Shown piece after piece: positions 1 through 64,000 of a DNA stretch of 64,000 nt (the stretch's first letter is position 1; each line of letters starts with the position of its first letter). Source of the stretch: an uncultured bacterium (lineage in GTDB: Bacteria > Verrucomicrobiota > Kiritimatiellia > CAIKKV01 > CAITUY01). The stretch covers positions 11,314-75,313 of the forward strand of contig CAIVSY010000041.1 of the NCBI GenBank assembly GCA_903908715.1, in the 5' to 3' direction. Both the position numbers and the translations under genes were made by a program. Under the pieces are notes generated by a model. The model made no database searches. It saw nothing but the letters and a program-made list of their open reading frames with translations, and was not told where the DNA came from.

Positions 1-2
1 CC

Positions 3-476
3 GGCAACATGGCCTTCCGTCGTTCGCTCTACGACGCGATCGGGCCGCTGGATGAATCCCTCCTCTGGCTCGAGGATTTCGACTTCAACCTGCGTGTACG
101 CAAGGCCGGGTACCGGATCCGGTTCACCCCCCGCGCAGGCGTCCATATCCGAGGACGGGAATCCTTCCGCGCCATCCTGCGGAAATTCTACCGGTGGGGC
201 CTGAACATCCGCAGCGTCTATGTTCCCGGCCGGCGGGAGCAGTTCTGGCTGTTTCCCGACCATCCCCGCCTGTTCCCGCTCAACGGACCCTTGCGCGCCG
301 TGAATGAGACGTGGGTCACGGTCAAACGCTGGTTTCCCGTTTGCCCCGTGAAGATCCTTCTCCTCGTTCCCGCAATCCTGATCTTTCGTTCCGCCTGGGC
401 CTGGGGCATGATGAGCGGCGCGTCCGCTCCGGGAACGGGCCACCCTTCTCCTGCGGAAAGGCATGGTGCATCATGA
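3..476 (+). CDS. Glycosyltransferase family 2, C-terminal part (5'-truncated by window edge)
   Basis: ORF 9..476 continues to the window edge. GT2-type C-terminal motif LWLEDFDFNLRVRKAGYRIRF. Stop overlaps the next start as ATGA at 473-476. Confidence 0.6.
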   Translation, partial: GNMAFRRSLYDAIGPLDESLLWLEDFDFNLRVRKAGYRIRFTPRAGVHIRGRESFRAILRKFYRWGLNIRSVYVPGRREQFWLFPDHPRLFPLNGPLRAVNETWVTVKRWFPVCPVKILLLVPAILIFRSAWAWGMMSGASAPGTGHPSPAERHGAS

Positions 477-2254
477 TATCCCTCGCGGCGGAAAAAACCA
501 CACTCCGGGGAATCGGCCTGCTTCTGGGCCGCCGGGGCCTCCTCCTGTTCCTCGTCAGCGCCTGCGCGTCGATCCTGCTCTCCGTCATCGAATATGCCAT
601 TGCCCTGTTCCTGGTCCTCTTCCTCTTCGCGCTCGGCATCACCTCCGCCGCGAAACTTCCCTCATGGCTTCCCTTCCGGCCGGACACGATCCCCGTGATC
701 TGGATCTGGTCCGGGATGCTGGGCATCGCCTTCCTGCAATGCCTTGCCACCATCGCCTCGTTCCAGTCCAAGATCCTGCTGATGGGAACGGTGGGGACCC
801 GCCTGCAAATGCTTCTGGCCTACCGCATGCTGCGCAAGGAATCGAATCATCCGATGCCTTTCAGCGAGGTGGATTTCCTCCTGTCCGAGTGCTTTGCCAA
901 GGCCGCGGGCTTCGTTTTCTATTTCACGCAGACCCTTTCCTTCCTCATCCAGGTCCTGCTGATGACGGCCGGGATGATCTTCCTCGCGTGGGGCGAGGCC
1001 TTGACCGGCCTGGCCGGGCTGTGCCTCATGGCGCTGGTGGTCCTGCGTTTCAACCGCAAGGCGCAGCAGCTTTCGCGCAAGGTTCCGGAAGCCGGCGCCA
1101 GCCTGCATCGCATCAAGACCCGCGTCCTGCGGAACTGGATGCTGATCAAGGTCCTGCGCATCCAGGACCGTGAATACCGGGGATTCCTCGATGCCAGCTT
1201 CCAGGGGTTCCGCCACAACTCGCTGGCCTATCTCTTCGCGAATATGAGTCTCGCGGTCCTGCCGGTGGCCGGCGTACTGGTCCTGGCTGCGATGGTCGCA
1301 GCCAATACCCTGGTCTTTCACACGCCGACGGCCGCGTTCGTGGCCTTCCTGTACCTTTTCATCCGTATGCAGCAGCGGCTTGCGAATGGCGCGAACATGA
1401 TGGGCGATCTTTTCACCGCCCGGCACCAGTTCAACGCCTGCCTGGCCATGATGGATGAGCTGACCGAAACCGAACGCTCCCAGGCGTTCGAGCCGTCCTC
1501 GATGTTCCGCATCCGCCACAGGCAGCTGCCGTGGCCCCAGCCGCCTCCGGCCAGCCGTTCCGCCTCACCGGAACAGGCCCCCGCCGCACCCGCGCTGGTT
1601 GTGCGGGATGTCGCATTCCAATGGCCCAAGAGGGACACGCCGGTCTTCGAGAATCTTTCCTTCACGATTCCCGCGGGGACCCAGTTCGGCATCGTCGGCC
1701 CCAACGGCTGCGGGAAAAGCACACTGCTGGGCTGTCTGCTGGGCATCTACCAGCCCACCAGAGGCACCATCCGCATCCAGGACCGGGAGGCAACCGCGTA
1801 CTTCGCGCAACATGCCGGCCGCATGGCCTATGTCGGCCCTGAGCCCTACCTCATCCAGGGCTCCATCCGCGAGAATCTGCTGTACGGGCTCTCTTCGGAT
1901 CGCGGGGCGGCCGAACTCTGGCAGGCCCTTGCCGCCGTCCGCCTCGACGATTTCGTGCGGGGCCTGCCGGGGGAACTCGACTACCCCATTGCCGAGAACG
2001 GCGAGGGGCTTTCCTCCGGCCAGAAACAGCGCCTGACCATTGCCCGCGCCTTCCTCCGTGAGCCCACTCTCCTCGTGATGGATGAGCCGGCCACGAATGT
2101 GGATGAATCCAGCGAAGCCGCCATCCGGGAAGCCCTGCGGAACCTGAAAGGATATTGCACCGCAATCGTCATATCCCACAAACCGGAATTCCTGCGGGAT
2201 GTGGACCATGTCATGGAAATGAAACCCCCGAAGTCCGCCGCCCATTCCTCATGA
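473..2254 (+). CDS. ABC transporter, fused permease/ATP-binding protein (exporter type)
   Basis: Internal Met55 of ORF 311..2254. N-terminal TM region. Walker A GPNGCGKST, signature LSSGQKQRLTIARAF, Walker B LLVMDEPAT. Confidence 0.85.
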   Translation: MISLAAEKTTLRGIGLLLGRRGLLLFLVSACASILLSVIEYAIALFLVLFLFALGITSAAKLPSWLPFRPDTIPVIWIWSGMLGIAFLQCLATIASFQSKILLMGTVGTRLQMLLAYRMLRKESNHPMPFSEVDFLLSECFAKAAGFVFYFTQTLSFLIQVLLMTAGMIFLAWGEALTGLAGLCLMALVVLRFNRKAQQLSRKVPEAGASLHRIKTRVLRNWMLIKVLRIQDREYRGFLDASFQGFRHNSLAYLFANMSLAVLPVAGVLVLAAMVAANTLVFHTPTAAFVAFLYLFIRMQQRLANGANMMGDLFTARHQFNACLAMMDELTETERSQAFEPSSMFRIRHRQLPWPQPPPASRSASPEQAPAAPALVVRDVAFQWPKRDTPVFENLSFTIPAGTQFGIVGPNGCGKSTLLGCLLGIYQPTRGTIRIQDREATAYFAQHAGRMAYVGPEPYLIQGSIRENLLYGLSSDRGAAELWQALAAVRLDDFVRGLPGELDYPIAENGEGLSSGQKQRLTIARAFLREPTLLVMDEPATNVDESSEAAIREALRNLKGYCTAIVISHKPEFLRDVDHVMEMKPPKSAAHSS

Positions 2255-3423
2255 CCGCTGCCACCCTCCATCCATCCAGGCCGATCACCGGTATCCGTTA
2301 TGTCTCCCTCTGGGAGGCCAGCGGTTATTCCGAAGTGGCCAGGCGGCAGATCCTCGGACTCCATCGGGCCGGCGTGCCCGTGAACTGGACTCCCATGCGG
2401 CGCGGCTCGCTCCAGCACGGCCGGTACGCCCCGGTACCATCCGCCCTCGTGAAGGATCCGGATCTGGAACCGGTGTGCAATGCGCCGGTCGATTACAACT
2501 GGACCCTTGTACATACCGTCCCGGAATACTTCCCCGCATGGGTCCTCGAACCCGGCCGCGGGCATACCGGCGGGATCACCGTCTGGGAAACCGACCGCCT
2601 GCCCCACACCTGGCCCTCCCTCCTGAACCGGATGGACCGGATCTTTGTCCCCTGCCGTTTCAATCGCGACCTGTTTGCCCGCGACGGCGTCCGTAAACCG
2701 ATCCATCTTCTGCCCTACATCCCGCGTTCGGAACCGCTCCCGCCCCGCCGCGACCTCCCCGGCGTACCCGCCTCCCACTTTGTCTTCTACACGATCAACA
2801 CCTGGACCGCCCGCAAGGCGATCTGGCTGACTCTGCAGGCCTACCTGAAGACCTTCACAGCCCGCGATCCCGTTACCCTCGTCATCAAGACCACCGGAAA
2901 CGATCTGACCCGGCCTCGCCTTGTGGAAGGCTGGTATCATTCCACACGGCAGGCCGTACGGAAGCTTCTGCGCCAATACCCTGATCCCGCCGCCGTGGTC
3001 CTGATCGACCGCGAGGTGCCGGCCGCGGACATCCTGGCCCTGCACGCACGCGGGGACTGCTATTTTTCTCTGACCCGTTCCGAGGGATGGGGCATGGGCG
3101 CCTTCGACGCCGCCTCGTGGGGAATCCCTGTGATCATCACAGGTTTCGGCGGCCAGCTGGATTTCCTCCAGCCAGACGCCCCCGGCCTGGTCCGCCACAC
3201 CCTTGTGCCCGTGGATGACCCCATGGGCTATCCGTCCTTTGCGCCCGACCAGAACTGGGCCGAGCCATCGCTCGACCATGCGTCGCAACTCCTGCGGGCG
3301 ATCCTTGAGGATCCGGAGCGGGCCCGGGCCAGCGCCACCCCGATCCGGGAGTTTATCCGCGAGAACTTCAACGAGAAGCAAGTGACCGGGACCCTGATCC
3401 GCAATCTGGAAGGCCGCCCATGA
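2251..3423 (+). CDS. Glycosyltransferase family 4 (GT1-fold)
   Basis: Start Met33 of ORF 2155..3423 overlaps the upstream stop (ATGA). C-terminal GT4 motif SEGWGMGAFDAASWGIPVIITGFGG. Confidence 0.75.
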   Translation: MTAATLHPSRPITGIRYVSLWEASGYSEVARRQILGLHRAGVPVNWTPMRRGSLQHGRYAPVPSALVKDPDLEPVCNAPVDYNWTLVHTVPEYFPAWVLEPGRGHTGGITVWETDRLPHTWPSLLNRMDRIFVPCRFNRDLFARDGVRKPIHLLPYIPRSEPLPPRRDLPGVPASHFVFYTINTWTARKAIWLTLQAYLKTFTARDPVTLVIKTTGNDLTRPRLVEGWYHSTRQAVRKLLRQYPDPAAVVLIDREVPAADILALHARGDCYFSLTRSEGWGMGAFDAASWGIPVIITGFGGQLDFLQPDAPGLVRHTLVPVDDPMGYPSFAPDQNWAEPSLDHASQLLRAILEDPERARASATPIREFIRENFNEKQVTGTLIRNLEGRP

Positions 3424-4352
3424 ATACCCCGATCCCCAGACAATTCCACTTCGTCTACGGCCTTCGCCCGCAGGACCGGCCCTTCCCCCTGATGCATTAC
3501 CTCTGCCTGGAATCCTGCGCAAGGATCAACCGGCCGGACCGCATCTTCCTGCACTGTCATCACGAACCCTATGGCGTCTACTGGGACCTGATCCGCCCCC
3601 GGCTGCATATCCGGCGTGTTCCGCTCAACGCCTTTGTCAGCGGCTACCAGTACAAGGATCCCTCCCTCGCACGGTACCGGTATGCCCACCAGTCGGACTT
3701 CATCCGCATGGAGGCCCTGCTGGAACATGGCGGGATCTATGCCGATATCGACACCCTGTTCGTACATCCCCTGCCCGAGCGCCTGTTTGCCCACCCTTGC
3801 GTGCTCGGCCGCGAAGGCGATGTCACCGATGCTCCCGGCACGCCGCCCCGGCCCTCGTTGTGCAATGCCTTCATCATGGCTGTCCCGCAGTCCGCCTTCC
3901 TTCGTCAGTGGTACGAGGAACTGGGTACGGCTTTTGACGGCTCATGGAGCCAGCATTCCACCGCGCTCCCCTGGACACTCAGCCGCCGATACCCCGATTG
4001 GGTCCATGTCGAACCCATGCGCAGTTTCTACAAGTACCAGTGGACCCGGGAGGACCTGCATCGCCTGCTGGAAGCGGCCGAAGATCAGGAGCCCGATGTG
4101 TTCAGCATCCATCTCTGGGCCCATTTGTGGGAATCCCGCGGGCGGCGTGACTATTCCCGTTTCCATTCCGCCCTGATCACGGAGCGAAGAGTCCGGACGG
4201 TGGATTCAACCTACAACCGGATTGCCCGCCGGGCTCTTCCCCCGCCCGCCCTCCTGCGTCCCTTGCGGTATGCCGCCTCCTGGTGGCTGGCCGCCCTGCG
4301 GATTGCCATCCGGAAGAAACTTCCCGCAACGGCAAAGAGAACTCCATCATGA
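3420..4352 (+). CDS. Glycosyltransferase, GT32-like (Gly_transf_sug DXD family)
   Basis: DFIRMEALLEHGGIYADIDTLF resembles the Gly_transf_sug/Och1-like DXD region. ATGA overlap with the upstream gene. Confidence 0.6.
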   Translation: MNTPIPRQFHFVYGLRPQDRPFPLMHYLCLESCARINRPDRIFLHCHHEPYGVYWDLIRPRLHIRRVPLNAFVSGYQYKDPSLARYRYAHQSDFIRMEALLEHGGIYADIDTLFVHPLPERLFAHPCVLGREGDVTDAPGTPPRPSLCNAFIMAVPQSAFLRQWYEELGTAFDGSWSQHSTALPWTLSRRYPDWVHVEPMRSFYKYQWTREDLHRLLEAAEDQEPDVFSIHLWAHLWESRGRRDYSRFHSALITERRVRTVDSTYNRIARRALPPPALLRPLRYAASWWLAALRIAIRKKLPATAKRTPS

Positions 4353-5584
4353 AGCCGCGCCTGCTGTTCCTGTCGCCCGTCACACCCGCCCCGTCCGGCA
4401 ATGGCCGGGCCATGCGGGCCAACCGGATGCTGACCGCTCTGGCCAGCCGTTTCGAGGTCTCGCTGCTGATCCTGGAGTCACGCCTGACAACCGCACCCGA
4501 CTTCACAACCCTGCGCGAACGGACTGGAGAGATTGTCTTCCTTCCGCCGGAAACAGGGTCGACACCGGTCCAGCGCTTCCGCCGTGCGGTCCTGCGCCGG
4601 ATCCCCTCGCTCTACAGTCTCCTTTTCGGACAACTCCCCGAATGGGCGCCGATTACCCCGCTGCGCCTGGCCCTGGCGGCCGATGCCTTTCCGGGCAAAT
4701 CGTTTGATGCCCTCCACGTATTCCGGTTGCACCTTGCGCCCTATGCCCAGACATGGCTCGACCGACGCGGACGGCCCGCACAGGTCAACCTCGACCTCGA
4801 TGACATCGAATCCGTGACCCGCCGGAGGATCGCCGAGCTGTACCGCATGAATCACCAGCCCTTGCGTGCGCTGGCGAAGAGACGGGAGGCGGAACAACTG
4901 CGGGATCTCGAGAGGCGTTGGCTCCACCGATTCGACCGGGTCTGGGTCTGCTCCGAAACCGACGCCGCACTCCTGCGAAAGACGATCCCCGGCATCCGCA
5001 CCGCCGTCGCGCCCAATGTGGTTTCCATTCCGCCGTCCCGCCCCCCTGCGCCTGTCGCCACTTCTCCCTTCCGCTTCCTTTTCGTCGGAACCCTGGGTTA
5101 CTACCCGAACCAGGACGGTATCCTCTGGCTCGCGCGCGAGGTTCTGCCGCGCCTTCGCCAACAGGCCGATCGTCCCTTCCTTGTCGTTGTCGCCGGAGCC
5201 GGCCTGCCCGGATGGGCGGCCCGCCAACTCCGGCAGGAACCGGAAATCGAGTTCTGCGGTTTTGTCCCGGACCTTTCCGGCCTGTATGCGCAAGCCCATG
5301 CGGTGCTGGTCCCCCTGCGAGCCGGGGGCGGATCCCGCATCAAGATCCTCGAAGCCTTCGCGCAGGGCGTCCCTGTGCTTTCCACCTCCATGGGCGCCGA
5401 GGGGCTGGATGTCCGGGCCGGCGTCGATCTGCTGCTTGCCGATGACGCGGGTGATTTTGCCGGCCACGCCCTGGAACTGATGCGCGATACCCCGCTGCGC
5501 GCCACGCTTTCCGGCAATGCCTTTCAACGGGTGGCCTCCACCTACAGCCCCGCCGCTCTGGCCCGGCTGATCCATGGACCCTGA
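4349..5584 (+). CDS. Glycosyltransferase family 4
   Basis: Met23 of ORF 4283..5584 (ATGA overlap). Motifs FVGTLGYYPNQDG and ILEAFAQGVPVLSTSMGAEGL (GT4 E-x7-E region). Confidence 0.8.
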   Translation: MKPRLLFLSPVTPAPSGNGRAMRANRMLTALASRFEVSLLILESRLTTAPDFTTLRERTGEIVFLPPETGSTPVQRFRRAVLRRIPSLYSLLFGQLPEWAPITPLRLALAADAFPGKSFDALHVFRLHLAPYAQTWLDRRGRPAQVNLDLDDIESVTRRRIAELYRMNHQPLRALAKRREAEQLRDLERRWLHRFDRVWVCSETDAALLRKTIPGIRTAVAPNVVSIPPSRPPAPVATSPFRFLFVGTLGYYPNQDGILWLAREVLPRLRQQADRPFLVVVAGAGLPGWAARQLRQEPEIEFCGFVPDLSGLYAQAHAVLVPLRAGGGSRIKILEAFAQGVPVLSTSMGAEGLDVRAGVDLLLADDAGDFAGHALELMRDTPLRATLSGNAFQRVASTYSPAALARLIHGP

Positions 5585-5593
5585 TGCCCGGAG

Positions 5594-6595
5594 ATGACAA
5601 CGGATGAAGAACCTGCCACAGAGGCTTCCCCGATGAACGCGGGGCGCATTTTCCGGCGATGGCGACTCCGCCTTCGCAATCGTCGTAGCACGGGCGGGGA
5701 TCCCCGGGGCCGCGTCCGGATCGTCTTCGCCAACGGTTGCTTCGACCAGCCGCTGAGTCTGGAGCAACAGCCGGTCACGCCCGGCGTCCGACTGAGCGGG
5801 AATCCGCGGGAAGCCGCAACGGCCGATGCCGTCGTCTTTCATATCCCCAACCTGCGGACTCCGATGCCGGCCAAGACACCCGGCCAGCTCTGGGTGGCCT
5901 GGTCCATGGAATGCGAGGCCCACTATCCGCTTCTGGCCGATCCGGACTTCATGAGCCAGTTCGACCTGACCATGACCTACCGCCGCGATTCCGATATTCC
6001 CCTGTCGTACATCGCCGGAGACTACGACGGGATCCTCGAACTTCTGCGTCGTCCGGCGCCGCCGAAACACCCGGGCCATGTGGCCGCCTCGATTGTATCC
6101 GGACGCTTTGATGCCTGCGGCCGCAGGCAATACCTGACCCGGTTGTCGGCCCGGATGCCGGTCCACACGTACGGGAGGCAGGGCACCCATCGCATGCCTT
6201 CACCGGACCGGGGACAACTGACCAAGCGCGAAGTGCTGGCCTACTACAAGTTCAACTGCGCTTTCGAGAATGCCATCGCCACGGACTACGTGACCGAAAA
6301 GTTTTATGACCCCCTGTATGCGGGCTGTGTACCGGTCTACCGCGGCGCTCCCAACGTGGAGGCCTTTGTCCCCGGCGATTCTTGCTGCATCGATACCTCG
6401 CGATTCCACTCCGCCGATGATCTCGCCGGATACCTGATGGAACTCGACCGCGATGAGGCGGCCTATCGTCGTTTCCTGGACTGGAAAACCCGTCCCTTGC
6501 GGCCTGCATTCCTTGAATACCTGGAATTCAGTACCCGCGGGCCGCGGCCCATCGAACGACTGGCACGCGCCGTACAAGCCCGTCGCATCACCTGA
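5594..6595 (+). CDS. Glycosyltransferase family 10 (alpha-1,3-fucosyltransferase-like)
   Basis: YKFNCAFENAIATDYVTEKFYDPLYAGCVPVYRG matches the conserved GT10 FucT motif (Y-F-L-FENS-DYVTEK). Confidence 0.75.
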   Translation: MTTDEEPATEASPMNAGRIFRRWRLRLRNRRSTGGDPRGRVRIVFANGCFDQPLSLEQQPVTPGVRLSGNPREAATADAVVFHIPNLRTPMPAKTPGQLWVAWSMECEAHYPLLADPDFMSQFDLTMTYRRDSDIPLSYIAGDYDGILELLRRPAPPKHPGHVAASIVSGRFDACGRRQYLTRLSARMPVHTYGRQGTHRMPSPDRGQLTKREVLAYYKFNCAFENAIATDYVTEKFYDPLYAGCVPVYRGAPNVEAFVPGDSCCIDTSRFHSADDLAGYLMELDRDEAAYRRFLDWKTRPLRPAFLEYLEFSTRGPRPIERLARAVQARRIT

Positions 6596-6604
6596 ATCTT
6601 CCAC

Positions 6605-6997
6605 TCAAAGGCTCACGGTCGACAGATTCAACAATTTGTTGCTTGTGCAAAGGTCAAGAACATCCACCAGCTGCTCGTGTGTGGAATCCGGGGCGCATTT
6701 GACCAGGACCGTTTGCGTGGCACTGGCCTTGGCAATCCTCTGAACCAATAATTGTAGCGTGGAAAAGGGAACAGCCCTGTCATTCAAGGTAAAACCATCC
6801 GTATAGATGCCAATTTGCAGCACAGGGACCGCATTCGTCACGGGCCCTTCAGGAGCCGATGGCCGGTTGACCGTCAGTTGCGCCAGTATATCCTCCGGCT
6901 TCAGGGTGATGAGGAAGAAGATCAGCAACTGGAACACACAGTCAATCATAGGGGTCATGTCCAATTGCGGCTCGCTATTCCGGCTTCTGGCAGGCAT
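6605..6997 (-). CDS. exbD: ExbD/TolR family biopolymer transport protein (orphan)
   Basis: N-terminal MTPMIDCVFQLLIFFLIT TM motif typical of ExbD/TolR. No adjacent ExbB/TolQ. Confidence 0.7.
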   Translation of the reverse strand: MPARSRNSEPQLDMTPMIDCVFQLLIFFLITLKPEDILAQLTVNRPSAPEGPVTNAVPVLQIGIYTDGFTLNDRAVPFSTLQLLVQRIAKASATQTVLVKCAPDSTHEQLVDVLDLCTSNKLLNLSTVSL

Positions 6998-7312
6998 ATG
7001 GCCTCCTTTCGGCGGTTACCGGGAACTCACCTCCCGCACACCACCTCTTTAAAGCCTATTACCGGCTGACGCCGAAATATTACAGCCACTTCGGGCTAAC
7101 ACCCTTCCTGGCGTTTCAGCCTGCGCACCTACCCTTTTTTCCGGTCCTGTTGCTCGCAACAGGTCTTCTCGCCGCTCCCGTGATGATACTTGCGGCAGGC
7201 TTCACAGTCACCATGGCGCGGGCAACCCGGCCACGTGCAGGGACATTCCTTCTTCTGATTCTCCATCACACACCTGCCCTTTCCTTCTCGTTGCGTACGG
7301 CAACCGCGCCCT

Positions 7313-8053
7313 TCAATAGGTATCCGGCTGTCCGAGCCGCTTTTCCAGCGCATCCCCGTGCTGAGCGAGAGAGACAAGCGACTTTGCCAGCGCGTCCGGC
7401 TGGAGCGTCGCCCTGCAATGCGTGGCCACCAGGGCAAAACAGAGGGTATCCTCCACCAGGGCCAGCGCAACCGCGCCGTAGGCAAGGGACATATTAAGCT
7501 TGAGCACGGACTCGTAGTGTTCCGGCTTCGCCGCGCCGCAGGGCGTGGTCAGCTGAACCATGAAATGGCCGTCGGCATCCCGCGCGGAAAAGTCCACCCG
7601 GATACTCTGCGTCCGCCGGCCCGGCAGGTTGAGCGTTACCACAAACTCCTGCCCATCCTCTGAAACCGTTGCCGGAAGATCGAGAACCGCACGGCGCACA
7701 AGATCATGGTTCGAACCGGCAGCCGTACCAGCCCCGGCTTTCGCCTGTAAAAGCCATTCCCGCCATGCCATTCCCCTGCTGCCGAAATCCTGTCCCGTCA
7801 ACATTTTGAGCGCACTGACGACATCCGCCACATTCCGGCCCTGGTCAAGCTGGTCCAGCAAGGGAAGGATCGCCGCTTCGCCGCCGATTTCGGAAAGCAC
7901 CTTGATGGCCGCCCAGCGGACGCCTTCATCCCTGTCCTGCAGGAGCGGCACCACTACGGGGACCGCCTCTTTCCCCTGTTCGACCAGTTGATCCATGGTG
8001 GCCGCACGAGACGCGATGCGGTAAAGGCCCTGTCTTGCCAGTGAGGTTTCCAT
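7313..8053 (-). CDS. HEAT-repeat protein with YbjN-like C-terminal domain
   Basis: Internal Met (METSLARQ) of the long GC-skewed ORF 7313..8887. HEAT-like VPLLQDRDEGVRWAAIKVLSEIGGEAAILPLL. The upstream 830 aa-equivalent is Arg/Gly-rich and likely not coding. Confidence 0.45.
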   Translation of the reverse strand: METSLARQGLYRIASRAATMDQLVEQGKEAVPVVVPLLQDRDEGVRWAAIKVLSEIGGEAAILPLLDQLDQGRNVADVVSALKMLTGQDFGSRGMAWREWLLQAKAGAGTAAGSNHDLVRRAVLDLPATVSEDGQEFVVTLNLPGRRTQSIRVDFSARDADGHFMVQLTTPCGAAKPEHYESVLKLNMSLAYGAVALALVEDTLCFALVATHCRATLQPDALAKSLVSLAQHGDALEKRLGQPDTY

Positions 8054-8148
8054 GCGCCGAAGATAGGGTTCCCCGCACCGGTAATCAACACCATTGTGAC
8101 CCGTTGACAGGCGGGAACAACCTGCCGCATGCCGATGCGACATTTCCC

Positions 8149-9225
8149 TCACAGGAGCCCGGGATTCATCCTCCATATCTCCAACGCCAGCGCCGCGGCA
8201 AAGGCCAGCCATGCAAGGTACGGAAGGAGCAGCCACGCGGCAGACGGCCGAACCCGCCTGAACCGGCGGATCGTTTCCAGCACCAGTCCGACCAGGAGCA
8301 GGATTTCCAGGAAGGCCAGCCCGCCCAGTCGCCACGCGAAGAACAGCCAGCTCCACAGGGCATTCGCCGCCAACTGTACCGCGTACACCATCAGGGCGCC
8401 GCGCGCCGCGCGCAATCCGCCCGTCTTCCAGACCCGCCACGCGGCCACCGCCATCATTGTATAGAGCAGGCTCCAGACAGGCCCGAAAACCCATCCCGGC
8501 GGCGCCCATGGCGGACGCGCCAATTCCGCGTAAAAGGCGCCCGCCCGCGCCGTGGCGGCCCCGCCAACCGCCGCCGCCAGACAGGTGACCAGCAGGCACA
8601 CCAGCAGACCCAGGGCGGCGCGCCATCCCCGCCGGTCCGTGCCGGCGCCTTCCGCCGCACCGGGATACAGGTTCCACGCGGACATCTCGGCAAGCGATTT
8701 CCTGGACCGTTCCCGCACCGCCTGTTGTTCCCCGGAATAGCCCAGCGTAATGATCAGGACCGGCCGAGCCGCCGCGGGAATCGCCAGGATCTCGCGCACA
8801 CGCTGCGCATCGAACCATCCCAGCATGCAAGTCCCCAAACCTTCCTCCGCGGCCTGCAGGCAGAAATGCTCGGCGGCAATGGCGCAATCCATCATCGGGA
8901 ACGGCAGGTCCTGGAGCGCCGCGCCCACCCGCGCCGATGTACGGGCCGGCTCCGCCACCACAACAACCAGTACCGGCGCCTGCCGCGTGAAGTGATTCAG
9001 GGGTAATACCCCGCCGCTCGTCGCGGCCGCCACCTTTTCCTTGCGCACCGGGTCATCCACCACAATGAATGTCCACGGCTGGGAATTGCAGGCCGATGGC
9101 GCCTGGCGTGCCGCTTCCAGGCACCGCTCAACCTGTGCCCGCTCCACAGGTCGCGCCTCGTAACAGCGAACGCTGTGCCGCAACGCCACAAGATCCAGAA
9201 ACCGCTCCGTCCTTCCCTCTTTCAT
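8149..9225 (-). CDS. Nitroreductase-domain / TspO(MBR) fusion protein
   Basis: N-terminus ALRHSVRCYEARPV...ACNSQPWTFIVV (nitroreductase fold). C-terminus PPWAPPGWVFGPVWSLLYTMMAVAAWRVW...LFFAWR (TspO/MBR tryptophan-rich 5-TM). Confidence 0.7.
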   Translation of the reverse strand: MKEGRTERFLDLVALRHSVRCYEARPVERAQVERCLEAARQAPSACNSQPWTFIVVDDPVRKEKVAAATSGGVLPLNHFTRQAPVLVVVVAEPARTSARVGAALQDLPFPMMDCAIAAEHFCLQAAEEGLGTCMLGWFDAQRVREILAIPAAARPVLIITLGYSGEQQAVRERSRKSLAEMSAWNLYPGAAEGAGTDRRGWRAALGLLVCLLVTCLAAAVGGAATARAGAFYAELARPPWAPPGWVFGPVWSLLYTMMAVAAWRVWKTGGLRAARGALMVYAVQLAANALWSWLFFAWRLGGLAFLEILLLVGLVLETIRRFRRVRPSAAWLLLPYLAWLAFAAALALEIWRMNPGLL

Positions 9226-9260
9226 CCGTGTCCTCGCTTCCGTCCCTGCTCCGCGGTCTC

Positions 9261-10175
9261 TTACTCCCGCGGGGCTTCCCTGCCTCTCCTCGCGTTGGCG
9301 TGCCAGCGGAAAAGGTCCGTATCGGGAATATATCCGAACAACGGGCGGACAACCTTTCGATAGGTCTCCTCGTCCATCTGCGCCAATGCTTCGGGCGTCA
9401 GCTGACCGGCCGCATTGTCAAGCCACGGCGCCGGCTCACGTTCCTCCCATCGTCCGTGGTTCAGCGGGCACGCCAGCTGGCAGGCATCGCAACCATAGAT
9501 CCACGGACCCATGCGCTCCCATAATTCCGGAGCCACGGGCCAGGGCGCGCCATAAGAGAGGTAGGCCACGCAATGATCCATCCGGACACCGCCGGGCTCA
9601 AAGAGGGCGCCTGTCGGGCAAGCCCTCTCGCAGGCGCGGCAGTCCGGAGGACACGGGGTCTGCGGCGCGGGCTGGTCGGGTTCCAGTTCCGCATCCACTT
9701 TCCACGCCTCGATGTTGATCCAGGACCCGCAGTCGGGATGGACCGCAAACCCGTTCCGCGCGAGACCGGCCACACCGGCGCGGACGGCCGCCGCGCGTAA
9801 CGGGACTCCGCCGGTCCGGACGCGCAATCCCAGCGCCTGCAGACCCGCTTTCATTTTCTTCGGCATGGCGGCATCCGGACAGGCTTCGATCCTCCGATCA
9901 CACAGGTAATTCCTTCCGATATGCCGCGCAAGACCGGCGGGCAGGCGATACCGTCCATAGCGGCGAACCACCACGACAATGGATCTCGCCCAGGGTGTGC
10001 CGGTTTTCGGATCGGCACGCGGTTCCATATCGCGATACAGATCAGCGGCTTCCGGGAACCGCGCCTGCAGGCGGCGAAGGGCGGCCCGATATTCCTCAAA
10101 CGGGCCAGTACCCGTGATTCCGCAGGCCACATATCCTGTTTCTGAAGCCAACTGCCGAATGGCATCCTTCATACT
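9261..10175 (-). CDS. queG: tRNA epoxyqueuosine(34) reductase QueG-like 4Fe-4S protein
   Basis: Two ferredoxin motifs, CPPDCRACERACP and CDACQLACPLN, and a QueG-like HCVAYLSYG. Start at Met17 (MSMKDAIRQ). Confidence 0.65.
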   Translation of the reverse strand, partial: SMKDAIRQLASETGYVACGITGTGPFEEYRAALRRLQARFPEAADLYRDMEPRADPKTGTPWARSIVVVVRRYGRYRLPAGLARHIGRNYLCDRRIEACPDAAMPKKMKAGLQALGLRVRTGGVPLRAAAVRAGVAGLARNGFAVHPDCGSWINIEAWKVDAELEPDQPAPQTPCPPDCRACERACPTGALFEPGGVRMDHCVAYLSYGAPWPVAPELWERMGPWIYGCDACQLACPLNHGRWEEREPAPWLDNAAGQLTPEALAQMDEETYRKVVRPLFGYIPDTDLFRWHANARRGREAPRE

Positions 10176-10376
10176 CATATCAACAGGCAGGGTACACGGG
10201 AAAACCCTTGCAACGCAAGCCACGGCCGCTGCGAAAAGCCATCGGGCTCGCGGCGGCCAACTACCACGGAGAATGAGCCGCCGCGAGCCCGATGTTCACT
10301 TCGGATAAAGGCTTTCGCACGCAACCGGTTGGCGTCCCCGCACGCTATCCGCACGGGGAGGCCATCGGTCTGCGCG

Positions 10377-11024
10377 TTACTTCGCAGGCGGGGGTTCTTC
10401 CGCAGGTGGTGTGGGTTGTTCCGCAGGCGCGGGTTGTTCCGCGGGCGGCGGCGGCATAGCCGGCCCGCCTTCCGGTTTCTTTTCCTTGCGCTGAGCCTGC
10501 CGCGCTTGCCGGACGTTCTCCATCTGTTCACGCGCCTTCTCGCGGCGCTCCTTCAGCAAGGCATGCATTTGGGTGCGCTGTTCGGGAGTCAGCACCTTGA
10601 GCGCCGACAGGATGTTGCCTGTCCAGAGCTTGGCGGTGGCCACACGGATCTCCCCGATGGTCTCGATCCCCTTCATCACCGCCGCCTCATCCGGCATTTC
10701 CTGGGACATCAACTCCGCCTGCTTGACCGCCGCTTCCCTCATCTTCTCGCGGAGATCGGCGGCTTGCTTGGCTTGCCCATGGAAGATGGACTTCAGGGAT
10801 GCGACCTGCTCCGGGCTGAGCTTCAATTCCTTCACCATCAGCGACTCCGGCGCCAGTGCGCGGGCCAGCGTGGGGTCGCCCATGTCCCCGCCGTCCATCA
10901 TCATGCCCCTTCTTGCGTCCCGCTGCCCCATCTGCGGCCTCGCCGGTGCCGCTTCCTCGGCCCATAGAACCGCCCCTGCCATCAGGCACCCCGCCAAACC
11001 CAGTATCGTCATCTTCCTGTTCAT
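10377..11024 (-). CDS. Periplasmic Spy/CpxP-family (LTxxQ motif) protein
   Basis: Signal peptide MNRKMTILGLAGCLMAGAVLWA. LTxxQ-type repeats LSPEQVASL and LTPEQRTQM. Pro/Glu-rich tail. RBS AAGGAGGAAGAGAAG precedes the ATG. Confidence 0.65.
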   Translation of the reverse strand: MNRKMTILGLAGCLMAGAVLWAEEAAPARPQMGQRDARRGMMMDGGDMGDPTLARALAPESLMVKELKLSPEQVASLKSIFHGQAKQAADLREKMREAAVKQAELMSQEMPDEAAVMKGIETIGEIRVATAKLWTGNILSALKVLTPEQRTQMHALLKERREKAREQMENVRQARQAQRKEKKPEGGPAMPPPPAEQPAPAEQPTPPAEEPPPAK

Positions 11025-11100
11025 CTTCTCTTCCTCCTTTATTGGATGGTTGTGTCTACTCCCCACATAACGGATGAGCCGGTCCATTTATTGTACGACT

Positions 11101-12234
11101 TCAGCGAATCACCAGGAACTTCGGGCATTTACAGAGAACCTCGCAACCGTTGCGCGTCACCACGACGGTATCCTCGATACGAACCCCGCCGATGTCCTTA
11201 TAATACAGGCCGGGCTCCACCGTGACCACATTACCCGCGCGAAGGGGCCCCGCCGCACGGGAGACTCCAGGCGCCTCGTGAATTTCCAACCCTACTCCAT
11301 GACCGGTCGAATGAATGTATCCTTCCGGAATGCCGTCGTCGCCCAGGCGGTCCTCGAAGCCGAGTCGCGCAAAGACCGAGCAGACGCCGTCGTGCACAGT
11401 TGAACCGCGGACCCCTGCACGCACAGCAGCCAGCGCCGTCTCCTGGGCACGGCGCACGGCGCGGTGCATCCGAACCAGGGCGGGACCGGCGTACCCCTTC
11501 GCAATGGTGCGTGTGAGGTCCCCCCAGTAACCGCTCCCGATATGCCGCGGAAATATATCCAGGACAATCGGCTGCCCCGCCAGCAGCGGCCCTTCTCCGA
11601 TCCAATGCGGCTGGCTGGATCGCGGCCCGCAGGCCACAATCGGTTCACCGCCCGCACAATCCTGATCCATGAGGACGCGGTTGATCCGCCGCCGCAATCC
11701 CTCCGCCGTCAGCAGGGCCGCTCCTTCGCGCAATTGCCCGCGCGCATCGATCCGCGCGCCCTCGATCACCGCGAAGGCGTGGCGCATCGCCTGCACGGCC
11801 GCACGCTGCACGACGCGGATCTTCTCCACTTGCGCAGGCGTCTTGACCATACGATCCGGACACGGCGGCGCCTTCGCCACAATCACCCGGATTCCCTTCT
11901 TCTCCAACTGCCGCGCAATGCCCACAGGGAAAACAGAAGGCACCATTACGGACCGCAGGCCCTCGCGTTTTGTCAACGCCAGCGCCCATGCGGACATCTT
12001 CCAGCGATCCTTGCGCGACAATCCCAGATCTTCCGGAGCCAGGCTTTCCATGCGCGGATTCTCTTCCCGCGCACGGCCGATTTCCATGCGTGAAACCACC
12101 ATGCTGGTGCGCTTTCCGTGCTTCAAACACACCACAGGATCCGACGATTTGAACTCCGTGACATGCAGAATATCCGCATAAACATTGGGTGTTCCAACCA
12201 TCAGGATCGCGCTTGTTAATTTCTCCCGCTTCAC
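11101..12234 (-). CDS. M24 family Xaa-Pro aminopeptidase/creatinase-like peptidase
   Basis: Metal-binding motifs GYIHSTGHGVGLEIHEAPG and VVTVEPGLYY. Confidence 0.85.
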   Translation of the reverse strand: MKREKLTSAILMVGTPNVYADILHVTEFKSSDPVVCLKHGKRTSMVVSRMEIGRAREENPRMESLAPEDLGLSRKDRWKMSAWALALTKREGLRSVMVPSVFPVGIARQLEKKGIRVIVAKAPPCPDRMVKTPAQVEKIRVVQRAAVQAMRHAFAVIEGARIDARGQLREGAALLTAEGLRRRINRVLMDQDCAGGEPIVACGPRSSQPHWIGEGPLLAGQPIVLDIFPRHIGSGYWGDLTRTIAKGYAGPALVRMHRAVRRAQETALAAVRAGVRGSTVHDGVCSVFARLGFEDRLGDDGIPEGYIHSTGHGVGLEIHEAPGVSRAAGPLRAGNVVTVEPGLYYKDIGGVRIEDTVVVTRNGCEVLCKCPKFLVIR

Positions 12235-12339
12235 ATGCCCCTCGTTGCTAAAGAGTTACACTGCCATAACCGCCGTGTGTCTTTCCGGTTGCCGCCACAT
12301 AGGTTCCAAATGACACCAGGGCGGCCTCCGAAAAATCAA

Positions 12340-12415
12340 CTGAACATACCACATATTGTGGTTTTCCACATACAAAACACTACGGCTCGTATGTTAAAAA
12401 AAAAGCCAAAAAGAC
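12340..12415 (+). promoter_or_regulatory. Candidate DnaA-box / A-tract region upstream of dnaA
   Basis: CCACATATTGTGGTTTTCCACATAC contains TTTTCCACA (8/9) and an inverted CCACA...TGTGG. An A9 tract follows. Confidence 0.4.
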
Positions 12416-12667
12416 TCGGTTTTTACCTTGTCAGTATGGGGTTCGTGGCCTATTGTCCTGCCCTGTCGGGCGCGAGAATAGAAGATAGGTGGCATGTTAA
12501 TAACCTGTTGATAACTCGCAATAACTCGGATCGCGGCCGGCGGGATTTGAACGGGACGAAAAAACGCCCTGAAAAAGCAGGGTGCGGGAATTTACCGATG
12601 CTCAACGTTGCGCGCGAGGATTTTTCGCGCTCTTTTTTTGGAGGCAGTTGTGATCGCAAATGATGCC

Positions 12668-14011
12668 ATGACAGTTTGGAGGCCGGCGTGCGAGCACTTG
12701 AAAAAGCTGCTCCATCCCGATGTCTACCTGCGCTGGATCGAGGTGATCGAGCCGAAGCGGCTGGAAAACGACACTCTTACGCTGGCGGTGGATAACAACT
12801 TCTACCAGACGTGGCTGGAGGAGAATTACCTGCCCCTGATCCAGACGGCCGTTGCAACCGTCTGCGGAGAAAACCTGAAGATCGTCTTCGCCGTCGGACG
12901 CAAGAGTGTTGGCTCCCCGGTTGCGGAAAAATCTGCGCCGGCGCACGTGGAGAAGCCCGTCAAGGCCGCGCCGCGCCGCACACCTTCGGATGTGATCCTG
13001 AATCCGAAGTGTACGTTCGACGAATTCATTGTCGGCGCATCGAACAACATGGCGCATGCCGCGTCTCTTGCGGTGGCGCAGTCTCCGGGCCGCGCTTATA
13101 ACCCGTTGTTCATCTACGGCGGCACCGGGCTGGGCAAGACGCACCTGATGCAGGCGATCGGACACCATGTGCTGCGCAACTCGAACGCGCGCATCTGCTA
13201 TGTCACCTCGGAAACCTTCATCAACGAGTTCATCGAAAGCATCCAGCACAATTCGTTCGTGCAGTTTCGCCGTAAGTACCGGAGCGTGGACCTGCTGTTG
13301 ATTGACGATATCCATTTCCTGACCGGCAAGGAGCGCATGCAGGAGGAGTTCTTCCATACCTTCAATGCGCTGTACGATGCCCATAAGCAGATCGTCATGA
13401 CCAGTGACCGGCCTGCCAGCGAGATCCAGGGCCTGGAGCAGCGGCTGGTTTCCCGCTTCGAGTGGGGCCTGGTCACGGAACTCCAGCAGCCGGATCTGGA
13501 GACCCGCATCGCCATCCTGCGCAACAAGCAGAAGCAGGGCGGCCTCACCCTTTCGGACGAGATCCTTTTCTTCCTGGCGAAGTCCATCCGGTCCAACATC
13601 CGACGGCTGGAAGGAGCCCTGATCCGCCTGACCTCGTATACCTCCCTGGTGAACCGGCCGGTCACACTGGCCGACGCGGAGAATCTGCTGCGCGATACCC
13701 TCGACCAGGAGAAGCAGGAGGCGTTGACCTTCGAGCAGATTATCAAGACCACCGCGGATCATTACGACTTGCGGCTTGTGGATATGACCAGCAAGCGGCG
13801 TCCGGCGGCCATCACGATGCCCCGCCAGGTGGCCATGTATCTCTGCCGGAACCTGACTCCCGCATCCCTGCCGGAAATCGCCTGCGCGTTCGGCAAAACC
13901 CACGCCACGATTCTTCATGCCTGCCGGATCGTGGAGAAGAAAATGGAAACGGATTCCAACCTGCGGCAGGATGTTTCCCACCTGTTCAAGGTGCTGGAGA
14001 AGAAAAGTTGA
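12668..14011 (+). CDS. dnaA: Chromosomal replication initiator protein DnaA
   Basis: AAA+ Walker A GGTGLGKTHL, LLIDDIHFLTGKERMQEEFFHTFNAL, C-terminal DNA-binding domain AFGKTHATILHACRIVEKK. Alternative in-frame GTG at 12650 follows GGAGG. Confidence 0.95.
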   Translation: MTVWRPACEHLKKLLHPDVYLRWIEVIEPKRLENDTLTLAVDNNFYQTWLEENYLPLIQTAVATVCGENLKIVFAVGRKSVGSPVAEKSAPAHVEKPVKAAPRRTPSDVILNPKCTFDEFIVGASNNMAHAASLAVAQSPGRAYNPLFIYGGTGLGKTHLMQAIGHHVLRNSNARICYVTSETFINEFIESIQHNSFVQFRRKYRSVDLLLIDDIHFLTGKERMQEEFFHTFNALYDAHKQIVMTSDRPASEIQGLEQRLVSRFEWGLVTELQQPDLETRIAILRNKQKQGGLTLSDEILFFLAKSIRSNIRRLEGALIRLTSYTSLVNRPVTLADAENLLRDTLDQEKQEALTFEQIIKTTADHYDLRLVDMTSKRRPAAITMPRQVAMYLCRNLTPASLPEIACAFGKTHATILHACRIVEKKMETDSNLRQDVSHLFKVLEKKS

Positions 14012-14017
14012 CAACCG

Positions 14018-14026
14018 TGTGGATAA
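14018..14026 (+). promoter_or_regulatory. Perfect DnaA box TGTGGATAA in dnaA-dnaN intergenic region
   Basis: 9/9 match to the consensus, on the reverse strand. Followed by TTGTTCACA (7/9) and an AT-rich stretch at 14161-14235. Confidence 0.6.
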
Positions 14027-14247
14027 CTTGCAGAAATGGTGTTCATATCGTTGGTTGTTGCAGTTATCATCCGTTGTTCACACAGCTTGAACAGGGGTCA
14101 TGAACAAGGGAAGTGCAGGGGCAGGATCAACCATACCAACGGGTTGCGAGGTTGTTGTTGTTGTTGACAGCATATAAGAAGAGGATGAAGAGAATAAGAT
14201 AGTAAAGAAATACTATTCTTACTCTGTGAAAAGAAGGTGGGGATCGA

Positions 14248-15342
14248 ATGAAAATCGTCATTGGCAAGGACGCGGTTTTATCTGGATTGCAGATGGTTCA
14301 TGGTGTGGTGAATGTCCGTCCCACGCTTCCCGTACTTTCGAATGTTCTTCTGCAGGCGGAAGCGGACAAGTTATGGATGACCACCACGGATTTGGAAGTC
14401 AGCGTACGCTGTCTCGTGGATGCCAAGGTTGGCAAGGCCGGCGGAACCACCCTTCCCGCACGCCGCCTGCTGGGCATTGTGCGCGAACTGCCGGTGGAGA
14501 ACATCGATATTGACGTGGACGACAAGAATAATGCCGTCATCTCCTGCGGATCCGCCTATTTCAAGATCCTGGGTTTGCCCCAGGATGATTTTCCCGCGAT
14601 TGCCGGTTACCAGGGAGGTTCAACCTTCACACTGGAACAGAGAGTGCTCAAGGATATGCTGCAGAAGACCTTCTATGCGGCATCCACCGATGAAACGCGG
14701 TTTATCCTGAACGGCACCCTCTTGAGTTTCAAGGGGAACAAGCTGACCGTGGTGGCAACGGATGGGCGGCGGCTGGCATTGGCGGAGCAGGAACTGGAAT
14801 TCCCAAAGGAATCTGAAGTGGACGCCATCATCCCGACGAAGGCTGTGAATGAAATCCTGCGTATGCTCAAGGATGAGGGAACTGTCAAGGTCCACGTCAC
14901 GAAAAACCAGGCGGGTTTTGAAGTCGAGAATATGGTGCTTACAACCAAGCTGATTGAAGGCACCTATCCGAACTTCCGCCAGGTGATACCGGCCCAGTGC
15001 GAGCATCGCATTGCGGTTGAGCGGGAGAGCCTCCTTACGGCGCTGCGGCGTGTGGCGTTGCTGACCAGCGAGAAATCGAGTTCCGTCCGTTTGACATTCG
15101 GGAAGAGCAAGCTGAAGATCAGCGCTTCATCCCCGGATGTGGGCGAGGCGCATGAATCCGTGGCGATCAAGTACAACGGCAAGGAAATGACCGTGGCGTT
15201 CAATCCTGAATACATCATGGAGCCGCTCAAGAACCTGGCGAATGACGAGATTTATGTCGAGATGACGGATGAACTGAGCCCGGGCGTGATCAAGAGTGAT
15301 GTGCCGTTCATCTATGTGCTGATGCCGATGCGGATTTCGTGA
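14248..15342 (+). CDS. dnaN: DNA polymerase III beta sliding clamp
   Basis: MKIVIGKDAVLSGLQMVHGVV...LLQAEADKLWMTTTDLEVS typical DnaN N-terminus. Roughly 364 aa across three domains. Confidence 0.93.
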   Translation: MKIVIGKDAVLSGLQMVHGVVNVRPTLPVLSNVLLQAEADKLWMTTTDLEVSVRCLVDAKVGKAGGTTLPARRLLGIVRELPVENIDIDVDDKNNAVISCGSAYFKILGLPQDDFPAIAGYQGGSTFTLEQRVLKDMLQKTFYAASTDETRFILNGTLLSFKGNKLTVVATDGRRLALAEQELEFPKESEVDAIIPTKAVNEILRMLKDEGTVKVHVTKNQAGFEVENMVLTTKLIEGTYPNFRQVIPAQCEHRIAVERESLLTALRRVALLTSEKSSSVRLTFGKSKLKISASSPDVGEAHESVAIKYNGKEMTVAFNPEYIMEPLKNLANDEIYVEMTDELSPGVIKSDVPFIYVLMPMRIS

Positions 15343-15420
15343 AAGGGCTTGACGCCGGAACACCGGTTTTAGCATTCTTTCCCGCGCCCATTGCCGGGAT
15401 CCGGTGATAGGCGCCATTGT

Positions 15421-15494
15421 TGCCCGATGGTGTAATGGTAGCACAACAGACTCTGGATCTGTTTGTTCTGGTTCAAGTCCAGATCGGGCAACCA
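15421..15494 (+). tRNA. tRNA-Gln (anticodon CTG), CCA encoded
   Basis: Manual cloverleaf: acceptor TGCCCGA/TCGGGCA, D-arm GTGT-AATGGTA-GCAC, anticodon stem ACAGA/TCTGT with loop CTCTGGA, T-arm TCTGG-TTCAAGT-CCAGA, discriminator A plus CCA. Confidence 0.85.
15455..15491 (+). repeat. Direct repeat copy 1 (3' half of tRNA-Gln, 37-43 bp)
   Basis: GGATCTGTTTGTTCTGGTTCAAGTCCAGATCGGGCAA is identical to 16247..16283. Confidence 0.9.
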
Positions 15495-15527
15495 CTTCCA
15501 ATTAAAACCCATTCTGGAAATCCTGCC

Positions 15528-16097
15528 ATGTGCAACAAGGCCGACGAGGAGCATAACCAGAAGGCCTTTGCGCCTTATCAGGTGGAAGGTCCCCTGCCTG
15601 AGATCCATGGCCGCATCCATATCGCCGACTTCGCCGGCGACCAGAGCGGCCGATTCCACTTCGGCGGCAACGTCATCATCAACTCCGGATTTGAGGCCAA
15701 TCCGGTGGGCGGCTTCCGGACGGTTCTGCTCTTCAAGGGACCGAACGCCCTGATCGAGATCGGCGACCGTACCGGCATTTCCAACGCCATGATCGCCGCC
15801 TACGAACGGGTCACCATCGGGGCGGACGTCAACCTGGGCGCCGGGTGCAAGATCATGGACACCGACTTCCACTCCCTTGACCTGCAGGAGCGGATCGACA
15901 ATGTGAACATCCCGCACCGCCCGGTCACCATTGAGGACGGGGCCTTCATCGGCACCGAGGCGATCATCTGCAAGGGGGTCACCATCGGCCGTGAATCGGT
16001 GATCGGGGCGGGTGCCGTGGTCGTAAGGAACGTACCGCCCGGCGAGATCTGGGGCGGCAATCCCGCCAGATTCATCCGTAAACTGAAGAAAGATTAA
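15528..16097 (+). CDS. Hexapeptide-repeat (LbH) sugar O-acetyltransferase
   Basis: Met38 of ORF 15417..16097, which otherwise overlaps the tRNA. Left-handed beta-helix repeats IGADVNLGAGCKIM and AFIGTEAIICKGVTIGRESVIGAGAVV. Confidence 0.8.
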   Translation: MCNKADEEHNQKAFAPYQVEGPLPEIHGRIHIADFAGDQSGRFHFGGNVIINSGFEANPVGGFRTVLLFKGPNALIEIGDRTGISNAMIAAYERVTIGADVNLGAGCKIMDTDFHSLDLQERIDNVNIPHRPVTIEDGAFIGTEAIICKGVTIGRESVIGAGAVVVRNVPPGEIWGGNPARFIRKLKKD

Positions 16098-16246
16098 CGC
16101 GGTCCCCCATGCTTGCTTCATCGAGGTCGCCCGAGTGCATCCGGTACGACGGATGGGGGAACGGCTGACGCAAGGACAGACCCGCAGGTTGACCCAGGAC
16201 GGCGCTCCACCCTGAGACTCGGGGGCTGAGTTTGCCTCAGGACTCC

Positions 16247-16283
16247 GGATCTGTTTGTTCTGGTTCAAGTCCAGATCGGGCAA
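16247..16283 (+). repeat. Direct repeat copy 2 (duplicated tRNA-Gln 3' end; putative attR remnant)
   Basis: Exact 37-bp copy of 15455..15491, extended to about 43 bp with one mismatch. No intact tRNA 5' half upstream. Confidence 0.85.
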
Positions 16284-17131
16284 TCAGCCTTGCAAGCTCG
16301 CAGGTACCGGATGGCCTTGGCGATATCCCCGCGCGGATCCTCGCCAACCTCGCGCTCGATGGTCAGGCTGCCCCGGAATCCGGTCTCGCGCAGGGCGGTG
16401 AGATAGGCCGGGAACGGCACGTTCCCCTCGCCCAGCGGAGTCTCCCGGATGTACTCCCAGGGTTTGAGGGTCCCCTCTCCCGCAAAAGCGCCATACAGCA
16501 ACTCGGCGTCGACAGGCTGAAGATTGATCCCATCCTTGGCATGGGTGTGGACAATGTACCGCGCAAGAAGGCGAACAGCTTCAGGAATGTTTTCCCGGCA
16601 AACCATGACCAGGTTGGCGGGATCGAAGTTGACCCCGATCCCGCCCTCGAGTTCCAGACGATCCAGAAAATCGCGCAATACACGGGCGGGTTCCGGTCCG
16701 GTTTCGATCGCGAACACCCCGCCCAGGGAATGGGCCGCTTCCCCGAGTTCGGCGCAGGCCCGGGCCAGTACCGCATAACGGGGATGATCGGGGGAAGAAG
16801 GAATAACTCCAATATGTGTGGTAACCACGTCGCAGTCCAGTTCCCGCGCCAGTTGCAAGACCCGCTTGGAATCCTCAATCCTTTGCCGGTTTCCGGCTTC
16901 GGACTGGAAGCCGTGCCCCCCGAAATCGCCGCATACGGCCGCTACCCGCAGCCCATGGTCATTCAACTGGGCCCGGAACTCCTTCAATGCGCGTCCTCGG
17001 AGACGCGAGAAATGGGTTTCGCCGGTTGTGGCATAAAACTGGATACCGTCGGCCCCCAGTTCCGCCGCCGCTTCCACGCCGCCGCGCAATCCCGCCCGGA
17101 ACGATTCGACCATTACGCCAATGCGAAACAT
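16265..17131 (-). CDS. Sugar phosphate isomerase/epimerase (xylose isomerase-like TIM barrel)
   Basis: TIM-barrel AP-endonuclease/xylose-isomerase-like pattern (VTTHIGV, FAIETGPE, NFDPANL, HTHAKD). Confidence 0.75.
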   Translation of the reverse strand: MFRIGVMVESFRAGLRGGVEAAAELGADGIQFYATTGETHFSRLRGRALKEFRAQLNDHGLRVAAVCGDFGGHGFQSEAGNRQRIEDSKRVLQLARELDCDVVTTHIGVIPSSPDHPRYAVLARACAELGEAAHSLGGVFAIETGPEPARVLRDFLDRLELEGGIGVNFDPANLVMVCRENIPEAVRLLARYIVHTHAKDGINLQPVDAELLYGAFAGEGTLKPWEYIRETPLGEGNVPFPAYLTALRETGFRGSLTIEREVGEDPRGDIAKAIRYLRACKADCPIWT

Positions 17132-18183
17132 GCTTTTTCTCTCCTGCTGTCCGGAATCTGCCGGCTGGCTTTTTCTTGAATCTCCCGCGAGAGGTTCGAA
17201 ATGAGGCCGATGCCCGCCCGGATTGCGGCTGATGTCAGCAAGGGCTCGACCACGGGCTGGTTGATGGCGGGCTCAAGGCAATACCCAACAAAGTCCGCCA
17301 ACTCATCCTTTACCTGGTTGTTGTCCGGCTTGATCCATCCGGGGACGCGGCAATCCAGTTCCTGCCCTCCCAGCCTGAGCCGCTTGGCCATGAAATCCCC
17401 CACGAGGTTCTCTCCGCTGCCGGTCCGCAGGACGCACTGCCGCGCCCTGGAGTTTTCCTCGACCAGCCAGGAAAGGTGCAATTCCCCGCATACTCCGCTG
17501 GAATGCTGTACACGGATGGCGACCTCGCGCGTATGGGATTGGACCTGGCGGAAATCCAGGACCTCCGCCTGCGCCACCGGCCCGAATAGAAACATGGCAA
17601 GATCCAGATCATGAACGGCCTTGTCGGTGACAATATCATCCGGGATGCGCGGGTCATGCGGCTGGCAGCGCAGGAAATGATATCCGGTAACGACCGTCCG
17701 GTTGTCGGACAACAGGTCCTTGATGCGGATGGCTACCGGATTATAGCGCTCCACATGCCCCGCCATGATTCGGACACCGGCCCGCCCGGCGCGGGCCGCC
17801 AGATCGTCCCACTCGTCCACGGTTCGCGTGACGGGCTTTTCCACAAAGGCATGGATACCCGATTCCAGGGCATCCGCGGCCATGGTGTGATGTTGCGCGG
17901 AAGGCGTGGCAATGACGACCATATCCGGGCGCACAGTTTTCAGCATGGACGGGTAATGGGTGAAGAAGGGGATGTCCGGAAAGCTCTCCGCTCGCCGGGC
18001 ATCCACATCGCACAGGCCGCAGAGGCGGATCTTGCCGACCTGTTCCCGGAGACCGGCCTTGTAATACTCTTCTGCCCGGCCTTCGGACAGTTGCAGGAGA
18101 GCCCGCACATGGTATGTGCCCATCTTGCCGGCTCCGGCTACCGCAACCCGGATTTCAGGGGCATCACGCCGGATCAGAGCCAT
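17113..18183 (-). CDS. Gfo/Idh/MocA family oxidoreductase
   Basis: Internal Met (MALIRRDAPEIRVAVAGAGKMG) carries the Rossmann GxGxxG. The track ORF extends further as Arg-rich non-coding-like sequence. Confidence 0.75.
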   Translation of the reverse strand: MALIRRDAPEIRVAVAGAGKMGTYHVRALLQLSEGRAEEYYKAGLREQVGKIRLCGLCDVDARRAESFPDIPFFTHYPSMLKTVRPDMVVIATPSAQHHTMAADALESGIHAFVEKPVTRTVDEWDDLAARAGRAGVRIMAGHVERYNPVAIRIKDLLSDNRTVVTGYHFLRCQPHDPRIPDDIVTDKAVHDLDLAMFLFGPVAQAEVLDFRQVQSHTREVAIRVQHSSGVCGELHLSWLVEENSRARQCVLRTGSGENLVGDFMAKRLRLGGQELDCRVPGWIKPDNNQVKDELADFVGYCLEPAINQPVVEPLLTSAAIRAGIGLISNLSREIQEKASRQIPDSRREKACFALA

Positions 18184-18203
18184 CGGTTCAGCCTTTCCTG
18201 CGG

Positions 18204-19211
18204 TTACACCTTGACGGGTTGCCCCGTCCGCAGGCTTTTCACTTCCGCTTCCACGATCTTGACGGATAGCGCGGCGCTGGCCGGTTCCACGGCCCGCGGG
18301 CGCCTGCCCTTGCGGATGCAGTCCACGAAATAACGGATCTCGTGCTCGTAGCCGATACCCGCCTTGACGGCGACCGGCTTGACCTTGCCGTTCTGCACCA
18401 CGGTGAGCTGGTTGGCCGCGCCCAGATCGAAAATGGCGGTGGCCTTCTCGAAGTTCACCGTGTATTGCATCTGGAAACCAAATCCCTGCGCCATGGCCCA
18501 GCCGCCTTCGGCGACGACCAGCGGGATTTTCCTGTAGAGGTAATGCGTGGTGACGTGATCGATGCGGTTGGTGTGGCGGGCGTACCCGCGGCTGAAGACG
18601 GAGTCCGGTTTTCCGAAGCAATACTGCACAAAATCGGTATCGTGGATGTGCAGGTCCAGAATGGCTCCCCCGCAGGCATTGCCGTTGCTGTAGAAGGGCC
18701 CGCCCGGATGCTGGGTCACCCGGCGGAAGTGGGCTGCAAGCACCTTGCCGTAGGTGCCGGCCTCGATGACTTCCTTCAGCCATCCCCAGGCCGGCCAGAA
18801 GCGCATGCACATTGCACACATCAGCATCGGTTTGGCGGAAGCCGCCGTTTTGGCGAGCTGGTCCGCCTCCCGCCCGGTCAGTGCAAATGGCTTCTCGGTA
18901 AGGACATGTTTGCCGGCCTTAAGGGCGGCGGTGGCGTACCTGCCATGCAAAGGCGTCGGCAGGCAGATATCCACAATGTCCACTTCGCGGTCGCCGATCA
19001 GTTTCATGCCCTCGTCGTACTTCTTGAAGGACGAGAAATCGATCCCGCCCTGTGACTGGCCCTTGACGTTTCCGGCCACCACGCTGCGGCCTTCCCTCCG
19101 GTCCCGGATGAGATCCGCCACGGCGACAACCTTTACTCCGCGAATCTTCCCGTACGCATCCAGATGGGTCGAACCCATCATTCCGATCCCGATAATCCCG
19201 ACTTTCAGCAT
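18204..19211 (-). CDS. Gfo/Idh/MocA family oxidoreductase
   Basis: MLKVGIIGIGMMGSTHLDAY N-terminal Rossmann motif and EKPFALTGREADQL. Confidence 0.85.
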   Translation of the reverse strand: MLKVGIIGIGMMGSTHLDAYGKIRGVKVVAVADLIRDRREGRSVVAGNVKGQSQGGIDFSSFKKYDEGMKLIGDREVDIVDICLPTPLHGRYATAALKAGKHVLTEKPFALTGREADQLAKTAASAKPMLMCAMCMRFWPAWGWLKEVIEAGTYGKVLAAHFRRVTQHPGGPFYSNGNACGGAILDLHIHDTDFVQYCFGKPDSVFSRGYARHTNRIDHVTTHYLYRKIPLVVAEGGWAMAQGFGFQMQYTVNFEKATAIFDLGAANQLTVVQNGKVKPVAVKAGIGYEHEIRYFVDCIRKGRRPRAVEPASAALSVKIVEAEVKSLRTGQPVKV

Positions 19212-19247
19212 GGCAGGCTTCCTTTCGTTGCAGGCAATGCCTGCAGG

Positions 19248-20108
19248 TTACAATTTCAACAGTTTCCCGGCGGTGCGTGCCGCCAGGTCTGTGTCCGGAA
19301 GACCCAGGTTCGGCAGGCGCGAGAACGGAATCATCTCGGCGGTCAGCGGCCCCTGGTAGCCGATTCTCTTCAGGGCTTCGAACACGGCGGGAAAGTCCAC
19401 TTCCCCCTCCAGGATGTCTTCCCCGAATCCGTGCAGGTTACCGCCGGCCAGCGAGTCGCCTTTCCAGTTCTTGATGTGGACGGCCTTGATTCGCTTGCCG
19501 ACAATCTCAATGTAGTCCTGTGACCGGACGTACAGGCAGGAATTCCCCACGTCAAAGTACATTCCGATCCGGTCCGACGGGAACTGGTCGAGAAAGAATT
19601 TCCACTCCATGGGCGAGAGAAGGAATCGGCCCCAGACATTCTCCAGTGCAATATTCACCCCGAGTTTTGCCGCCACAGGCTCCAGTTCCTGCAGAGACCT
19701 GACCGACTGCTTCCACGCCGTCTCGTACGGTGTTACGGGGATCGATGGATCCCAGGGGACCCGTGATGCCCCCGGGACAACCAGGACACTTTCCGCGCCC
19801 AGCCAGTTGGCGATCTGCAGATACTTCCGGGAAAAGGCGATGGCTTCCTTCCGGACCGATTCATCGGCTGAACTCAGGGATTTTCCCCAGAAGAAACCCG
19901 TTGCCAGGGTTCTCAGGCCGATGGAATGCTGCCGCGCAAAGGCCGAGATTCGCCGGCATTCTTCCTCGGAAATATCTATTTTGATTGCATCTCCAACCGT
20001 CAGTTCCACCCCGTCGAGTCCGGACTTCCGGGCCCAATCGATAAACTCATACGGCGTCCTGACTCCTTCAAACCCGCCGAATATCCAATAATTCAGGGCC
20101 TTGTACAT
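19248..20108 (-). CDS. Sugar phosphate isomerase/epimerase (TIM barrel)
   Basis: Start at Met7, preceded by AAGGAG. LENVWGRF and YFDVGN motifs of the xylose-isomerase-like family. Confidence 0.75.
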   Translation of the reverse strand: MYKALNYWIFGGFEGVRTPYEFIDWARKSGLDGVELTVGDAIKIDISEEECRRISAFARQHSIGLRTLATGFFWGKSLSSADESVRKEAIAFSRKYLQIANWLGAESVLVVPGASRVPWDPSIPVTPYETAWKQSVRSLQELEPVAAKLGVNIALENVWGRFLLSPMEWKFFLDQFPSDRIGMYFDVGNSCLYVRSQDYIEIVGKRIKAVHIKNWKGDSLAGGNLHGFGEDILEGEVDFPAVFEALKRIGYQGPLTAEMIPFSRLPNLGLPDTDLAARTAGKLLKL

Positions 20109-20450
20109 GGCATCTCCTTCATTCAAATGGCGTCAACATATCAGGCGTAAACAAGAAATAATATGAAAAAATATACGCGCGGTAAAGTTGAGGTTTAGAG
20201 TCATTTATTCTGCTGATCCGGCGCAATTCAGTTGCCGGTCGGCATTCCCTTTCCCTTGACGTGAGAGGGTTTGGGTGGGGGTGGTTTGAATGGAATCGCT
20301 CCGGATGAAGGAGGCGAAGGATTTCCTGATCCGGAACGGGCATGGTGGAAGCCGATGGAAGCGACCGAAAATCGTTTGCATGCGAGGCTTGGAAAACATA
20401 GCATGAAAGGCTGTGGTGTTATTGTCTGCGGTGCGAAGCGGAGGTTGTGT

Positions 20451-21554
20451 ATGGCCAAGGTTGTATTGGAGCGCGTTGAAAAGGTGTACCCGGGTGCCGT
20501 AAAGGCGGTGGATAACTTCAATCTGGAAATCCGCCAGGGTGAATTCGTGGTGCTTGTGGGACCCTCCGGTTGCGGAAAATCCACCACTCTGCGCATGGTG
20601 GCGGGACTCGAGGAAATTACGGGTGGGACCATAAAGATCGGTGATCGCGTTGTGAATGATGTTCCGCCCAAGGACCGGGATATCGCGATGGTATTCCAGA
20701 ACTACGCGCTCTACCCGCATATGACAGTGCGGGAGAACATGGCGTTCGGGCTCAAGCTCCGCAAGTTTCCCAAGAGCGAAATTGAGGCGCGGGTGAAAGA
20801 GGCCGCGAGCATCCTGGGGCTCAGCGAATTGCTCGATCGCCGCCCCAAGGCCCTCTCCGGAGGGCAGCGCCAGCGTGTGGCCGTGGGCCGCGCGATTGTG
20901 CGGAAACCCGAGGTTTTCCTGTTTGATGAGCCCCTTTCCAACCTGGACGCCAAAATGCGAGTGCAGATGCGCGTGGAAATCAGCCGGCTGCACCAGAAAC
21001 TGGGCGCCACCATGATTTATGTTACCCATGACCAGATCGAGGCGATGACCATGGGGGAACGGATCGTGGTTATGAAGGACGGATTGATCCAGCAGGTGGC
21101 TTCGCCGCTGGAGTTGTACGACAAACCCAGTAACCAGTTTGTCGCCGGATTTATCGGTACGCCGCCTATGAATTTTGTGAACGGCGTGATGTGCGAGGCG
21201 AATGGACAGATGATGTTTGAAGGGCCTGAAGGGGTACGGCTTGCGGTCTCCGCGGCGACGAAGACGGCCCTGGCGGCCTACCTCGGGAAGCCCGTTGTCC
21301 TGGGATTGCGGCCTGAACACATCGGTTCCACGGCGGCAGAGAGCCTTTCCGGCGCTCCCCGGATCCAGGCCACGGTGGATGTGATCGAGCTGATGGGGTC
21401 GGAATCCTATGTCTATCTTCGCAACGGCGGATGGAATTTCGTCAGCCGGGTTGATGCGCACCGCAAATTCAACGTTGGCGCAACAGCAGACCTTGCGGTG
21501 TTGATTGACAAGGCGCATTTCTTTGATCCGGCCAGCGGGAAGCGGATAGACTGA
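20451..21554 (+). CDS. Sugar ABC transporter ATP-binding protein (MalK/UgpC/MsmX-type), no adjacent permease
   Basis: Met61 of ORF 20271..21554. GPSGCGKST, LSGGQRQRVAVGRAI, FLFDEPLSNLDA, and a C-terminal TOBE-like regulatory domain. Confidence 0.9.
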   Translation: MAKVVLERVEKVYPGAVKAVDNFNLEIRQGEFVVLVGPSGCGKSTTLRMVAGLEEITGGTIKIGDRVVNDVPPKDRDIAMVFQNYALYPHMTVRENMAFGLKLRKFPKSEIEARVKEAASILGLSELLDRRPKALSGGQRQRVAVGRAIVRKPEVFLFDEPLSNLDAKMRVQMRVEISRLHQKLGATMIYVTHDQIEAMTMGERIVVMKDGLIQQVASPLELYDKPSNQFVAGFIGTPPMNFVNGVMCEANGQMMFEGPEGVRLAVSAATKTALAAYLGKPVVLGLRPEHIGSTAAESLSGAPRIQATVDVIELMGSESYVYLRNGGWNFVSRVDAHRKFNVGATADLAVLIDKAHFFDPASGKRID

Positions 21555-21581
21555 GTTCTCCGGGCTCGAGGGAGGATCAAC

Positions 21582-22577
21582 GTGAGTCGCAAGAAGGCCA
21601 TCTACCTCCTGGGTAGCGAGCATTTCCAGGGTATTTACGGGGACGAGGAACAAACCAGGATTGCCGGATTGGTTGATATTGTCGCCCCGCCGCAGACGGC
21701 GGAATCCATCCGGGAGAATCCTTCCGTGCTGCGCGATGTCGAAATCATCCTGAGCGGATGGGGCATGGCCGATGTGGATGATGCCTTTATCCGGTCGGCG
21801 CCGAAACTGAAGGCCATTTTCTATGCAGCCGGGTCGGTGAAGGACTTTGCCGGTCGGGCTCTCGATGCAGGCATCCTGGTGACCAGTGCTTATGCGGCTA
21901 ATGGCATTCCCGTGGCGGAATACTGTGTTGCCAACATCATCATGGGGTTGAAACAATTCCTCCCCCAGACGCGGCAGGCACATACCCGGCGCATATGGAA
22001 CCGCGCCCCGCGGATCCCGGGCGCCTATCGTTCCACCGTCGGCCTTGTTTCCCTTGGCATGGTCGGCCGGCATGTCCTCCATCTCCTGCGCTCGTATGAT
22101 GTACGGATCATCGTCTACTGCATTACGATGAACGACCAGCGGGCAGGCGAACTGGGCGTGCGCAATGGTTCGCTGCAGGAAGTGTTCGCGGTTTCGGATG
22201 TCGTTTCAATCCATACCGCCCTCACTCCGGAAACAGTCGGGATGATCACTGGAAAGCATATCGCCGCCATGAAGGAGGGGGCGACCCTGATCAATACCTC
22301 CCGGGGCGCGGTGATCCGTGAACCCGAGATGGTCGAGGTTCTGCGGCGGCGTCCGGATCTGACCGCCGTCCTGGATGTTACGGATCCGGAACCGCCGGCA
22401 CAGGATTCCCCGCTGTATCAACTCGAGAATGTTTTCCTCACGCCGCACATTGCCGGCTCCACGGGCCCCGAGTGCGGCCGGATGGGAAGCTATGCGGTGA
22501 AGGAACTGGAAAACTATCTTGCCGGTAAACCGCCCATCCACGGCGTGACGCGGGAAATGTTGCGCACCATGGCCTGA
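21582..22577 (+). CDS. D-isomer-specific 2-hydroxyacid dehydrogenase (NAD-binding)
   Basis: GTG start after GGGAGGA. GMVGRHVLHLLRSYDV (NAD-binding) and INTSRGAVI. Catalytic His in LTPHIAGST. Confidence 0.85.
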   Translation: MSRKKAIYLLGSEHFQGIYGDEEQTRIAGLVDIVAPPQTAESIRENPSVLRDVEIILSGWGMADVDDAFIRSAPKLKAIFYAAGSVKDFAGRALDAGILVTSAYAANGIPVAEYCVANIIMGLKQFLPQTRQAHTRRIWNRAPRIPGAYRSTVGLVSLGMVGRHVLHLLRSYDVRIIVYCITMNDQRAGELGVRNGSLQEVFAVSDVVSIHTALTPETVGMITGKHIAAMKEGATLINTSRGAVIREPEMVEVLRRRPDLTAVLDVTDPEPPAQDSPLYQLENVFLTPHIAGSTGPECGRMGSYAVKELENYLAGKPPIHGVTREMLRTMA

Positions 22578-22718
22578 TGAGCCGGACCCGCAACGGGAAC
22601 GGCTGCCGATATCGCGACGCGTTCTGATCTTCCGCTGGATCCGGGAAGTTCCTTCGCATACCTGAAGCAAACGCGAGCGTGGACTTGCGTGAGGAATCTG
22701 CAATAATCCGGCCAGAGT

Positions 22719-24086
22719 ATGAAGGCGGATTCCGATACCATTGCGGCCATTGCCACGGCTCCGGGCGAAGGGGCTATTTCAGTGGTGCGGGTGTCGGGTC
22801 CCGGCAGTCTGGAAATAGCCGACCGGATTTTCCGCTGCCGGGGTCCCCTGCCCTCGCAACGGGCTGGAGGCAGCTTCGTGTATGGGTATGTCATTCATGA
22901 AGGCACGGTTGCGGACGAAGGGCTGCTCCTGATCTATCGCGCTCCCCGGAGTTATACGCGAGAGGATTCGATCGAGATTCAAGGCCATGGGGGAAGCGCG
23001 GCGTCCCAGCGTATTCTTCGTGCGATCCTGGATGCGGGAGCCCGGCCGGCGAATCCGGGCGAGTTCACCCAGCGTGCGTTTCTCAACGGGCGGATTGATC
23101 TGCTGCAGGCCGAGGCGGTCTTGGATCTGATCAGGGCACGATCCGATCGCGCGGCCGCTGCTGCCTTGGATCAGATGGAGGGTCGGCTTAGCCGCATCTT
23201 TGGTTTGATGTATGACCGGCTTCTCCGATTGGCAGCCGAAATGGAGGCCACATTGGACTTTGGCGACGAGGAATTGCCGCCGACGATTCTTCAGGATGTG
23301 GCCCTGCGTCTACAGGCAGTCGAACAGGAGATGGCTCTTGTTTTATCCACATGGGGGGAAGGCCACCTATTGCGGGAAGGGGCCCTGGTTGTGATTGGCG
23401 GAAAGCCGAATGTTGGCAAATCCACACTATTGAATAGTCTTCTCGGCACCCAGCGCGCCATTGTAAACCAAGTCCCGGGCACAACCCGCGACACAATAGA
23501 GGAACATATGGTCATTGATGGCTATCCGGTCCGAATTGTTGACACGGCTGGATTGCGGGATACAGATTGCGAAGTGGAAGGCGAAGGCATTCGCCGGGCG
23601 CGTCACTCCATACAAAAGGCCGACATTCTGATCTATATGATGGATGCGTCCGGCGAGGTTGATGAAGAGGATCTGGCCGCCTTACGCGCAAAGGATGAAG
23701 GGCATACCATCATTCTGGCCAATAAGAGTGATCTTGCAATAAGCGAGTCAATAAGGTCATATATGACTAAAACGACCGTTATCGCCTGCTCTCTTGTCCG
23801 CAATGAAGGCATTGCAGAAATCAAGCAAAGAATCGCTGATCAATTGAAGTCGCAATCCTCATCTATCCACCATTCCGCGATTTCCGAACGGCATAGGAAA
23901 ATCCTTGTGCTGGCCATCAAGGATATCCAGGAAGCACTCTTGATTCTCCGGGACAAGGACGCGGAGATTCCCTTGGCGTCTTCGCACATCCGTTCCGCCT
24001 TGGAGCATCTCGGAGAGGCCAATGGCAGAGTCTATCACGAGGAACTGCTTCAGAATATTTTTTCCCGCTTCTGCATTGGAAAGTGA
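22719..24086 (+). CDS. mnmE: tRNA modification GTPase MnmE
   Basis: G-domain GKPNVGKSTLLN, DTAG, NKSD. C-terminal CIGK motif. Confidence 0.93.
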   Translation: MKADSDTIAAIATAPGEGAISVVRVSGPGSLEIADRIFRCRGPLPSQRAGGSFVYGYVIHEGTVADEGLLLIYRAPRSYTREDSIEIQGHGGSAASQRILRAILDAGARPANPGEFTQRAFLNGRIDLLQAEAVLDLIRARSDRAAAAALDQMEGRLSRIFGLMYDRLLRLAAEMEATLDFGDEELPPTILQDVALRLQAVEQEMALVLSTWGEGHLLREGALVVIGGKPNVGKSTLLNSLLGTQRAIVNQVPGTTRDTIEEHMVIDGYPVRIVDTAGLRDTDCEVEGEGIRRARHSIQKADILIYMMDASGEVDEEDLAALRAKDEGHTIILANKSDLAISESIRSYMTKTTVIACSLVRNEGIAEIKQRIADQLKSQSSSIHHSAISERHRKILVLAIKDIQEALLILRDKDAEIPLASSHIRSALEHLGEANGRVYHEELLQNIFSRFCIGK

Positions 24087-24101
24087 GGCTGTGATCGGAC
24101 G

Positions 24102-26009
24102 ATGCAGTACGAAGTCATTGTCGTAGGAGCTGGTCATGCAGGATGCGAGGCTGCTCTTGCCGCAGCCAGAATGGGCGCTACAACCGCCTTGATTACCCTT
24201 CAAAGTCAGGCCATTGCTCGAATGTCCTGTAATCCAGCCGTAGGCGGAATCGCCAAATCCCACATCGTTTGTGAGATCGATTCTCTCGGCGGAGAAATGG
24301 CTCGCAACACAGACTATACCGGTATTCAGTTCCGAACGTTGAATACAAAAAAAGGTCCTGCTGTACAAGCGTTTCGCGTGCAATGCGATAAAGATGCCTA
24401 TTCCTTGCGGATGCAGGCCGTCGTCCGCGCCGCACCCAACCTTTCTGTCATTGAGGCCGCAGTCGATGGCCTTCAGTGCCACTCCGGACGCGTCTGCGGC
24501 GTTGTCCTTAACGATCAATCTGTCATTCAGGCCAATACCGTCATTCTTACCACGGGGACATTCCTGCGAGGCATGATCCATATCGGGGCAAAACAATATC
24601 CTGGCGGACGCAATGGAGAGCCCGCCGTTCCCAATCTCAGTCTTCAACTCCGGCAGATGGGCTTCCGGATCGGACGGCTAAAAACAGGAACGCCACCCCG
24701 AATCCGCAAGGAATCTATTGCATGGGAAAAACTGTCGGTTCAGCCCGGCGAAGAACCGCCATCCTTTTTCTCGGATGAAGTCCGACAGGAGCAAATGTTC
24801 CACGTGGAACATTGTGAGTCCGGTTCATCCCTGGAGTCTTCATGCGGAAGATCCGGACAGGCATTGTTCCACGTGGAACAATCGGCGTTACGTCCCTGGA
24901 GCCCGGGATGGTGTCAGGTTCCGTGTTATATAACGCACACGACGACGGAAACGCACGCGATTATTCGGGAGAACCTGTCGAAAAGCTCGATGTATGGGGG
25001 GAACATTACGGGGACGGGTGTGCGATATTGTCCATCGATTGAGGATAAAATCGTTAAATTTGCGGATAAGGATAGCCATCATGTCTTCTTGGAGCCGGAA
25101 GGTCGCACGCATCCGGATATTTATCCAAACGGGACGTCGAATAGCCTTCCTGAGGATATTCAGGAAAGGATGATTCGTTCGATCCCTGGTATGGAGCGGG
25201 CGGTTTTCAGTAAATGGGCTTATGCGATTGAGTATGATTTCTGTGATCCGACTCAGCTTTTCCACTCTTTGGAGTCGAAAATCATCGAGGGGCTTTACAT
25301 GGCCGGGCAAATCAATGGCACAACAGGCTATGAGGAGGCGGCGGGCCAGGGGTTTTTGGCAGGTGTGAATGCTGTTCGTAAATGCCGCGGGCTGAATTCT
25401 TGGACATTGAGCCGTACTGAGTCCTACATCGGGGTATTGATTGATGATCTTGTGACAAAGGGTACGAATGAGCCGTATCGGATGTTCACTTCCCGGGCGG
25501 AATACCGACTGTTGCTTCGGCAGGATAACGCTTGTTTCCGGATGTTGCCGCACGCGAAGGAAATCGGAATTGTCGGTTCGGAGGTATTGAACCGGTGGCA
25601 GAGGCAAGCACAGGAGATCCGGACAGAAATCGCGCGCCTGGAGAAGACGGCCTCACAAGCTGGCACTTTGGCGCAGATGTTAAGGAGGACGGGAGTCTCG
25701 TATGCGGATCTCAATGGCGCCTTGCCCTTGGATTCCAAGGTGGTGGAACAGGTTGAGATCGAAGTCAAATATGCCGGCTATATAACGAGGGAATCACAAC
25801 AGGCTCTTAAGTTGCAACAGATTGATAGTCAGTTAATTCCAAATTGGATTAATTATGATTCCATCCAGACTTTGCGGTATGAATGTCGGGAAAAACTTAA
25901 AAGATTGCGGCCGGAATCCATTGGTCAGGCCGCCCGCATATCTGGTGTAACGCCAGCCGACATAGCCATTCTTGCCATTGTCATAAAAAGAGGAGAAGGG
26001 ACTAGGTAG
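24102..26009 (+). CDS. mnmG: tRNA uridine 5-carboxymethylaminomethyl modification enzyme MnmG (GidA)
   Basis: FAD motif VIVVGAGHAGCEAA. QVPCYITHT and SRAEYRLLLRQDNA conserved blocks. Carries an approximately 36-aa insertion relative to the canonical protein (see findings). Confidence 0.93.
   Translation: MQYEVIVVGAGHAGCEAALAAARMGATTALITLQSQAIARMSCNPAVGGIAKSHIVCEIDSLGGEMARNTDYTGIQFRTLNTKKGPAVQAFRVQCDKDAYSLRMQAVVRAAPNLSVIEAAVDGLQCHSGRVCGVVLNDQSVIQANTVILTTGTFLRGMIHIGAKQYPGGRNGEPAVPNLSLQLRQMGFRIGRLKTGTPPRIRKESIAWEKLSVQPGEEPPSFFSDEVRQEQMFHVEHCESGSSLESSCGRSGQALFHVEQSALRPWSPGWCQVPCYITHTTTETHAIIRENLSKSSMYGGNITGTGVRYCPSIEDKIVKFADKDSHHVFLEPEGRTHPDIYPNGTSNSLPEDIQERMIRSIPGMERAVFSKWAYAIEYDFCDPTQLFHSLESKIIEGLYMAGQINGTTGYEEAAGQGFLAGVNAVRKCRGLNSWTLSRTESYIGVLIDDLVTKGTNEPYRMFTSRAEYRLLLRQDNACFRMLPHAKEIGIVGSEVLNRWQRQAQEIRTEIARLEKTASQAGTLAQMLRRTGVSYADLNGALPLDSKVVEQVEIEVKYAGYITRESQQALKLQQIDSQLIPNWINYDSIQTLRYECREKLKRLRPESIGQAARISGVTPADIAILAIVIKRGEGTR
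24795..24882. repeat. Paired 18-bp perfect palindromes (ATGTTCCACGTGGAACAT / TTGTTCCACGTGGAACAA) inside mnmG
   Basis: Two copies of the TGTTCCACGTGGAACA core 70 bp apart, with internal GTCCGG...CCGGAC symmetry. In frame, it encodes MFHVEH...LFHVEQ. Confidence 0.8.
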
Positions 26010-26105
26010 TCATAGCTGACTTATTCGTCGTGTTTAGTTGTTGAATTGTATTATGGCCGGATGCGGGTTGGTTTCGGACTGCGCTTCGGCGGAAAGGAAG
26101 GGAAA

Positions 26106-26537
26106 ATGCGCGCGTTGTTACTGATGGGTTTTTGGATGCTCATGGCTGGACTGACCGGATGCGGGAGCCCGGAGAATATCAGTGTTGATATTCTCGCGCC
26201 GCTGCAAGTAAAGAAAGGCGATGAATTTGTCATCACCGCTTGTGTCAGCAACTCGGCGAAGAATGGTCAAACACTGGTCAGCCTGGATATCGGCGACAAA
26301 TACATGGAAGGCATTGCGATCCTGAAGACGGACCCGAATCATAAGGAAGCGAGCCACGTGCCGATTGACAACACCATGAGTTACGTCTTCCGCCTGCCCG
26401 TGCAACCCGGAGAGGAAAAGCGCGTCCTGCTTCACGCAAAGGCCATCAAGGCCGGGGATTTTAACTCGGAAATCGATTTCTGCATCAACTCGGATGTGAT
26501 GTTCCTGACCAAGGGTGTGAGAACGATCGTGGAATAG
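26106..26537 (+). CDS. Hypothetical lipoprotein
   Basis: Met21 start. Signal peptide with lipobox LLMGFWMLMAGLTGC. No recognisable domain. Confidence 0.5.
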   Translation: MRALLLMGFWMLMAGLTGCGSPENISVDILAPLQVKKGDEFVITACVSNSAKNGQTLVSLDIGDKYMEGIAILKTDPNHKEASHVPIDNTMSYVFRLPVQPGEEKRVLLHAKAIKAGDFNSEIDFCINSDVMFLTKGVRTIVE

Positions 26538-26824
26538 GGCCGATTCCGCTCCCAAGTTGAGCGGACGGCGCTTGGAAGGGATTTTGCGCGATTCCAGCCG
26601 GACCAAGCCGGGCCGATTCAGTTGCCGGCTGCAATTTTCCTCACCTGCATCCTCTCAGCGCAAGGGGCGAGGAAGTGCAATGACTCTCCTTATGTCGTCA
26701 CCAGGAGGGGATGACACAGAATGATCCAGAATTTCCTCTCCCTTGACGGGGGCCGCCTCTGGGCAAGCGCTTCCGCGATCCCCGGAGGTTCAGGGTGAGG
26801 GCGTTTTGATTTAACTCTTTCCGG

Positions 26825-27187
26825 CTAAGTGTGTTCCTGCATCTGCTGCTTGAGGATGCGTATGCGTTCCTCGAGTTCGCGGATCCGGTACAGTGAGCGA
26901 CCCATGAGGTAGATTCCCAGGACAACCAGGGCGATGCTCATGGCGGCCACGGGTACAATCCAATAGATCACGCTCGATAACGTGTAAAGCCGCGAGGTGG
27001 CGATCAGTACGCTGAAAACCGACAAGGGGAGCGCGAATACGGCAATGGCGGTGCGCATCACGGAAAGAGCCGTCCGCTTCTCGGCCAGAAGCAACTCGAC
27101 TTCCCCGATAATCATGGAAATGGGAAGCCGCCTCCCGTTTCGTGAAGATGTCCCTGTAGCCGCCGGTGTACCCTGCATGTGTTCCAT
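26825..27187 (-). CDS. Small membrane protein (DUF202/YidH-like)
   Basis: EKRTALSVMRTAIAVFALPLSVF followed by a second TM helix. Weak family assignment. Confidence 0.4.
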   Translation of the reverse strand: MEHMQGTPAATGTSSRNGRRLPISMIIGEVELLLAEKRTALSVMRTAIAVFALPLSVFSVLIATSRLYTLSSVIYWIVPVAAMSIALVVLGIYLMGRSLYRIRELEERIRILKQQMQEHT

Positions 27188-27297
27188 ATATGCCTCTGAT
27201 TGCTTTCCGCCATTATGGAACGCCGGACGGCGGGAATCACGCGAAATGTGAGCGGTCCCGCAGATGGGTGTGAAGTCGAAAGAGGAGTGGAACGGGT

Positions 27298-29163
27298 TTA
27301 TTGCCCGAGGGCAGGGGAGGCGCTAATCAGATTCCGGAAGAGACCGGGAATCCGTGCCAGTTCCTCGTAGGTCCCATCCTGGACGATCTGTCCCTTGTCA
27401 AAAACCAGAACGCGATCGACATGCCGTACCGTACTCAGGCGATGGGCAATGACAATCGTTGTCCGTTGCCGCATCACGTCCTCCATGGCGCTCTGGATAC
27501 GCCGTTCGGATTCGTTATCGAGGGCGGAGGTGGCTTCGTCGAAGATATAGCAATCGGGGTTTGCCAGTACCGCCCGCGCGATGGCGATCCGCTGTTTCTG
27601 TCCTCCGGAGAAATTACTTCCTCCCTCGCTGACCCATGTCTGATACCCCTTCGGCAGTTCCGCGATCATGCGGTCGATATGTGCGATACGGGCGGCCTCC
27701 TGGACCTCGGCTTCACTTGCCTTGGGGTTTGTGATGCGGATATTGTCGAGGATTGTCATCTGGAACAGGAAGGGATTCTGCGGCACCACACCAAAGGCCT
27801 GACGAAGTTCCGCCAGCCCGTAGTCCCGCAGGTCGTGCCCGTTCAGGAGTATGCGCCCTGCGTCGACCTCATACAGGCGCTGCAAAAGGGATACGAAGGT
27901 GGTCTTGCCGGACCCGCTGCTGCCGACCAGGGCAACGGATTGACCGGATGGAATGGTGCAGTTGCACGTGTGGAAAATCGGCCGGTCGGGGGTGTACCCG
28001 AAGCAGACGGAGTCGAATTGAATGGAAAGGCCCCGCGGGCGGGCTTCGGCCTCAATGGATGCAGGCGCGAGCGTCACGCGCTGGGATTCGGGCTTCTCGG
28101 GCGTTGTTTCGCGTTCCTCGAAGATACGCTGGATGCGGGCGAGCCCCGCCTCGGCGTTGGCGCGGACGAGGTTGAGTTGCAGGAATGCCATCAGGGGCCC
28201 CATCAGGATTCCCACCGCCCCGATGAAGGCGAGGAACTCGCCCACCTCCAGGCGGCCCGTCACGCAGAACCATGCGCCGAAGGCATAGATCACACCGGTG
28301 CCGATGTACTGCACGGCCTCGGGCTTGATGTATTCCAGATGTTGACGGTTGGCCATATTCTCGCCTTCAGCCCGGACGCGGTCGATGTGCGTCTCGAATG
28401 TGTACCGGACATTCGACTCCATGGCGTAGATCTTCACGGCACGCGCACCCTGCAGGATGTCGGCGATATACCTTGCGGCGGCGGATTCCGCCTGCAGGAA
28501 GTTGCTGGATATCTCCTGCACCGCGAACCGGCTGCGGTAATTCATGTACACAATGACCACCACCATCACGAGGGTGATCCCGGTCATTGGCAGGTTGAAC
28601 CAGGCAAGGGTGGCCAGCGCGATGATCCAGCTGACAATCTGGTAGGGGATGAACATCGCGCCTTGCTGGAGGAACGTCTTGAGTGACTGCATGGGCGAGC
28701 CCATGATGTAGTTGAAAAGCTCGCCGCTGCCCACCTTGTCGTGGAAACGCAGGCAGAGGTGCTGGATGTGCCGGAAGAAGCGGCTTCGTAAATCGAAGAG
28801 CAATCCCTCGATGGTCGCGATCATCCGCACATAGCCGAAGCGCCAGATGACGACCCGCAAGAGGCCCACTCCCGCATATATGGCACTGAAGGCCAGTGCC
28901 CATCGGATCCGCACATCCGCAGCCAGGAGTTCACCGCCGGCGCCCTTGCGCAGGATGCCTTCATCCACGATCCACTTGATCAGCAGCGGCTGGACGGCAA
29001 CCCCGATCCCGGTCAGCAGGGAGCAAACGCTTGCGATGCCCAGTTCACCGCGGCAGGGACGGATGTAGTTCCAGAGGAGCTTCCAGAAGGGAAAGCCTGA
29101 AGGTGCGGAACCCGCCTTGACCCCGCCCTGGTTCCCCGCACCTGAATGGTTCTGCTCTTTCAT
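27298..29163 (-). CDS. ABC transporter ATP-binding/permease (MsbA-like exporter)
   Basis: Six-TM N-terminus. GSSGSGKTT, LSGGQKQRIAIARAVLANPDCYIFDEATSALD. Confidence 0.9.
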   Translation of the reverse strand: MKEQNHSGAGNQGGVKAGSAPSGFPFWKLLWNYIRPCRGELGIASVCSLLTGIGVAVQPLLIKWIVDEGILRKGAGGELLAADVRIRWALAFSAIYAGVGLLRVVIWRFGYVRMIATIEGLLFDLRSRFFRHIQHLCLRFHDKVGSGELFNYIMGSPMQSLKTFLQQGAMFIPYQIVSWIIALATLAWFNLPMTGITLVMVVVIVYMNYRSRFAVQEISSNFLQAESAAARYIADILQGARAVKIYAMESNVRYTFETHIDRVRAEGENMANRQHLEYIKPEAVQYIGTGVIYAFGAWFCVTGRLEVGEFLAFIGAVGILMGPLMAFLQLNLVRANAEAGLARIQRIFEERETTPEKPESQRVTLAPASIEAEARPRGLSIQFDSVCFGYTPDRPIFHTCNCTIPSGQSVALVGSSGSGKTTFVSLLQRLYEVDAGRILLNGHDLRDYGLAELRQAFGVVPQNPFLFQMTILDNIRITNPKASEAEVQEAARIAHIDRMIAELPKGYQTWVSEGGSNFSGGQKQRIAIARAVLANPDCYIFDEATSALDNESERRIQSAMEDVMRQRTTIVIAHRLSTVRHVDRVLVFDKGQIVQDGTYEELARIPGLFRNLISASPALGQ

Positions 29164-29489
29164 GCTTCTTCTCCCGGCAGAGCCGGGTACGCGACGGGAA
29201 CCCTGCCTCGGGAAATTCCATCAAGGCGCGGACTATAGCATCCTGTTGTGAATATGCAATGGGCACGGGGTTACGTCGCAGGGGCGTGTTGCCCAAAGTT
29301 GCCTCTTGTGTCCGGGTGCGGCATCTCGACCGGTCTTGTGTGCCCAAAAAAAGAACCGTTTGGCAAAAACGTCCGCAACGACACGTTGTGCTTGGTGCTT
29401 GCTATGGGGAAAGGGTTCGAGTATCATTCTGACCCTTACATTGGCGGGGCGTTCTGCATGAAGCAGTCTGCCACCACGGGAGGTATGCC

Positions 29490-30008
29490 ATGAAGTACTG
29501 GTTGCTGTTGCCGTTGGTTTTCATGCTGGGCTGTGAAGTGGATACCCGTACGGAAGGGGATGATTCGGATAACGCCTCCGCTCCCGCCGCGCAGACTGGG
29601 GATACCGCCGCGACAACCCCGACAACAGCGGAAGAGGCCGCAGGCCAGGCGGAATGGGATTCAATCAAGTGGCATACATCCAGCGGTCCCTCCTGCAAGG
29701 GTGCGGTCAAGGTTATGAATCTTTCGGCTCGCATATCCAGCGATGGCTCCAAGGTTTCCTTCACCTGGGATCGTTATCCCTGGTCGGGAATGGGGCTTGG
29801 GCATTTCTTTGTCTGGAACGGCAGCGGGTGGAGCGGCGGGAAATTCGACTGGATCCGCCAGGGAGGACAAAGCACCAAGCTTCTGGAGAATGTGCACGAG
29901 GGGTACAATGGCCTGCGCGCTCCGCCGTCGGGAACCCGTTGCGCCTTTGCCTGGACATCCAGCGATGGCGACGAGCGCAGCAACCTGGCTTACACGGTTT
30001 GGCCCTGA
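29490..30008 (+). CDS. Hypothetical lipoprotein
   Basis: MKYWLLLPLVFMLGC lipobox, then a low-complexity Ala/Thr linker and a Trp-rich domain. No family recognised. Confidence 0.5.
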   Translation: MKYWLLLPLVFMLGCEVDTRTEGDDSDNASAPAAQTGDTAATTPTTAEEAAGQAEWDSIKWHTSSGPSCKGAVKVMNLSARISSDGSKVSFTWDRYPWSGMGLGHFFVWNGSGWSGGKFDWIRQGGQSTKLLENVHEGYNGLRAPPSGTRCAFAWTSSDGDERSNLAYTVWP

Positions 30009-30063
30009 TCCGGGCGGGGGCCATGCAGGGCGCCCGGAAGAACCCTGTGGTTTGTGCCGGGCA

Positions 30064-30423
30064 CTAGAACCGGCCGGACGACAGCAGGACAAGCGTGCAG
30101 GCTTCCAGGACAAGCATGCCGTGCCCGCGCAGGGTTGATTCCAGCTTGAGATTCTCTGCGCCGGGATTGAAGATTACGCGACCGGCTCCGCAGCGGGCCA
30201 TTTCCCCGCCGATGGCATCGGACTTGTCAGCGCCGACGTAGACCGTGATCGTATCGATCCTTTCAGGGATATCGGCGAGAGAATGATAGACAGGGAGTCC
30301 CTCGATATTTTCCAGCTCGGGATGCACGGGAAAGACCTTATGGCCTGCTTCCCGCAGGCGCATCACGGCCTTGTAGCTGTATCGTTCAGGCTGATCACTG
30401 GCGCCAATCACCGCAACATTCAT
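30064..30423 (-). CDS. CoA-binding domain protein (YccU-like)
   Basis: MNVAVIGASDQPERYSYKAV...GHKVFPVHP typical of the CoA_binding_2 family. Confidence 0.75.
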   Translation of the reverse strand: MNVAVIGASDQPERYSYKAVMRLREAGHKVFPVHPELENIEGLPVYHSLADIPERIDTITVYVGADKSDAIGGEMARCGAGRVIFNPGAENLKLESTLRGHGMLVLEACTLVLLSSGRF

Positions 30424-30814
30424 GGGGGTGCATGCTATCCGGCGCAGAGCCTGTTTTCAAGAGGGACCTTTTTGCGTGGTTTGGACTGCGGTCAAAATGC
30501 CCCATTGCGGGGCACGTGTGAGTTGCTATCATGCACCCATCATGTTGCGGCAAATCTGTTGGAAAGAACGGAATGAGGAAGGCATACGCCGCGAGATCCG
30601 CGTAACCGTTCAGCGGGGAAAAGTGCGGTGGCAGTTCAAGTCGGAGGATGAAGAGCGCTGGGAGTATGATGCCCCGCCTTCCGTGTCCGATTGGGATTCC
30701 CTCCTGGAACGCATGGAAAACCGCTATCAACGACGTAGTGTCTCGTTTGATGATCTCCTGCTGGTCCGTCGCGAACACGCGCAGGCGACCGGCAAGGGGA
30801 TTCCTGCGTAGCCC

Positions 30815-31663
30815 ATGAATCCATTGACAGACAATTCGGGGAAGCTCCATGTCTGCGGGGCCTGCTGTACCCGCCTCGAGCAGTTCGGTGTGCGTTTGGG
30901 GGCGCGAACCATCCTGGAGAACATCAACCTCCATATGCATTGCGGCGAATTGACCGCAGTCATCGGCCCCAATGGGGCCGGCAAGACGACCTTGCTGCGC
31001 GCGATGATCGGTGATGTCCCCCATACCGGAGCGCTTCGTTTTGTCCACCATGACAAGGTGGAGAGTTCCAAACCCCTGCGCATCGGTTATGTGCCCCAGA
31101 AGGTGGAAATTGACGCGACCTCGCCGACAACGGTCATGGATCTGTTCACGGCCGCGTTGACCCGCCGCCCGGTATGGATGGGTGCGTCCGGGCCGGTGCG
31201 CCGGCAGGCCGGCGATGCGCTGGAGCGGGTTGGTGCCGGGTCGCTGACAAATTGCAAGCTCGCCGAGATTTCCATGGGCCAGCTGCAGCGGGTGTTCCTG
31301 GCCCTTGCCCTGGTGCCTGTCCCGGAAATCCTCTTGCTGGATGAGCCGGTATCCGGAGTGGATCGTGCCGGAACCGCCTTGTTTTACGAGACGGTCTCCC
31401 GCATGCGCACGGAATTCGATCTTTCGATTCTTCTCGTTTCGCATGACCTGACGGCTGTTGCGGCTGTGGCGGACCGGATGATCCTGCTGGACCACACCAT
31501 TCTCTGCGATGGCGTTCCCCGGGAGGTATTGTTGAGCCCGCGGATCCGCGAGACCTTCGGATTTGGTTTCACGGCGGAGGAAATTCCCGAGCAAAGGCCA
31601 GCCACCGTGGCCTTGGCGCATATGGAGTCCCGGCCGGAAGGCAGGAAGGAGCCGGCGCTTTGA
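30815..31663 (+). CDS. znuC: Metal (Zn/Mn) ABC transporter ATP-binding protein
   Basis: GPNGAGKTTLLRAMIG, LSGGQLQRVFLALAL, LLDEPVSGVD. Gene symbol is family-level only. Confidence 0.8.
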   Translation: MNPLTDNSGKLHVCGACCTRLEQFGVRLGARTILENINLHMHCGELTAVIGPNGAGKTTLLRAMIGDVPHTGALRFVHHDKVESSKPLRIGYVPQKVEIDATSPTTVMDLFTAALTRRPVWMGASGPVRRQAGDALERVGAGSLTNCKLAEISMGQLQRVFLALALVPVPEILLLDEPVSGVDRAGTALFYETVSRMRTEFDLSILLVSHDLTAVAAVADRMILLDHTILCDGVPREVLLSPRIRETFGFGFTAEEIPEQRPATVALAHMESRPEGRKEPAL

Positions 31664-32493
31664 TTCCGGTCTGGAACCAGATGGTTTCCGCCCTGCCGCT
31701 GGAATGGGCCCAGTATGGATTCATGCAGAATGCCCTGCTGGCCGTCTTGCTGGTCACTCCGCTTCTGGCCTTGCTCGGATGCCTGGTCATCAATCACCAG
31801 ATGGCTTTTCTTTCGGAGGCGATAGGGCACTCGACTCTTACGGGACTGGCCGTGGGGGTGCTGCTGGGTTTGCGGGAACCGGTGGCGGCCGTCATCGGTT
31901 TTTCCCTGTTGCTGGGGATACTGGTGGTATGCCTCCGCCGTTTCAGCGCTGTCTCGATGGACACTGCCATTGCGCTTCTGATGGCCTGCGTGGTTTCCCT
32001 TGGCGTCGTGCTGCTTTCCCGCGGGGGTGGGTTCAGTCGATATTCCCGTTATCTGGTGGGGGACATTCTGACCCTTTCGGATGCCGAGATCGTCCGACTG
32101 GCGGTACTGCTTGGGCTGGTGGTCCTGATATGGCGGCTGTTTTTCAATTCGCTTTTCCTTGTCCATCTGAACCGGACACTGGCGGCAAGCCGGGGTTTTG
32201 GTGTTGCGCGGGCGGAAGCAGGTTTTTCCATTCTTGTGGCGCTTGTCGTGGCGGTGGCCATGCCGTGGGTGGGCCTGCTGGTGATCAATGCCATGCTGAT
32301 CCTGCCGGCGGCCGCCGCCCGGAACCTGGCACGGAACACACGGCAGTACACTGTGATGGCGGTGCTGTTCGGCATGGTGTCGGGCGTGCTGGGACTGGTG
32401 ACTTCCTTCTATGCCAATACGGCAACGGGAGCCACCATCGCCCTCTGGTCTTCCGGTTTCTTTGTGCTGTCCATCTTCCTGCGCCGCCGCTAG
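31660..32493 (+). CDS. znuB: Metal ABC transporter permease (ABC-3 family)
   Basis: ATGA overlap with the ATPase. Polytopic. ABC-3 pattern LSEAIGHSTLTGLAVG. No substrate-binding protein gene adjacent. Confidence 0.8.
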   Translation: MIPVWNQMVSALPLEWAQYGFMQNALLAVLLVTPLLALLGCLVINHQMAFLSEAIGHSTLTGLAVGVLLGLREPVAAVIGFSLLLGILVVCLRRFSAVSMDTAIALLMACVVSLGVVLLSRGGGFSRYSRYLVGDILTLSDAEIVRLAVLLGLVVLIWRLFFNSLFLVHLNRTLAASRGFGVARAEAGFSILVALVVAVAMPWVGLLVINAMLILPAAAARNLARNTRQYTVMAVLFGMVSGVLGLVTSFYANTATGATIALWSSGFFVLSIFLRRR

Positions 32494-32593
32494 CCGCAAG
32501 GCGAAGGCCCCTGCCGGAAGGAGCGGGAGGCATGGAAAAAACGTGCCTGTTGACGGGAAAGTCGTTAGATTGGGACGTCAAACGCAGGGAACG

Positions 32594-33340
32594 ATGAAAT
32601 TCAACAAGACCATAACGGATCAGCGGATGTCGGCCTTTGCCAAGTATCGGCGGGTCTACTACGGAACCCTGCCCCTCGGCCGTGTCCTGGCCGCGGAATG
32701 CATTCTTTTGCTTTGCAGCAGCCTGCCGGGGGCGGCGGGATTCTGGTTGCGAGGCAAACTCTACCGCTGCCTTTTCGCTTCCGTCGGCAAGGGTGTTGTT
32801 TTCGGGCGCCACTTGACCCTGCGGCATCCGCACAAGATCCGCCTCGGGAACCATGTGGTGGTGGATGATAATGTCGTTCTCGACGCAAAGGGCGACCATA
32901 ACCAGGGGATCACGGTGGGCGATCACGTGTTCCTCGGCCGCAACACGATTGTCTACTGCAAGGACGGTGATATCGTGCTGGGGCCCAAGGTCAATATCTC
33001 CTCCAATTGCCAGATATTCTCCTCCAACCGGCTTGTGGTGGGGGCGGGCACCGTGATGGGAGCCTTTTCCTACTTCCTGAGCGGGGGCGAATATGATGCC
33101 GGATCCGAGACGCCTTTCGCCGACCAGGATGTCCAGCCCTCGAAGGGGCCTTTGACTATCGGAGCCAATTCCTGGATTGGCGCACATGTCACCATTACCG
33201 ATGCTTCCTGCATCGGGGAGCATTGCGTGATAGGGGCTGGTGCGGTCGTAGTCAAGCCGATCCCGTCCGACAGCGTGGCGGTGGGTGTGCCGGCCCGTGT
33301 TGTCAAATCCCTGCCGGCCTTCCGGGTTGTCCATGAATAA
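32594..33340 (+). CDS. Hexapeptide-repeat acetyltransferase (WcaF/LacA-like)
   Basis: Met62 of ORF 32411..33340. LbH repeats VGDHVFLGRNTIVY and IGAHVTITDASCIGEHCVIGAGAVVV. Confidence 0.8.
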   Translation: MKFNKTITDQRMSAFAKYRRVYYGTLPLGRVLAAECILLLCSSLPGAAGFWLRGKLYRCLFASVGKGVVFGRHLTLRHPHKIRLGNHVVVDDNVVLDAKGDHNQGITVGDHVFLGRNTIVYCKDGDIVLGPKVNISSNCQIFSSNRLVVGAGTVMGAFSYFLSGGEYDAGSETPFADQDVQPSKGPLTIGANSWIGAHVTITDASCIGEHCVIGAGAVVVKPIPSDSVAVGVPARVVKSLPAFRVVHE

Positions 33341-34289
33341 GAGATCCGGGCTGATTCTTCTGAAGATTGCCGTCAGTTGCCTGGTGCTGTTCCTGATTTA
33401 CCGCCGGGTCGACCTTGCGTCGGTAGGTTCGTTGTTGACCTCCATCCGCCTGTGGCCGATGGCGTGTTTCTTCGCGCTCTTGACCCTGAATACATTCCTC
33501 AGTGCATGGAAATGGCGGATTTTCCTTGCCGCTGACGGGATTTTCCATCCGGTCGGGCGCCTGTTTGTCAGCTACTATGTTGCCAGTTTCTTTACCGTGC
33601 TTCTGCCCTCGACGATCGGCGGGGATGGTTACCGGGTGTACGACATCACGAGACGCGGATCGGGCGCGGGGAATGTGGCGGCTTCCGTGTTTGCGGACCG
33701 GTTCACGGGTTTTCTTGCGCTCTCGATTCTCGGCATGATCTTCCCGTTTTTCGGCCTGGGCCTGATCCCCGACCGGCGCTGGATGGCTGTGCCGCTGGGG
33801 GTCTTCGGATGCCTGCTTGTCCTGTTCCTGTTGCTGTGCCGTCACACGCTGCTATTGCGCCTCATGGGCTGTTTCCGCCTGGACAGGGTCGGCGTCCTCC
33901 GGCGGTTTGCGGACCGGTTCTTTGAGTCCATCCAGGTGTACCGCCAGCGGCCTGGGACTCTTTTGCGGGCGATGGCGCTTTCGTTCTGGTTCCAGGGTAA
34001 CGTGATCCTGGCGGTGTTCTGCTTATCCCGCGCCCTGGGCCTGGATGTTCCGTTGTTGTTCTACGGCGTGGCCGTACCGATTGTTTCGCTGATCGAGGCT
34101 GTCCCGGTTTCCATCTTCGGGATCGGCTTGCGGGATACCGGCTATATGCTGCTGTTCGCCGGGCTTGGCCGGGATCCTGCAGCCGCAGGGGCTTTATCGA
34201 TCCTCTATGTGGCGGCCACGCTGGTGTATGTTGCGCTTGGTGGTGTCGTTTTCCTGTTTCACGGCAAGAAACAACGGAATACTCCATGA
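33333..34289 (+). CDS. Flippase-like membrane protein (UPF0104 / LPG_synthase_TM family)
   Basis: Overlaps upstream stop. Polytopic with RVDLASV and PSTIGGDGYRVYD motifs of the lysylphosphatidylglycerol-synthase-TM-like flippase family. Confidence 0.65.
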   Translation: MNKRSGLILLKIAVSCLVLFLIYRRVDLASVGSLLTSIRLWPMACFFALLTLNTFLSAWKWRIFLAADGIFHPVGRLFVSYYVASFFTVLLPSTIGGDGYRVYDITRRGSGAGNVAASVFADRFTGFLALSILGMIFPFFGLGLIPDRRWMAVPLGVFGCLLVLFLLLCRHTLLLRLMGCFRLDRVGVLRRFADRFFESIQVYRQRPGTLLRAMALSFWFQGNVILAVFCLSRALGLDVPLLFYGVAVPIVSLIEAVPVSIFGIGLRDTGYMLLFAGLGRDPAAAGALSILYVAATLVYVALGGVVFLFHGKKQRNTP

Positions 34290-36859
34290 GTTCATCCAAA
34301 ATCATTCGTCCTGTGGAACGCGGGTTGCTCGTAATCCTGATCACCGGCCTGCTTTGGACCTGGTTCACCTGGCCCCTGCCGCGCCATGTCTTTTCCGGCA
34401 TCCCCTGGACGGGGCATGCCACCGAACGGAATCCGGTTCGTACCATGGTCTCGGGCGACCATCTCCAGTTGCTGTATCATTTCTGGCTCCTGGGGGACAT
34501 GCTTCGCGGGGACACGCCATGGTTCAACAATCTATACGAATTCAATACCGGCAAGGACGATGCTTCCTACCGGCCGGATCCGTTCTATGTCCCGGTCTCG
34601 CTGGTATATGTCGCCGGGGAGCGCCTGGCCGGTCGTGCGTTCGGGTGGAACCTGGCCGGTTTTATCTCGCTGCTTTTCACCCTGCATTTCACATGGCGAC
34701 TGGGACGGCGCTTCACCGACAGCGACCGCCTTGCGCTGGCCGCCGCGGTGCTGGCCCTGGCCGTACCCTATCGCTGGTTCAGCCTGCTGGGCGGAAGCCC
34801 GACGGGATTCGGCATGACCTTTGTGCCGATGCTTTTTCTTGGGCTTGACCGGGCGATCCGCGATAACCGTGTTTCGGGCGGGCTGCTGGCCGGTTTTGCC
34901 CTCATCATGGCCTACTGTACCGACCTGCATGTTTTTTACTTTAGCATTCTGGCGGTGCCCGCATGGTGTCTGCTGGCGCTCTTCCGCAAGGAAGACTTCC
35001 GTTGGATGAAGCCGCGCGGCTGGTGGCGGATGGCGGGAGCGCTCTGGCCGGTCCTGCTGGGCGTCGTGGCCGCCTACCAGATGAGTGTGCTGGCAGGGGC
35101 CCATCTGTCGGGAACCGATCTTGGGGGCGGCCGTTCCCTGCGAGAGGTGGCCACGTTTTCCCCGCGCGCGGGCGGGTTTTTCGGACTGGGCCAGCCAGGC
35201 CCCGGCCACCACATTTACCTGGGCATCGTGCTGCCGCTTCTCCTGGCTTCCCTTGCGGCCTTTCTGCTGTACCTGCGACGTGGCAAGCCGCGGATTACCG
35301 GCAGGGAGTGGACCTTCCTTGTCATGTCATTGGCCGGGATGGCCGTCATCCTGCTCCTGGCATTGGGACCCAATGGCCCGTTCGGCGGAGCCCTGTTCCG
35401 CTTCTGCCGGTCGGTTTTCCCGAAGTACACGATGATCCGGCAGGCTCCCAAGATCTATTGCCTGCTGCCGTCGCTTGTGGCGTGTTTCATGGCTCTTGCC
35501 TCTGGCATCGTCATGGAGCGCATCTCGCGGAGAAAATGGTTCGGTGGCTTCCTGCTGGTGATGGTCGTTATAGTTGTCATGGAATTCCAGGGACGGATCC
35601 GCGCCGGCATTTGCGAGTTGGACACCCGACAGGCGGCCTACCGCGCCGTGGTGGCCGATGCGGCCAGGAACCACCGCATCGCGCGCGCCCTGGTTTTGCC
35701 GATCTGGCCCGGTAATTCCCATTGGGCTTCGCTGTACGAGCATTATGCATCCCTGCATCGCCTGCGCATGGTCAACGGATACTCGCCGGCGGTTTCCACC
35801 AATTACATCGCATCCGTTTTCCGGCCGCTGGAAAGCGCGAACCTTGGCGAATTGCAGCCGGACCAGCTGGACCAGTTGCGGGACATGGGTGTGGACTACA
35901 TTCTCCTGCATGAAGATGCCTTTCCTGAAAAGGTGAGTCCGTACCCCGTGGTGTTCACCTTGAACGGGTTGCTTTCCAATCCCCGGCTTGAATGGCTGGC
36001 CCAGGATCGGCAGGTTTGGGCGTTCCGGATCCGGACCGGTTCCGGTCAATCGCAGGTGTCCAGCCGTCTCCTGCCGAGTCCTGTGCTGTTCCCGGCGCGG
36101 CAATGGCAGGCGGAATCCAGCCGGGAGCGTACCGGTGCGGCTGCTGACATCCCGATGCTGGGCGCGAGCGGAATGGCCTATGTGTGTCTTTCCGATGCCG
36201 GCGCTTCGCTGGCCTTGCGTCCCACGGCTGTTCCCGCAGTGCCGGGGCAATCCCTGCTGGTTCGCATTGCGGGTGGGGGCGAACTGCGGCTGGATCTTCT
36301 GGCGCGGGAGGCGCCTCCGCGGAGTGCCGCCCTGGAGATCCGCTCGGAATCCTGGAACTGGCGCCGAATTCCATTCACGCCTCTTGACCGGCATGCATGG
36401 GTCACGCCACGGCTGACCGCGATCCAGCCGTTCTTGAATGTCGACATGGCCCTGCTGAGCGGAAGCCCGTGGCGTTCGCCCTTGACGGGACAGAAAGTGG
36501 TTCTGCCCGCTGCCAGTTTCTTCCATGCAGGATACAGCGACCTGGAGGATGGGTGCGTCACTCTATCCCCGGACCGTGATCCGGAAGGCGCTGTCTTCTA
36601 TGGCCTTAACCTGCCATTGGAACCCGGGGAATACGAGTCCGAATTACGGTTTTTCACGGCAGCGCCGGACGGGACGGAACTGGGAGCCATCTCGGCCAGC
36701 GGGGAAGGGGTCTCCGGCACTCCCGCGGTTTTCCGGGCCGGCGGGGCCGCGAGACAGCGGTTCACGGTGGAAAGCGAACTTCCCGTGCGGCTCAATCTTG
36801 AATACCATCGTCAGGCCGTGGTACGATTGGCGTCCTGGACATTGCACAGGATAAAGTAG
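34286..36859 (+). CDS. Large polytopic membrane protein, putative GT-C-fold glycosyltransferase (YfhO/PTPS-related-like)
   Basis: 857 aa. About 10 N-terminal TM helices with a conserved-looking loop SGDHLQLLYHFWLLGDML, then a large soluble C-terminal domain. ATGA overlap with the upstream gene. Confidence 0.45.
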   Translation: MSSSKIIRPVERGLLVILITGLLWTWFTWPLPRHVFSGIPWTGHATERNPVRTMVSGDHLQLLYHFWLLGDMLRGDTPWFNNLYEFNTGKDDASYRPDPFYVPVSLVYVAGERLAGRAFGWNLAGFISLLFTLHFTWRLGRRFTDSDRLALAAAVLALAVPYRWFSLLGGSPTGFGMTFVPMLFLGLDRAIRDNRVSGGLLAGFALIMAYCTDLHVFYFSILAVPAWCLLALFRKEDFRWMKPRGWWRMAGALWPVLLGVVAAYQMSVLAGAHLSGTDLGGGRSLREVATFSPRAGGFFGLGQPGPGHHIYLGIVLPLLLASLAAFLLYLRRGKPRITGREWTFLVMSLAGMAVILLLALGPNGPFGGALFRFCRSVFPKYTMIRQAPKIYCLLPSLVACFMALASGIVMERISRRKWFGGFLLVMVVIVVMEFQGRIRAGICELDTRQAAYRAVVADAARNHRIARALVLPIWPGNSHWASLYEHYASLHRLRMVNGYSPAVSTNYIASVFRPLESANLGELQPDQLDQLRDMGVDYILLHEDAFPEKVSPYPVVFTLNGLLSNPRLEWLAQDRQVWAFRIRTGSGQSQVSSRLLPSPVLFPARQWQAESSRERTGAAADIPMLGASGMAYVCLSDAGASLALRPTAVPAVPGQSLLVRIAGGGELRLDLLAREAPPRSAALEIRSESWNWRRIPFTPLDRHAWVTPRLTAIQPFLNVDMALLSGSPWRSPLTGQKVVLPAASFFHAGYSDLEDGCVTLSPDRDPEGAVFYGLNLPLEPGEYESELRFFTAAPDGTELGAISASGEGVSGTPAVFRAGGAARQRFTVESELPVRLNLEYHRQAVVRLASWTLHRIK

Positions 36860-36870
36860 GGAGAGACAGG

Positions 36871-37860
36871 ATGAGGATTCTGGTTACAGGGGGCACGGGT
36901 TTTACGGGCAAGGCGCTGGTGCGCAAGCTGCTGAACGACGGGCACCATGTTGTCGCCATGGATAACAAGGAGGGCCTGAAGACCCAGGAACTTCGCGAGT
37001 GGGGTGCCGAAGTGGTGATCGGGTCGGTGACCGACCGGGAACTGGTGCGCAAGTGCATGAAGGGGGTTGAGGTTGTTCATCACCTTGCAGCCGCCTTCCG
37101 CGAACTGAACGTTCCCAACAGCTACTACGAGGAAGTCAACGTCGGCGGGACACGCAACGTGCTGGAGGCCGCGTGGGAAAACAAGGTGTCGAAGTTCATC
37201 TACTGCAGCACATGCGGCGTACATGGCAATGTGGACAATCCCCCCGGAGACGAGACGGCTCCCGTTAAGCCTGCCGATTACTACCAGCGGACCAAGTACG
37301 AGGCTGAGCCCGTGGTCCAGGAATACTTCCGGAAGGGAATGAAGACGGTGATTCTCCGCCCTGCTGCCATCTACGGGCCGGGCGACCCGGAACGGTTCTT
37401 CATGATTTTCAAGCGTGTGGCCTCCGGGCGGTTCCTCATGTTCGGCAACGGGAAGACGCTGTATCATCCGCTCTACATCGACAATCTCGTTGACGCCTTC
37501 CTGCTGGCGATGCAGCCGGGCAAGGGGGACGGGCAGGCCTACCTGATCGCGGATGAGGAGTATGTCCAGATCGAGGATCTGGTCCGCGGGGCGGCGCGTG
37601 CCCTCAATGTTCCGGTTTGGATTCCGCACCTCCCGATCTGGCCGGTTATTGTTGTCGGTCACGTGGTGGAAAAATTCTGCAAGCCGTTCCGGATCACTCC
37701 TCCGATCTTCCCCCGGCGGGTGGACTGGTACCGGCAGAACCGGGCCTTCAACATCGGCAAGGCGAAGCGCGAACTCGGTTACAAGCCGCTTGTCGGGCTC
37801 GACGAGGGGTTGCGCCGCACCGCCGAGTGGTATCGCCGCGAGGGTTACCTGCGGGCCTGA
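36871..37860 (+). CDS. NAD-dependent epimerase/dehydratase (extended SDR)
   Basis: MRILVTGGTGFTGKALVRKLL (GxxGxxG). YxxxK in YQRTKYEAE. Confidence 0.88.
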   Translation: MRILVTGGTGFTGKALVRKLLNDGHHVVAMDNKEGLKTQELREWGAEVVIGSVTDRELVRKCMKGVEVVHHLAAAFRELNVPNSYYEEVNVGGTRNVLEAAWENKVSKFIYCSTCGVHGNVDNPPGDETAPVKPADYYQRTKYEAEPVVQEYFRKGMKTVILRPAAIYGPGDPERFFMIFKRVASGRFLMFGNGKTLYHPLYIDNLVDAFLLAMQPGKGDGQAYLIADEEYVQIEDLVRGAARALNVPVWIPHLPIWPVIVVGHVVEKFCKPFRITPPIFPRRVDWYRQNRAFNIGKAKRELGYKPLVGLDEGLRRTAEWYRREGYLRA

Positions 37861-38543
37861 GGACCCGCAAGGATTTCCATCACACAGGCGGTATCGCCAA
37901 GATCCGGCAGCACTACATCGGCTTCCGCGGCGCGCAGGTCGTCCGTGTTGAACTTCCCGGTGGCGACCGCCACGGCCACGGCGCCGATCGACTTTGCGGC
38001 CGCGATGTCGTTCGGGGTATCCCCGATCAGGAATAATGGCCCGAGGGTGCCGGTGCCGGAAATCTTCCTGCGGACCCGCTCCAGCGCGAGGCGTGCGATC
38101 TCCTTGCGATCGGCATGGTCATCGCCGAAGGCGCCCAGCACAAAGTGATGGTGCAGGTTGAACTGGCGCAGTTTGATGCGGGCACAGGCCGCGATGTTGC
38201 CCGTGACGAGGCCGAGGATCATATCGTGGCGCGCAGACAAGGCTTCCAGCAGGGGCCGGACGCCGGGGTAGAGGATCAGTTCGGCGTTGCGCGCGGCCCG
38301 TTCCAGTTCCTCCGGCAGGAACCGGAAGAAACGACGGCAATCCTCCGGCGTCAGTTCGCGGCCGTGATGGTTCATGACCTGCTGAAGGACATTCAGGTCC
38401 GTGTTGCCCGCGAACTGGATGTAGGAAAGGTCGTCGTTCAGCCGGAAGACCTCGTTGACCGAGGTGACGAAAGCCTTCCGCCCCGCCCCTTTCAGGTCCA
38501 GCAGTGTGCCGTCAATGTCGAAAAGGACGGGGGTGATTTCCAT
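37845..38543 (-). CDS. HAD-superfamily hydrolase
   Basis: Start at internal Met (MEITPVLFDIDGTLLD, motif I DxDGT). Motif III/IV region LFLIGDTPNDIAAAKSIG. Confidence 0.8.
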   Translation of the reverse strand: MEITPVLFDIDGTLLDLKGAGRKAFVTSVNEVFRLNDDLSYIQFAGNTDLNVLQQVMNHHGRELTPEDCRRFFRFLPEELERAARNAELILYPGVRPLLEALSARHDMILGLVTGNIAACARIKLRQFNLHHHFVLGAFGDDHADRKEIARLALERVRRKISGTGTLGPLFLIGDTPNDIAAAKSIGAVAVAVATGKFNTDDLRAAEADVVLPDLGDTACVMEILAGPQARR

Positions 38544-38554
38544 GAAGCCGTGTT

Positions 38555-39337
38555 CTAGCGGAGCATGAAGTGGCCGGCGTTGGATTCGGGATGGTGATAT
38601 CTCCGCCGGCCCGCGGTGCGGGGTCCGAACTGGATGGCTTCCTGCGGGCACCATTGCAGGCAGGCCATGCACTGTTCACAGCGGTGCTGCCATGCCGGCT
38701 TGCCATTCTGCAGGGTGATGTTGCCCACGGGGCAAACCTTGGCGCAGAGACCGCAGCTATTGCATCGTTCATCGGCAAAGAATTTTACGTCGCCGGCCGC
38801 AAGGTGTCTGGATCCGAATCGGTAGACGAATCCCGACATGACGGTGCGGCCGAACCATGAGCCGCGGTCGACCTGTCCCCTCCGGCTTGCGTGGAGATCC
38901 TCGAGGATGGCATTCAGCCGGAGTGTCGCTTGATTGAACAACTTCCGTTGCGTCGTCTCGGACGGCGCACCGTAAAGGGGGGTATAGTTACCCGGCATCT
39001 GCACGACGGCCCCGAACGCAAGGGTCAGGTTGCGGCTTGCCAGCGTTTGTTCCAGCTGTGCGAGGGTTCCGCCGGCGCTTCCGCCGCAGGTGACCACCCC
39101 GAAACAGTAGGCGGATGAATCCGCCTGGATCCCGCGGCAGAAGCGTTCCACAATCAGGGGCATCCCCCACATATATACGGGAAAGACGAACCCGATCCGT
39201 TCCGCAGGAGCGGCAGGCGGTTGGAGGATGGCTTGCGGGATCGGGACAACCTCTGCCTCGCCCAGTCCCTTGGCCAGCATGCGGGCGACATACAGGGAGT
39301 TGCCTGTGCCGGAGAAGTAATAGATCCTCGTTGGCAT
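38555..39337 (-). CDS. Flavodoxin-like / 4Fe-4S ferredoxin fusion protein (EFR1-like)
   Basis: N-terminus YYFSGTGNS (flavodoxin-like). C-terminus CNSCGLCAKVCP and CEQCMACLQWCP. Confidence 0.7.
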   Translation of the reverse strand: MPTRIYYFSGTGNSLYVARMLAKGLGEAEVVPIPQAILQPPAAPAERIGFVFPVYMWGMPLIVERFCRGIQADSSAYCFGVVTCGGSAGGTLAQLEQTLASRNLTLAFGAVVQMPGNYTPLYGAPSETTQRKLFNQATLRLNAILEDLHASRRGQVDRGSWFGRTVMSGFVYRFGSRHLAAGDVKFFADERCNSCGLCAKVCPVGNITLQNGKPAWQHRCEQCMACLQWCPQEAIQFGPRTAGRRRYHHPESNAGHFMLR

Positions 39338-39351
39338 GCTGGTGCCTTCCT

Positions 39352-40722
39352 TTACAGGTGGCTCAACGGCTTGCGGCCAATCGGGTACACATTAAACCCG
39401 GTCTGGAACAAACGCTGGTGGTCCAGGCAGTTGCGCCCGTCGAACAAGAAGGCCGGCTTGCTCATCGAGTCGTAGATCTTCTGGAAATCCAGCTTCTTGT
39501 ACTCGGACCAGTCGGTCATCACGGCAATGGCATGGGCGCCTTCGGCCGCCCTGTAAGGATCCTTGTCGAACGTGACCTTGCCGGCGCAGTCCGCGAGGTC
39601 GCGGCGGGCATTGTCCAGGGCCTCCGGGTCGGTGACCACGAGGCTGGCGCGTTCTTCGATGAGCGACCGGCACACCCGGATGGCCGGGCTTTCGCGCGTG
39701 TCGCCTGTATCCGCCTTGAAAGCAAAACCGAAGACAGCGATGCGCTTACCTGCGACCGTGTTGAACATCGAGGCGATCATCTGCCGCACAAAACGGTCTT
39801 CCTGGTACTCGTTCATCCGCACGACCTGCTCCCAGTAGTCGGCCACTTCGGTGAGACCGTAATGGCGGCAGAGGTAGACGAGGTTCAGGATATCCTTCTT
39901 GAAGCAGGAGCCGCCGAATCCGACGCTTGCGTTCAGGAACTTGGGGCCGATCCGGCTATCCATCCCGATGGCGCGAGCCACTTCGGTCACATCGGCCTCG
40001 GTGCGCTCGCAAAGGGCTGAGAGGCTGTTGATCGAACTGATCCGCTGGGCCAGGAAGGCGTTGGCGGCCAGTTTCGAAAGTTCGCTCGACCACACGTTGG
40101 TGGTCAGGATGCGTTCCCGGGAAATCCAGTGGGCGTAAATCGACACCAGTTCTGCGACGGCGCGCCGCCCGCTGTCGGTCGAGTGGCCTCCGATCAGGAC
40201 GCGGTCGGGATTTTCGAGATCCTTGATGGCGGTTCCCTCCGCCAGGAACTCAGGATTGGAAAGGACCTCGAAATGGACAGTGCGTTCGCCGGAGTGCAGG
40301 ATGCGTTCCATGGCTTCGGCGGTTCGAACCGGCAGGGTGCTTTTTTCCACCACGATTTTGTCCGAGCGGGAGTGCTGCTTGATCTGGCGGGCGGTCTTTT
40401 CCCAGTACTGCAGGTCGGCGGCCATGCCGGCTCCCTGCCCGAAGGTTTTTGTGGGCGTATTGACGCTCACGAAGATGATATCCGCTTCCTCGATGCCGCG
40501 GGCAATATCGGTTGAAAAGAACAGGTTGCGGTTCAGGCACGACTTTACGACCTCGTGGAGACCGGGTTCGTAGATGGGCAATTGATCGCTTTGCCAGGCG
40601 CGGATCCGGTCGGCGTCGATATCCACCACATGGACACGGTATCCCGGGCATTTCCTGGCGATCATGGCCATGGTCGGACCGCCGACATATCCTGCACCGA
40701 TGCAAAGGATGGTTTTGCTCAT
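39352..40722 (-). CDS. ugd: UDP-glucose 6-dehydrogenase
   Basis: Start at Met40 ([17 protein letters not shown]). Catalytic GGSCFKKD. About 456 aa, the long UGDH type. Confidence 0.9.
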
Positions 40723-40869
40723 GGTTGCTGTCTTTCCTTGGGTTCGGCGGAATACTAGAGAAAACGGCAGGCTGATACAACTGGCTTCTCCTCCCTCTCT
40801 CCTGCTGTGGTTTTGGCATGCCCCGCCATCAAGAACCACCCCACCTCATCAAACTTAATTCTTTACTAT

Positions 40870-41025
40870 TTACGGCTTGTCCCCGTCAGGGGAGGTGGCG
40901 ATGGACGGAAGTTCCGACGTCAGGAACATCCGGATCCAGTTCAGATAGAAAGGCAGATGTCGTTCTTCGACCAGCTTGCGCTGGCGGACATATTCCACAA
41001 GCGACTGAAGATCAATTGGTTGCAT
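40870..41025 (-). pseudogene. Truncated tyrosine recombinase, integron-integrase-like N-terminal (SAM-like) fragment
   Basis: 51 aa from the Met preceded by AAGGAG. LVEYVRQRKLVEERHLPFYLNWIRMFL aligns with the IntI N-terminal block ([27 protein letters not shown]). A stop follows after about 50 aa and there is no catalytic domain. The track ORF 40870..41067 reads through the adjacent inverted repeat. Confidence 0.55.
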
Positions 41026-41043
41026 TGTGACTCCTTGACGTAT

Positions 41044-41145
41044 AACGAATAGCGTTTTATCCCACACATCCGGCGAAATCAGGTTGATCTGCCAATCATC
41101 TCGCCGTATCCTCGCCGGACATGGGATAAAACGCTATTCGTTGGC
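41044..41145. repeat. attI-like region: 31-bp-arm imperfect inverted repeat ending in the GTT|GGC junction
   Basis: AACGAATAGCGTTTTATCCCACACATCCGGCGA (35-nt spacer) TCGCCGGACATGGGATAAAACGCTATTCGTT-GGC. The GTTGGC core complements the GCCAAC R'' of the first cassette's attC. Confidence 0.5.
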
Positions 41146-41154
41146 AGACAGAAC

Positions 41155-41499
41155 ATGAGGATGACTGTAACCATAGCAGTCACGTTGATTGCGGCCCTCA
41201 CTGCGGGATGCGCGAGTCTGATTGTACACTGCTCAGAACCTCCGGAAGGGGAGCTGCATCCGAAGTACGTTTACTCCGGCACACAGGTCAGCGCGGAAGA
41301 GATCCGGCGCACCACAGACTATATGAACAGCCCGAGGTATGGATACGATGCGTTCGACCCGCTCTGGCCCTTTGCGTGGTTTCTCCTTGTTGTCGACTTC
41401 CCGCTGACCTTGGCGGCAGATACGCTCTTCTTGCCGTATGATGCATACATGGTAACAATTGGGGGAAGGGACCGGTACGGAGTGATTGAGGACAAATGA
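41155..41499 (+). CDS. Cassette 1: small lipoprotein (hypothetical)
   Basis: Lipobox LIAALTAGC. 114 aa. Starts 10 bp after the GTTGGC core. Confidence 0.55.
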   Translation: MRMTVTIAVTLIAALTAGCASLIVHCSEPPEGELHPKYVYSGTQVSAEEIRRTTDYMNSPRYGYDAFDPLWPFAWFLLVVDFPLTLAADTLFLPYDAYMVTIGGRDRYGVIEDK

Positions 41500-41502
41500 A
41501 CT

Positions 41503-41572
41503 GCCAACCACGCGTCGCTCCCTATTCGCCACCCGCGGACGGGTGGCTCAAGGGAGAGCGCGGACGTTAGGG
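41503..41572 (+). repeat. attC-like site 0 (R'' GCCAACC ... R' GTTAGGG)
   Basis: 70-bp imperfect palindrome directly after the cassette 1 stop. Shares ...CTCAAGGG...GACGTT... with the other sites. Confidence 0.55.
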
Positions 41573-41580
41573 ATCAGATT

Positions 41581-42750
41581 ATGAGAAGACCAGTCATGTG
41601 GAGAGACCCAACACACGGTGCGGCTATTCTCGCATGCACAATCATGATGTTTTGCGTTCCCGCTATTGCCGCTGACAGCAAGGGTCCGAGGGCCGACGAT
41701 CTATCGGCCCTCGGACCGCTGACAGTTGAGACCCTGGAGTTCCCCAACCTTGTGGACGTCAACCGACCTGAAAGCGATTCTGCAACTCCACGACCACGCC
41801 TCTTCCCCCGGCTGCGACGCGGCCGAGCGCAGGCAGAGAACTTGTCTACCGGGAAGGAACGGCGCATCCCGATCAAAATGCATATCCCGGCCACAGGTGG
41901 GCCGTACCCAATCATCGTTGCCTCGCACGGTGCTGGAGGTAATTGGGATACGCACTACGCACAGGCACAGCACTTGGCGTCGCATGGCTATGCTGTATTG
42001 TGCTTGGAACATGTCGGCAGCAACACCGACCGTCTGAAGAGCGGGATACGCTTGATGGACAATCTCAACAAGATGATTCGAGATGCCAATGAGGTTCTGG
42101 GGAGACCGAAAGATGTGAGTTTTGCAATCGACCGCGCCGAGGAGTGGAACACGTCGCATGAGAAATTGCGCGGGCGCCTGAATGTCAGGCATGTTGGGGT
42201 AATGGGGCATTCCTTTGGTGCTTACACCACGATGGTCATCTGCGGCATGCGGCCGGCGCTTGATTGGATGGAACCGCCCGTTGCGCCGGGCAAAGGACTT
42301 GGGCCAGATCAGAGGGACGCTCGTGTCTCCTGCGGCGTAGCGCTTTCGCCCCAAGGCGCCGACGAACCCTTCTTCATCAATGAAAGCTTTGCTACCCTGA
42401 GCGCGCCATTAATGGGCGTTTCGGGTACGGAAGACAGGCAACAGGGCGGGCTCCCACCGGCAAATCGATACAAGGCTTTCAGCCTTTGGCCCGCAAAGCA
42501 AGGGCAGCACAAGTTCGTCTGGCTGGCCAATGCCCATCATCTGGACTTTACCGACTCCACTGGCGCAAAGCAGCAGGGCATCCGTTCCGCTAACCGTGAA
42601 GATGTTCAGCCAATTGTGAGAGCAGCCACCTTGTTGTTCTTCAATACGTATCTCAAAGCTGACACTTCAGTCGCCGGAAACCTGTCCACCAACGGCCTGC
42701 AAAAGTATCTGCGGGGGGCCGTAGATGGCGTAGAGGTGAGAAGCAGATGA
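41581..42750 (+). CDS. Cassette 2: alpha/beta hydrolase (PAF-acetylhydrolase/lipase-like), secreted
   Basis: Signal peptide. GHSFGA nucleophile elbow (GxSxG). Start codon 9 bp after R', with no promoter of its own apparent. Confidence 0.7.
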   Translation: MRRPVMWRDPTHGAAILACTIMMFCVPAIAADSKGPRADDLSALGPLTVETLEFPNLVDVNRPESDSATPRPRLFPRLRRGRAQAENLSTGKERRIPIKMHIPATGGPYPIIVASHGAGGNWDTHYAQAQHLASHGYAVLCLEHVGSNTDRLKSGIRLMDNLNKMIRDANEVLGRPKDVSFAIDRAEEWNTSHEKLRGRLNVRHVGVMGHSFGAYTTMVICGMRPALDWMEPPVAPGKGLGPDQRDARVSCGVALSPQGADEPFFINESFATLSAPLMGVSGTEDRQQGGLPPANRYKAFSLWPAKQGQHKFVWLANAHHLDFTDSTGAKQQGIRSANREDVQPIVRAATLLFFNTYLKADTSVAGNLSTNGLQKYLRGAVDGVEVRSR

Positions 42751-42785
42751 CACAACAAACGGGGAAGTTCCAAACGAAATACAAT

Positions 42786-42842
42786 CCCTAACAAGGATCC
42801 GAAGGCGACGGGTAAACCCGCGCCTTAGCTCCAGCGTTCGGC
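42786..42842 (+). repeat. attC-like site a (R'' CCCTAAC ... R' GTTCGGC)
   Basis: 57 bp. R'' is the exact reverse complement of GTTAGGG at the start of cassette 2. Inner hairpin CCGAAGGCG/CGCCTT. Confidence 0.55.
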
Positions 42843-42903
42843 ATGAATTCAATCAGAAATTATAGGGCTTGATGCGTATACCGTTATCGTATACATTATA
42901 GCC

Positions 42904-43203
42904 ATGATCGAGCTGATAACCATGCCGGATTTTGAGGGGTTCGATTGGTCCGGAGGCAATGCCGAGAAGAATTGGGACAGGCATAAGGTCTCGCCACTGG
43001 AAGCGGAACAGGTGTTCTTTAATTCGCCACTTCTGGCCGGAGAAGATGCCGCACACTCTCAGCATGAGAGGCGTTTGTTTGCTCTCGGGCAGACGGATGA
43101 GGGTCGCGAATTGTTTATTGCGTTTACGGTTCGCGGTCGAAAATTGCGGATTGTGTCGGCACGGGATATGAGCCGGAAGGAACGAAAGGTTTACCAATCA
43201 TGA
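42904..43203 (+). CDS. brnT: Cassette 3: BrnT-family (DUF497) toxin
   Basis: GGNAEKNWDRHKVSPLEAEQVF matches the BrnT ribonuclease toxin family. Upstream operator with two GTATAC palindromes. Confidence 0.75.
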   Translation: MIELITMPDFEGFDWSGGNAEKNWDRHKVSPLEAEQVFFNSPLLAGEDAAHSQHERRLFALGQTDEGRELFIAFTVRGRKLRIVSARDMSRKERKVYQS

Positions 43204-43484
43204 AGAAGCAGATTCCATCATTCAAGAGTGAGGATTCCGAAAGGGAGTTTTGGGCGGATCATGATTCCACCGATTATGTTGATTGGTCCAAGGCTAAGCG
43301 GGTGGTTTTCCCGAATTTGAAGCCTTCCACCAAAACCATCTCATTGCGTCTTCCGGAATCCATTATTGCCGCACTTAAAGTCTTGGCCAACAAGCGTGAT
43401 GTGCCTTACCAGTCACTGCTTAAAGTGTTCTTGGCCGAAAAGGTCGAGGCCGAACTGCGTCATGGTCATGCCAAGACAGCATGA
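43200..43484 (+). CDS. brnA: Cassette 3: BrnA antitoxin (CopG/RHH-like)
   Basis: ATGA overlap with brnT. EREFWADHDSTDYVDWSKAKRVVFPNLKPSTKTISLRLPESI is the characteristic BrnA motif. Confidence 0.75.
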   Translation: MKKQIPSFKSEDSEREFWADHDSTDYVDWSKAKRVVFPNLKPSTKTISLRLPESIIAALKVLANKRDVPYQSLLKVFLAEKVEAELRHGHAKTA

Positions 43485-43548
43485 GCCGAACCAGCCCTCC
43501 GCGCGCGACGGCGCTCCCGCGCCGCGGTTCAAGGGCAACGTGTTCGGC
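43485..43548 (+). repeat. attC-like site b (R'' GCCGAAC ... R' GTTCGGC)
   Basis: 64 bp. R'' is the exact reverse complement of the cassette 3 start core. Shares CCAGCCCTCCG.GCGCGACG and CAAGGGCAACGT with site f. Confidence 0.6.
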
Positions 43549-43610
43549 TTCGCAAATAGTGATTGATTCAACACATAAGAATGTGTGACTGTATGTGTGG
43601 AGGAAATCGT

Positions 43611-43811
43611 ATGGCGACAAATCTACAACTCGACGATAAATTGATTAAGCAGGCTGTTACGCTTGGGGGGCACCACACCAAGAGGGCTGCGGTGACGCAG
43701 GCGCTGTCTGACTATATCCGCAATCTGCAACAGGAGAGAATTCTGGATCTGTTCGGGAAGGTTGATTTCGCCCCTGAATATGACCACAAGAGACAGCGGG
43801 CGAAAGCATGA
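43611..43811 (+). CDS. vapB: Cassette 4: VapB-family antitoxin
   Basis: Met17 after GGAGGA. 66 aa. The upstream operator is an ACACAT/ATGTGT inverted repeat. Confidence 0.7.
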   Translation: MATNLQLDDKLIKQAVTLGGHHTKRAAVTQALSDYIRNLQQERILDLFGKVDFAPEYDHKRQRAKA

Positions 43812-44269
43812 GAGTGCTCGTCGACACCAGCGTCTGGGCACTCGCGTTGCGGCGGGCTGGTCATGTTCAGAATCCGGACGCGGATGAACTGAAACGCCTG
43901 ATTACCAGTCACTTGACTGAGATCATCGGCCCCATTCGACAAGAGTTACTCTCCGGCGTCCGGGATCAGGCACAGTTTGATCTGCTGGAAGACCGTTTGG
44001 CCTGTTTCCCGGATCGTCCGCTTCATGCCGAGGACTATGTGACGGCGGCCAAAATGTTCAACCTGTGTCGCGCAAAAGGCATCCAAGGTTCAAATACAGA
44101 CTTTCTAATCTGTGCAGTTGCCGTGCGGCATGATTTTGCCATCTTCACGACAGATGATGATTTCCGCCTCTTCGCAAAGTATCTGCCCATCGTTGTATAC
44201 GAATTCAAAACACACGCCGAACCACACCTTGTTCCGTACGGCTCGCAAGCTCGCCGCCGGAAAAAGTGA
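43808..44269 (+). CDS. vapC: Cassette 4: VapC PIN-domain toxin
   Basis: ATGA overlap. MRVLVDTSVW (PIN Asp), FLICAVAVRHDFAIFTTDDDF. Confidence 0.8.
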   Translation: MRVLVDTSVWALALRRAGHVQNPDADELKRLITSHLTEIIGPIRQELLSGVRDQAQFDLLEDRLACFPDRPLHAEDYVTAAKMFNLCRAKGIQGSNTDFLICAVAVRHDFAIFTTDDDFRLFAKYLPIVVYEFKTHAEPHLVPYGSQARRRKK

Positions 44270-44278
44270 CCGTTGTGG
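44216..44278 (+). repeat. attC-like site c (R'' GCCGAAC ... R' GTTGTGG), overlaps vapC 3' end
   Basis: 63 bp. R'' is the exact reverse complement of the cassette 4 start core. Shares CGCTCGCAAGCTCGC with site e. Confidence 0.55.
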
Positions 44279-44326
44279 ATGAGAAAATGATTGATAATGT
44301 AATAACATAGTGATTACATTGCTCTC

Positions 44327-44581
44327 ATGAAGGCGACACTGATACCGATTGGCAATTCCCGAGGGGTAAGAATACCCAAACCGTTTATCGAACAATGCGG
44401 CTTGTCTGAACAAGTCGAGATTGATGTGCGGGATCACATGATCTTGATCCACTCTCCCCGCCATCCCCGTGCAGGCTGGGATAAGGCGTTCAGCCGTATG
44501 GCTCGCCTGGGTGATGATAAATTGCTGGACTCGCAGAACACCACCACGCAGTGGGATACCGAGGAGTGGCAATGGAAGTAA
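44327..44581 (+). CDS. mazE: Cassette 5: MazE/AbrB-type antitoxin
   Basis: MKATLIPIGNSRGVRIPKPF is a SpoVT/AbrB swapped-hairpin motif. Upstream GTAATAACATAGTGATTAC operator-like palindrome. Confidence 0.8.
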   Translation: MKATLIPIGNSRGVRIPKPFIEQCGLSEQVEIDVRDHMILIHSPRHPRAGWDKAFSRMARLGDDKLLDSQNTTTQWDTEEWQWK

Positions 44582-44895
44582 ACCGGTTTGATGTCTTCCT
44601 GGTCTCCCTTGATCCGACCTTGGGCCATGAGATCAAGAAGACACGGCCTTGCGTCATCATCTCGCCTGACGAGATGAACCATCACATCGGCACTGTGATT
44701 GTTGCCCCTATGACGAGCCGGGGACGCGATTATCCCACCCGGGTGAATTGCGCATTCCAGAAAGTGAGTGGTCAGGTTGTGCTGGATCAAATCCGGACCG
44801 TTGACAAGATCAGACTGGTCAAGCGACTCGGCACTCTATCTCCTGCTGTTGCCGACCAGATGTTGTCCGTTCTAATCGAAATGTTTCAGAAATGA
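44572..44895 (+). CDS. mazF: Cassette 5: MazF/PemK-family toxin
   Basis: Met8 start overlaps the mazE stop. VFLVSLDPTLGHEIKKTRPCVIIS is the MazF/PemK signature. Confidence 0.85.
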   Translation: MEVNRFDVFLVSLDPTLGHEIKKTRPCVIISPDEMNHHIGTVIVAPMTSRGRDYPTRVNCAFQKVSGQVVLDQIRTVDKIRLVKRLGTLSPAVADQMLSVLIEMFQK

Positions 44896-44954
44896 CCCCA
44901 GCCAGGCCTCGCACGCGACGGCGAGTACGTTGCGCTTGAAGGCCGCCGTTCGCG
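44896..44954 (+). repeat. attC-like site d (R'' CCCCAGC? ... R' GTTCGCG)
   Basis: 59 bp. Shares CGCACGCGACGGCG with sites b and f. Its R'' does not complement the cassette 5 start, so it is the one exception to the pattern. Confidence 0.4.
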
Positions 44955-45025
44955 AAAGAAATGGTATTGACAGCATGATCGGAGTGCTGCAACATGTACC
45001 GAAATACGTACATGAAGGAGAGTCC

Positions 45026-45286
45026 ATGACAACACTGACTGCGACCGACGCGCGCCGAGAGTTTTTCGATGTCGTTAAGGGGGCGACCGACAAGCACCAG
45101 ATTTACCGGATACACCATCGCCGGGGCTCAGTCGTCCTGCTGGCGGAGGATGACTACGACAGCATGATTGAGACCCTGGATCTGCTCTCCACGCCTGGCT
45201 TCCGCCAAAGCATGAAGAAGTCCGTGGAGCAGATGCGCAGAGGCGAGACGGTCTCGTTCGAGGAGGTCTTCGGAGAGAAACCGTGA
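45026..45286 (+). CDS. Cassette 6: Phd/YefM-family antitoxin
   Basis: Met33 start. TATDARREFFDVV...YRIHHRRGSVVLLAEDDYDSMIETLDL is typical Phd/YefM. Operator ACATGTAC...GTACATG. Confidence 0.8.
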   Translation: MTTLTATDARREFFDVVKGATDKHQIYRIHHRRGSVVLLAEDDYDSMIETLDLLSTPGFRQSMKKSVEQMRRGETVSFEEVFGEKP

Positions 45287-45540
45287 CGCCATATGCCATC
45301 CGGTTCACCAAAGAGGCCGCAAAGGACGTCGACAAACTCCCCCCTCGTCTGAAGGAGAAGCTCAAGATTGTGCTCCGGGAACAGGTGGCACCGAACCCCC
45401 GTTGCGGAAAACGGTTGGTCGGCGACCTTGCGGGATTCTTCTGCTTGAGGCTCTCCTACAAGGACCGACTGGTCTACTCGGTGGACGACGACCGCAGGAC
45501 TATCTTCGTTCACCGGGCGAGAACCCACTACGGAGACTGA
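45283..45540 (+). CDS. Cassette 6: RelE/ParE-family toxin
   Basis: ATGA overlap. 85 aa. YRLVYSVDDDRRTIFVHRARTH is a RelE/ParE C-terminal pattern. Confidence 0.75.
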   Translation: MTPYAIRFTKEAAKDVDKLPPRLKEKLKIVLREQVAPNPRCGKRLVGDLAGFFCLRLSYKDRLVYSVDDDRRTIFVHRARTHYGD

Positions 45541-45550
45541 TGACAGGGTG

Positions 45551-45684
45551 CGCGAAACACGGCGTCCAGGATACGCTCGCAAGCTCGCGCTCCTGACGCC
45601 CCGGCAATTCTGGGACAAGGAGAGGGGCCAACAAGGCGGCGGACACGCGCCGTAACCCTGGCGGGTTCACCGCCCGTGTTGGCC
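45551..45684 (+). repeat. attC-like site(s) e (R'' CGCGAAAC ... internal GGCCAAC ... R' GTTGGCC)
   Basis: 134 bp. May be one long attC, or two attCs bracketing an empty cassette. R'' complements the cassette 6 start GTTCGCG with one extra A. Confidence 0.45.
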
Positions 45685-45748
45685 CTTACAAATGAATTGA
45701 CGATATGTACAGAACTCTGTACATTACTGTACATATCGGAGATTAACT

Positions 45749-45988
45749 ATGACAACCGTGACTCTAACCGAATTCAGAAGTCATGCATCAGGAATGCTGA
45801 GCCGGGTGGAACGTGGAGAAACGCTGCTGGTGCTCAGGCATGGTCGTCCTATTGCAGAGGTGACACCCATTGCGAGTCAGAACAAAGAGCAACCTTCGTG
45901 GAAAAGACCCGGGCTTCGCCTCTCGACAAAAGGAATAAGCCTCTCGGCAACTATTCTGGCGGAGCGTGACCATGAAAGCATTCCTTGA
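45749..45988 (+). CDS. Cassette 7: Phd/YefM-family antitoxin
   Basis: MTTVTLTEFRSHASGMLSRVERGETLLVLRHGRPIAEV. The upstream operator has three TGTACA palindromes. Confidence 0.8.
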   Translation: MTTVTLTEFRSHASGMLSRVERGETLLVLRHGRPIAEVTPIASQNKEQPSWKRPGLRLSTKGISLSATILAERDHESIP

Positions 45989-46385
45989 TTCCTCCGCTTT
46001 TGCGAAGCGTTTTGTCGAAGAAAACGGGAGCGATGGCGTCGAGGTCATTTGCGCCCAGGCAACGGAACTCGGGCTGAGTGTGATCTGTGTGCCCGAGATT
46101 GTTTCCGCACTGAACCGCCGCCGCCGCGAACACACGCTGACCCGTGAGCAGTATCATGTCGCCAAAAAGCGATTGCTTGATGATGTCCGCGACGCGGACA
46201 TCATTTTCCTCACTCCGACTGTGATCGGGTCAGCCATCCTGATCCTTGAGGCAAGTCCCGTCCGAGCGATGGATGCCCTGCATGTTGCTTGTGCGCTTGA
46301 ATGGGGGGCGGAGCTGTTTGCCTCAGCCGACAAGCAGCAACTCCAGGCGGCAAGACGAGCTGGAATGAAAACCAGGCAGATATAA
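45972..46385 (+). CDS. vapC: Cassette 7: VapC PIN-domain toxin
   Basis: MKAFLDSSAF (PIN Asp) and MDALHVACALEWGAELFASAD. Start overlaps the antitoxin 3' end. Confidence 0.8.
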   Translation: MKAFLDSSAFAKRFVEENGSDGVEVICAQATELGLSVICVPEIVSALNRRRREHTLTREQYHVAKKRLLDDVRDADIIFLTPTVIGSAILILEASPVRAMDALHVACALEWGAELFASADKQQLQAARRAGMKTRQI

Positions 46386-46387
46386 AC

Positions 46388-46434
46388 GGCCACCAGCCCT
46401 CCGAGCGCGACGCCGCTCAAGGGCAACGTTGTGC
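46388..46434 (+). repeat. attC-like site f (R'' GGCCACC ... R' GTTGTGC)
   Basis: 47 bp, a shortened homologue of site b. R'' complements the cassette 7 start GTTGGCC with one mismatch. Confidence 0.5.
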
Positions 46435-46438
46435 AGGG

Positions 46439-46774
46439 ATGGAGAGAATGATGACGACCCCAAAACGATACGGAATTATCGGGGCAGTTTCAGTGACGCT
46501 CATTCTTGGATCAATGGTCGTCATCCGGACAATGCTTCCGTGCGATTCATTCATGTACGCTGCGCTTCAGAAGGTCTTCTGGGTTCCGACCATTCCCCTC
46601 TTCTGGGTCATGGAGAAAGTCATGGAGGGATGTGGCCTTCATGGGGAAGAAGGAATGAAGTACCTCCTGCCCATGTTCGCAACCATGCTGGCATACTGGG
46701 CGGCACTCGGATTCCTGATTGGGTTTGTGATTTGCAAGACGAGGGGAAGATGGAAGGGCACAACCACGGCCTGA
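46439..46774 (+). CDS. Cassette 8: small membrane protein (hypothetical)
   Basis: Met47 of ORF 46301..46774. Three predicted TM helices. No family. Confidence 0.45.
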   Translation: MERMMTTPKRYGIIGAVSVTLILGSMVVIRTMLPCDSFMYAALQKVFWVPTIPLFWVMEKVMEGCGLHGEEGMKYLLPMFATMLAYWAALGFLIGFVICKTRGRWKGTTTA

Positions 46775-46820
46775 ACCCTGCCGTTGCCCCGCGTGGACGC
46801 GGGACAACGTCTTGTTGGGC
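46758..46820 (+). repeat. attC-like site g (R'' GCACAAC ... R' GTTGGGC), overlaps ORF 3' end
   Basis: 63 bp. R'' is the exact reverse complement of the cassette 8 start GTTGTGC. Architecture parallels site c (GCCGAACCACACC vs GCACAACCACGGCC). Confidence 0.55.
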
Positions 46821-46842
46821 CGGACGCTGGTGCTCGGATGAA

Positions 46843-46986
46843 ATGAAGGCAATACGCAAACTGCTCTATTGGACGAACGTCGCGCTCCTGCTCACATGCG
46901 CGGTTGTCTTTGCATGGACACGCGTAGCGATCCTTCTGATCAAGTCGTCGGAGGGGCGGTGTATGGATTTAGCAGGCCGGGACTGA
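46843..46986 (+). CDS. Cassette 9?: 47-aa hydrophobic peptide (hypothetical)
   Basis: MKAIRKLLYWTNVALLLTCAVVFAWTRVAILLI. Single TM. No downstream attC found. Confidence 0.25.
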   Translation: MKAIRKLLYWTNVALLLTCAVVFAWTRVAILLIKSSEGRCMDLAGRD

Positions 46987-47287
46987 CGGGTGGCGGGGTT
47001 TGAGGGCGGCGTTGGCGGGATGAAGGAAGGCGGCGGGCGTGGGTTTTGGCGGAGGCGGCTCGCATCGGAGCCGGATAGGCGGGATGAGGGCGGTTAGTTA
47101 CTGTTTATTATCTGACCCCGCGTGTAAAACGGCTTTCTGATAAAACAGGCTTCTCCGCCCTCCATTCCTTCGGTGGTCTCGGCATGCCCCGTAATCACAA
47201 AACCACCCTGCCGGATCATGTGATTCATCCTTGATTCAGTCAGGGCCTTGCGTATGATTCTTCATGGAAACAAAAAGGAGTTTTCCC

Positions 47288-47833
47288 ATGAAGCGTTTTC
47301 TGACTGTCCTGGTTGCGGTATGTACGGCTTGCTGCCTGCAGGCGGCCAATCCGAACGCGGCCAAGGAGGTTTCCTTTTCGCTCCTGAAGACCGCACCGGA
47401 GAAACACAAAGGCCGGCTGGTCACCTATTCCGAGGTGTTCCGTGATTTCGCCAACACGTTCCCGCCTTATATGGAAATGGCGGGTTTTAAATCCACCCGT
47501 TGGCTCTTGTTGACGATCGGCGACCTGAAACTGCCGGTGCTGATCAAGAAAAAGGATGATGTAACCGCCATGGTGGCGGATCTCAAGCCGGGCACCATGG
47601 TGATTGTCACCGGACGGATCCGTGAGTTCAAGGTGGATCCGAAGATGCCGGCCTACGCGAAGTACTATGTGGACGCCGATACCATTGTCCCGGTTCCCGG
47701 GGCGCCAGTCCAACCAGCCCAGCCGGTCCAGGGAATGGCCCCTGTGAGGCCACAGCCTCAACCCCAGCCGCAGCCGCAGAATGCCGTTCGGCAAGTTCCC
47801 GTGCAGAAGGGTGCCGAACCGCCCCCATTCTGA
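47288..47833 (+). CDS. Secreted hypothetical protein with PQ-repeat C-terminus
   Basis: Met9 start. Signal peptide. C-terminal PVQPAQPVQ...PQPQPQPQPQ low-complexity region. Followed by a stem plus T-run terminator-like sequence around 47845-47885. Confidence 0.55.
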   Translation: MKRFLTVLVAVCTACCLQAANPNAAKEVSFSLLKTAPEKHKGRLVTYSEVFRDFANTFPPYMEMAGFKSTRWLLLTIGDLKLPVLIKKKDDVTAMVADLKPGTMVIVTGRIREFKVDPKMPAYAKYYVDADTIVPVPGAPVQPAQPVQGMAPVRPQPQPQPQPQNAVRQVPVQKGAEPPPF

Positions 47834-47879
47834 GGCTCCGGGCCAAACGGCCGGAGAAAGTCGGACAACCGCCGGGCTC

Positions 47880-48368
47880 TTATTTTTCCTGTTTCAGGAG
47901 TTCTATCACCTGACGGAACTTGGCCACATTTTCGGGATTGGCTGCGCCCAGGGCCTCATGGGCCTGAATCATCGTGTCGCGCATGACGGCCTCATCCTTT
48001 TGCAGGCCGCGCACCAGGTCCCCAAGGGGGAGCCATTGTGCGTCGGCGCACGGACGCTCGGTGAGGGAGAAATAGCGCAGGATCCCGAGACCCTTTAATT
48101 GCGACACCACCTTCTCGGACGGGTTTGCGATGGACAGGGCGATTGCTGTGCCTTCGCGGTCCAGCACCGCCATGGAAAGGACGCCCATGAATGTGCTGTC
48201 CATGGAGACGCAGTCTGCGGCTTCCACGACAACCTGCAATACCCCGGCTTTTTTCAAGCGCAGGAAGAGCTCACGCAAATCAGGGCCGAATACAAAGGTT
48301 GCCCGTCCGGAAACCCGTATGCGGGCTTCCGTCTTGGATATATCCACCAGAACGGCTGATTCCGTCAT
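47880..48368 (-). CDS. STAS-domain protein (anti-sigma-factor antagonist-like)
   Basis: VSMDSTFMGVLSMAV is a STAS pattern. 162 aa, longer than canonical antagonists. Confidence 0.55.
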   Translation of the reverse strand: MTESAVLVDISKTEARIRVSGRATFVFGPDLRELFLRLKKAGVLQVVVEAADCVSMDSTFMGVLSMAVLDREGTAIALSIANPSEKVVSQLKGLGILRYFSLTERPCADAQWLPLGDLVRGLQKDEAVMRDTMIQAHEALGAANPENVAKFRQVIELLKQEK

Positions 48369-49600
48369 TGTCTCTTTCCTCTCCTCTCATCCGCGATTTC
48401 AATTCCGACGAGGCAGATATCATCGTCGAATTCCGAACCTTCCGCAAAGGCCTCCGCCTGGGCCATCACCTGTTGGAGGAGGGCCTGGATTGGAAGCCGG
48501 CCGGCTGCATGGGCAGCGGCGGCTAGACGGTCCAAACCATACTCCTGACCGGCTGGATTGTGCAACTCGTAAAGTCCATCGGTGAACAGAAGGAGCTTGT
48601 CGCCGCGCATGAGGCTCCACTGCCGTGCGGTGTACCGGTAGGCGCCATCGATGCCCAGTGCCGGACCGCCGACATCGCCATCGAGGAGGAACCTGCCCGG
48701 GCTGGCTGAACCAGTCCGCAGCAGGATGGGCGGCGGGTGCCCGGCAATGGAGACGGTGAAGCGCCCCTCGGCGATATCCGTCACAACATAGGCGGCCGAG
48801 GCGAACACAAGTTGCTGGGGCTCGCGGAGAAGGTCGACCAGGATACGGTTTGTTTCCGTCAGGAGCTGTGCCGGGTCGGCGGCATAGGGACGCAATCGCT
48901 CCATGAGTCCGCGGAGGATGGCGGTAACCAGGGCCGCCCGCATTCCATGCCCCATGACATCGCAGATCAATGTCCCGGCCGAGTGGGAGGATAGCGTGAA
49001 GAGACTCAGGAAATCCCCGCCGATGGTGCGACATGGAAGGTAGATATGCCCGAATTGAACGGCGGCCTCCGACGGCGGCGCCTCCGGTGGGATCCGGGGA
49101 TACTGCCGCGGCATGAGTGCATGCTGGACTTCGCGGGCCAGGGCCAGGTCGGCATTCATGGCCTCGTTGCGCTGGCGAAGCTCCTCGGCCACCTGGAGCA
49201 TGTGGGCCTGGGCATGCTTGCGCTCAATGGCGTACAGGATGGAACGGATCAGGAACCGCGCCTCGGTGTGCCCCTTGATGAGGTAGTCTTCCGCGCCCTC
49301 GTGGATCGCCCGCGTCCCGAGTTCCTCATCTTGCAGACCGGTCAGGAGGAGAATGGGGGTGTCCTGCGCCGCAGCCCGGATGCGCGAGAAGGTCGACCAC
49401 CCGGAGGAATCCGGCAATGTCAGGTCCAGCAGGATGACTTGGGGCTTATTCCGGAGCAGGGCCAGGCCTTCTGCAAGTGTCCTGGCGCGGTGCGGGTCGA
49501 ATCGGGTTTCATCACGGGATTGCGACAGCAGGCGGGTGGTAAGCGTATAGTCGAATTCGTCGTCCTCGATGATCAGCACGCGTATGGGCGTTATGTTCAT
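48365..49600 (-). CDS. Response regulator with PP2C/SpoIIE-type phosphatase domain (RsbU-like)
   Basis: Met21 start. REC domain (VLIIEDDEFD, ILLDLTLPDSSG). PP2C-like region (GGDFLSLF, CDVMGHGMRAALV, LLLFTDGL). Overlaps the STAS gene stop. Confidence 0.8.
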   Translation of the reverse strand: MNITPIRVLIIEDDEFDYTLTTRLLSQSRDETRFDPHRARTLAEGLALLRNKPQVILLDLTLPDSSGWSTFSRIRAAAQDTPILLLTGLQDEELGTRAIHEGAEDYLIKGHTEARFLIRSILYAIERKHAQAHMLQVAEELRQRNEAMNADLALAREVQHALMPRQYPRIPPEAPPSEAAVQFGHIYLPCRTIGGDFLSLFTLSSHSAGTLICDVMGHGMRAALVTAILRGLMERLRPYAADPAQLLTETNRILVDLLREPQQLVFASAAYVVTDIAEGRFTVSIAGHPPPILLRTGSASPGRFLLDGDVGGPALGIDGAYRYTARQWSLMRGDKLLLFTDGLYELHNPAGQEYGLDRLAAAAHAAGRLPIQALLQQVMAQAEAFAEGSEFDDDICLVGIEIADERRGKRQ

Positions 49601-49765
49601 GCGCGACACTCCATTGTGTCCGGTCGCGATCGGTCCCCGTCCGCCTTCATCTTGCTCCAATGCTCCGGAGCGTCAAGCCGAATCCGGGGATGTTGGGTTC
49701 CGGATTCGATCTCGACCTGTGGCGGGAGCATACTGTAGTTTCTGGCTGGCATCGGGGAGGAAGGC

Positions 49766-50572
49766 ATGAAGCACAATAAGCTCATTCAGGAAATCAATGC
49801 AGCCAGGGTTACGCCCGGCCACTGTGCGGTGTGGTGGCTCGGCCAGCACGGGTTTGCGGTGAAACTGGGGCGGACGGTTTGCTACATCGATGCCTACCTC
49901 GAGCCGCATCCGGAACGCACGGTTCCGCCCCTGTTACTTCCGGAGGAAGTGACGAATGCCGACCTCGTTCTCGGCTCCCATGACCACAGCGACCATATTG
50001 ATCGGTGGGCCTGGCCGGGGATTGCCATGGCCTCGCCAAAGGCCAGATTCGTGGTTCCGGAGCTGCTAAAGAAGAAGGCGGCCAGGGAACTGGGGATTCC
50101 CGAGGAGCGGTTCCTCGGAGTCGATCTCGGGTTGTCCGCCCGGTTTGCGGGAGTCAAGGTGTCGGGTGTGCCGGCGGCCCATGAGTTGCTGGAGCGGGAC
50201 CGGCGGACGGGCCTGCACCCGAATCTGGGCTTTGTGGTCCAGGGCAACGGGATCACCCTCTACCATGCGGGCGACACCTGTATGTACGAAGGCATACATG
50301 CGATTCTGCGGCAATGGAAGTTCGACGCCGTATTCCTGCCCATCAACGGGCGTGATGCCGCGCGGCTCCGGGCGAACTGTATCGGGAACATGACCTACCA
50401 GGAGGCGGCGGATCTTGCAGGGGCGATCCGCCCGCGGTTCACGGTGCCAACGCACTTCGAGATGTTTGCATCCAATTCCGCCGATCCCAGCCTGTTTGCC
50501 GATTATGTCGGCGTCAAGTATCCCCGCTTGGCTGTACGCATCCCGGAACACGGCCGGAAATGGCTCCTGTAA
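49766..50572 (+). CDS. MBL-fold metallo-hydrolase
   Basis: LGSHDHSDHID is the HxHxDH metallo-beta-lactamase motif. Confidence 0.8.
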   Translation: MKHNKLIQEINAARVTPGHCAVWWLGQHGFAVKLGRTVCYIDAYLEPHPERTVPPLLLPEEVTNADLVLGSHDHSDHIDRWAWPGIAMASPKARFVVPELLKKKAARELGIPEERFLGVDLGLSARFAGVKVSGVPAAHELLERDRRTGLHPNLGFVVQGNGITLYHAGDTCMYEGIHAILRQWKFDAVFLPINGRDAARLRANCIGNMTYQEAADLAGAIRPRFTVPTHFEMFASNSADPSLFADYVGVKYPRLAVRIPEHGRKWLL

Positions 50573-50686
50573 GGGTGCGGATGGCCGCCTGGCCGCACGC
50601 CGGCGCTCCACCTGAAGCGTACTCCGGAACGAGTCCGCGGAACGGCCCAGCTTGATTTTTCCGGTTCCCTGCCGCACACTGCCGGC

Positions 50687-51985
50687 ATGAAGAGCACCAA
50701 CCCGTACGCATTACCCCGGAATGAGATTGAACGTTTACGAAGCCTCGCCCGACGCCAGGCGGAACTTGCGGCGCTTCCCGTCATGCAGGCCCGCCGGCAA
50801 TTGTGGACTGACATGAATGACGCCAAACCCGGGGCCCGCCCCCCGTTTGCGATCGAAAGCTGGACCTTTGACCGCGATTTCATGCCGTCTTCACTGTTCC
50901 AGTGCCAGACTCCGTACGCGAGGGGGCTGGAGAACACATTCCTGCGCCATATCCGGCACCATGAGATCCTGAATGACGACCACGTCTGCCCCGCAACACT
51001 CGACATGGGCTGGCACGTCCGATACGACGAGTTCGGGATTCAGATCAAGACCGAGTATGAGAAGGATGCCGAGGGGCAGGTGCTCGGGTATCACTTCGAT
51101 TGTCCGGTCAAGGACTTGAGGGATGGTTTTGACATGATCCGGCCATCCACCTACAGCCTGGACCGGGAAGGGACGATGGCGGAAAAAGCGTTTCTCGAGG
51201 AGACCTTTGGCGACATCCTGCCTGTGGCCATCCGCTCCGGGACGTTCGGGCAGAACAACCTGACCCAGCGCCTGATGCGGATCATGAGCATGGAAACCTT
51301 CTTCCTCGGCATGGCCGATTGCCCCGAAAAGGTGCATGGCATCATGACCCTGTTGAAGGACAATGCCAAGGGAATGGCGCTCTGGGGTGAGAGGGAGGGT
51401 CTGCTGACCCTCAACAATGGCAACGAGTGCACCTGCGGAACCTGTTTCAACTTCACAACCCTGTTGCCGCGGAAGCCGGCTGCGCCGGGGTCGGTCAAGT
51501 TGAAGGACATGTGGGCGGGGATGGACAGCCAGGAGACGGTGGGGGTATCGCCGGCCCAGTTCCATGAATTCTGTTTCCCGTACTACAAGGAGCTGGCCGA
51601 GTTGTTCGGCTTTGTGTACTGGGGTTGCTGCGAGCCGGCGGACCCGATCTGGGAGACTTCGCTGAGCCGGCTTCCCAATCTCAAGGCGGTCTCGATTTCC
51701 AAGTGGGCGCGGCAGGAGTACATGGCCGAGATGCTGGCGGGCAAGGGCATTGTGTTCTCCCGCAAGCCGGACCCGAACCTGCTGGGTGTGGATGTGCAAT
51801 TGAACGAGGCCGCCTGGGCAGAGGAAATCCGGCGGACGTTGGACCTTACTGTGAAACGGAATGTTCCCCTTTCATTCGTGGTCCGCGATGTGTACACGAT
51901 GCATGGCAACCTGGAAAAGGCGCGCCGTGCCGTGGAAATCGGACGCAGGGAGATTGACCGGGTTTTCGGTCCTCTACGGGTATAG
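50687..51985 (+). CDS. Hypothetical protein, possible URO-D-like (uroporphyrinogen-decarboxylase-family) fold
   Basis: 432 aa. Weak resemblance to URO-D family members common in polysaccharide-degrading loci. Not firmly assigned. Confidence 0.35.
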   Translation: MKSTNPYALPRNEIERLRSLARRQAELAALPVMQARRQLWTDMNDAKPGARPPFAIESWTFDRDFMPSSLFQCQTPYARGLENTFLRHIRHHEILNDDHVCPATLDMGWHVRYDEFGIQIKTEYEKDAEGQVLGYHFDCPVKDLRDGFDMIRPSTYSLDREGTMAEKAFLEETFGDILPVAIRSGTFGQNNLTQRLMRIMSMETFFLGMADCPEKVHGIMTLLKDNAKGMALWGEREGLLTLNNGNECTCGTCFNFTTLLPRKPAAPGSVKLKDMWAGMDSQETVGVSPAQFHEFCFPYYKELAELFGFVYWGCCEPADPIWETSLSRLPNLKAVSISKWARQEYMAEMLAGKGIVFSRKPDPNLLGVDVQLNEAAWAEEIRRTLDLTVKRNVPLSFVVRDVYTMHGNLEKARRAVEIGRREIDRVFGPLRV

Positions 51986-52027
51986 GGTTCATGCGGGGAG
52001 ACAGGCGGGGAAGGTCCGGAGGCGAGT

Positions 52028-53437
52028 ATGATGGAGTGCGATCCTGTGGCGGAGAAGGTCGGCGGCTGGATGGCCCGTGCGCGGCGGGCCCAGCAGGCGG
52101 TCGAGTTTGCCACGCAGGAAAAGGTGGATGAGATCACCACCCGGGTGGCCTGGGCGGCGGTCCAGCCGGATTTCGCCCGTCAGCTGGCCGAAACCCTGGT
52201 TGCCGAGAGCGGGATGGGAGAGGGTGCCGACAAGGTGGCCAAGATCATGACCAAGGTTCGCGGCACCTTGCGGGACATGAAGGGCCGGAAATCGGCGGGA
52301 GTGGTTTTTGAGGATCCGGCGACGGGCATCCGGAGGCTGGCCAAGCCGGTTGGTGTCATAGGCGCCATCCTTCCTGTGACCAATGGGGAGGCGACCCCGC
52401 TGGTGAAGATTCTCTGCGCGCTCAAGACCCGAAATGCCATCCTGCTGGCTCCGCATCCCAAAGCGCAGAAGACTTGTGATCTGGCCGTGGCCCGGGTGCG
52501 AGCCCTCCTCCGGCAACAGGGTTGGCCGGAGGATCTCGTGATCGGGATTGCTCCCGTATCCGTGGAGATCAGCCGCGAATTGATGCGGCAGTGCGACCTG
52601 GTGATTGCCACCGGCGGCCCCGCCCTTGTCCAGGCCGCGCACACCAGCGGAACCCCCAGTTACGGGGTGGGAGCCGGGAATGCCGTTTGCCTGATCGACG
52701 AGACCGCGGATGCAAAGGACGCGGCACATAAGATCATGCAGTCGAAGACGTTTGACCATGCGACCAGTTGTTCCGCCGAAAACGCCCTGGCCATCCAGGA
52801 AAGCATCTATGAAACGATGATGCGGGAGTTGGAGGCGGCAGGGGGCTATTGTGTCACGCCGGAGGAAAAGATCCGGTTGCAGGCGGTCCTGTGGGATCCG
52901 GAAAAGAACATACTGAACCGTGCGGCGGTAGCTCGTCCGGCCGGGGTGATTGCCACCCTGGCGGGGATCCGTCTGCCGGAGGGGAAGCGTTTCCTGCTTG
53001 TTCCTGAAACCGGGGTCGGGCCGGCCTATCCTTTCTCAGGGGAAAAGCTTTCCGTCACGCTGGCGGTCTACCGGTGGAAGACCTTCGAGGAGGCCCTGGA
53101 ACTGGCGGACCGCATCCTTGCGCATTCGGGGGCAGGCCACTCCTGCGGGATTCACACTACCAGCGATGCGCGTGTGCTCGAGATGGCGCGCAGGGTCAAG
53201 GTTTCGCGCATCATGGTTCGCCAGCCGCAATCCCTGGCGAGTTCGGGGGCATGGACCAATGGCATGCCCATGAGTCTTACGCTGGGTTGCGGGACCTGGG
53301 GCGGGAATATCAGCAGCTCGAATATTACATGGGAGCACATGCTCAACTACACGTGGGTGTCCTGCCCGATACCCGCCGCACAGCCGACGGATGAGGAACT
53401 CTTCGGAGGGATCATCCAGGAAGGACGGACGGAATGA
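52028..53437 (+). CDS. CoA-acylating aldehyde dehydrogenase (EutE/PduP-like)
   Basis: ALDH fold with catalytic Cys in TSCSAEN. Its length and lack of the usual ALDH Glu motif fit the EutE type. Confidence 0.7.
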   Translation: MMECDPVAEKVGGWMARARRAQQAVEFATQEKVDEITTRVAWAAVQPDFARQLAETLVAESGMGEGADKVAKIMTKVRGTLRDMKGRKSAGVVFEDPATGIRRLAKPVGVIGAILPVTNGEATPLVKILCALKTRNAILLAPHPKAQKTCDLAVARVRALLRQQGWPEDLVIGIAPVSVEISRELMRQCDLVIATGGPALVQAAHTSGTPSYGVGAGNAVCLIDETADAKDAAHKIMQSKTFDHATSCSAENALAIQESIYETMMRELEAAGGYCVTPEEKIRLQAVLWDPEKNILNRAAVARPAGVIATLAGIRLPEGKRFLLVPETGVGPAYPFSGEKLSVTLAVYRWKTFEEALELADRILAHSGAGHSCGIHTTSDARVLEMARRVKVSRIMVRQPQSLASSGAWTNGMPMSLTLGCGTWGGNISSSNITWEHMLNYTWVSCPIPAAQPTDEELFGGIIQEGRTE

Positions 53438-54648
53438 AACAAGAGGGCCAGTGTATGCACACAGGAACCCTCTGCGCCCGCGAGTACCGTACCGGCAAGG
53501 GGATTCAAGTGGCCTGGCAGTCCGGTGCCGTGACGTGTGTCGAGCCGGCCGAGGTGACGGAGGATATCTGGATCGCCCCGGGCTTGACGGATCTCCAGGT
53601 GAACGGGTATGGCGGGGTCGATTTCCAGGATTCCGCGCTGACGCTGGAGTCCCTGCGAAAGGCCGTTCGGGCCCTGCAGCGGGACGGCTGCTTCCAGTTT
53701 TTCCCGACACTGATAACCGATGACTGGTCTGCCATGATTGCCCGGTTACGCCGCATCCGGGGCTTTCGTGAACAATGTCCCGAACTGCAGGCCGCCATTG
53801 CGGGATGGCATCTCGAGGGGCCCTTTCTTTCGCCGGTTCCCGGGTATTGCGGCGCCCATCCGAAGGAAAAAATGATTCGGCCGACACCGGGCCACATCCG
53901 GGAACTGCGCGAAGCGACAGGAAACGATCCGGTCCTGCTGACGGTGGCACCGGAGCAGGAAGGGGTTCTGGAGGTCCTGCCGCTTGCCGCATCGCTGGGG
54001 ATCCGCATCAGTCTCGGGCATTCCAACGCATCCGCCGCGCAACTCGCGGCAGCCGTGCGCGGGGGCGCTGTTTCCTTCACGCACCTCGGGAACGGCTGCC
54101 CGCAGGCCCTTGACCGGCATGACAACATTCTCTGGCGGGTCATCGGGTCGGAGGCACTTCATCCCGGTTTGATTCCCGACAGTATTCATATCTCACCGGC
54201 ACTTTTCCGGATCCTGCATCGAGCCATGGATCCTGCGCGTTTCTGGTACACAACGGACGCCGTACACCCTGCCGGCGCCCCCTGCGGGCGGTACCGGATC
54301 CTGGGCGGGACAGAGGTTGAGGTGGGCCCGGATCAGGTGGTTCGTGTGCCCGGGGCGGCCAACTTTGCCGGATCGGCATTGCGTCCGCTGGAGGGCATTT
54401 TCCGTGCCGCGGAAATGCTGGGCTGTTCGTGGCGGGAGGTTTGGGACCGCTTTACGCTGCAACCGCGTCACTGGATGGGAATGAAAGACGCTGCGATCGT
54501 CCCCGGCGGTGCGGCGAGTTTCTGTATCCTGGATTTCCGGAAATCCGGTCAGCCTGTTGTTGAAACGTACATACAGGGCGAGAAGCGTTCCTCGCTTCCC
54601 GCGAAGGCTTGGATGGGCGGGGCCGGGATTCCCGACGAACGGTCATGA
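53434..54648 (+). CDS. nagA: N-acetylglucosamine-6-phosphate deacetylase
   Basis: QVNGYGGVDF, HLEGPFLSP, SLGHSNA and THLGNG metal/active-site motifs. ATGA overlap with the upstream gene. Confidence 0.85.
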   Translation: MKQEGQCMHTGTLCAREYRTGKGIQVAWQSGAVTCVEPAEVTEDIWIAPGLTDLQVNGYGGVDFQDSALTLESLRKAVRALQRDGCFQFFPTLITDDWSAMIARLRRIRGFREQCPELQAAIAGWHLEGPFLSPVPGYCGAHPKEKMIRPTPGHIRELREATGNDPVLLTVAPEQEGVLEVLPLAASLGIRISLGHSNASAAQLAAAVRGGAVSFTHLGNGCPQALDRHDNILWRVIGSEALHPGLIPDSIHISPALFRILHRAMDPARFWYTTDAVHPAGAPCGRYRILGGTEVEVGPDQVVRVPGAANFAGSALRPLEGIFRAAEMLGCSWREVWDRFTLQPRHWMGMKDAAIVPGGAASFCILDFRKSGQPVVETYIQGEKRSSLPAKAWMGGAGIPDERS

Positions 54649-54718
54649 CCCGGTCAAGAACCGTTCGTCGGGCCGCGCAATCATGCGCCGCATGTCCGGC
54701 ATGCCGCCGGTGCGGCGG

Positions 54719-55828
54719 TTACGCAAGGCCTTCGTTGAAGAACACAAACAGGCCTTCCTTGCCCGGGGCCACGAGGTCCAGCCGGCCGGTTCCGCGCAAG
54801 TCTGCCAGGGCGAAGTGGATGCCGCAGCCCTTGCCGGTACCGATGGGGCCATAGTCAATCACCTGTTTGGCGAAACCTTCCCCGGTCCACTTGAAGTAGT
54901 AGAGGCCGATGTCATCCCATTCACCCGGTTCGTTGCCGCAATGTGCGCGGTGGCGCTTGCCCGTCACGAGTTCCGGCTTGCCGTCGCCGTCGATATCGGC
55001 CCAGTGCAGATCGTGATACTGGGCGTTGTAGGGATCAATCGGATGGTGGATCCAGGTCCGCTTCCCGGCCTGGACCTTTTGCTCGCTCCACCACAGGCCG
55101 TAGCCGTGCGCGTTGCCGGTGATGATTTCATTGACGCCGTCACCGTTCAAGTCCACGACCAGCATAGGCACACTGCCTGCCCAGCCCCACGGCGGATTGG
55201 GGAAATCCTCGTGCCAGATCCATTTGCCCTTTTCGGGGTCGGCGGGCGCTTCCAGCCAGCCCTTGACCAGCACGATATCCATGCGTCCGTTTCCGGCGAT
55301 ATCGCCGCAGCCGAGTCCGTGGCCTTGTGTTCCGTTCTCGAACCGGTAGACAACGATCTTCCGGAACTTGCCGGTGCCCTTGCCGCGGGAATCGGTGATG
55401 AGCTTGTAGTAGGCGACCTCGGGGTTCGGCGGCGTGTTCGGCAGGATCTCGAGGATGCCGTCGCCGTCAATATCCCAGGCGCGTGTGGTCTCCACATTGC
55501 CGGTGTTCTCGGCCAGGATGTGCTCGGGCCAGGGTTGCGTCGGGTCCTTGGGGTTTTCCCGCCAGCGCAGGTTGTTCCCCCACCAGCCGCCGGTCACATA
55601 GTCCATCCGGCCATTGCCGTTGATGTCCATGGCGATGGTCGAAAAGTCGTCGTAATACTCGCCTTCCCGCTTCGGTTCGCCGATGAGGTGCTTCTTCCGG
55701 AAATCGGGCCCCTCGTACCAGAATCCGCCGCTGACGATATCCGGCTTGCCGTCGCCGTTCACATCAAACACGCCGGCCGACTCATAACATTCGTCCGCAA
55801 TCCACTGCTTCTTCCACTGCACAGGCAT
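54719..55828 (-). CDS. FG-GAP/VCBS repeat (beta-propeller) protein
   Basis: Repeated DxDGDG/ NGDG calcium-binding-like motifs (DVNGDGKPD, DINGNGRMD, DIDGDGILE, DLNGDGVNE, DIDGDGKPE). Confidence 0.7.
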   Translation of the reverse strand: MPVQWKKQWIADECYESAGVFDVNGDGKPDIVSGGFWYEGPDFRKKHLIGEPKREGEYYDDFSTIAMDINGNGRMDYVTGGWWGNNLRWRENPKDPTQPWPEHILAENTGNVETTRAWDIDGDGILEILPNTPPNPEVAYYKLITDSRGKGTGKFRKIVVYRFENGTQGHGLGCGDIAGNGRMDIVLVKGWLEAPADPEKGKWIWHEDFPNPPWGWAGSVPMLVVDLNGDGVNEIITGNAHGYGLWWSEQKVQAGKRTWIHHPIDPYNAQYHDLHWADIDGDGKPELVTGKRHRAHCGNEPGEWDDIGLYYFKWTGEGFAKQVIDYGPIGTGKGCGIHFALADLRGTGRLDLVAPGKEGLFVFFNEGLA

Positions 55829-55870
55829 GATCCGTATCCTTTCCCTGGTTCAGTTCCGTTCTTTCCGTTT

Positions 55871-56944
55871 TCAGACACCCATTGTCTTCTTCAAGGTTTC
55901 CACGAAGTACTTGTAGTTCGCCCACGGAACGTCCGGCGGAATGAGGTGGTCAAACCCCGGTATCCATCCCCCGCGAGCCAGCAGGCGCTCGGCGCGATTC
56001 AGTTCGCGGTGCATCTCGGGCTTGCCGGCGGCCAGTGCGCGCTTGTCCAGGCCGCCCATCAATCCCAGTTTGGGATAATTCCTGCCGAATGCCTCGACAT
56101 CGCTACCCGCCTGCGCCTCGAAGGGCATGAACGCATTGACACCATGCCGGGTGACTACGGCGAGGACCTCGTCCACCTGGCCATCCGAATCCACGGAGAG
56201 GATCTCGACGCCGTGTGCTTTGGCAAAGGCGGCGATCCGGTCGTAGCACGGCATCATGAATTCCTCCATCAGGGCTGGAGATATGAGGCTGCCCTGCTTG
56301 CCGGACATATCCTCCCAGATATGGATGTGGTGGATATGGACGCGTGCGGCCACCCGCTCATAGAGCCCCAGCCAGAGGCTGGTCAGGGTGTTCATCATGT
56401 CGTGAACCATTTCGGGATCATCATAGAACGCGAGCAGGGATTCCTCCGTGCCCAGGAGATCGCGGACGGTTCCGTACATTCCCCAGGGATAGGTTCCCGC
56501 CTGGATGGCCGCATCGGTTCCCCGCACGGACTGGACGAACTCTTCCAGCATCGCCGTCCGTTCTTCCAGCCGCGGTTCGAGCCGCTCCGCCTTGTAGCGC
56601 TCCCAGTCAGAACGGGACTTGACGGGATGCCCTACCCACTCAGGCATGGACATGCCATCCAGCCGGTTCCGCACGGTCAGGCCGCGGGAGTCCGTTGTCA
56701 CGACGAATTCGGCATCCCGTGACAATTCCAGGGATGGGAAATGCGGGAAAGCGCCGTATTCCAGCTGTGGCAGGTGGAAGAACGGCTCGAAGCCGAAGAA
56801 CGCCGCCACGTCATCGGGGCCGCCTTCCGTTTGCCAGCGCTGCATCGTCTGGCCCCAGGGAATAAATCCCAGCCACCACGAAAACGGGGCGCGGTCCGTC
56901 TTGCCGCACAGCAGGGTTTGTACGATCCTGTCCGCGTGATTCAT
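55871..56944 (-). CDS. Uroporphyrinogen decarboxylase (URO-D) family protein
   Basis: Met14 start. URO-D-like TIM barrel blocks. Family-level only. Confidence 0.55.
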   Translation of the reverse strand: MNHADRIVQTLLCGKTDRAPFSWWLGFIPWGQTMQRWQTEGGPDDVAAFFGFEPFFHLPQLEYGAFPHFPSLELSRDAEFVVTTDSRGLTVRNRLDGMSMPEWVGHPVKSRSDWERYKAERLEPRLEERTAMLEEFVQSVRGTDAAIQAGTYPWGMYGTVRDLLGTEESLLAFYDDPEMVHDMMNTLTSLWLGLYERVAARVHIHHIHIWEDMSGKQGSLISPALMEEFMMPCYDRIAAFAKAHGVEILSVDSDGQVDEVLAVVTRHGVNAFMPFEAQAGSDVEAFGRNYPKLGLMGGLDKRALAAGKPEMHRELNRAERLLARGGWIPGFDHLIPPDVPWANYKYFVETLKKTMGV

Positions 56945-56967
56945 CCGGCGATGCACTCCGTGCCGCC

Positions 56968-58062
56968 TCAGGCGCCTTTCCACATGCGGATATAGTCGCG
57001 GGCGATCTTCAGATCTTCCACGGCCTCGGCTGCGACGCAGGGTGGCGCGATTTCGCCGCGGCAGACCTTTACGAAGTTGATCGCCTGCTGGCGCATGGCG
57101 TGGACCCAGGGCAGGGAGGGGATTGTCCGGGCGGGTGTGGCATTGCCCGGATCGGCGAAAACCTCAACCCGGCCCGGGCGGTTGATCGTGGTGGGCGCGG
57201 GCAGTTCGATCTTCAGGTATCCGTTTTCGAACGCCACGAGGATGCTCTCCTCCCAGTCCACGGTGGTGCGATAGGGGGTCATCTCGATAGTGCCGGTCAC
57301 GCCTGACTGGCTTTCCACCGCCAGGAGCACGCCGGCCTTGTCGGCGAAGGTGACCTTGTAGGGTTCGCCGAGCATGAAGCGCATGTAGTTCACCTGGTGG
57401 ATGTAGTAATTCACAAACCGCACATATTCGGCGGCGAGTCCTTCCCATTCCCAGGCCGGGGAGCCTTCCTTGGCGCCGGGAAGTCCGATCATGGCGGCGG
57501 TTTCGCGCGCGATAGGCTGCGTGGGCTCGTCGCCTGCGTTCAAGATGCCGACAAGGCCGTTGGCGGTCCAGTCGCCCGCGGGCATCAGGATGCGCACATA
57601 TTTGAGTTTGCCCATCTCGCCGGTTTGCTTCCATTTCCGGATCACTTCCAAGGCGTATGCCGTGGCCGGGTCCGACCTCTTGTGGTAGCCGACCATGTGA
57701 ACCGTCCTGGTTTTTTCCGCCAGGGCGGCCAGGGTTTCGCCGGCCTTCACGCCCACGGTCAGCGGTTTCTCCGTGAAGACGTTCTTCACCTTCCCATACA
57801 CCTCGGGCAGCAGCGTGGCATGCACGTCGAACTGCTGGCTGGCCACGACGCCGTCGAGTTTTTCGGCGGCGAGCATATCCTGGTGGTTCTTGTAGACCTT
57901 CGGGATGCCCATGCGGGTTCCGACCAGCTGGCCGGTCTTCTCGCGGACTTCGGCGAGGGCCACGACCTCGCACTCCGGGATGGTCAGGTAATTGCGCAGG
58001 TGCGCCCGCTGTCCCATTCCGCCCACGCCGATGAAACCGATTCTAACCTTCTTCTCGCTCAT
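56968..58062 (-). CDS. Gfo/Idh/MocA family oxidoreductase
   Basis: RIGFIGVGGMGQRAHL Rossmann motif and EKPLTVGVKAGETL. Confidence 0.85.
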   Translation of the reverse strand: MSEKKVRIGFIGVGGMGQRAHLRNYLTIPECEVVALAEVREKTGQLVGTRMGIPKVYKNHQDMLAAEKLDGVVASQQFDVHATLLPEVYGKVKNVFTEKPLTVGVKAGETLAALAEKTRTVHMVGYHKRSDPATAYALEVIRKWKQTGEMGKLKYVRILMPAGDWTANGLVGILNAGDEPTQPIARETAAMIGLPGAKEGSPAWEWEGLAAEYVRFVNYYIHQVNYMRFMLGEPYKVTFADKAGVLLAVESQSGVTGTIEMTPYRTTVDWEESILVAFENGYLKIELPAPTTINRPGRVEVFADPGNATPARTIPSLPWVHAMRQQAINFVKVCRGEIAPPCVAAEAVEDLKIARDYIRMWKGA

Positions 58063-58111
58063 TGTGTCTTAGCCTTTCTTCTCAGTCTGATTTGGTGAGT
58101 TCTGGATTTGT

Positions 58112-59530
58112 TTATGCCTTTGCCAGTTTTCCGAACCGGTTGGCGATCGCCAGGGCCGGGTCGAGCGGGACTTCCTTCCGTTTGACATTCTTTTGGACGG
58201 TGATGGCGGGCACTGCGCGCAATGACTTGCCGGCGAACTGCGGCAGGTACTTTGCTTCCGCCTCCATCATTTCGGCGACCATCTTGCGGATCTCGTCCAG
58301 CGTCAGCACCGCGGAGGTGAGCGGATCGAGCGCGACGGCCTGCATCACCAGTTCCGGATCCCCGGTGAAGCTGGCTTCCACGGCCAGGCCCTGAACGAGG
58401 ACGTTCGTCATATTCAGGGCGGCGCACTGGGGAGGCAGGTTGCCGATGACGGTGGGGTGGAGCCCTGTACGGTCCACGTAGATCGGGACTTCCACGCAGC
58501 AGCCGTTGGGCAGGTTCGTGATGAAGCCGTCGTTGCGGATGTTGCCGTTCAGGCGGAACACGTTCCCCGTCTCCTTCGCCTCGATGATGTGTGAGCAGTA
58601 CTCCGCGCTGCGCGGCCCCAGCTTGGTTGACTCGATAGAGAGTGGATCCATTTTGGCGAACTTGTCGGCCAGCATGGCGCAATACTTGTAGTAGGCGCCG
58701 GTTTCGCCGCCGAAAGCCGGCTCATCGCAATACAGGTCGAGCGCCTTCTTGTTCTTCCGGAAATAGGGGAGGTATTCCGAGAGGTGGCCCGTGCTTTCGG
58801 TCATGAAATAGCCGAAATGGCGCATGACCTCGGCGCGGACCTTCTCGTTCACGTAGTAGCCGGGCTTCTCGAAGTTTGCCTTGAGTAGCGGATACAGGTC
58901 CTTGCCCTTGTGTTCCAGGTGGAGGAACCAGGCCATGTGGTTGATACCGGCGGCGGTGAAGTCGATCTCGTCCTTCGGCACGTCGACGTAGCTGGAGATC
59001 AGGTCCATGGTGGTTTGGACCCCGTGGCAGAGGCCGACAAACTGCAGGCCGGGTACGCGTCCGAGCGCCCAGCAGCACATGGCCATGGGATTGGCGTAGT
59101 TGAACAGGATTGCGTTCGGACAGAGTTCCTGCATGTCGCGGGCGATTTCCAGCAGGGCCGGTATATGGCGCAGGGCGCGGAATACCCCGCCCGGGCCCAT
59201 GGTGTCGGCGATGCAGTTATCCACGCCGTACTTCATGGGGATCTCGTAGTCCTGCTTGAACTCCGCCACGCCGCCCGCCTGGATCATCACCACCACGTAG
59301 TCCGCGCCCTTCAGGGCCTCGCGGCGGTCGGTGGTGGCCTTGACGGTCGCGTTCGCGCCGTTGTCCTTGATCATGCGCTTGACGAAATCCTGCATCTTGT
59401 CCAGCCGCTCGTGGCTCAGGGCCATCAGCCGGTATTCACTGCCCTTCAGGGCTGGAGTGGCCAGGAAATCGGCCATGAGTGTCTTGCAGAAAACCAGACT
59501 GCCTGCCCCGATCATCGCGATCTTTGCCAT
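58112..59530 (-). CDS. Glycoside hydrolase family 4 (NAD/Mn-dependent alpha-galactosidase/alpha-glucosidase)
   Basis: Start at MAKIAMIGAGS after GGAG. GH4 blocks NYANPMAMCCWAL and GLCHGV. Confidence 0.88.
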   Translation of the reverse strand: MAKIAMIGAGSLVFCKTLMADFLATPALKGSEYRLMALSHERLDKMQDFVKRMIKDNGANATVKATTDRREALKGADYVVVMIQAGGVAEFKQDYEIPMKYGVDNCIADTMGPGGVFRALRHIPALLEIARDMQELCPNAILFNYANPMAMCCWALGRVPGLQFVGLCHGVQTTMDLISSYVDVPKDEIDFTAAGINHMAWFLHLEHKGKDLYPLLKANFEKPGYYVNEKVRAEVMRHFGYFMTESTGHLSEYLPYFRKNKKALDLYCDEPAFGGETGAYYKYCAMLADKFAKMDPLSIESTKLGPRSAEYCSHIIEAKETGNVFRLNGNIRNDGFITNLPNGCCVEVPIYVDRTGLHPTVIGNLPPQCAALNMTNVLVQGLAVEASFTGDPELVMQAVALDPLTSAVLTLDEIRKMVAEMMEAEAKYLPQFAGKSLRAVPAITVQKNVKRKEVPLDPALAIANRFGKLAKA

Positions 59531-59674
59531 ACCGACTCCTTTTTCCGTAATTGCTTTTTCAGAAACAGTGTCCGTCGTTTCCACGCGGAATATGCAGGCT
59601 GTATTCACTCATTTTTCCGGGTTCAGGGCAATGATTGGCATTGCTTTTTTTTGTCAGAAATTGCTTCATGGGGC

Positions 59675-60439
59675 ATGTTCGCGGACGGTCACATTCTTCA
59701 CGCGTGTCTTTTGCAATGCGGCCAGGTTTTGCCGGATCCGGCCTGGCATATTCCTCTCTCGCATCATGACTATCACGAGATGATCCTGGTGATGGATGGG
59801 GCGGTGGTGGTGGGCAGCCGGGGAGGCCGGATACGGGCGGGGGCCGGGTCGGTCCTGATTTATCCCGCCGGTGTGGAACATGAGGAATGGTCGGATGCCG
59901 GGCATCCGCTTCACAGCCTGTTCTTCTGTTTCGCCTGTCCGGGGATGGAAAAGATGTCGATCTCGGTGATCCAGGACGCCCGCGGGATTATCGGGGAGAT
60001 CGGGGCGCGGATGTACGCGGACCGTCATTCCTCCAGTCCGGCGGCCCGGATCCAGCGCGACGCGTTCCTGCAGGCGATCCTGGCGGAATTTCTCCGGAAT
60101 CTCGGGGGTGAAGACCAGCCCATGGTCGGCCAGGTGCGGCAGCACGTCCGGGATCACATCGCCGGGCGGCTGACGCTGGACGGGCTGGCGGGGGTCTGTG
60201 GCCTGAGCAAGTTCCATTTCCTGCGGCAGTACCGGATTGCCACGGGGCGGACGCCCATGGAGGATGTGCGCGCCATGCGGGCTGAATATGCCCGGGAACT
60301 GGTGATGAGCACGAGGCTGCCGCTCAAGGAGATTGCCTTGCGGACCGGGCTGGGGGATGAATATTCCCTCTCCAGGGTCTTTCGCCGGCTGTTCGATACG
60401 CCGCCCGGGCGCTATCGCCGCAACCGGCCGGGGCGGTGA
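59675..60439 (+). CDS. AraC-family transcriptional regulator (cupin + HTH)
   Basis: Internal Met of ORF 58910..60439. C-terminal AraC HTH (GLSKFHFLRQYRIATGRTPME ... LPLKEIALRTGLGDEYSLSRVFRRLFDTPPGRYR). Confidence 0.8.
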   Translation: MFADGHILHACLLQCGQVLPDPAWHIPLSHHDYHEMILVMDGAVVVGSRGGRIRAGAGSVLIYPAGVEHEEWSDAGHPLHSLFFCFACPGMEKMSISVIQDARGIIGEIGARMYADRHSSSPAARIQRDAFLQAILAEFLRNLGGEDQPMVGQVRQHVRDHIAGRLTLDGLAGVCGLSKFHFLRQYRIATGRTPMEDVRAMRAEYARELVMSTRLPLKEIALRTGLGDEYSLSRVFRRLFDTPPGRYRRNRPGR

Positions 60440-60538
60440 CCGGCAGGGTGCAACTTTTTTGAAGAAATTGCTGTTGGCAAGCGTTATGGTAGATGAGGGT
60501 CCAACGAATGGACCTGGTCGAAAGGAGCGATACCCGCC

Positions 60539-63500
60539 ATGTTCACCCGGAAGCTCACGTTTTTCGCCGCCCTTGTGGCTGTTGCCGCCGCGGTCACCAC
60601 CGCGTCCGCCCTGAGTTGGCAGAAGGTCTACGAAGCCCGCGACAAGGGTCTGCCGAAGACCGCCATCGAGGAGCTCAAGCCGATCATCGCGGATGCCATA
60701 CAGGGCCGCAGGCACGCCGAGGCGATCAAGGCCATCTGCATGAAGATCGCCTTCGAGGGCAACATCGAGGGCAACAAGCCGGAGGAGAAGATCACGCGGC
60801 TGGAGGCCGAAATCGCCCAGGCCCCGGCGGAGATGAAGCCCCTGATGGAAGCCGTTCTGGCCAACTGGTACTGGCACTACTTCCAGCACAACCGCTGGCG
60901 GTTCCAGCAGCGCACGCAGACCGCCGAGGCGCCGGGCAAGGACTTCACCACGTGGGATCTGCCCCGGATCCTGGCCGAGATCGACAGGCATTTCACCGTC
61001 GCGCTTGCCGGCGAAAAGCTTCTCAAATCCACGCCCGTGGAGCAGTACAACGACCTGCTGGAAAAGGGCTCTGTTTCGGACGCCTACCGTCCCACCTTGT
61101 TCGACTTCCTGGCGCATGAGGCCCTGCAGTTCTACCAGGCCGGTGAACAGGGCGCCGCGGCGGCGGAGGATGAGTTCGAGATCGCGGACGATAATCCGGT
61201 GTTCGGGACGGTGGATGAGTTCCTGAAGTGGAGGCCGGGGTTGTTCCCGTCGCAATCCGTTCCACGGAAGGACAAGGCTGGAGAAACGCCCGGTCCCTCT
61301 CCTCTTGCGGGAGAGGGTCAAGGTGAGGGGGATTCGCCCAAGCTCAAGGCGATCCGGCTGTTCCAGAACCTGCTGGCCTTCCATCGCAACGACGGCGACA
61401 AGACGGCCTTGATGGACGCCGACCTATGGCGGCTGACGTTCGGCAAGAACCAGGCGGTGGGGCCCGCCGTGAACGACCGGTACAAGGCCGCGCTCCAGCG
61501 GTTCGCGGAGCAGGGGTCCAGCCACGAGATTTCCGCCCGGGCCCTCCACCAGCTCGCGCTCCTGCTGAACGAGGAGGACCAGCCCGCCGAAGCGCATGCG
61601 GTGGCGAAACGCGGTGCCGAGGCCCACCCGAAGAGCGTCGGCGGTATCTGGTGCGCGAACCTTGTGCGGCAGATCGAGTCGGAGCAGGTCAATATCAGCA
61701 CCGAGCGGGTCTGGAATGAACCATGGCCAACGATTTCCGTCCAGTACAAGAACCTGACCCAGGCATACTTCCGCGCCGTACCCTACGACTTCGATCGGTT
61801 CATGTCCCGTCAGCGCTGGGGGTTCGGATATGGATGGGATGAGAAGTTCCACCAGGAACTCCTGACCGCCAAGCCTGCCGCGGCGTGGAACACGGCCCTG
61901 CCTGCCACCGCGGATTTCCGCATGCGGACCGAGAAGGTGCCGGTAGCCCGGGACCTCAAGCCGGGCTTCTATTTCATTCTCGCCAGCCACGACCCTGCGT
62001 TTGGCAAGAAGGACAACCAGGTTTCCATGGCGTATGTGTGGGTGAGCGAACTGGCGCTGGTGGTCCGGCAACGTCATTCGGAAGGCGCGTTGGATGGGTT
62101 CGTGCTCAAGGCCCTGACCGGCGAGCCGGTGGCCGGGGCCACGGTGCGGTCCTGGGCGCGCGACCGCGAGGGCTGGATGAAGCCCGCCTCGCAGGTACAG
62201 ACCGACACCAACGGCATGTTCCGGTTTGATGTCGCCGGGGACAGCCGCCAGCTCTTCCTTCTGGCGCAGAGCGACGGCCAGGCGGTGTCCGGCGACAATG
62301 AGTACTACGTGGCTCACGGCGGCAAGGTGGAGCCCCACCCCCAGGCCGTTTTCTTTACCGATCGTTCCCTGTACCGGCCCGGGCAGACTATCCAGTACAA
62401 GGGTATCTGCTATCGCGCGGACTCGGAGAAGAACGAATACCGGACGTTGGAGGGTCAGACCCTGACGGTCGTCTTGCGGGATCCGAACGGGAGGGAAGTA
62501 GCCAGGCAACAGCAGAAGTGCAACGACTACGGATCCTTCTCGGGAAGCTTCACCGCGCCCGGGGGGACGGTGACGGGCCGCATGACGCTGCAGGTGCTGG
62601 ATGGTCCGTCCGGGGCGACGAGTATCAGCGTGGAGGAATACAAGCGGCCGAAGTTCCAGGTGGAATTGGCGGCGCCGAAGGAAGCCGCGAAACTCGGTTC
62701 GGAGGTTTCCCTGTCCGGCAAGGCCACCGCCTACACCGGCGCGGCCATCGGCGGAGCGAAGGTCAAGTGGCGTGTCGTGCGCGAAGTGCAGTTCCCGCCC
62801 TGGTGCTGGTGGGGGCGCTGGTTCCTGCCGCCCGGCAGCGAGAGCCGTAACATCGCCCACGGCACGGCCACAACCGGTCCGGATGGATCCTTCACCGTGG
62901 TATTCCCGGCGGTGCCTGACCTTTCGGTGGTGGAGAAGACCGAGCCCGTGTTCTGCTTCAAGGTCCATGCCGACGTGACCGACACCACGGGTGAGACGCG
63001 GTCTGACAGCCGGACGGTGAAAGCCGGGTACACCGCACTCGCGGCGAATCTCCGCGCCGGCGAATGGCAGACGCCGGACGTGCCGGTGGAATGGACGATC
63101 CAGACGCAATCGCTCGACGGCGATCCGCAAGCCGCTGCGGGCGAGGTTAAGGTGTATGCGCTCAAGCAACCCGGCCGGGTCGAGCGTCCGCCGCTCGAAC
63201 AGGGGCGCCCCTACGGTTTTCCCCATTCCGATCGGTGGCTCGTCGAACCCGAGCCGGACCCTTCGAATGCGGATTCATGGGAATTGGGCGAAGTGGTGGC
63301 CCGGCAGGAGTTCAAGACCGACGCCACGGGAACGGTCAAGCTGACCACGCCTCTCAAAGCCGGGATCTACCGGGCGATGCTGGAGACCCGGGACCGGTTC
63401 GGGAAGGCGGTCACCGCCCGGCAGACCTTGCAGGTCCTGGATCCGAAGGGCACCCGCTACCCGGTCCGGTTGGCGAGCCACTTCGCCGCGCCGAAGTGGT

Positions 63501-64000
63501 CCGTCGAGCCGGGCGGGCGGTTTGTGGCGCTGTGGGGAACGGGCTATGACACCGGCCGGGCGTATGTGGAATTGGAACACCAGGGGCGGATCCTGCGCGC
63601 CTTCTGGACGGGCGAGGGGGCCACACAGGAGAAGATCGAGCAGGCGGTGGACGAGACCATGCGCGGCGGATTCAGCATCCGGGTCACCTATGTCCGCGAG
63701 AACCGGGCGCATCTGCAGAACCGCATCGTGGACGTGCCGTGGTCGAACAAGAAACTGGAAGTCCGGTGGGAACGATTCACCTCCAAGCTTGGTCCGGCGC
63801 AGAAGGACACGTGGACGGCGGTGGTGACGGGTCCGGATGCGAGGAAGGCCGTGGCGGAGATGGTGGCCACGCTGTATGACGCTTCACTTGACCAGTACCA
63901 GCCTTACGAGTGGATGCGCGGATTCGGAGTGTTCCGCCGCGAGTTCAGCCGCGTGCATCCGCAGTTCGAGAACGGCGTCGCCGGATTCCAGCACATTCAT
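60539..64000 (+). CDS. Alpha-2-macroglobulin family protein (3'-truncated by window edge)
   Basis: Manual translation from ATG 60539 (AAAGGAG 11 bp upstream) finds no stop through 64000, over 1150 aa. Sec signal MFTRKLTFFAALVAVAAAVTTASA. MG-domain signature EEYKRPKFQVEL. Absent from the ORF track because there is no stop in the window. Confidence 0.8.
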   Translation, partial: MFTRKLTFFAALVAVAAAVTTASALSWQKVYEARDKGLPKTAIEELKPIIADAIQGRRHAEAIKAICMKIAFEGNIEGNKPEEKITRLEAEIAQAPAEMKPLMEAVLANWYWHYFQHNRWRFQQRTQTAEAPGKDFTTWDLPRILAEIDRHFTVALAGEKLLKSTPVEQYNDLLEKGSVSDAYRPTLFDFLAHEALQFYQAGEQGAAAAEDEFEIADDNPVFGTVDEFLKWRPGLFPSQSVPRKDKAGETPGPSPLAGEGQGEGDSPKLKAIRLFQNLLAFHRNDGDKTALMDADLWRLTFGKNQAVGPAVNDRYKAALQRFAEQGSSHEISARALHQLALLLNEEDQPAEAHAVAKRGAEAHPKSVGGIWCANLVRQIESEQVNISTERVWNEPWPTISVQYKNLTQAYFRAVPYDFDRFMSRQRWGFGYGWDEKFHQELLTAKPAAAWNTALPATADFRMRTEKVPVARDLKPGFYFILASHDPAFGKKDNQVSMAYVWVSELALVVRQRHSEGALDGFVLKALTGEPVAGATVRSWARDREGWMKPASQVQTDTNGMFRFDVAGDSRQLFLLAQSDGQAVSGDNEYYVAHGGKVEPHPQAVFFTDRSLYRPGQTIQYKGICYRADSEKNEYRTLEGQTLTVVLRDPNGREVARQQQKCNDYGSFSGSFTAPGGTVTGRMTLQVLDGPSGATSISVEEYKRPKFQVELAAPKEAAKLGSEVSLSGKATAYTGAAIGGAKVKWRVVREVQFPPWCWWGRWFLPPGSESRNIAHGTATTGPDGSFTVVFPAVPDLSVVEKTEPVFCFKVHADVTDTTGETRSDSRTVKAGYTALAANLRAGEWQTPDVPVEWTIQTQSLDGDPQAAAGEVKVYALKQPGRVERPPLEQGRPYGFPHSDRWLVEPEPDPSNADSWELGEVVARQEFKTDATGTVKLTTPLKAGIYRAMLETRDRFGKAVTARQTLQVLDPKGTRYPVRLASHFAAPKWSVEPGGRFVALWGTGYDTGRAYVELEHQGRILRAFWTGEGATQEKIEQAVDETMRGGFSIRVTYVRENRAHLQNRIVDVPWSNKKLEVRWERFTSKLGPAQKDTWTAVVTGPDARKAVAEMVATLYDASLDQYQPYEWMRGFGVFRREFSRVHPQFENGVAGFQHIH

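Follow-up and report, generated by a model that had tools for sequence, protein, structure and literature searches.

The tRNA-Gln(CTG) gene that follows dnaN in an uncultured freshwater Kiritimatiellia bacterium is accompanied by a directly repeated copy of its own 3' part, and the unit that the two copies enclose is most likely a decayed tRNA-linked islet, similar to the elements described as CIMEs. With moderate confidence, we attribute this unit to a site-specific integration event at the anticodon loop of tRNA-Gln and to the heavy decay by deletions that came after it. What can be seen at the locus today are the repeat with its boundaries, the relics of a fucosidase gene, an altered tail of the neighbouring isomerase gene, the presence of the arrangement in every contig on record for the species and its absence from relatives.

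The tRNA-Gln locus near the replication origin

The window, i.e. the whole stretch of 64 kb that was analysed, represents the origin region of this bacterium (Table 1). The genomes nearest to it by DnaN are MAGs labelled Verrucomicrobiota or Kiritimatiellia, with 88-92% identity. A cluster of two isomerase genes and two GFO-type oxidoreductase genes is convergent on tRNA-Gln, and the malK-like ABC ATPase gene further on is followed by genes for a 2-hydroxyacid dehydrogenase, mnmE and mnmG.

DnaA-box-like 9-mers were found to be enriched in the window, with 19 occurrences vs 6.5 expected (region noted 12362-14026), and a perfect TTATCCACA is located at 14018-14026 in the AT-rich spacer between dnaA and dnaN (GC ~0.45). 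This pattern is consistent with an oriC adjoining the tRNA-Gln insertion. An antisense ORF of 470 aa at 12602-14014(-) mirrors dnaA almost exactly; such long shadow ORFs are usual for GC-rich genes, and this one does not represent a gene.

Table 1. Features of the tRNA-Gln locus (positions in the window)
Feature	Position	Strand	Basis or remark
dnaA	12608-14011	+	
dnaN	14248-15342	+	
tRNA-Gln(CTG), complete, CCA encoded	15421-15494	+	ARAGORN; 78 nt past dnaN
Left repeat copy, anticodon stem to tRNA 3' end (putative attL)	15449-15494	+	exact block 15455-15491
Spacer from tRNA end to acetyltransferase start codon, 33 nt	15495-15527	+	
Acetyltransferase gene, hexapeptide-repeat, 189 aa	15528-16097	+	Pfam Hexapep, Hexapep_2
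Relic of acetyltransferase-fucosidase intergenic spacer with fucosidase start codon (CCCATGCT)	16098-16115	+	aligned to L069 1068-1085
Fucosidase relic A, ~gene nt 486-513 of L069 alpha-L-fucosidase	16132-16159	+	local alignment score 36
Fucosidase relic B, ~gene nt 1058-1102 of L069 alpha-L-fucosidase	16160-16204	+	local alignment score 30
36-nt stretch just left of tRNA fragment	16205-16240	+	
Displaced tRNA-Gln 3' fragment (attR-like)	16241-16286	+	exact block 16247-16283
Junction between tRNA fragment and isomerase homology	16287-16298		
Xylose-isomerase-like TIM-barrel gene (sugar phosphate isomerase/epimerase family), convergent	16265-17131	-	Pfam AP_endonuc_2
GFO-type oxidoreductase 1 of the convergent cluster	17113-18183	-	
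GFO-type oxidoreductase 2 of the convergent cluster	18204-19211	-	
Second isomerase of the convergent cluster	19248-20126	-	
malK-like ABC ATPase	ends 21554	+	

A displaced 3' copy of tRNA-Gln

The tRNA-Gln gene was called complete by ARAGORN and was also recognized by Rfam (RF00005, 15421-15491, 65.3 bits). A repeat search paired its last 46 nt with a direct copy at a start-to-start distance of 792, the two being 96% identical (44/46). A reading made from the sequence alone (hereafter the sequence-only reading) had described the last 37-43 nt of the tRNA as repeated exactly 792 bp downstream; repeat and spacing hold, but the exact block comprises 37 nt and stops 3 nt short of the tRNA end, where the gene has CCA and the copy TCA. 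This block occurs at two sites only in the 64 kb when up to 3 mismatches are allowed, and gave no match in 100 shuffles. Of the two mismatches, one falls on the middle base of the anticodon (CTG in the tRNA, CCG in the copy) and one on the C that opens the terminal CCA.

The left limit of the copy is tRNA position 30. From there, it takes in the final two bases on the 5' side of the anticodon stem and runs on over the anticodon loop, the variable loop, the T arm and the 3' acceptor strand. The likeness ends at the last tRNA base, …GGGCAACCA being followed by CTTCC in the gene and …GGGCAATCA by GCCTT in the copy. A simple tandem duplication was ruled out, since the sequence past the fragment is unrelated to the sequence past the tRNA. 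Loose matching across the window revealed no further pieces of tRNA-Gln, degenerate ones included, and Rfam made no tRNA call on the fragment, tRNA-Gln being the sole Rfam match in the interval scan.

The geometry of the repeat matches the one that would be expected of a regenerated tRNA gene and its displaced fragment after the action of a tyrosine integrase at the anticodon loop. A complete tDNA and a cognate fragment in direct orientation lie in one replicon, and the fragment is a 3' fragment that begins in the anticodon region, a known crossover sublocation, and ends at the tRNA 3' terminus. In the Islander survey, crossovers were assigned to the anticodon loop or to the T-loop/acceptor junction, 3' fragments were present in 3760 of the 3919 islands and anticodon-centred attP sites in 2083 of them (PMC4383910).

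One metagenome contig of the same species (L080) ends at window position 15474, inside the exact repeat. This end could reflect low coverage, or an assembly-graph branch caused by the repeat or by a population variant.

The acetyltransferase gene between the copies

The interval between the repeat copies measures 746 nt and contains, as far as intact ORFs are concerned, one single gene, which the sequence-only reading had already named as an LbH O-acetyltransferase gene. Its 189-aa product is a left-handed beta-helix sugar O-acetyltransferase that is closest to the maltose/galactoside O-acetyltransferases; the best NCBIfam matches (maltose O-acetyltransferase, WcaF/WbbJ) all score under the curated cut-offs, and the PDB matches include 3ect and 3srt. 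Full-length homologues have 185-189 aa, and the closest share 74-87% identity. The five contexts of such homologues that were fetched are glycan-utilisation loci: transporter-acetyltransferase-fucosidase (L066-68), acetyltransferase-fucosidase (L069-71), sulfatase-acetyltransferase (L063-65), esterase (Pfam SASA)-acetyltransferase (L084) and an acetyltransferase gene alone beside a photolyase gene (L081). Neither a tRNA nor an integrase was found near the acetyltransferase gene in any of the five. Elsewhere in the window, a paralogous hexapeptide-repeat coding region at 33149-33337 shows ~40% protein identity to the C-terminal part of the acetyltransferase family (tblastx).

The nearest homologue, in L069, is 83% identical to the acetyltransferase gene at the nucleotide level. 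Its homology begins ~12 nt before the start codon, extends past the stop codon and over the 10-nt spacer until it reaches the fucosidase start codon and is then broken, the blastn alignment reaching window position 16113. On the left side, tblastx and blastn homology to L069 and L063 starts at ~15513-15516. At least the last ~12-15 nt of the 33-nt spacer behind the tRNA thus share homology with the sequence that natively precedes the acetyltransferase gene in relatives, and a weak alignment may reach further upstream of ~15513.

Scans of the interval for promoters, terminators and structure found nothing. Because no promoter-like site was seen, we propose that the gene is probably transcribed by read-through from the tRNA; its expression as such is something we infer. 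Presumably, the gene has been kept intact through selection.

No compositional anomaly was observed, the GC content of the interval (0.57-0.64) being like that of the flanks, and the cargo, an acetyltransferase-fucosidase pair typical of the clade, shows neither foreign composition nor mobility genes. The isomerase cluster is 79-80% identical at the nucleotide level to that of L075, a locus from the same sample, and the acetyltransferase gene is similarly diverged from L069. Since these two divergences are alike, the cargo could be native, and it may have come from the own lineage or from a very close relative rather than having been imported.

Relics of an alpha-L-fucosidase gene

The 127 nt behind the point where the homology to L069 breaks off are not random sequence, and in them we were able to recognize two further pieces of the L069 alpha-L-fucosidase gene. 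Relic A translates into ECIRYDGWG, compared to ECIWYDGWW in L069. Relic B directly abuts relic A and is colinear with it but stands in another frame, which implies an internal deletion of ~545 nt. The highest control scores were 28 (200 shuffles) and 29 (1493 control segments of the same length); for both relics together, the summed score of 66 stands against a control maximum of 51 (1493 segments). As judged from these alignments, an alpha-L-fucosidase gene of ~1.27 kb once lay behind the acetyltransferase gene at this place, and a minimum of three deletions has reduced it to ~110 nt. Since the relics are significant and colinear, and since a fucosidase gene directly follows the acetyltransferase gene in L069-71 and in L066-68, the segment must formerly have been larger. 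The sequence-only reading had left the choice between a very small islet captured as such and the loss of most of an element; the relics between 16098 and 16204 speak for the loss and against the small islet.

The 36-nt stretch between relic B and the tRNA fragment gave no significant match in any fetched locus and could be a remnant of the element arm adjoining attR. No stable structure was detected in 16098-16300 (fold z-score 0.61).

The tail of the convergent isomerase gene

The tRNA fragment overlaps the last 6 codons and the stop codon of the convergent isomerase gene, so that the second copy lies inside the 3' end of this gene, as had been noticed before. According to a C-terminal alignment of 11 homologues, the isomerase family is conserved up to …DIAKAIRYLR, followed by short variable tails, which read SACAALE and stop in L073 and SACAALTNHRSS and stop in L075. 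The isomerase of the window ends in …ACKADCPIWT with a stop codon at 16265-16267: the frame crosses the 12-nt junction into the tRNA fragment, and DCPIWT and the stop are read from the antisense strand of the fragment. DNA homology to L073 and L075 breaks off at ~16292-16299. By comparison with these homologues, the gene lacks ~5 ancestral codons and its own stop, the ancestral tail …SACAAL… having been replaced. The replaced tail lies outside the Pfam AP_endonuc_2 domain (residues 19-280).

This loss of codons and stop requires an extra deletion that ended at most 5 nt from the fragment, and the right flank of the putative attR is no intact native flank. The 5 nt past the fragment, GCCTT, resemble the 5 nt past the tRNA of L073, TCCTT, which lends weak support to the view that the fragment is what used to be the end of the tRNA, still joined to a short remnant of its native flank.

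Distribution in the species and its relatives

All same-species contigs on record (~10, from at least 7 assemblies) carry the arrangement and are 99.6-100% identical to the window. When the acetyltransferase and DnaN were looked up as exact proteins, all contigs returned were filled, with no empty site within the species, and the sole other isomerase allele on record ends in the same fragment-encoded tail.

The congener L073 (85% nucleotide identity over dnaA-dnaN, 78% over the isomerase cluster) has an identical tRNA-Gln and the same isomerase-GFO-GFO-isomerase cluster convergent on it, and it is without acetyltransferase gene, fragment or tRNA repeat, a 527-aa protein being encoded in the slot. 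The presence of the same convergent cluster in L073 identifies the cluster as the older chromosomal flank and the 792-bp unit as lineage-specific. An identical tRNA-Gln without fragment and acetyltransferase gene was also found in L005/L072 (78% nucleotide identity). The three species are identical through the last base of the tRNA and unrelated from the first base past CCA. Further away, the order dnaA-dnaN-tRNA-Gln(CTG) is conserved in ~40 of 58 related MAG loci, and none of these 40 has a second tRNA-Gln copy or fragment within a flank of up to 8 kb. A metagenome scan with the clade-specific tRNA 3' end retrieved one contig, which belongs to the L005 species and added no context.

The duplication is specific to this lineage and probably later than the split from L073, since the two copies differ at 2 of 46 positions whereas L073 has diverged by ~15% at the nucleotide level. 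The comparison of loci that the sequence-only reading had proposed thus gave the absence of fragment and acetyltransferase gene from L073 and L005/L072, and not the duplication in all relatives that it had named as evidence against an insertion; a clean empty site was not among the loci, as L073 and L005/L072 carry other sequence after the tRNA.

Search for an integrase and related elements

Neither the 64-kb window nor the flank of up to 8 kb downstream of tRNA-Gln in the 40 related loci yielded a tyrosine recombinase. The search consisted of two regular-expression scans for box II of tyrosine recombinases and of phmmer with two integron-integrase-like queries, applied to the six-frame ORFs of the window and of 84 loci, a space in which very divergent integrases could escape. 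It found just the two query proteins themselves, which are encoded in distant relatives. These integron-integrase-like tyrosine recombinases (L046 9282-10883(-) and L056 12154-13188(-), from two distant Kiritimatiellia MAGs) lie 0.2-4.5 kb from dnaN and share the motif …HSFATHLLEAG.DIRTVQ.LLGH…TMIYTHV.

No tyrosine integrase gene is located inside the interval, which holds the acetyltransferase gene and the fucosidase relics, and the earlier statement that no integrase remains is borne out for the window by both the motif and the phmmer searches. Likewise, none of the IMG/VR contigs carried the tRNA 3' end of this clade or the common Kiritimatiellia variant (two scans), and no related ICE or IME was present in the 84 fetched loci. 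Of the initial claim that the repeat is the signature of a tRNA-targeting integrase, the att-like, direct and lineage-specific geometry is confirmed, whereas the involvement of an integrase or of a mobile element is putative.

Origin of the unit

The sequence of events that we favour would have begun with an element whose attP corresponded to the stretch of the tRNA between anticodon loop and 3' end and which recombined with the gene via a tyrosine integrase. The element's copy would now complete the tRNA as attL, and the original 3' part would have been pushed to the far end as attR. The element or its cargo would have held an acetyltransferase-fucosidase pair as it occurs in glycan-utilisation loci of related Kiritimatiellia. 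Deletions would then have taken out the integrase and all else, broken the fucosidase gene down to three or more pieces and, on the left, come within ~20-30 nt of the acetyltransferase start. A further deletion would have fused the displaced fragment to the 3' end of the isomerase gene, which would since then terminate within the fragment. It is the catalysis by an integrase and the order of these events that we infer in this account.

The missing integrase, the lack of a viral match, the ordinary composition, the native-like divergence and the need for an extra deletion keep a different account alive, namely a rearrangement independent of any integrase, in which the acetyltransferase-fucosidase segment was moved or patched in and a nearby piece of the tRNA was copied along. 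As routes, we considered an intragenomic move and the repair of a break by illegitimate recombination or template switching. Such an origin, which we regard as unlikely though to be reckoned with, would fit the interval as a patchwork of colinear pieces (18, 28 and 45 nt from the fucosidase locus, then 46 nt of tRNA), the damage to the isomerase 3' end at the junction, the divergence of the cargo, which equals that of core genes, and the lack of an integrase or related element in the window, the related loci and the viral contigs scanned. Random breakpoints, however, are not expected to fall at the anticodon stem-loop and at the last tRNA base, which are typical limits of att identity blocks, and a pseudogene shortened by one deletion after another would leave colinear pieces of one orientation just as well.

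Two further readings fit worse than a rearrangement. The fragment as the relic of a second tRNA-Gln gene from a former tandem pair, whose 5' 29 nt were deleted, is improbable: the right boundary at the tRNA 3' end would be expected of a gene relic as well, and the substitutions in anticodon and CCA look like pseudogene decay, but tRNA-Gln is single in each of the 40 related dnaN-adjoining loci, no trace of a tRNA 5' half exists upstream of the fragment or elsewhere in the window, and 37 exact bases beside a heavily eroded gene would need a recent duplication or gene conversion. Still harder to accept, and in our view very improbable, is a capture of the unit as one gene, be it a mini-islet or an integron-type cassette. 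Acetyltransferases are common among cassette genes, the unit of ~0.75 kb contains a single promoterless gene in the orientation of the tRNA, and integron-integrase-like genes occur near dnaN in two distant relatives. Against this, the unit was once larger, as its fucosidase relics show, the 3' region consists of such a relic, without an attC-like structure and folding no better than its shuffles, and neither IntI nor another integrase was detected in the window.

Integration followed by decay, the reading preferred here, leaves room for an additional and quite improbable property of the product, namely that the 792-bp unit with attL, one acetyltransferase gene and attR still functions as a minimal cis-/trans-mobilizable cassette. 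If so, the unit could be excised and moved by an integrase that comes from another place in the genome or from an incoming element, and the Kiritimatiellota would contain a one-gene integrative unit at a tRNA att site. If the site were active, the excised chromosome would read tRNA-5'-half/…GGGCAA(C/T)CA/GCCTTGCAAGC, and the junction of the circle would be 16240|…|15495.

Comparison with known elements

Islands integrated into tRNA genes are said, in work going back to Reiter in 1989 and Williams in 2002, to lie between a regenerated tDNA on one side and a displaced 3' fragment on the other. The locus studied here resembles such islands as collected by Islander (PMC4383910) in the complete tRNA, the direct 3' fragment downstream, the lineage-specific content between them and the identity block, which opens in the anticodon region and closes at the 3' end of the tRNA. 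It differs from them in having no integrase, an interval of 746 nt instead of kilobases to hundreds of kilobases, a content of one gene and a gene relic, and a damaged right flank. The integrase filter of Islander, which also has a length filter, would reject the unit.

CIMEs are decayed ICEs or IMEs that keep attL and attR while the genes for integration and transfer are lost, and for some of them, transfer in tandem with an ICE has been demonstrated (PMC5704250). In the tRNA-Gln unit, both att-like sites, whose att function is putative, are kept with an exact core of 37 nt, while the integration genes are gone, no integrase being detected, and the contents are decayed. CIMEs have been described mainly in Firmicutes. 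Unlike these, the present unit belongs to a host of the phylum Kiritimatiellota, and no partner element was found among the 84 fetched loci. It is also similar to the genomic islets and degenerate prophage remnants at tRNA genes, as it is a small accessory segment eroded by deletions; in contrast to them, its cargo is neither of phage nor of virulence type, but a glycan-metabolism pair typical of the chromosome of the clade.

The unit may therefore be regarded as a scar of a known kind in a little-studied phylum, and its mechanism is not new. It provides a clear small example of how strongly an inserted segment can erode around one surviving useful gene, and of how the final codons and the stop of an adjacent gene can come from a tRNA fragment. 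For annotation, a pseudo-fucosidase, an att-like scar and an altered isomerase C-terminus can be recorded, and the locus is a lead toward the integrative elements of the poorly studied Kiritimatiellota.

Variation at the tRNA-Gln site

The tRNA-Gln beside dnaN, near the replication origin, is a variable site in this freshwater Kiritimatiellia lineage. The slot protein of L073 (4802-6385) has 527 aa, Gly-rich repeats and no Pfam match on record; its hydrophobic N-terminus looks like a signal peptide, so that it may be a putative secreted repeat protein, and no homologue of it was found in the window. In L005 (7309-7677(-)) and L072 (4469-4752), only the C-terminal ~110 codons of a malK-like gene follow tRNA-Gln. 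The probable orthologue of this piece in the window (21222-21551(+), 72% nucleotide identity) runs in the opposite orientation, and the contig of the relative then ends in AT-richer sequence, so that the hotspot may have undergone an inversion with an insertion, or the assembly may have broken there.

The orientation of the tRNA gene varies as well. In the clade of the window, tRNA-Gln lies on the strand of dnaN, and in Pontiellaceae-/Tichowtungia-type genomes it lies on the opposite strand, ~10-90 nt past dnaN (e.g., L031 9103-9176(-), L034 9107-9180(-), L047 9107-9180(-)), a difference that resembles the outcome of a small inversion limited to the tRNA gene.

Follow-up and report, generated by a model that had tools for sequence, protein, structure and literature searches.

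Origin-proximal palindromes in a predicted disordered loop of MnmG are probable chromosomal parS sites in an uncultured Kiritimatiellia bacterium

The mnmG gene of an uncultured bacterium of the Kiritimatiellia lies within a 64-kb stretch of DNA, the whole of which we analysed and refer to as the window. It directly follows mnmE, an arrangement kept in most PVC-group loci, and its coding sequence contains two short palindromes in a region where the protein is longer than its canonical counterparts. The features of the locus are as follows.

12608..14011, + strand: dnaA, identified by Pfam; lies 10.8-12.2 kb from the palindrome pair and marks the region of the replication origin
14248..15342, + strand: dnaN (beta clamp), identified by Pfam; downstream of dnaA
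22719..24086, + strand: mnmE (trmE), identified by Pfam; directly upstream of mnmG and encoding the partner enzyme of MnmG
24102..26009, + strand: mnmG (gidA), 635 aa, intact; identified by Pfam, PDB alignment and an AlphaFold model
24774..24914, + strand: lineage-specific insert of MnmG, residues 225-271; predicted disordered loop in insertion domain 2
24796..24811, no strand assigned: putative parS site 1, TGTTCCACGTGGAACA; encodes M-F-H-V-E-H, MnmG residues 232-237
24812..24864, + strand: spacer between the two sites, 53 bp; translated as the filler peptide CESGSSLESSCGRSGQA; unconserved
24865..24880, no strand assigned: putative parS site 2, TGTTCCACGTGGAACA; encodes L-F-H-V-E-Q, MnmG residues 255-260

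The identity of the host gene is clear from its domains and residues. The GIDA FAD domain is matched with E = 3e-154, the match being split at residue ~233, and the C-terminal helical domains are recovered as GIDA_C_1st and SAM_GIDA_C. Comparison with MnmG structures in the PDB gives E = 4e-171, and the catalytic cysteines C43 and C310, equivalent to C47 and C277 of E. coli, are invariant. When the protein is aligned to 3CES, 3CP2 and 9HIP, the insert occupies 47 residues (225-271) at a point where E. coli has 10. This leaves ~37 additional residues, in good agreement with the first-pass annotation, which had estimated about 36 extra residues and a canonical gap of about 10. Domain boundaries of the E. 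coli enzyme place the insert in insertion domain 2. In the AF2 model, which has an overall pLDDT of 91.2, residues 233-257 form the sole segment below 50, and residues 234-274 are without secondary structure. The prediction is thus of a disordered loop within an otherwise intact enzyme, and both the gap in the structure alignment and the single low-pLDDT segment favor the earlier proposal that an insertion is tolerated in a surface loop. That proposal also called mnmG essential; the gene is important in E. coli, yet is not strictly essential there.

The two palindromes, reported previously as perfect 18-bp elements with a common core lying in-frame in mnmG, are both present as described, ATGTTCCACGTGGAACAT at 24795-24812 and TTGTTCCACGTGGAACAA at 24864-24881. 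Each remains perfect when widened to 20 bp, giving AATGTTCCACGTGGAACATT (24794-24813) for site 1 and ATTGTTCCACGTGGAACAAT (24863-24882) for site 2. The 16-mer TGTTCCACGTGGAACA that they share occurs exactly twice in the window, with 69 bp from start to start. When up to two mismatches are allowed, the 14-mer core is found four times in the window compared with 0.31 expected by chance, a count reached by none of 100 shuffles. The internal secondary symmetry noted earlier for the pair is also real, and takes the form of 35-nt inverted arms that are 83% complementary, a symmetry that is not kept in relatives. In addition, a weak direct repeat (81%) follows each site (24821-24836 and 24886-24901), which predicts tandem duplication, and the second site may have arisen by duplication.

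Such an arrangement could be read as a mobile palindromic element, similar to the Rickettsia RPEs or a MITE, that has inserted in-frame into mnmG. Indeed, the ~88-bp segment bracketed by the palindromes has complementary arms and, compared with canonical MnmG, has been inserted in-frame. Elements of these families are marked by a shared body of ~100-150 bp, by many dispersed copies, and by target-site duplication with presence/absence polymorphism, none of which is seen here. Instead, the repeat is confined to the 16-20 bp palindrome. Neither the window nor any of 43 related loci contains a second copy of the spacer, which is not conserved even among four genomes with the same 69-bp spacing. 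No dispersed copies of the 16-mer exist in the 64-kb window beyond the mnmG pair, and the sequences flanking the palindromes (GAGCA and CGGCG) carry no target-site duplication. Site 1 is moreover positionally orthologous in 19/19 genomes, and the palindrome itself is a canonical parS sequence. We therefore consider a mobile origin exceedingly unlikely, and the proposed likeness to RPEs or MITEs is not supported.

The chromosomal parS consensus is TGTTNCACGTGAAACA (PMC7022226), and the 16-mer in the window matches it at 16 of 16 positions. [quoted passage not shown] For whole-genome listing of such sites, the match pattern is TGTTNCACGTGNAACA. From this match and the evidence set out below, the palindromes are very probably chromosomal parS, and would constitute an origin-proximal, putative ParB loading site within a permissive loop of MnmG.

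The position of the pair relative to the replication origin is consistent with this assignment. In the window, the sign of the GC skew switches at 12-20 kb. DnaA boxes are in excess (19 observed compared with 6.5 expected), with box-like sites clustered at dnaA (12362, 12506, 12787, 13777 and 14018). Similarly, site-bearing mnmG genes are located 0.1-2 kb from dnaA in the related loci L042-L045 and no more than 10 kb from it in L006 and L011. The origin-proximal location expected for chromosomal parS is thus found in the window and in relatives alike.

The distribution of the motif among relatives was examined in a set of related loci assembled in part by means of a peptide pattern containing the motif, although this pattern is codon-degenerate and independent protein sets agree with the results. 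All 18 PVC-group loci have site 1 at the same orthologous position, and it occupies the same alignment column in 19/19 orthologues. A second copy in the loop, either perfect or with one mismatch, is present in 12 of the 18 loci at variable spacings of 33-156 bp, which show no obvious periodicity beyond multiples of three within one frame. Among the 120 closest MnmG clusters, every loop carries one or two sites, and 110 carry two loop motifs. Perfect 16-mers are associated exclusively with mnmG. Of 45 copies counted across 22 related loci, 41 fall inside the gene (45 kb of sequence) and four in the flanks (274 kb), each of these four being no more than 80 bp from an mnmG end.

Some relatives have three to five sites and loops that exceed the normal length by up to ~410 residues, and these are always beside dnaA. 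Median loop length is 76 aa for proteins with no site, 112 aa for those with one or two, and 209-485 aa for those with four or five. Loops with one site have at least ~16 extra residues, those with two have ~37, and those with four or five have up to ~410. Growth of the loop seems to have occurred as parS-containing segments were inserted or duplicated, up to a total of five sites in some relatives. Only one of the long-loop proteins, P0132, carries a taxon name, that of a 'Bacteroidales bacterium' MAG that may be mis-binned, so we state the taxonomic range of long loops with caution.

Because the sites are translated, their conservation might reflect a functional peptide repeat, FHVE[H/Q], that serves for example as a metal-binding or interaction site and is maintained by amino-acid selection. 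As this explanation would predict, FHVE[HQ] is found in 120/120 of the closest homologues, and the full [MLV]FHVE[HQ] in 116 of them. The codons argue strongly otherwise. In 19 mnmG orthologues whose proteins are 54-75% identical, the site 1 codons TTC-CAC-GTG-GAA are invariant in every sequence. Of 181 degenerate columns in which the residue is invariant, synonymous change is absent from just four, which are precisely the F-H-V-E columns of site 1, whereas the remaining 177 all vary. The residues on either side vary as M/L/V and H/Q, which is exactly the range allowed by NTGTTCCACGTGGAACAN. Furthermore, other lineages translate the same 16-mer in all three frames, as FHVE, VPRGT or CSTWN (verified on DNA), and the word also lies 17-78 bp outside the mnmG ORF in L010, L011, L015 and L045. 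The segment is also predicted to be disordered. Peptide-level selection on FHVEH is refuted by the codon and frame evidence, and a functional peptide repeat has almost no likelihood as the explanation. Given the invariant codons, the use of three frames, the copies outside the ORF and the unconserved spacer, purifying selection is acting on the DNA word and not on the peptide. Such DNA-level conservation, independent of coding context, is what is expected of parS.

Selection on nucleic acid could in principle operate on the transcript, with the palindromes forming a long mRNA hairpin that controls the translation or stability of mnmG. The RNA of region 24780-24900 has a folding energy of -58.1 kcal/mol (z = -5.5 relative to shuffled sequences). 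However, the consensus fold consists solely of pairing between one palindrome and the other, which any two identical palindromes would show automatically. Covariation contributes a term of -0.12, the spacer stem is unconserved, and no compensatory changes that preserve pairing while altering the 16-mer are seen. Many relatives also have a single loop site, or sites outside the transcript body. We accordingly judge an RNA-level element to be very improbable, and for want of covariation we also rejected the idea that the spacer forms a conserved RNA structure or cruciform. Rfam reports no family above threshold for 24000-26100; a match to a miRNA hairpin is spurious (25.6 bits compared with a gathering score of 94).

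A more serious competitor is an operator for a protein other than ParB, such as a Noc-like ParB paralogue or a CACGTG-binding regulator, that would control mnmG or some origin function. The strict association of the sites with mnmG could suggest gene-specific regulation, and parB was not found in the sequence sampled. Specifically, neither parA nor parB was detected in the 64-kb window by Pfam searches of ~50 ORFs or by tblastn with the ParA, ParB and RsmG proteins of the Hyphomonadaceae locus L029. The same three queries gave no match in the flanking sequence retrieved for the PVC-group loci L001-L018 (up to 10 kb on either side), and ParB is absent from the gene table of the 6.6 kb to the left of the window, where all genes are for glycosyltransferases. 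Against such an operator, the match to canonical parS extends over all 16 positions, well beyond the CACGTG core, and the sites are origin-proximal and vary in number from one to five, as in parS clusters. To our knowledge, the ParB paralogues that have acquired new functions have also diverged in site specificity. Moreover, motifs of the same family are found in Proteobacterial loci as classical parS flanking mnmG, next to an mnmG-rsmG-parA-parB operon. Overall, we regard a non-ParB operator as improbable. With parA and parB not found in the sampled sequence, a cognate ParB in the source genome is assumed.

If the palindromes are parS, then characterised ParABS systems suggest how they would operate. 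ParB dimers would nucleate on each 16-bp palindrome through their helix-turn-helix domain, then bind CTP, close as clamps, and slide onto flanking DNA. By homology, the resulting partition complex might cover ~10-20 kb, including dnaA and oriC, and ParA and/or SMC would act on it to separate newly replicated origins. The sites would be housed in-frame in a disordered, functionally neutral loop of MnmG insertion domain 2, with the gene staying adjacent to the origin. In this arrangement the DNA word would set the peptide [M/L/V]FHVE[H/Q], with translated filler making up the remainder of the loop.

Many aspects of this arrangement are shared with known chromosomal parS. As for ParABS of B. subtilis, whose consensus is likewise TGTTNCACGTGAAACA, the same 16-bp palindrome is present near the origin in more than one clustered copy. 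Unlike at the usual ParABS loci, parAB is not adjacent, and the putative sites that were sampled are embedded in one ORF. A further departure from chromosomal parS generally is that the mnmG sites reside in an insertion present only in site-bearing lineages. Overlap with coding sequence, such that a DNA word fixes a short peptide, is not in itself unusual: nine of ten parS sites of P. aeruginosa are in coding sequences, and L029 has parS within rsmG and parB, encoding 'VSRET'. Those intragenic sites overlap pre-existing protein sequence, whereas the sites in mnmG come with extra disordered residues, and thus the protein seems to have been lengthened to carry centromere sites. The use of the DNA word in all three frames among mnmG lineages is a second difference from P. 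aeruginosa and L029.

Multiple close parS sites near oriC are also found in the clusters of Myxococcus xanthus, Streptomyces coelicolor and Listeria (~20 or more sites), the first of which includes a GGAAC variant. These clusters extend across numerous genes or intergenic regions over many kilobases, whereas one to five sites are confined here to a single protein loop of 0.1-1.2 kb. With RPEs and MITEs, the sites share only that palindromic DNA is translated in-frame within a part of a housekeeping protein's surface that tolerates it; they differ in holding an orthologous position across a deep clade, and in that the palindrome is a putative protein-binding site rather than the terminus of a mobile element.

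Although parS and intragenic parS are textbook subjects, a protein lengthened to carry such sites seems to be undescribed. A full-text literature search, with the survey of Livny et al. (2007) lying outside its scope, returned no description of one, and nothing relevant to ParB or parS in Kiritimatiellia and Lentisphaerae emerged from the literature. For annotators, the finding carries a warning against taking these 'repeats' and insertions in MnmG for mobile elements or errors of assembly. Conversely, xFHVEx, VPRGT or CSTWN in the MnmG loop may provide a simple marker for the origin and centromere in MAGs of uncultured Kiritimatiellia, Lentisphaeria and related groups.

A stronger reading is that the MnmG loop is a dedicated, heritable 'centromere cassette', in which the chromosome's only high-affinity parS sites are gathered in one origin-linked ORF and selection on centromere copy number drives in-frame expansion of the disordered loop, from one to five sites and up to ~410 extra residues. 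We consider this version unlikely as it stands. If true, there would be a mechanistic link between centromere function and the expression of mnmG. ParB clamps could, for instance, be evicted or reloaded as transcription passes through the sites, or mnmG could be throttled where ParB occupies them, tying the modification of wobble uridines to the cycle of replication and segregation.

Why the number of parS sites varies, and what drives their clustering, are listed among the open questions of the ParABS field (PMC7333895), and a natural series of one to five sites in one locus could address both. More generally, a cis-acting segregation signal would here set protein sequence and, across a whole clade, drive the insertion of a loop into an enzyme that is universally conserved, making mnmG-parS an unusually clean natural case of a DNA-level function shaping a protein.

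The two palindromes have the sequences, positions and common core described in the first-pass annotation, and both lie in frame within the mnmG ORF.

24102-26009: mnmG, 635 aa, directly downstream of mnmE; Pfam GIDA match (E = 3e-154), interrupted at residue ~233
24795-24812: palindrome 1, ATGTTCCACGTGGAACAT, a perfect 20-bp palindrome when extended (24794-24813); translated as MFHVEH
24864-24881: palindrome 2, TTGTTCCACGTGGAACAA, a perfect 20-bp palindrome when extended (24863-24882); translated as LFHVEQ

The window (64 kb) holds exactly two copies of the 16-mer common to both, TGTTCCACGTGGAACA, whose starts are 69 bp apart; judged by its sequence, this 16-mer is a chromosomal parS site. The chromosomal parS consensus is TGTTNCACGTGAAACA, with the variant TGTTCCACGTGGAACG in Myxococcus (PMC7022226), and the P. 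aeruginosa sites parS2 and parS3, which are the highest-affinity ParB sites there, are exactly TGTTCCACGTGGAACA (PMC4368675). In that species, segregation needs one of the four oriC-proximal parS sites, and any one of them is enough; 9 of 10 parS sites lie within coding sequences (PMC4368675). With two or fewer mismatches allowed, the 14-mer core matches the window 4 times versus 0.31 expected by chance, a count reached in 0 of 100 shuffles. Two matches carrying 2 mismatches each, GTTCCACCAGGAAC and GTTCCAGGTGGAAT (61846-61859, 62653-62666), either bind ParB weakly or have perhaps arisen by chance. Both fall inside a single minus-strand ORF (61424-63226) that has no Pfam match and whose base composition is unusual, with 83% GC at its first codon positions.

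The same annotation had counted about 36 extra residues here relative to about 10 in canonical MnmG. When the window protein is aligned with the solved structures of E. coli MnmG, its residues 225-271 (47 aa) face 10 E. coli residues, and thus an insert of ~37 aa is real. Once the 20-residue tag on the PDB chains is allowed for, the residues replaced are native E. coli ~229-238. These belong to insertion domain 2, which comprises 161-174 and 193-348, and they precede both MnmG-specific motif 1 (273-287) and the catalytic C277 (PMC12397908). The AlphaFold2 model, for which 58 sequences were aligned, is of high confidence overall (mean pLDDT 91.2, pTM 0.91). Its pLDDT falls below 50 in one stretch only, 233-257, and residues 234-274 have no predicted secondary structure. 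Both catalytic cysteines (C43 and C310 in the window protein) are invariant. The enzyme accordingly looks intact and the insert is predicted to be a disordered excursion. The GC content of mnmG (51.9%) and mnmE (55.5%) is markedly lower across 22719-26009 than that of the window (60.2%), and a GC3-based gene filter rejected mnmG; either conserved-gene codon constraint or foreign origin could account for this.

Codon usage distinguishes constraint on the DNA from constraint on the peptide. We aligned the window's mnmG codon by codon with its counterparts in 18 PVC-group loci (54-75% protein identity), which come from MAGs carrying the label Verrucomicrobiota, Kiritimatiellia, Victivallales or Lentisphaerae. 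Among 181 columns with invariant residues and degenerate codons, only 4 use a single codon in 19/19 sequences: F233 TTC, H234 CAC, V235 GTG and E236 GAA, which together constitute parS site 1. All other invariant F, H, V and E columns vary synonymously, and the residues beside the motif vary as M/L/V and H/Q, exactly as NTGTTCCACGTGGAACAN permits. One locus-fetching pattern (QEQMFHVE) included the motif, but it was codon-degenerate and therefore cannot account for the codon invariance. Two protein sets, collected independently of the loci, agree with them. FHVE[HQ] is present in the loop in 120/120 of the closest 90%-identity clusters, 110 of which have two loop motifs. At 50% identity (150 representatives listed), 117 had both anchor motifs of the loop identifiable, and 20 of these 117 have the motif in the loop; the motif-bearing loops are mostly longer to match. 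In other lineages the parS word is also read as VPRGT or CSTWN, as verified on DNA. The codon and frame evidence excludes selection of FHVE as a protein motif, and the sequences indicate that selection acts on the DNA.

The number of sites varies among the fetched loci (L numbers) as follows.

L042: five 16-mers in the loop, each of them perfect and read in the FHVE frame
L043: five sites in the loop, four perfect, in two frames
L044: four sites in the loop, three perfect, in the CSTWN frame
L045: two sites in the loop and a further one 73 bp ahead of the start codon
L010, L011: second copy 17-20 bp past the stop codon
L015: one copy 78 bp upstream of mnmG

Across 22 loci, 41 perfect 16-mers are located inside mnmG (45 kb total) versus 4 in 274 kb of flanking DNA, each of the latter less than 80 bp from one end of the gene. 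Loops lengthen as sites increase: measured from KTGTP to RYCPS, the median length is 76 aa without a site and 112 aa with 1-2 sites, and lengths of 209-485 aa go with 4-5 sites; the spacers are low-complexity and S/N/D-rich. Among MnmG homologues, P0128 (942 aa) lacks the canonical motif in its loop segment of 351 aa, but this segment contains VSTWK twice, which may represent a variant site. The peptide-level decayed copies MFYVEH and VMSHMEQ in P0121 (637 aa) suggest site erosion in some lineages. The five-site MnmG of L042 (P0132; GCA_017454205.1, JAFTDK010000013.1) is labelled a 'Bacteroidales bacterium' MAG by NCBI. It ranks among the best 50%-identity representatives for the PVC-type query (~52% identity), and its locus shares the mnmG-dnaA-dnaN layout of L043. 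Either this 10-kb contig is mis-binned or the phenomenon is taxonomically wider, and the edges of the taxonomic range are accordingly uncertain.

The palindromes had originally been likened to Rickettsia RPEs or a MITE-like mobile insertion, a reading that the comparisons do not support. Only the palindrome is repeated: the 53-bp spacer has no second copy in the window or 43 loci, and it is unconserved across four genomes with equal 69-bp spacing in which the 16-mers are invariant. Target-site duplication is absent, and site 1 occupies the orthologous position in 19/19 genomes. Alternatively, the region might act as an RNA structure, since it folds to -58 kcal/mol (z = -5.5). However, the consensus fold consists solely of the automatic pairing of two identical palindromes, the spacer lacks covariation, and Rfam returns nothing above threshold. 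These palindromes very probably function as parS and are not part of a mobile element.

The window contains the replication origin, and the chromosomal origin region is 12235-15342.

12608-14011: dnaA
14248-15342: dnaN

The GC skew switches sign between about 12 and 20 kb, and DnaA-box-like 9-mers (19 observed versus 6.5 expected in the window) cluster around dnaA, with sites at 12362, 12506, 12787, 13777 and 14018, the last being a perfect TTATCCACA in the dnaA-dnaN intergenic region. With the origin so placed, the palindromes lie 10.8-12.2 kb from dnaA. In relatives, mnmG is 0.1-2 kb (L042-L045) or at most 10 kb (L006, L011) from dnaA. Three 1-mismatch DnaA-box-like 9-mers in 90 bp of mnmG (25040-25129) follow parS site 2 at a distance of 160-250 bp. 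They overlap codons of conserved IEDK/ADKD residues and so probably reflect the coding sequence by coincidence. A 470-aa minus-strand ORF (12602-14014), antisense to dnaA with nearly identical coordinates and no Pfam match, is most likely a mechanical shadow ORF of GC-rich DNA and not a gene.

In the Proteobacterial loci fetched, motifs of the parS family lie on the flanks of mnmG, next to the classical mnmG-rsmG-parA-parB operon. Achromobacter marplatensis (L023, 9044-9929) carries ten parS-type 16-mers (7 perfect, 3 with one mismatch) in a ~900-bp stretch that directly precedes mnmG; this array is the intergenic equivalent of those inside the gene in the PVC-group loop. In 4/5 Hyphomonadaceae loci, copies precede mnmG by about 97-100 bp, and L029 from this family has copies at 11895 and 13983, in the rsmG N-terminus and in parB, that are read as VSRET. 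Intragenic copies read in this manner also occur in L025, L032 and L040. VSRET is a further frame or variant of the parS word, and this suggests that the widespread RsmG peptide is itself a parS footprint. At the peptide level, translated parS words are seen in MnmG proteins P0152, P0154, P0144, P0129, P0230, P0242 and P0262, either at the very start of the protein (MFHVEQ, residue 1; FHVKH, residue 6; VPRGT, residue 3) or at the C-terminus (VSRET or VPRGT at ~614). Thus, parS-mnmG overlap probably arose several times, at different positions.

Less probably, a DNA-binding protein other than ParB might use the sites, since no ParA or ParB genes are present in the window, in the 6.6 kb beyond its left end or, by tblastn, in the fetched flanks of L001-L018 (the PVC-group loci). 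If ParB is the ligand, its dimers would nucleate on both palindromes and, after binding CTP, form closed clamps that slide across the adjoining ~10-20 kb, including oriC and dnaA. ParA and/or SMC would then act on the ParB complex to separate sister origins. Nucleation, CTP-dependent clamp closure, sliding and ParA or SMC action are general properties of ParABS systems. The insertion-domain-2 loop would tolerate arbitrary sequence, and mnmG may house the sites because it is ancestrally origin- and par-linked and still lies beside dnaA in the clade. A weak direct repeat trails each site (24821-24836 versus 24886-24901, 81%), hinting that the second site was born by tandem duplication. The ParABS mechanism is described in PMC7333895.

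Both parS and intragenic parS are well known already. A full-text literature search, whose reach excluded a key 2007 survey, found no prior report of the present arrangement. What appears to be new is that, throughout a clade, a universal enzyme has an in-frame loop insertion that serves to hold between one and five centromere sites, can be read in any frame and always lies beside the origin.

Follow-up and report, generated by a model that had tools for sequence, protein, structure and literature searches.

A chromosomal integron fragment with an integrase stub and a toxin–antitoxin-rich cassette array

Clusters of attC sites lacking an integron integrase, termed CALINs in the definition used by IntegronFinder (Cury et al. 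2016, PMC4889954), are a well-known kind of element, and the Verrucomicrobia are among the phyla listed as integron carriers (PMC4889954). Recognisable intI pseudogenes were reported near just 15 of 279 CALINs, in a screen that used C-terminal profiles (Cury et al. 2016, PMC4889954). Integron integrases themselves vary in length, with a ‘gene fusion’ clade of long enzymes, ~120 aa longer, having been described (Nemergut et al. 2008, PMC2426708).

The locus described here lies in a 64-kb stretch of DNA (‘the window’) and is, with high confidence, a chromosomal integron fragment: an integrase stub plus a cassette array that is unable to rearrange itself. It is a CALIN with an intI stub, rather than a new type of element. 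Since three independent lines agree, namely the stub (of the TIGR02249 clade), matches to an attC covariance model and a chain rule linking successive sites, the first-pass annotation’s proposal of a degenerate integron or CALIN with an inactivated integrase stands. The array, which lies entirely on the + strand, comprises about nine cassettes plus a tenth that is truncated (Table 1). Five are type II toxin–antitoxin pairs, which most likely keep the array from loss; promoter-like sites precede the MazE gene (44291–44320) and the second Phd gene (45697–45725, ahead of 45749).

Table 1. Features of the integron fragment and its immediate flanks (window coordinates)
Feature	Position	Strand	Details
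Left repeat copy, native ugd–lipoprotein intergenic DNA	40761–40842	none	families D1, D2
intI remnant, codons 1–46 of long-type integron integrase	40888–41025	-	phmmer, alignment, tblastn
intI ribosome-binding region and first GACGTATAAC box	41031–41046	+	sequence CTCCTTGACGTATAAC
Site 1, GTATAAC to GTTGGCA	41040–41146	+	107-nt palindrome, perfect 21-nt arms (I1)
Cassette 1, DUF1375 lipoprotein, 114 aa	41155–41499	+	PF07119, E 2.4e-11
attC 2, TGCCAAC...GTTAGGG	41502–41572	+	R1 29.8 bits, E 1.6e-5; fold z -3.2
Cassette 2, secreted alpha/beta hydrolase, 389 aa	41581–42750	+	PF03403, E 1.7e-10; alpha/beta-hydrolase families
attC 3, CCCTAAC...GTTCGGC	42786–42842	+	R1 32.4 bits, E 3.4e-6
Cassette 3, BrnT toxin and CopG/BrnA-type antitoxin	42904–43484	+	PF04365, E 2.5e-21; PF12441, E 4.9e-34
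attC 4, GCCGAAC...GTTCGGC	43485–43548	+	R1 35.6 bits, E 4.8e-7; fold z -3.4
Cassette 4, VapB antitoxin and PIN toxin	43611–44269	+	PF09957, E 5.7e-16; PF01850, E 7.3e-8
attC 5, GCCGAAC...GTTGTGG	44216–44278	+	R1 60 bits, E 2.3e-13
Cassette 5, MazE and MazF/PemK	44327–44895	+	PF04014; PF02452, E 3.7e-31
attC 6, degenerate	44896–44954	+	R'' CCCCAGC, R' GTTCGCG; R1 27.6 bits, E 6e-5
Cassette 6, Phd/YefM antitoxin and ParE/RelE-like toxin	45026–45540	+	PF02604, E 1.9e-11; PF15781, E 1.2e-7
attC 7a, degenerate	45551–45613	+	R'' CGCGAAAC (1-nt insertion); R1 16.5 bits, E 0.045
attC 7b, GGCCAAC...GTTGGCC	45626–45684	+	fold z -3.3; R1 10.8 bits, E 1.3 (weak)
Cassette 8, Phd antitoxin and PIN toxin	45749–46385	+	PF02604, E 1.1e-8; PF01850, E 4.3e-8
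attC 8, short (47 nt)	46388–46434	+	R'' GGCCACC, R' GTTGTGC; R1 22.8 bits, E 0.001
Cassette 9, small membrane protein, ~108 aa	46448–46774	+	no family
attC 9, GCACAAC...GTTGGGC	46757–46820	+	GCACAAC itself begins at 46758
Truncated last cassette	46821–47125	+	47-aa ORF 46843–46986, then G-rich DNA
Right repeat copy	47126–47209	none	runs on into the native DNA ahead of the lipoprotein gene
Right-flank lipoprotein gene	47288–47833		lies beyond the right repeat

Beginning at the integrase end, we see a minus-strand open reading frame (40870–41067; 65 aa from a GTG, 51 aa from an ATG at 41025) that runs beyond its intI homology through non-homologous junction codons to a stop at 40870–40872. A phmmer search of 1.84 billion proteins returned 28 matches at E<=1e-3, every one of them to target residues 1–47, with alignment giving 38–56% identity; tblastn with the full-length IntI of L013, L014, L017 and L018 (E 1e-8 to 4e-14) places IntI residues 1–46 at 41025->40888. 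The long phmmer matches carry PF13495 and PF00589 together with the IntI hallmarks DPRSGVVRRHH and SPLDEL, and their best family is TIGR02249, the NCBI integron-integrase model, against which full-length metagenome relatives of 418–469 aa score 382–408 bits (cut-off 265 bits). In these relatives a canonical IntI is preceded by an N-terminal extension (~105–155 aa), which is a second SAM-like domain (92% by hhalign, E 6e-7); this domain is specific to a long-IntI clade, and it is the one that the stub matches. The first-pass annotation was right about homology to IntI, but had placed the fragment in the canonical SAM-like block rather than in this extra domain. Searches of the ORF against Pfam, NCBIfam and PDB gave no match because the stub derives from an extension lying outside those profiles; a screen such as that of Cury et al. 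would miss it because its profiles are C-terminal.

The stub sits in the canonical divergent orientation with respect to the + strand array. The GACGTATAAC box at its ribosome-binding region also lies beside the intI start in L012–L016, L019 and L020, and relatives carry multiple copies of it in the DNA next to intI, a candidate attI; L014 aligns to window positions 40889–41045. Between the stub and the first cassette lies a remodelled attI region. Site 1, which forms the 5' boundary of cassette 1, stands at the position expected for attI and is atypical as an attC: its DNA folds at -33.5 kcal/mol (z -8.6) and its R' (GTTGGCA) is complementary to the R'' box at site 2, with neither of the covariance models described below giving a match.

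The first of these models, R1, was built from 14 attC-like sites found beside long-clade integrases on other metagenome contigs, the window being excluded; the training sites were chosen by an AAC...GTT hairpin heuristic of our own making rather than an established tool, and all 10 base pairs predicted by RNAalifold for their alignment show compensatory changes. Across the 64-kb window its top seven matches (16.5–60 bits, E 2e-13 to 0.045) all fall on the + strand at predicted inter-cassette positions; the strongest match outside the island scores 12.4 bits (E 0.5), and R1 finds nothing in three relatives in which the site is empty. In 78 kb of control plasmid DNA the same model recovered 8/8 short class 1 attC sites, with no further match at E<0.05. 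A second model, R2, built from class 1 attC sites alone, ranks site 3 (20.8 bits, E 0.002) and site 8 (16.1 bits, E 0.04) first and second in the window, and at E<0.05 recognises just these two of ~9 sites. Every cassette ends in an attC site that belongs, by sequence and structure, to the family seen beside intact or decayed long-clade integrases on other metagenome contigs.

Individual sites differ in their state of preservation. The PIN gene of cassette 4 has its 3' end inside attC 5, a site that scores at the level of the R1 training sites themselves. In attC 6 the R'' core has changed from AAC to AGC (the 44891–44954 stretch folding at z +1.1, no better than shuffles) and in attC 8 from AAC to ACC, whilst attC 7a lacks the GTT of R'. 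The at least eight inter-gene palindromes of the first-pass annotation are present, except that its ‘134-bp’ site is in fact two, with attC 7b starting just 13 nt past 7a. Two further features concern attC 9: a second AAC core, CCTGAAC (46770–46776), gives a tighter hairpin with a central 12-bp stem, and R1 scores are weak, at 13.9 bits on the - strand (46770–46820) and 9.7 bits on the + strand. Sites 1, 7b and 9 are in general weakly or not recognised by the attC models. Internal sequence is common to several sites, as had been noted (families D5, D6, D9 and D7): attC 8 is 93% identical to site 4 over 27 nt (D5), and ACGCTCGCAAGCTCGC occurs in attC 7a, in site 5 and in sites of another array, L023.

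The sites are also linked to one another in a way that follows their order. Over its outer 4 nt, each R'' pairs as a reverse complement with the preceding R', 31/32 positions matching; five of the pairs are exact 7-mers, and just 2/40,320 orderings of the sites score as high; within single hairpins, R''/R' complementarity is far lower (1–4 of 4). This chain rule, already proposed in the first-pass annotation as a cassette permutation rule, holds far beyond chance and holds in the L023 array also. The junction at the R'' of the MazEF cassette (44896–44902) approximately keeps it too, with 5/7 matches to the expected CCACAAC. That the R'' closing a cassette reverse-complements its opening GTTNNNN would follow from assembly of the array by IntI at G|TT, the cassettes having presumably been gathered one by one through IntI-catalysed recombination.

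Turning to the setting of the array, the integron fragment occupies an island of ~6.3 kb (40843–47125) with a GC content of 50–57%, versus 60–64% in the flanks. Its left end is cut inside intI and its right end inside the last cassette, after which the expected closing GCCCAAC is absent. In three relatives (L006, L009 and L011) the site is empty, ugd directly adjoining the right-flank lipoprotein gene, and the single intergenic region found there is homologous to an ~83-nt imperfect direct repeat of target DNA that flanks the island (local alignment score between the copies 78, reached by 0/2000 shuffles). The two copies are ~20% diverged from each other, as would suit an event long past or a donor copy of foreign origin, and have in common a ~50-nt stretch absent from the relatives. 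Absent from three relatives and truncated at both ends, the island is an insertion, not the in-place decay of an ancestral locus shared with them. An array piece, already cut in intI and in its last cassette, would have landed between two housekeeping genes, ugd and the lipoprotein gene, of what is probably a Verrucomicrobiota genome; we infer that the landing was not IntI-mediated and duplicated ~83 nt of target. The imported DNA may have entered by illegitimate or by homology-facilitated recombination.

It is possible, if doubtful, that a complete sedentary chromosomal integron was once resident here and decayed by deletions at both ends. The left repeat boundary could then be a deletion end point, were the duplication once longer; the repeat divergence, like the mutation of attC cores, suggests age; and the ~50-nt stretch that both repeat copies have and the relatives lack shows the duplication to have arisen in this or a close lineage. 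Against this, the site is empty in the relatives, none was found with an intact integron at the same position, the right end too is truncated inside a cassette with no closing attC, and an initial insertion with an at least 83-nt target duplication still needs explaining.

Three attC sites of the inserted fragment have mutated R'' cores (AGC, AAAC and ACC), one of them also lacking R', and the cassettes at these sites are fixed as a result. Sites 2–5 appear undamaged, and an IntI provided by another part of the genome could still act on them. That the system is still working, with an intact intI acting in trans and cassettes still being exchanged, we consider improbable, despite the good form of these four sites (30–60 bits) and the fact that half of all CALINs sit in genomes encoding IntI elsewhere (PMC4889954). 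Strain variation is conceivable, in that same-species metagenome contigs stop at site 1 and at attC 2, and that L007, also of this species, shows a sharp break at the array’s distal end, with 100% identity on the right-hand side of ~47040 but just ~60% to its left. The mutated cores argue the other way, as does the 64-kb window, where tblastn with full-length IntI finds neither an intact intI, which the first-pass annotation suggested looking for elsewhere in the genome, nor any other piece of the gene. Comparison with relatives, suggested at the same time as a test of cassette content, finds the array absent from three of them; three further same-species contigs, listed without DNA, have an identical cassette order, so that no turnover is seen.

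A reading of the sites as ordinary palindromes (REP-like elements or terminators) within the toxin–antitoxin island of some other mobile element, their likeness to attC being coincidental, is close to refuted: GC-rich genomes do hold many AAC...GTT hairpins, a simple count of which is barely enriched in the island, four sites (5, 6, 7a and 8) have folding energies no better than shuffles, and direct repeats flank the island as in integrative islands, but the chain rule is unexplained outside cassette recombination, the covariance-model matches occur in the island alone and on a single strand, under a model that also recognises class 1 attC sites, and the island holds an integron-integrase stub in the canonical divergent position and no other recombinase gene.

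Compared with known systems, the integron fragment resembles a CALIN in having at least two attC sites <4 kb apart, cassettes that are for the most part unknown or accessory, and no working intI close by; unlike most CALINs it retains an N-terminal intI stub, and its 83-nt flanking target duplication is not a reported CALIN feature. With the Vibrio cholerae superintegron and other toxin–antitoxin-rich sedentary integrons it shares a chromosomal location, many type II toxin–antitoxin cassettes with their own promoters lying in the orientation of the array, and attC sequence common to several sites (here 4, 6 and 8, and 5 and 7a); it differs in having just ~10 cassettes, no integrase, truncations at both ends, attC sites of 47–71 nt versus ~120 nt, and a locus not conserved in related species. 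As in the long IntI of Nemergut et al., the stub’s relatives combine a canonical IntI with an N-terminal extension, identified here as a second SAM-like domain and of which the window keeps 46 codons; the long enzymes of that study form its deltaproteobacterial clade 15. Finally, class 1 attC sites (those of aadA2, lnu(F), dfrB1, aacA4, blaOXA-2 and others) show the same R''-L''...L'-R' hairpin with AAC/GTT cores and a length of ~57–72 nt, scoring 24–37 bits under R1 versus 16–60 bits here, whereas the sites of the present array are GC-rich and carry a conserved loop motif of their own, ACGGCTCGCA(A/C)GCTCGC.

The island between ugd and a lipoprotein gene (40843-47125) carries plus-strand genes that include those for a DUF1375 lipoprotein, a secreted alpha/beta hydrolase, a small membrane protein and a 47-aa ORF; it also encodes five type II toxin-antitoxin (TA) pairs—BrnT/CopG-type, VapB/PIN, MazE/MazF, Phd/ParE-like and Phd/PIN—recognised as adjacent small genes with family matches. 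TA-rich cassette arrays are typical of sedentary chromosomal integrons. The GC content is 50-57% over 40800-47600, as compared with 60-64% on either side. Exact-sequence look-ups with the cassette proteins returned the same species only, or no match, and tblastn against the retrieved loci gave a single distant match to BrnT, hence no sign of shared cassettes. Elsewhere in the window, a tRNA gene at 15421-15491, unrelated to the island, is the sole Rfam match at the gathering threshold. A GC-rich inverted repeat of ~20 bp at ~10240-10295 (CATCGGGCTCGCGGCGGC... / ...GCCGCCGCGAGCCCGATG) sits in 156 nt of strongly folding sequence (-74 kcal/mol as RNA, z -4.4).

Features of the island, its flanks and the related long integrase genes (window coordinates unless a locus is named; R1, covariance model built from attC sites outside the window)
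Feature	Location	Strand	Remarks
ugd (UDP-glucose dehydrogenase)	39352-40722	-	Left flank of island
Stub ORF	40870-41025 (51 aa), to 41067 (65 aa from upstream GTG)	-	Opposite to cassette genes
Site 2	41502-41572	+	R1 29.8 bits, E 1.6e-5
Site 3	42786-42842	+	R1 32.4 bits, E 3.4e-6
Site 4	43485-43548	+	R1 35.6 bits, E 4.8e-7
Site 5	44216-44278	+	R1 60 bits, E 2e-13
Site 6	44896-44954	+	R1 27.6 bits, E 6e-5
Site 7a	45551-45613	+	R1 16.5 bits, E 0.045
Site 8	46388-46434	+	R1 22.8 bits, E 0.001
Lipoprotein gene	47288-47833	+	Right flank of island
Full-length long IntI genes	L013 1336-2592; L014 224-1483; L015 222-1481; L017 389-1798; L018 1615-2907		418-469 aa

The first-pass annotation had described this stretch as a cassette array obeying the permutation rule. 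Once a cassette has integrated, its start is formed by six bases, the last ones of its own R' (the right-hand outer core box of attC), so that the closing R'' should be the reverse complement of the opening R'. The array behaves in this way: over the outer four bases of eight junctions, 31/32 positions match, with exact 7-mers at five junctions, and only 2 of 40,320 site orderings reach that figure—the true order, and a trivial twin in which two identical boxes are swapped. Complementarity of R'' and R' within one hairpin is much lower than across a cassette. Such a match is the hallmark of sequential recombination at G|TT; we know of no other explanation for the pattern. Simply counting any GTTNNNN with its complement within 1.5 kb proved uninformative, with ~100 such pairs per strand.

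Reading of the intergenic DNA gave ten candidate attC sites, for which we built a covariance model (R1) from 14 sites near related intI genes, picked as AAC...GTT hairpins upstream of intI; none came from the window, and the test of the window sites is thus free of circularity. The consensus of R1 comprises 13 pairs, its two inner helices being separated by 2 nt versus 1 nt, and compensatory changes are found in 10/10 of the RNAalifold pairs of the training alignment. Run over the whole window on both strands with filters off, R1 returned as its seven best matches (E<0.05) plus-strand sites alone, all at cassette ends and 0.5-1.2 kb apart, with the window sites aligning to the full model (positions 1-62); the top match outside the island scored 12.4 bits (E 0.5). 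Weaker scores were obtained for site 9 (13.9 bits) and site 7b (10.8 bits). As controls, R1 gave no match in three relatives with an empty insertion site and, in 78 kb of plasmid DNA, found 8/8 short class 1 attC sites at 24-37 bits (aadA2, dfrB1, lnu(F), aacA4 twice, aac(6')-IIc, aadA16 and blaOXA-2) and nothing else at E<0.05. A second model, R2, was made from these eight class 1 sites alone, aligned to R1 because the MAFFT alignment was structurally wrong; in the window it ranks site 3 first (20.8 bits, E 0.002), site 8 second (16.1 bits, E 0.04) and site 5 fourth (E 0.41), the other sites not being found.

Set against the attC core boxes (R'' RYYYAAC, R' GTTRRRY), the AAC/GTT cores read from the sequence are intact in sites 2, 3, 4, 5, 7b and 9. 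With cores, covariation and seven R1 matches at cassette ends, the earlier proposal that the inter-gene palindromes are attC sites is supported. The bottom-strand folding suggested alongside it gave a divided answer, supporting sites 1, 2, 3, 4 and 7b (z -3.1 to -8.6; ~ -3.1 to -3.4 for sites 2, 3, 4 and 7b) whilst lending none to sites 5, 6, 7a and 8; thermodynamic folding alone is thus a poor test. Tallying AAC...GTT hairpins, whether by energy or by the pairing of their arms, likewise hardly sets the island apart from the remainder of the GC-rich window. Rfam holds no attC family and gave no match in the island region. Separately, the attC of the clinical lnu(F) cassette (L042, 4066-4123) closely resembles an attC-like site (GCACAACAAAGAAATCCAGCGGACGG...) in L034, an environmental metagenome contig, where it adjoins an intI of the long type.

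One retrieved locus, the 16.5-kb contig L023, is another decayed integron. L023 1-7160 (minus strand) holds ten or more attC sites, 48-76 nt long, beyond an intI pseudogene of 142 aa at 7160-7588; these sites obey the chain rule (for example, GTTCTGC is followed by GCAGAAC and GTTCGCC by GGCGAAC), and have motifs in common with the window sites, namely ACGGCTCGCA(A/C)GCTCGC as a loop motif and CAACGTT ahead of R'.

The minus-strand ORF at the left end of the island had been matched to the N-terminal SAM-like block of integron integrases. Searches of Pfam, NCBIfam and PDB sequences with its 65-aa form gave nothing relevant, a word-indexed homology search recovered the protein itself only, and tblastn of the window with IntI1 gave no match, since IntI1 is without the N-terminal extension that is at issue here. 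As a refutation of the integrase assignment, null profile- and structure-database searches would be misleading on their own: exhaustive phmmer against 1.84 billion representative proteins yielded 28 matches at E<=1e-3, all aligning the ORF to target residues 1-47. The longer targets contain PF13495 and PF00589, plus the integron-integrase hallmarks DPRSGVVRRHH and ...TTMIYTHV...SPLDEL, and have TIGR02249 (integron integrase) as their best NCBIfam family.

A metagenome scan that used an alignment of this N-terminal region as query gave 28 loci, several of which encode full-length proteins of 418-469 aa. Whole-protein TIGR02249 scores for four of these (L013, 392.6; L014, 389.5; L017, 408.2; L018, 382.1 bits) all exceed the curated cut-off of 265 bits, and the profile begins only at residue ~107-157; the relatives are thus integron integrases that carry one additional domain at their N terminus. 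This extension, of ~105-155 aa and not annotated by Pfam, is a second SAM-like domain by profile-profile comparison (hhalign, 92% probability, E 6e-7). The four full-length long IntI proteins, used in tblastn, place their residues 1-46 at 41025->40888 (E 1e-8 to 4e-14), and neither they nor IntI1 detect a second integrase piece anywhere in the 64-kb window; no intact intI by TIGR02249 / intI_Cterm is present, codons 1-46 alone surviving with all catalytic regions gone. Both phmmer and tblastn with the long proteins therefore sustain the identification as an integron-integrase fragment; the block it matches, on the other hand, is a clade-specific extra domain, which is why curated profiles miss the stub. 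Nemergut et al. 2008 (PMC2426708) had already described an IntI clade ~120 aa longer than usual ('gene fusion'; their deltaproteobacterial clade 15), and the long relatives of the stub may be that clade.

The first ~200 nt upstream of intI in L013, L014, L015/L016 and L019/L020, all loci with related integrases, contain multiple GACGTATAAC / GTTATACGTC boxes, among them perfect palindromes 18-22 nt long (e.g. GTTATACGTCATGACGTATAAC in L015); we put these boxes forward as candidates for attI or for regulatory binding. The first GACGTATAAC box, common to the relatives, is retained in the window at 41031-41046; the other repeated boxes are missing, and in their place the retained box runs directly into site 1, a 107-nt palindrome whose 21-nt arms are perfect and whose GTTGGCA end opens cassette 1. 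Site 1 is unrecognised by both R1 and R2 and its perfect 21-bp stem is without bulged bases at the usual positions, so that we do not regard it as a normal attC.

That the array is degenerate and its integrase inactivated, as first proposed, is borne out by the 46-codon stub, by mutated cores at three sites (AGC in site 6; AAAC in site 7a, which is also without R'; ACC in site 8) and by a truncated last cassette that has no closing site. Sites 7a and 7b lie 13 nt apart (45551-45684), with the boxes of 7b being self-complementary (GGCCAAC / GTTGGCC); this stretch has the look of a cassette that was emptied or has collapsed.

In the three empty-site relatives (L006, a Verrucomicrobiota MAG, L009 and L011), ugd directly adjoins the lipoprotein gene across a gap of ~155-165 bp, their lipoprotein having 66-72% identity to that of the window. 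Here, ~83 nt of the ugd-lipoprotein intergenic DNA are present twice, as a direct repeat of ~80% identity (40761-40842 and 47126-47209) whose alignment score was reached by 0/2000 shuffles; the copies bracket the island exactly, and both hold a stretch absent from the relatives. Extension of the repeat beyond 83 nt is not significant. A dispersed element can be set aside, there being no further copies in the window, and ~83 nt is far too long for the target duplication of a transposase. The island itself is truncated at both ends, within intI at its left and within a cassette at its right, so its arrival was not by integrase-mediated cassette insertion.

The most economical reading, we infer, is block insertion, for which illegitimate and homology-facilitated recombination are the candidates. 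A linear fragment from a foreign integron, broken at arbitrary points in intI and the last cassette, would have been captured in the intergenic region by such an IntI-independent route, in an event that left the ~83-nt target duplication; the piece would then have been kept because half its cassettes are addictive TA modules. Decay of a complete integron at this position is the less likely alternative to block insertion. If block insertion is correct, the island could, tentatively, record how a CALIN (a cluster of attC sites lacking integron integrase) can be seeded, through non-IntI import of integron fragments; were this route general, many CALINs would be imported fragments, not local decay products or IS-split arrays.

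Gene listings show the same gene order in three other same-species contigs. L007, a contig of the same species from another sample, has 100% identity to the window rightwards of ~47040, and left of this point (L007 1-135 versus window 46890-47040) only ~60% identity, with indels; so abrupt a breakpoint at the distal array end suggests strain-level replacement there. Short-read metagenome contigs of the species stop at site 1, with L004 and L005 ending at window 41141 and 41136, within or just before GTT, and L003/L008 end at window 41511, in the R'' part of attC 2. These contig ends may reflect assembly-graph branching at recombination sites.

Taken together, the integrase stub, the R1 matches and the chain rule support the original integron/CALIN reading of the locus: a well-documented integron remnant with TA-dominated cassettes from a poorly studied phylum, probably Verrucomicrobiota. 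Our understanding of integrons is unchanged by it, the practical value lying in annotation and in a family-specific attC model for the clade; at the same time, a clean empty-site comparison and a target duplication offer a concrete case in which to ask how attC arrays move without their integrase. An intI stub within the N-terminal extension of a long IntI can escape Pfam, NCBIfam and IntegronFinder-style C-terminal screens, so that 'CALINs without intI pseudogenes' may have been overcounted.

Under the operational definition of Cury et al. 2016 (PMC4889954), who list Verrucomicrobia among the integron-carrying phyla, the locus qualifies as a CALIN: at least two attC sites lie <4 kb apart (the seven R1 sites at E<0.05), and within the cluster distance there is no functional integron integrase, only the 46-codon stub. 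R1 and R2 served here as surrogates for the attC covariance model of IntegronFinder. The pseudogene screen of those authors used C-terminal profiles and found intI pseudogenes near only 15/279 CALINs (PMC4889954). The island is slightly unusual in that an N-terminal intI stub survives, and in being a block truncated at both ends and accompanied by an 83-nt target duplication.
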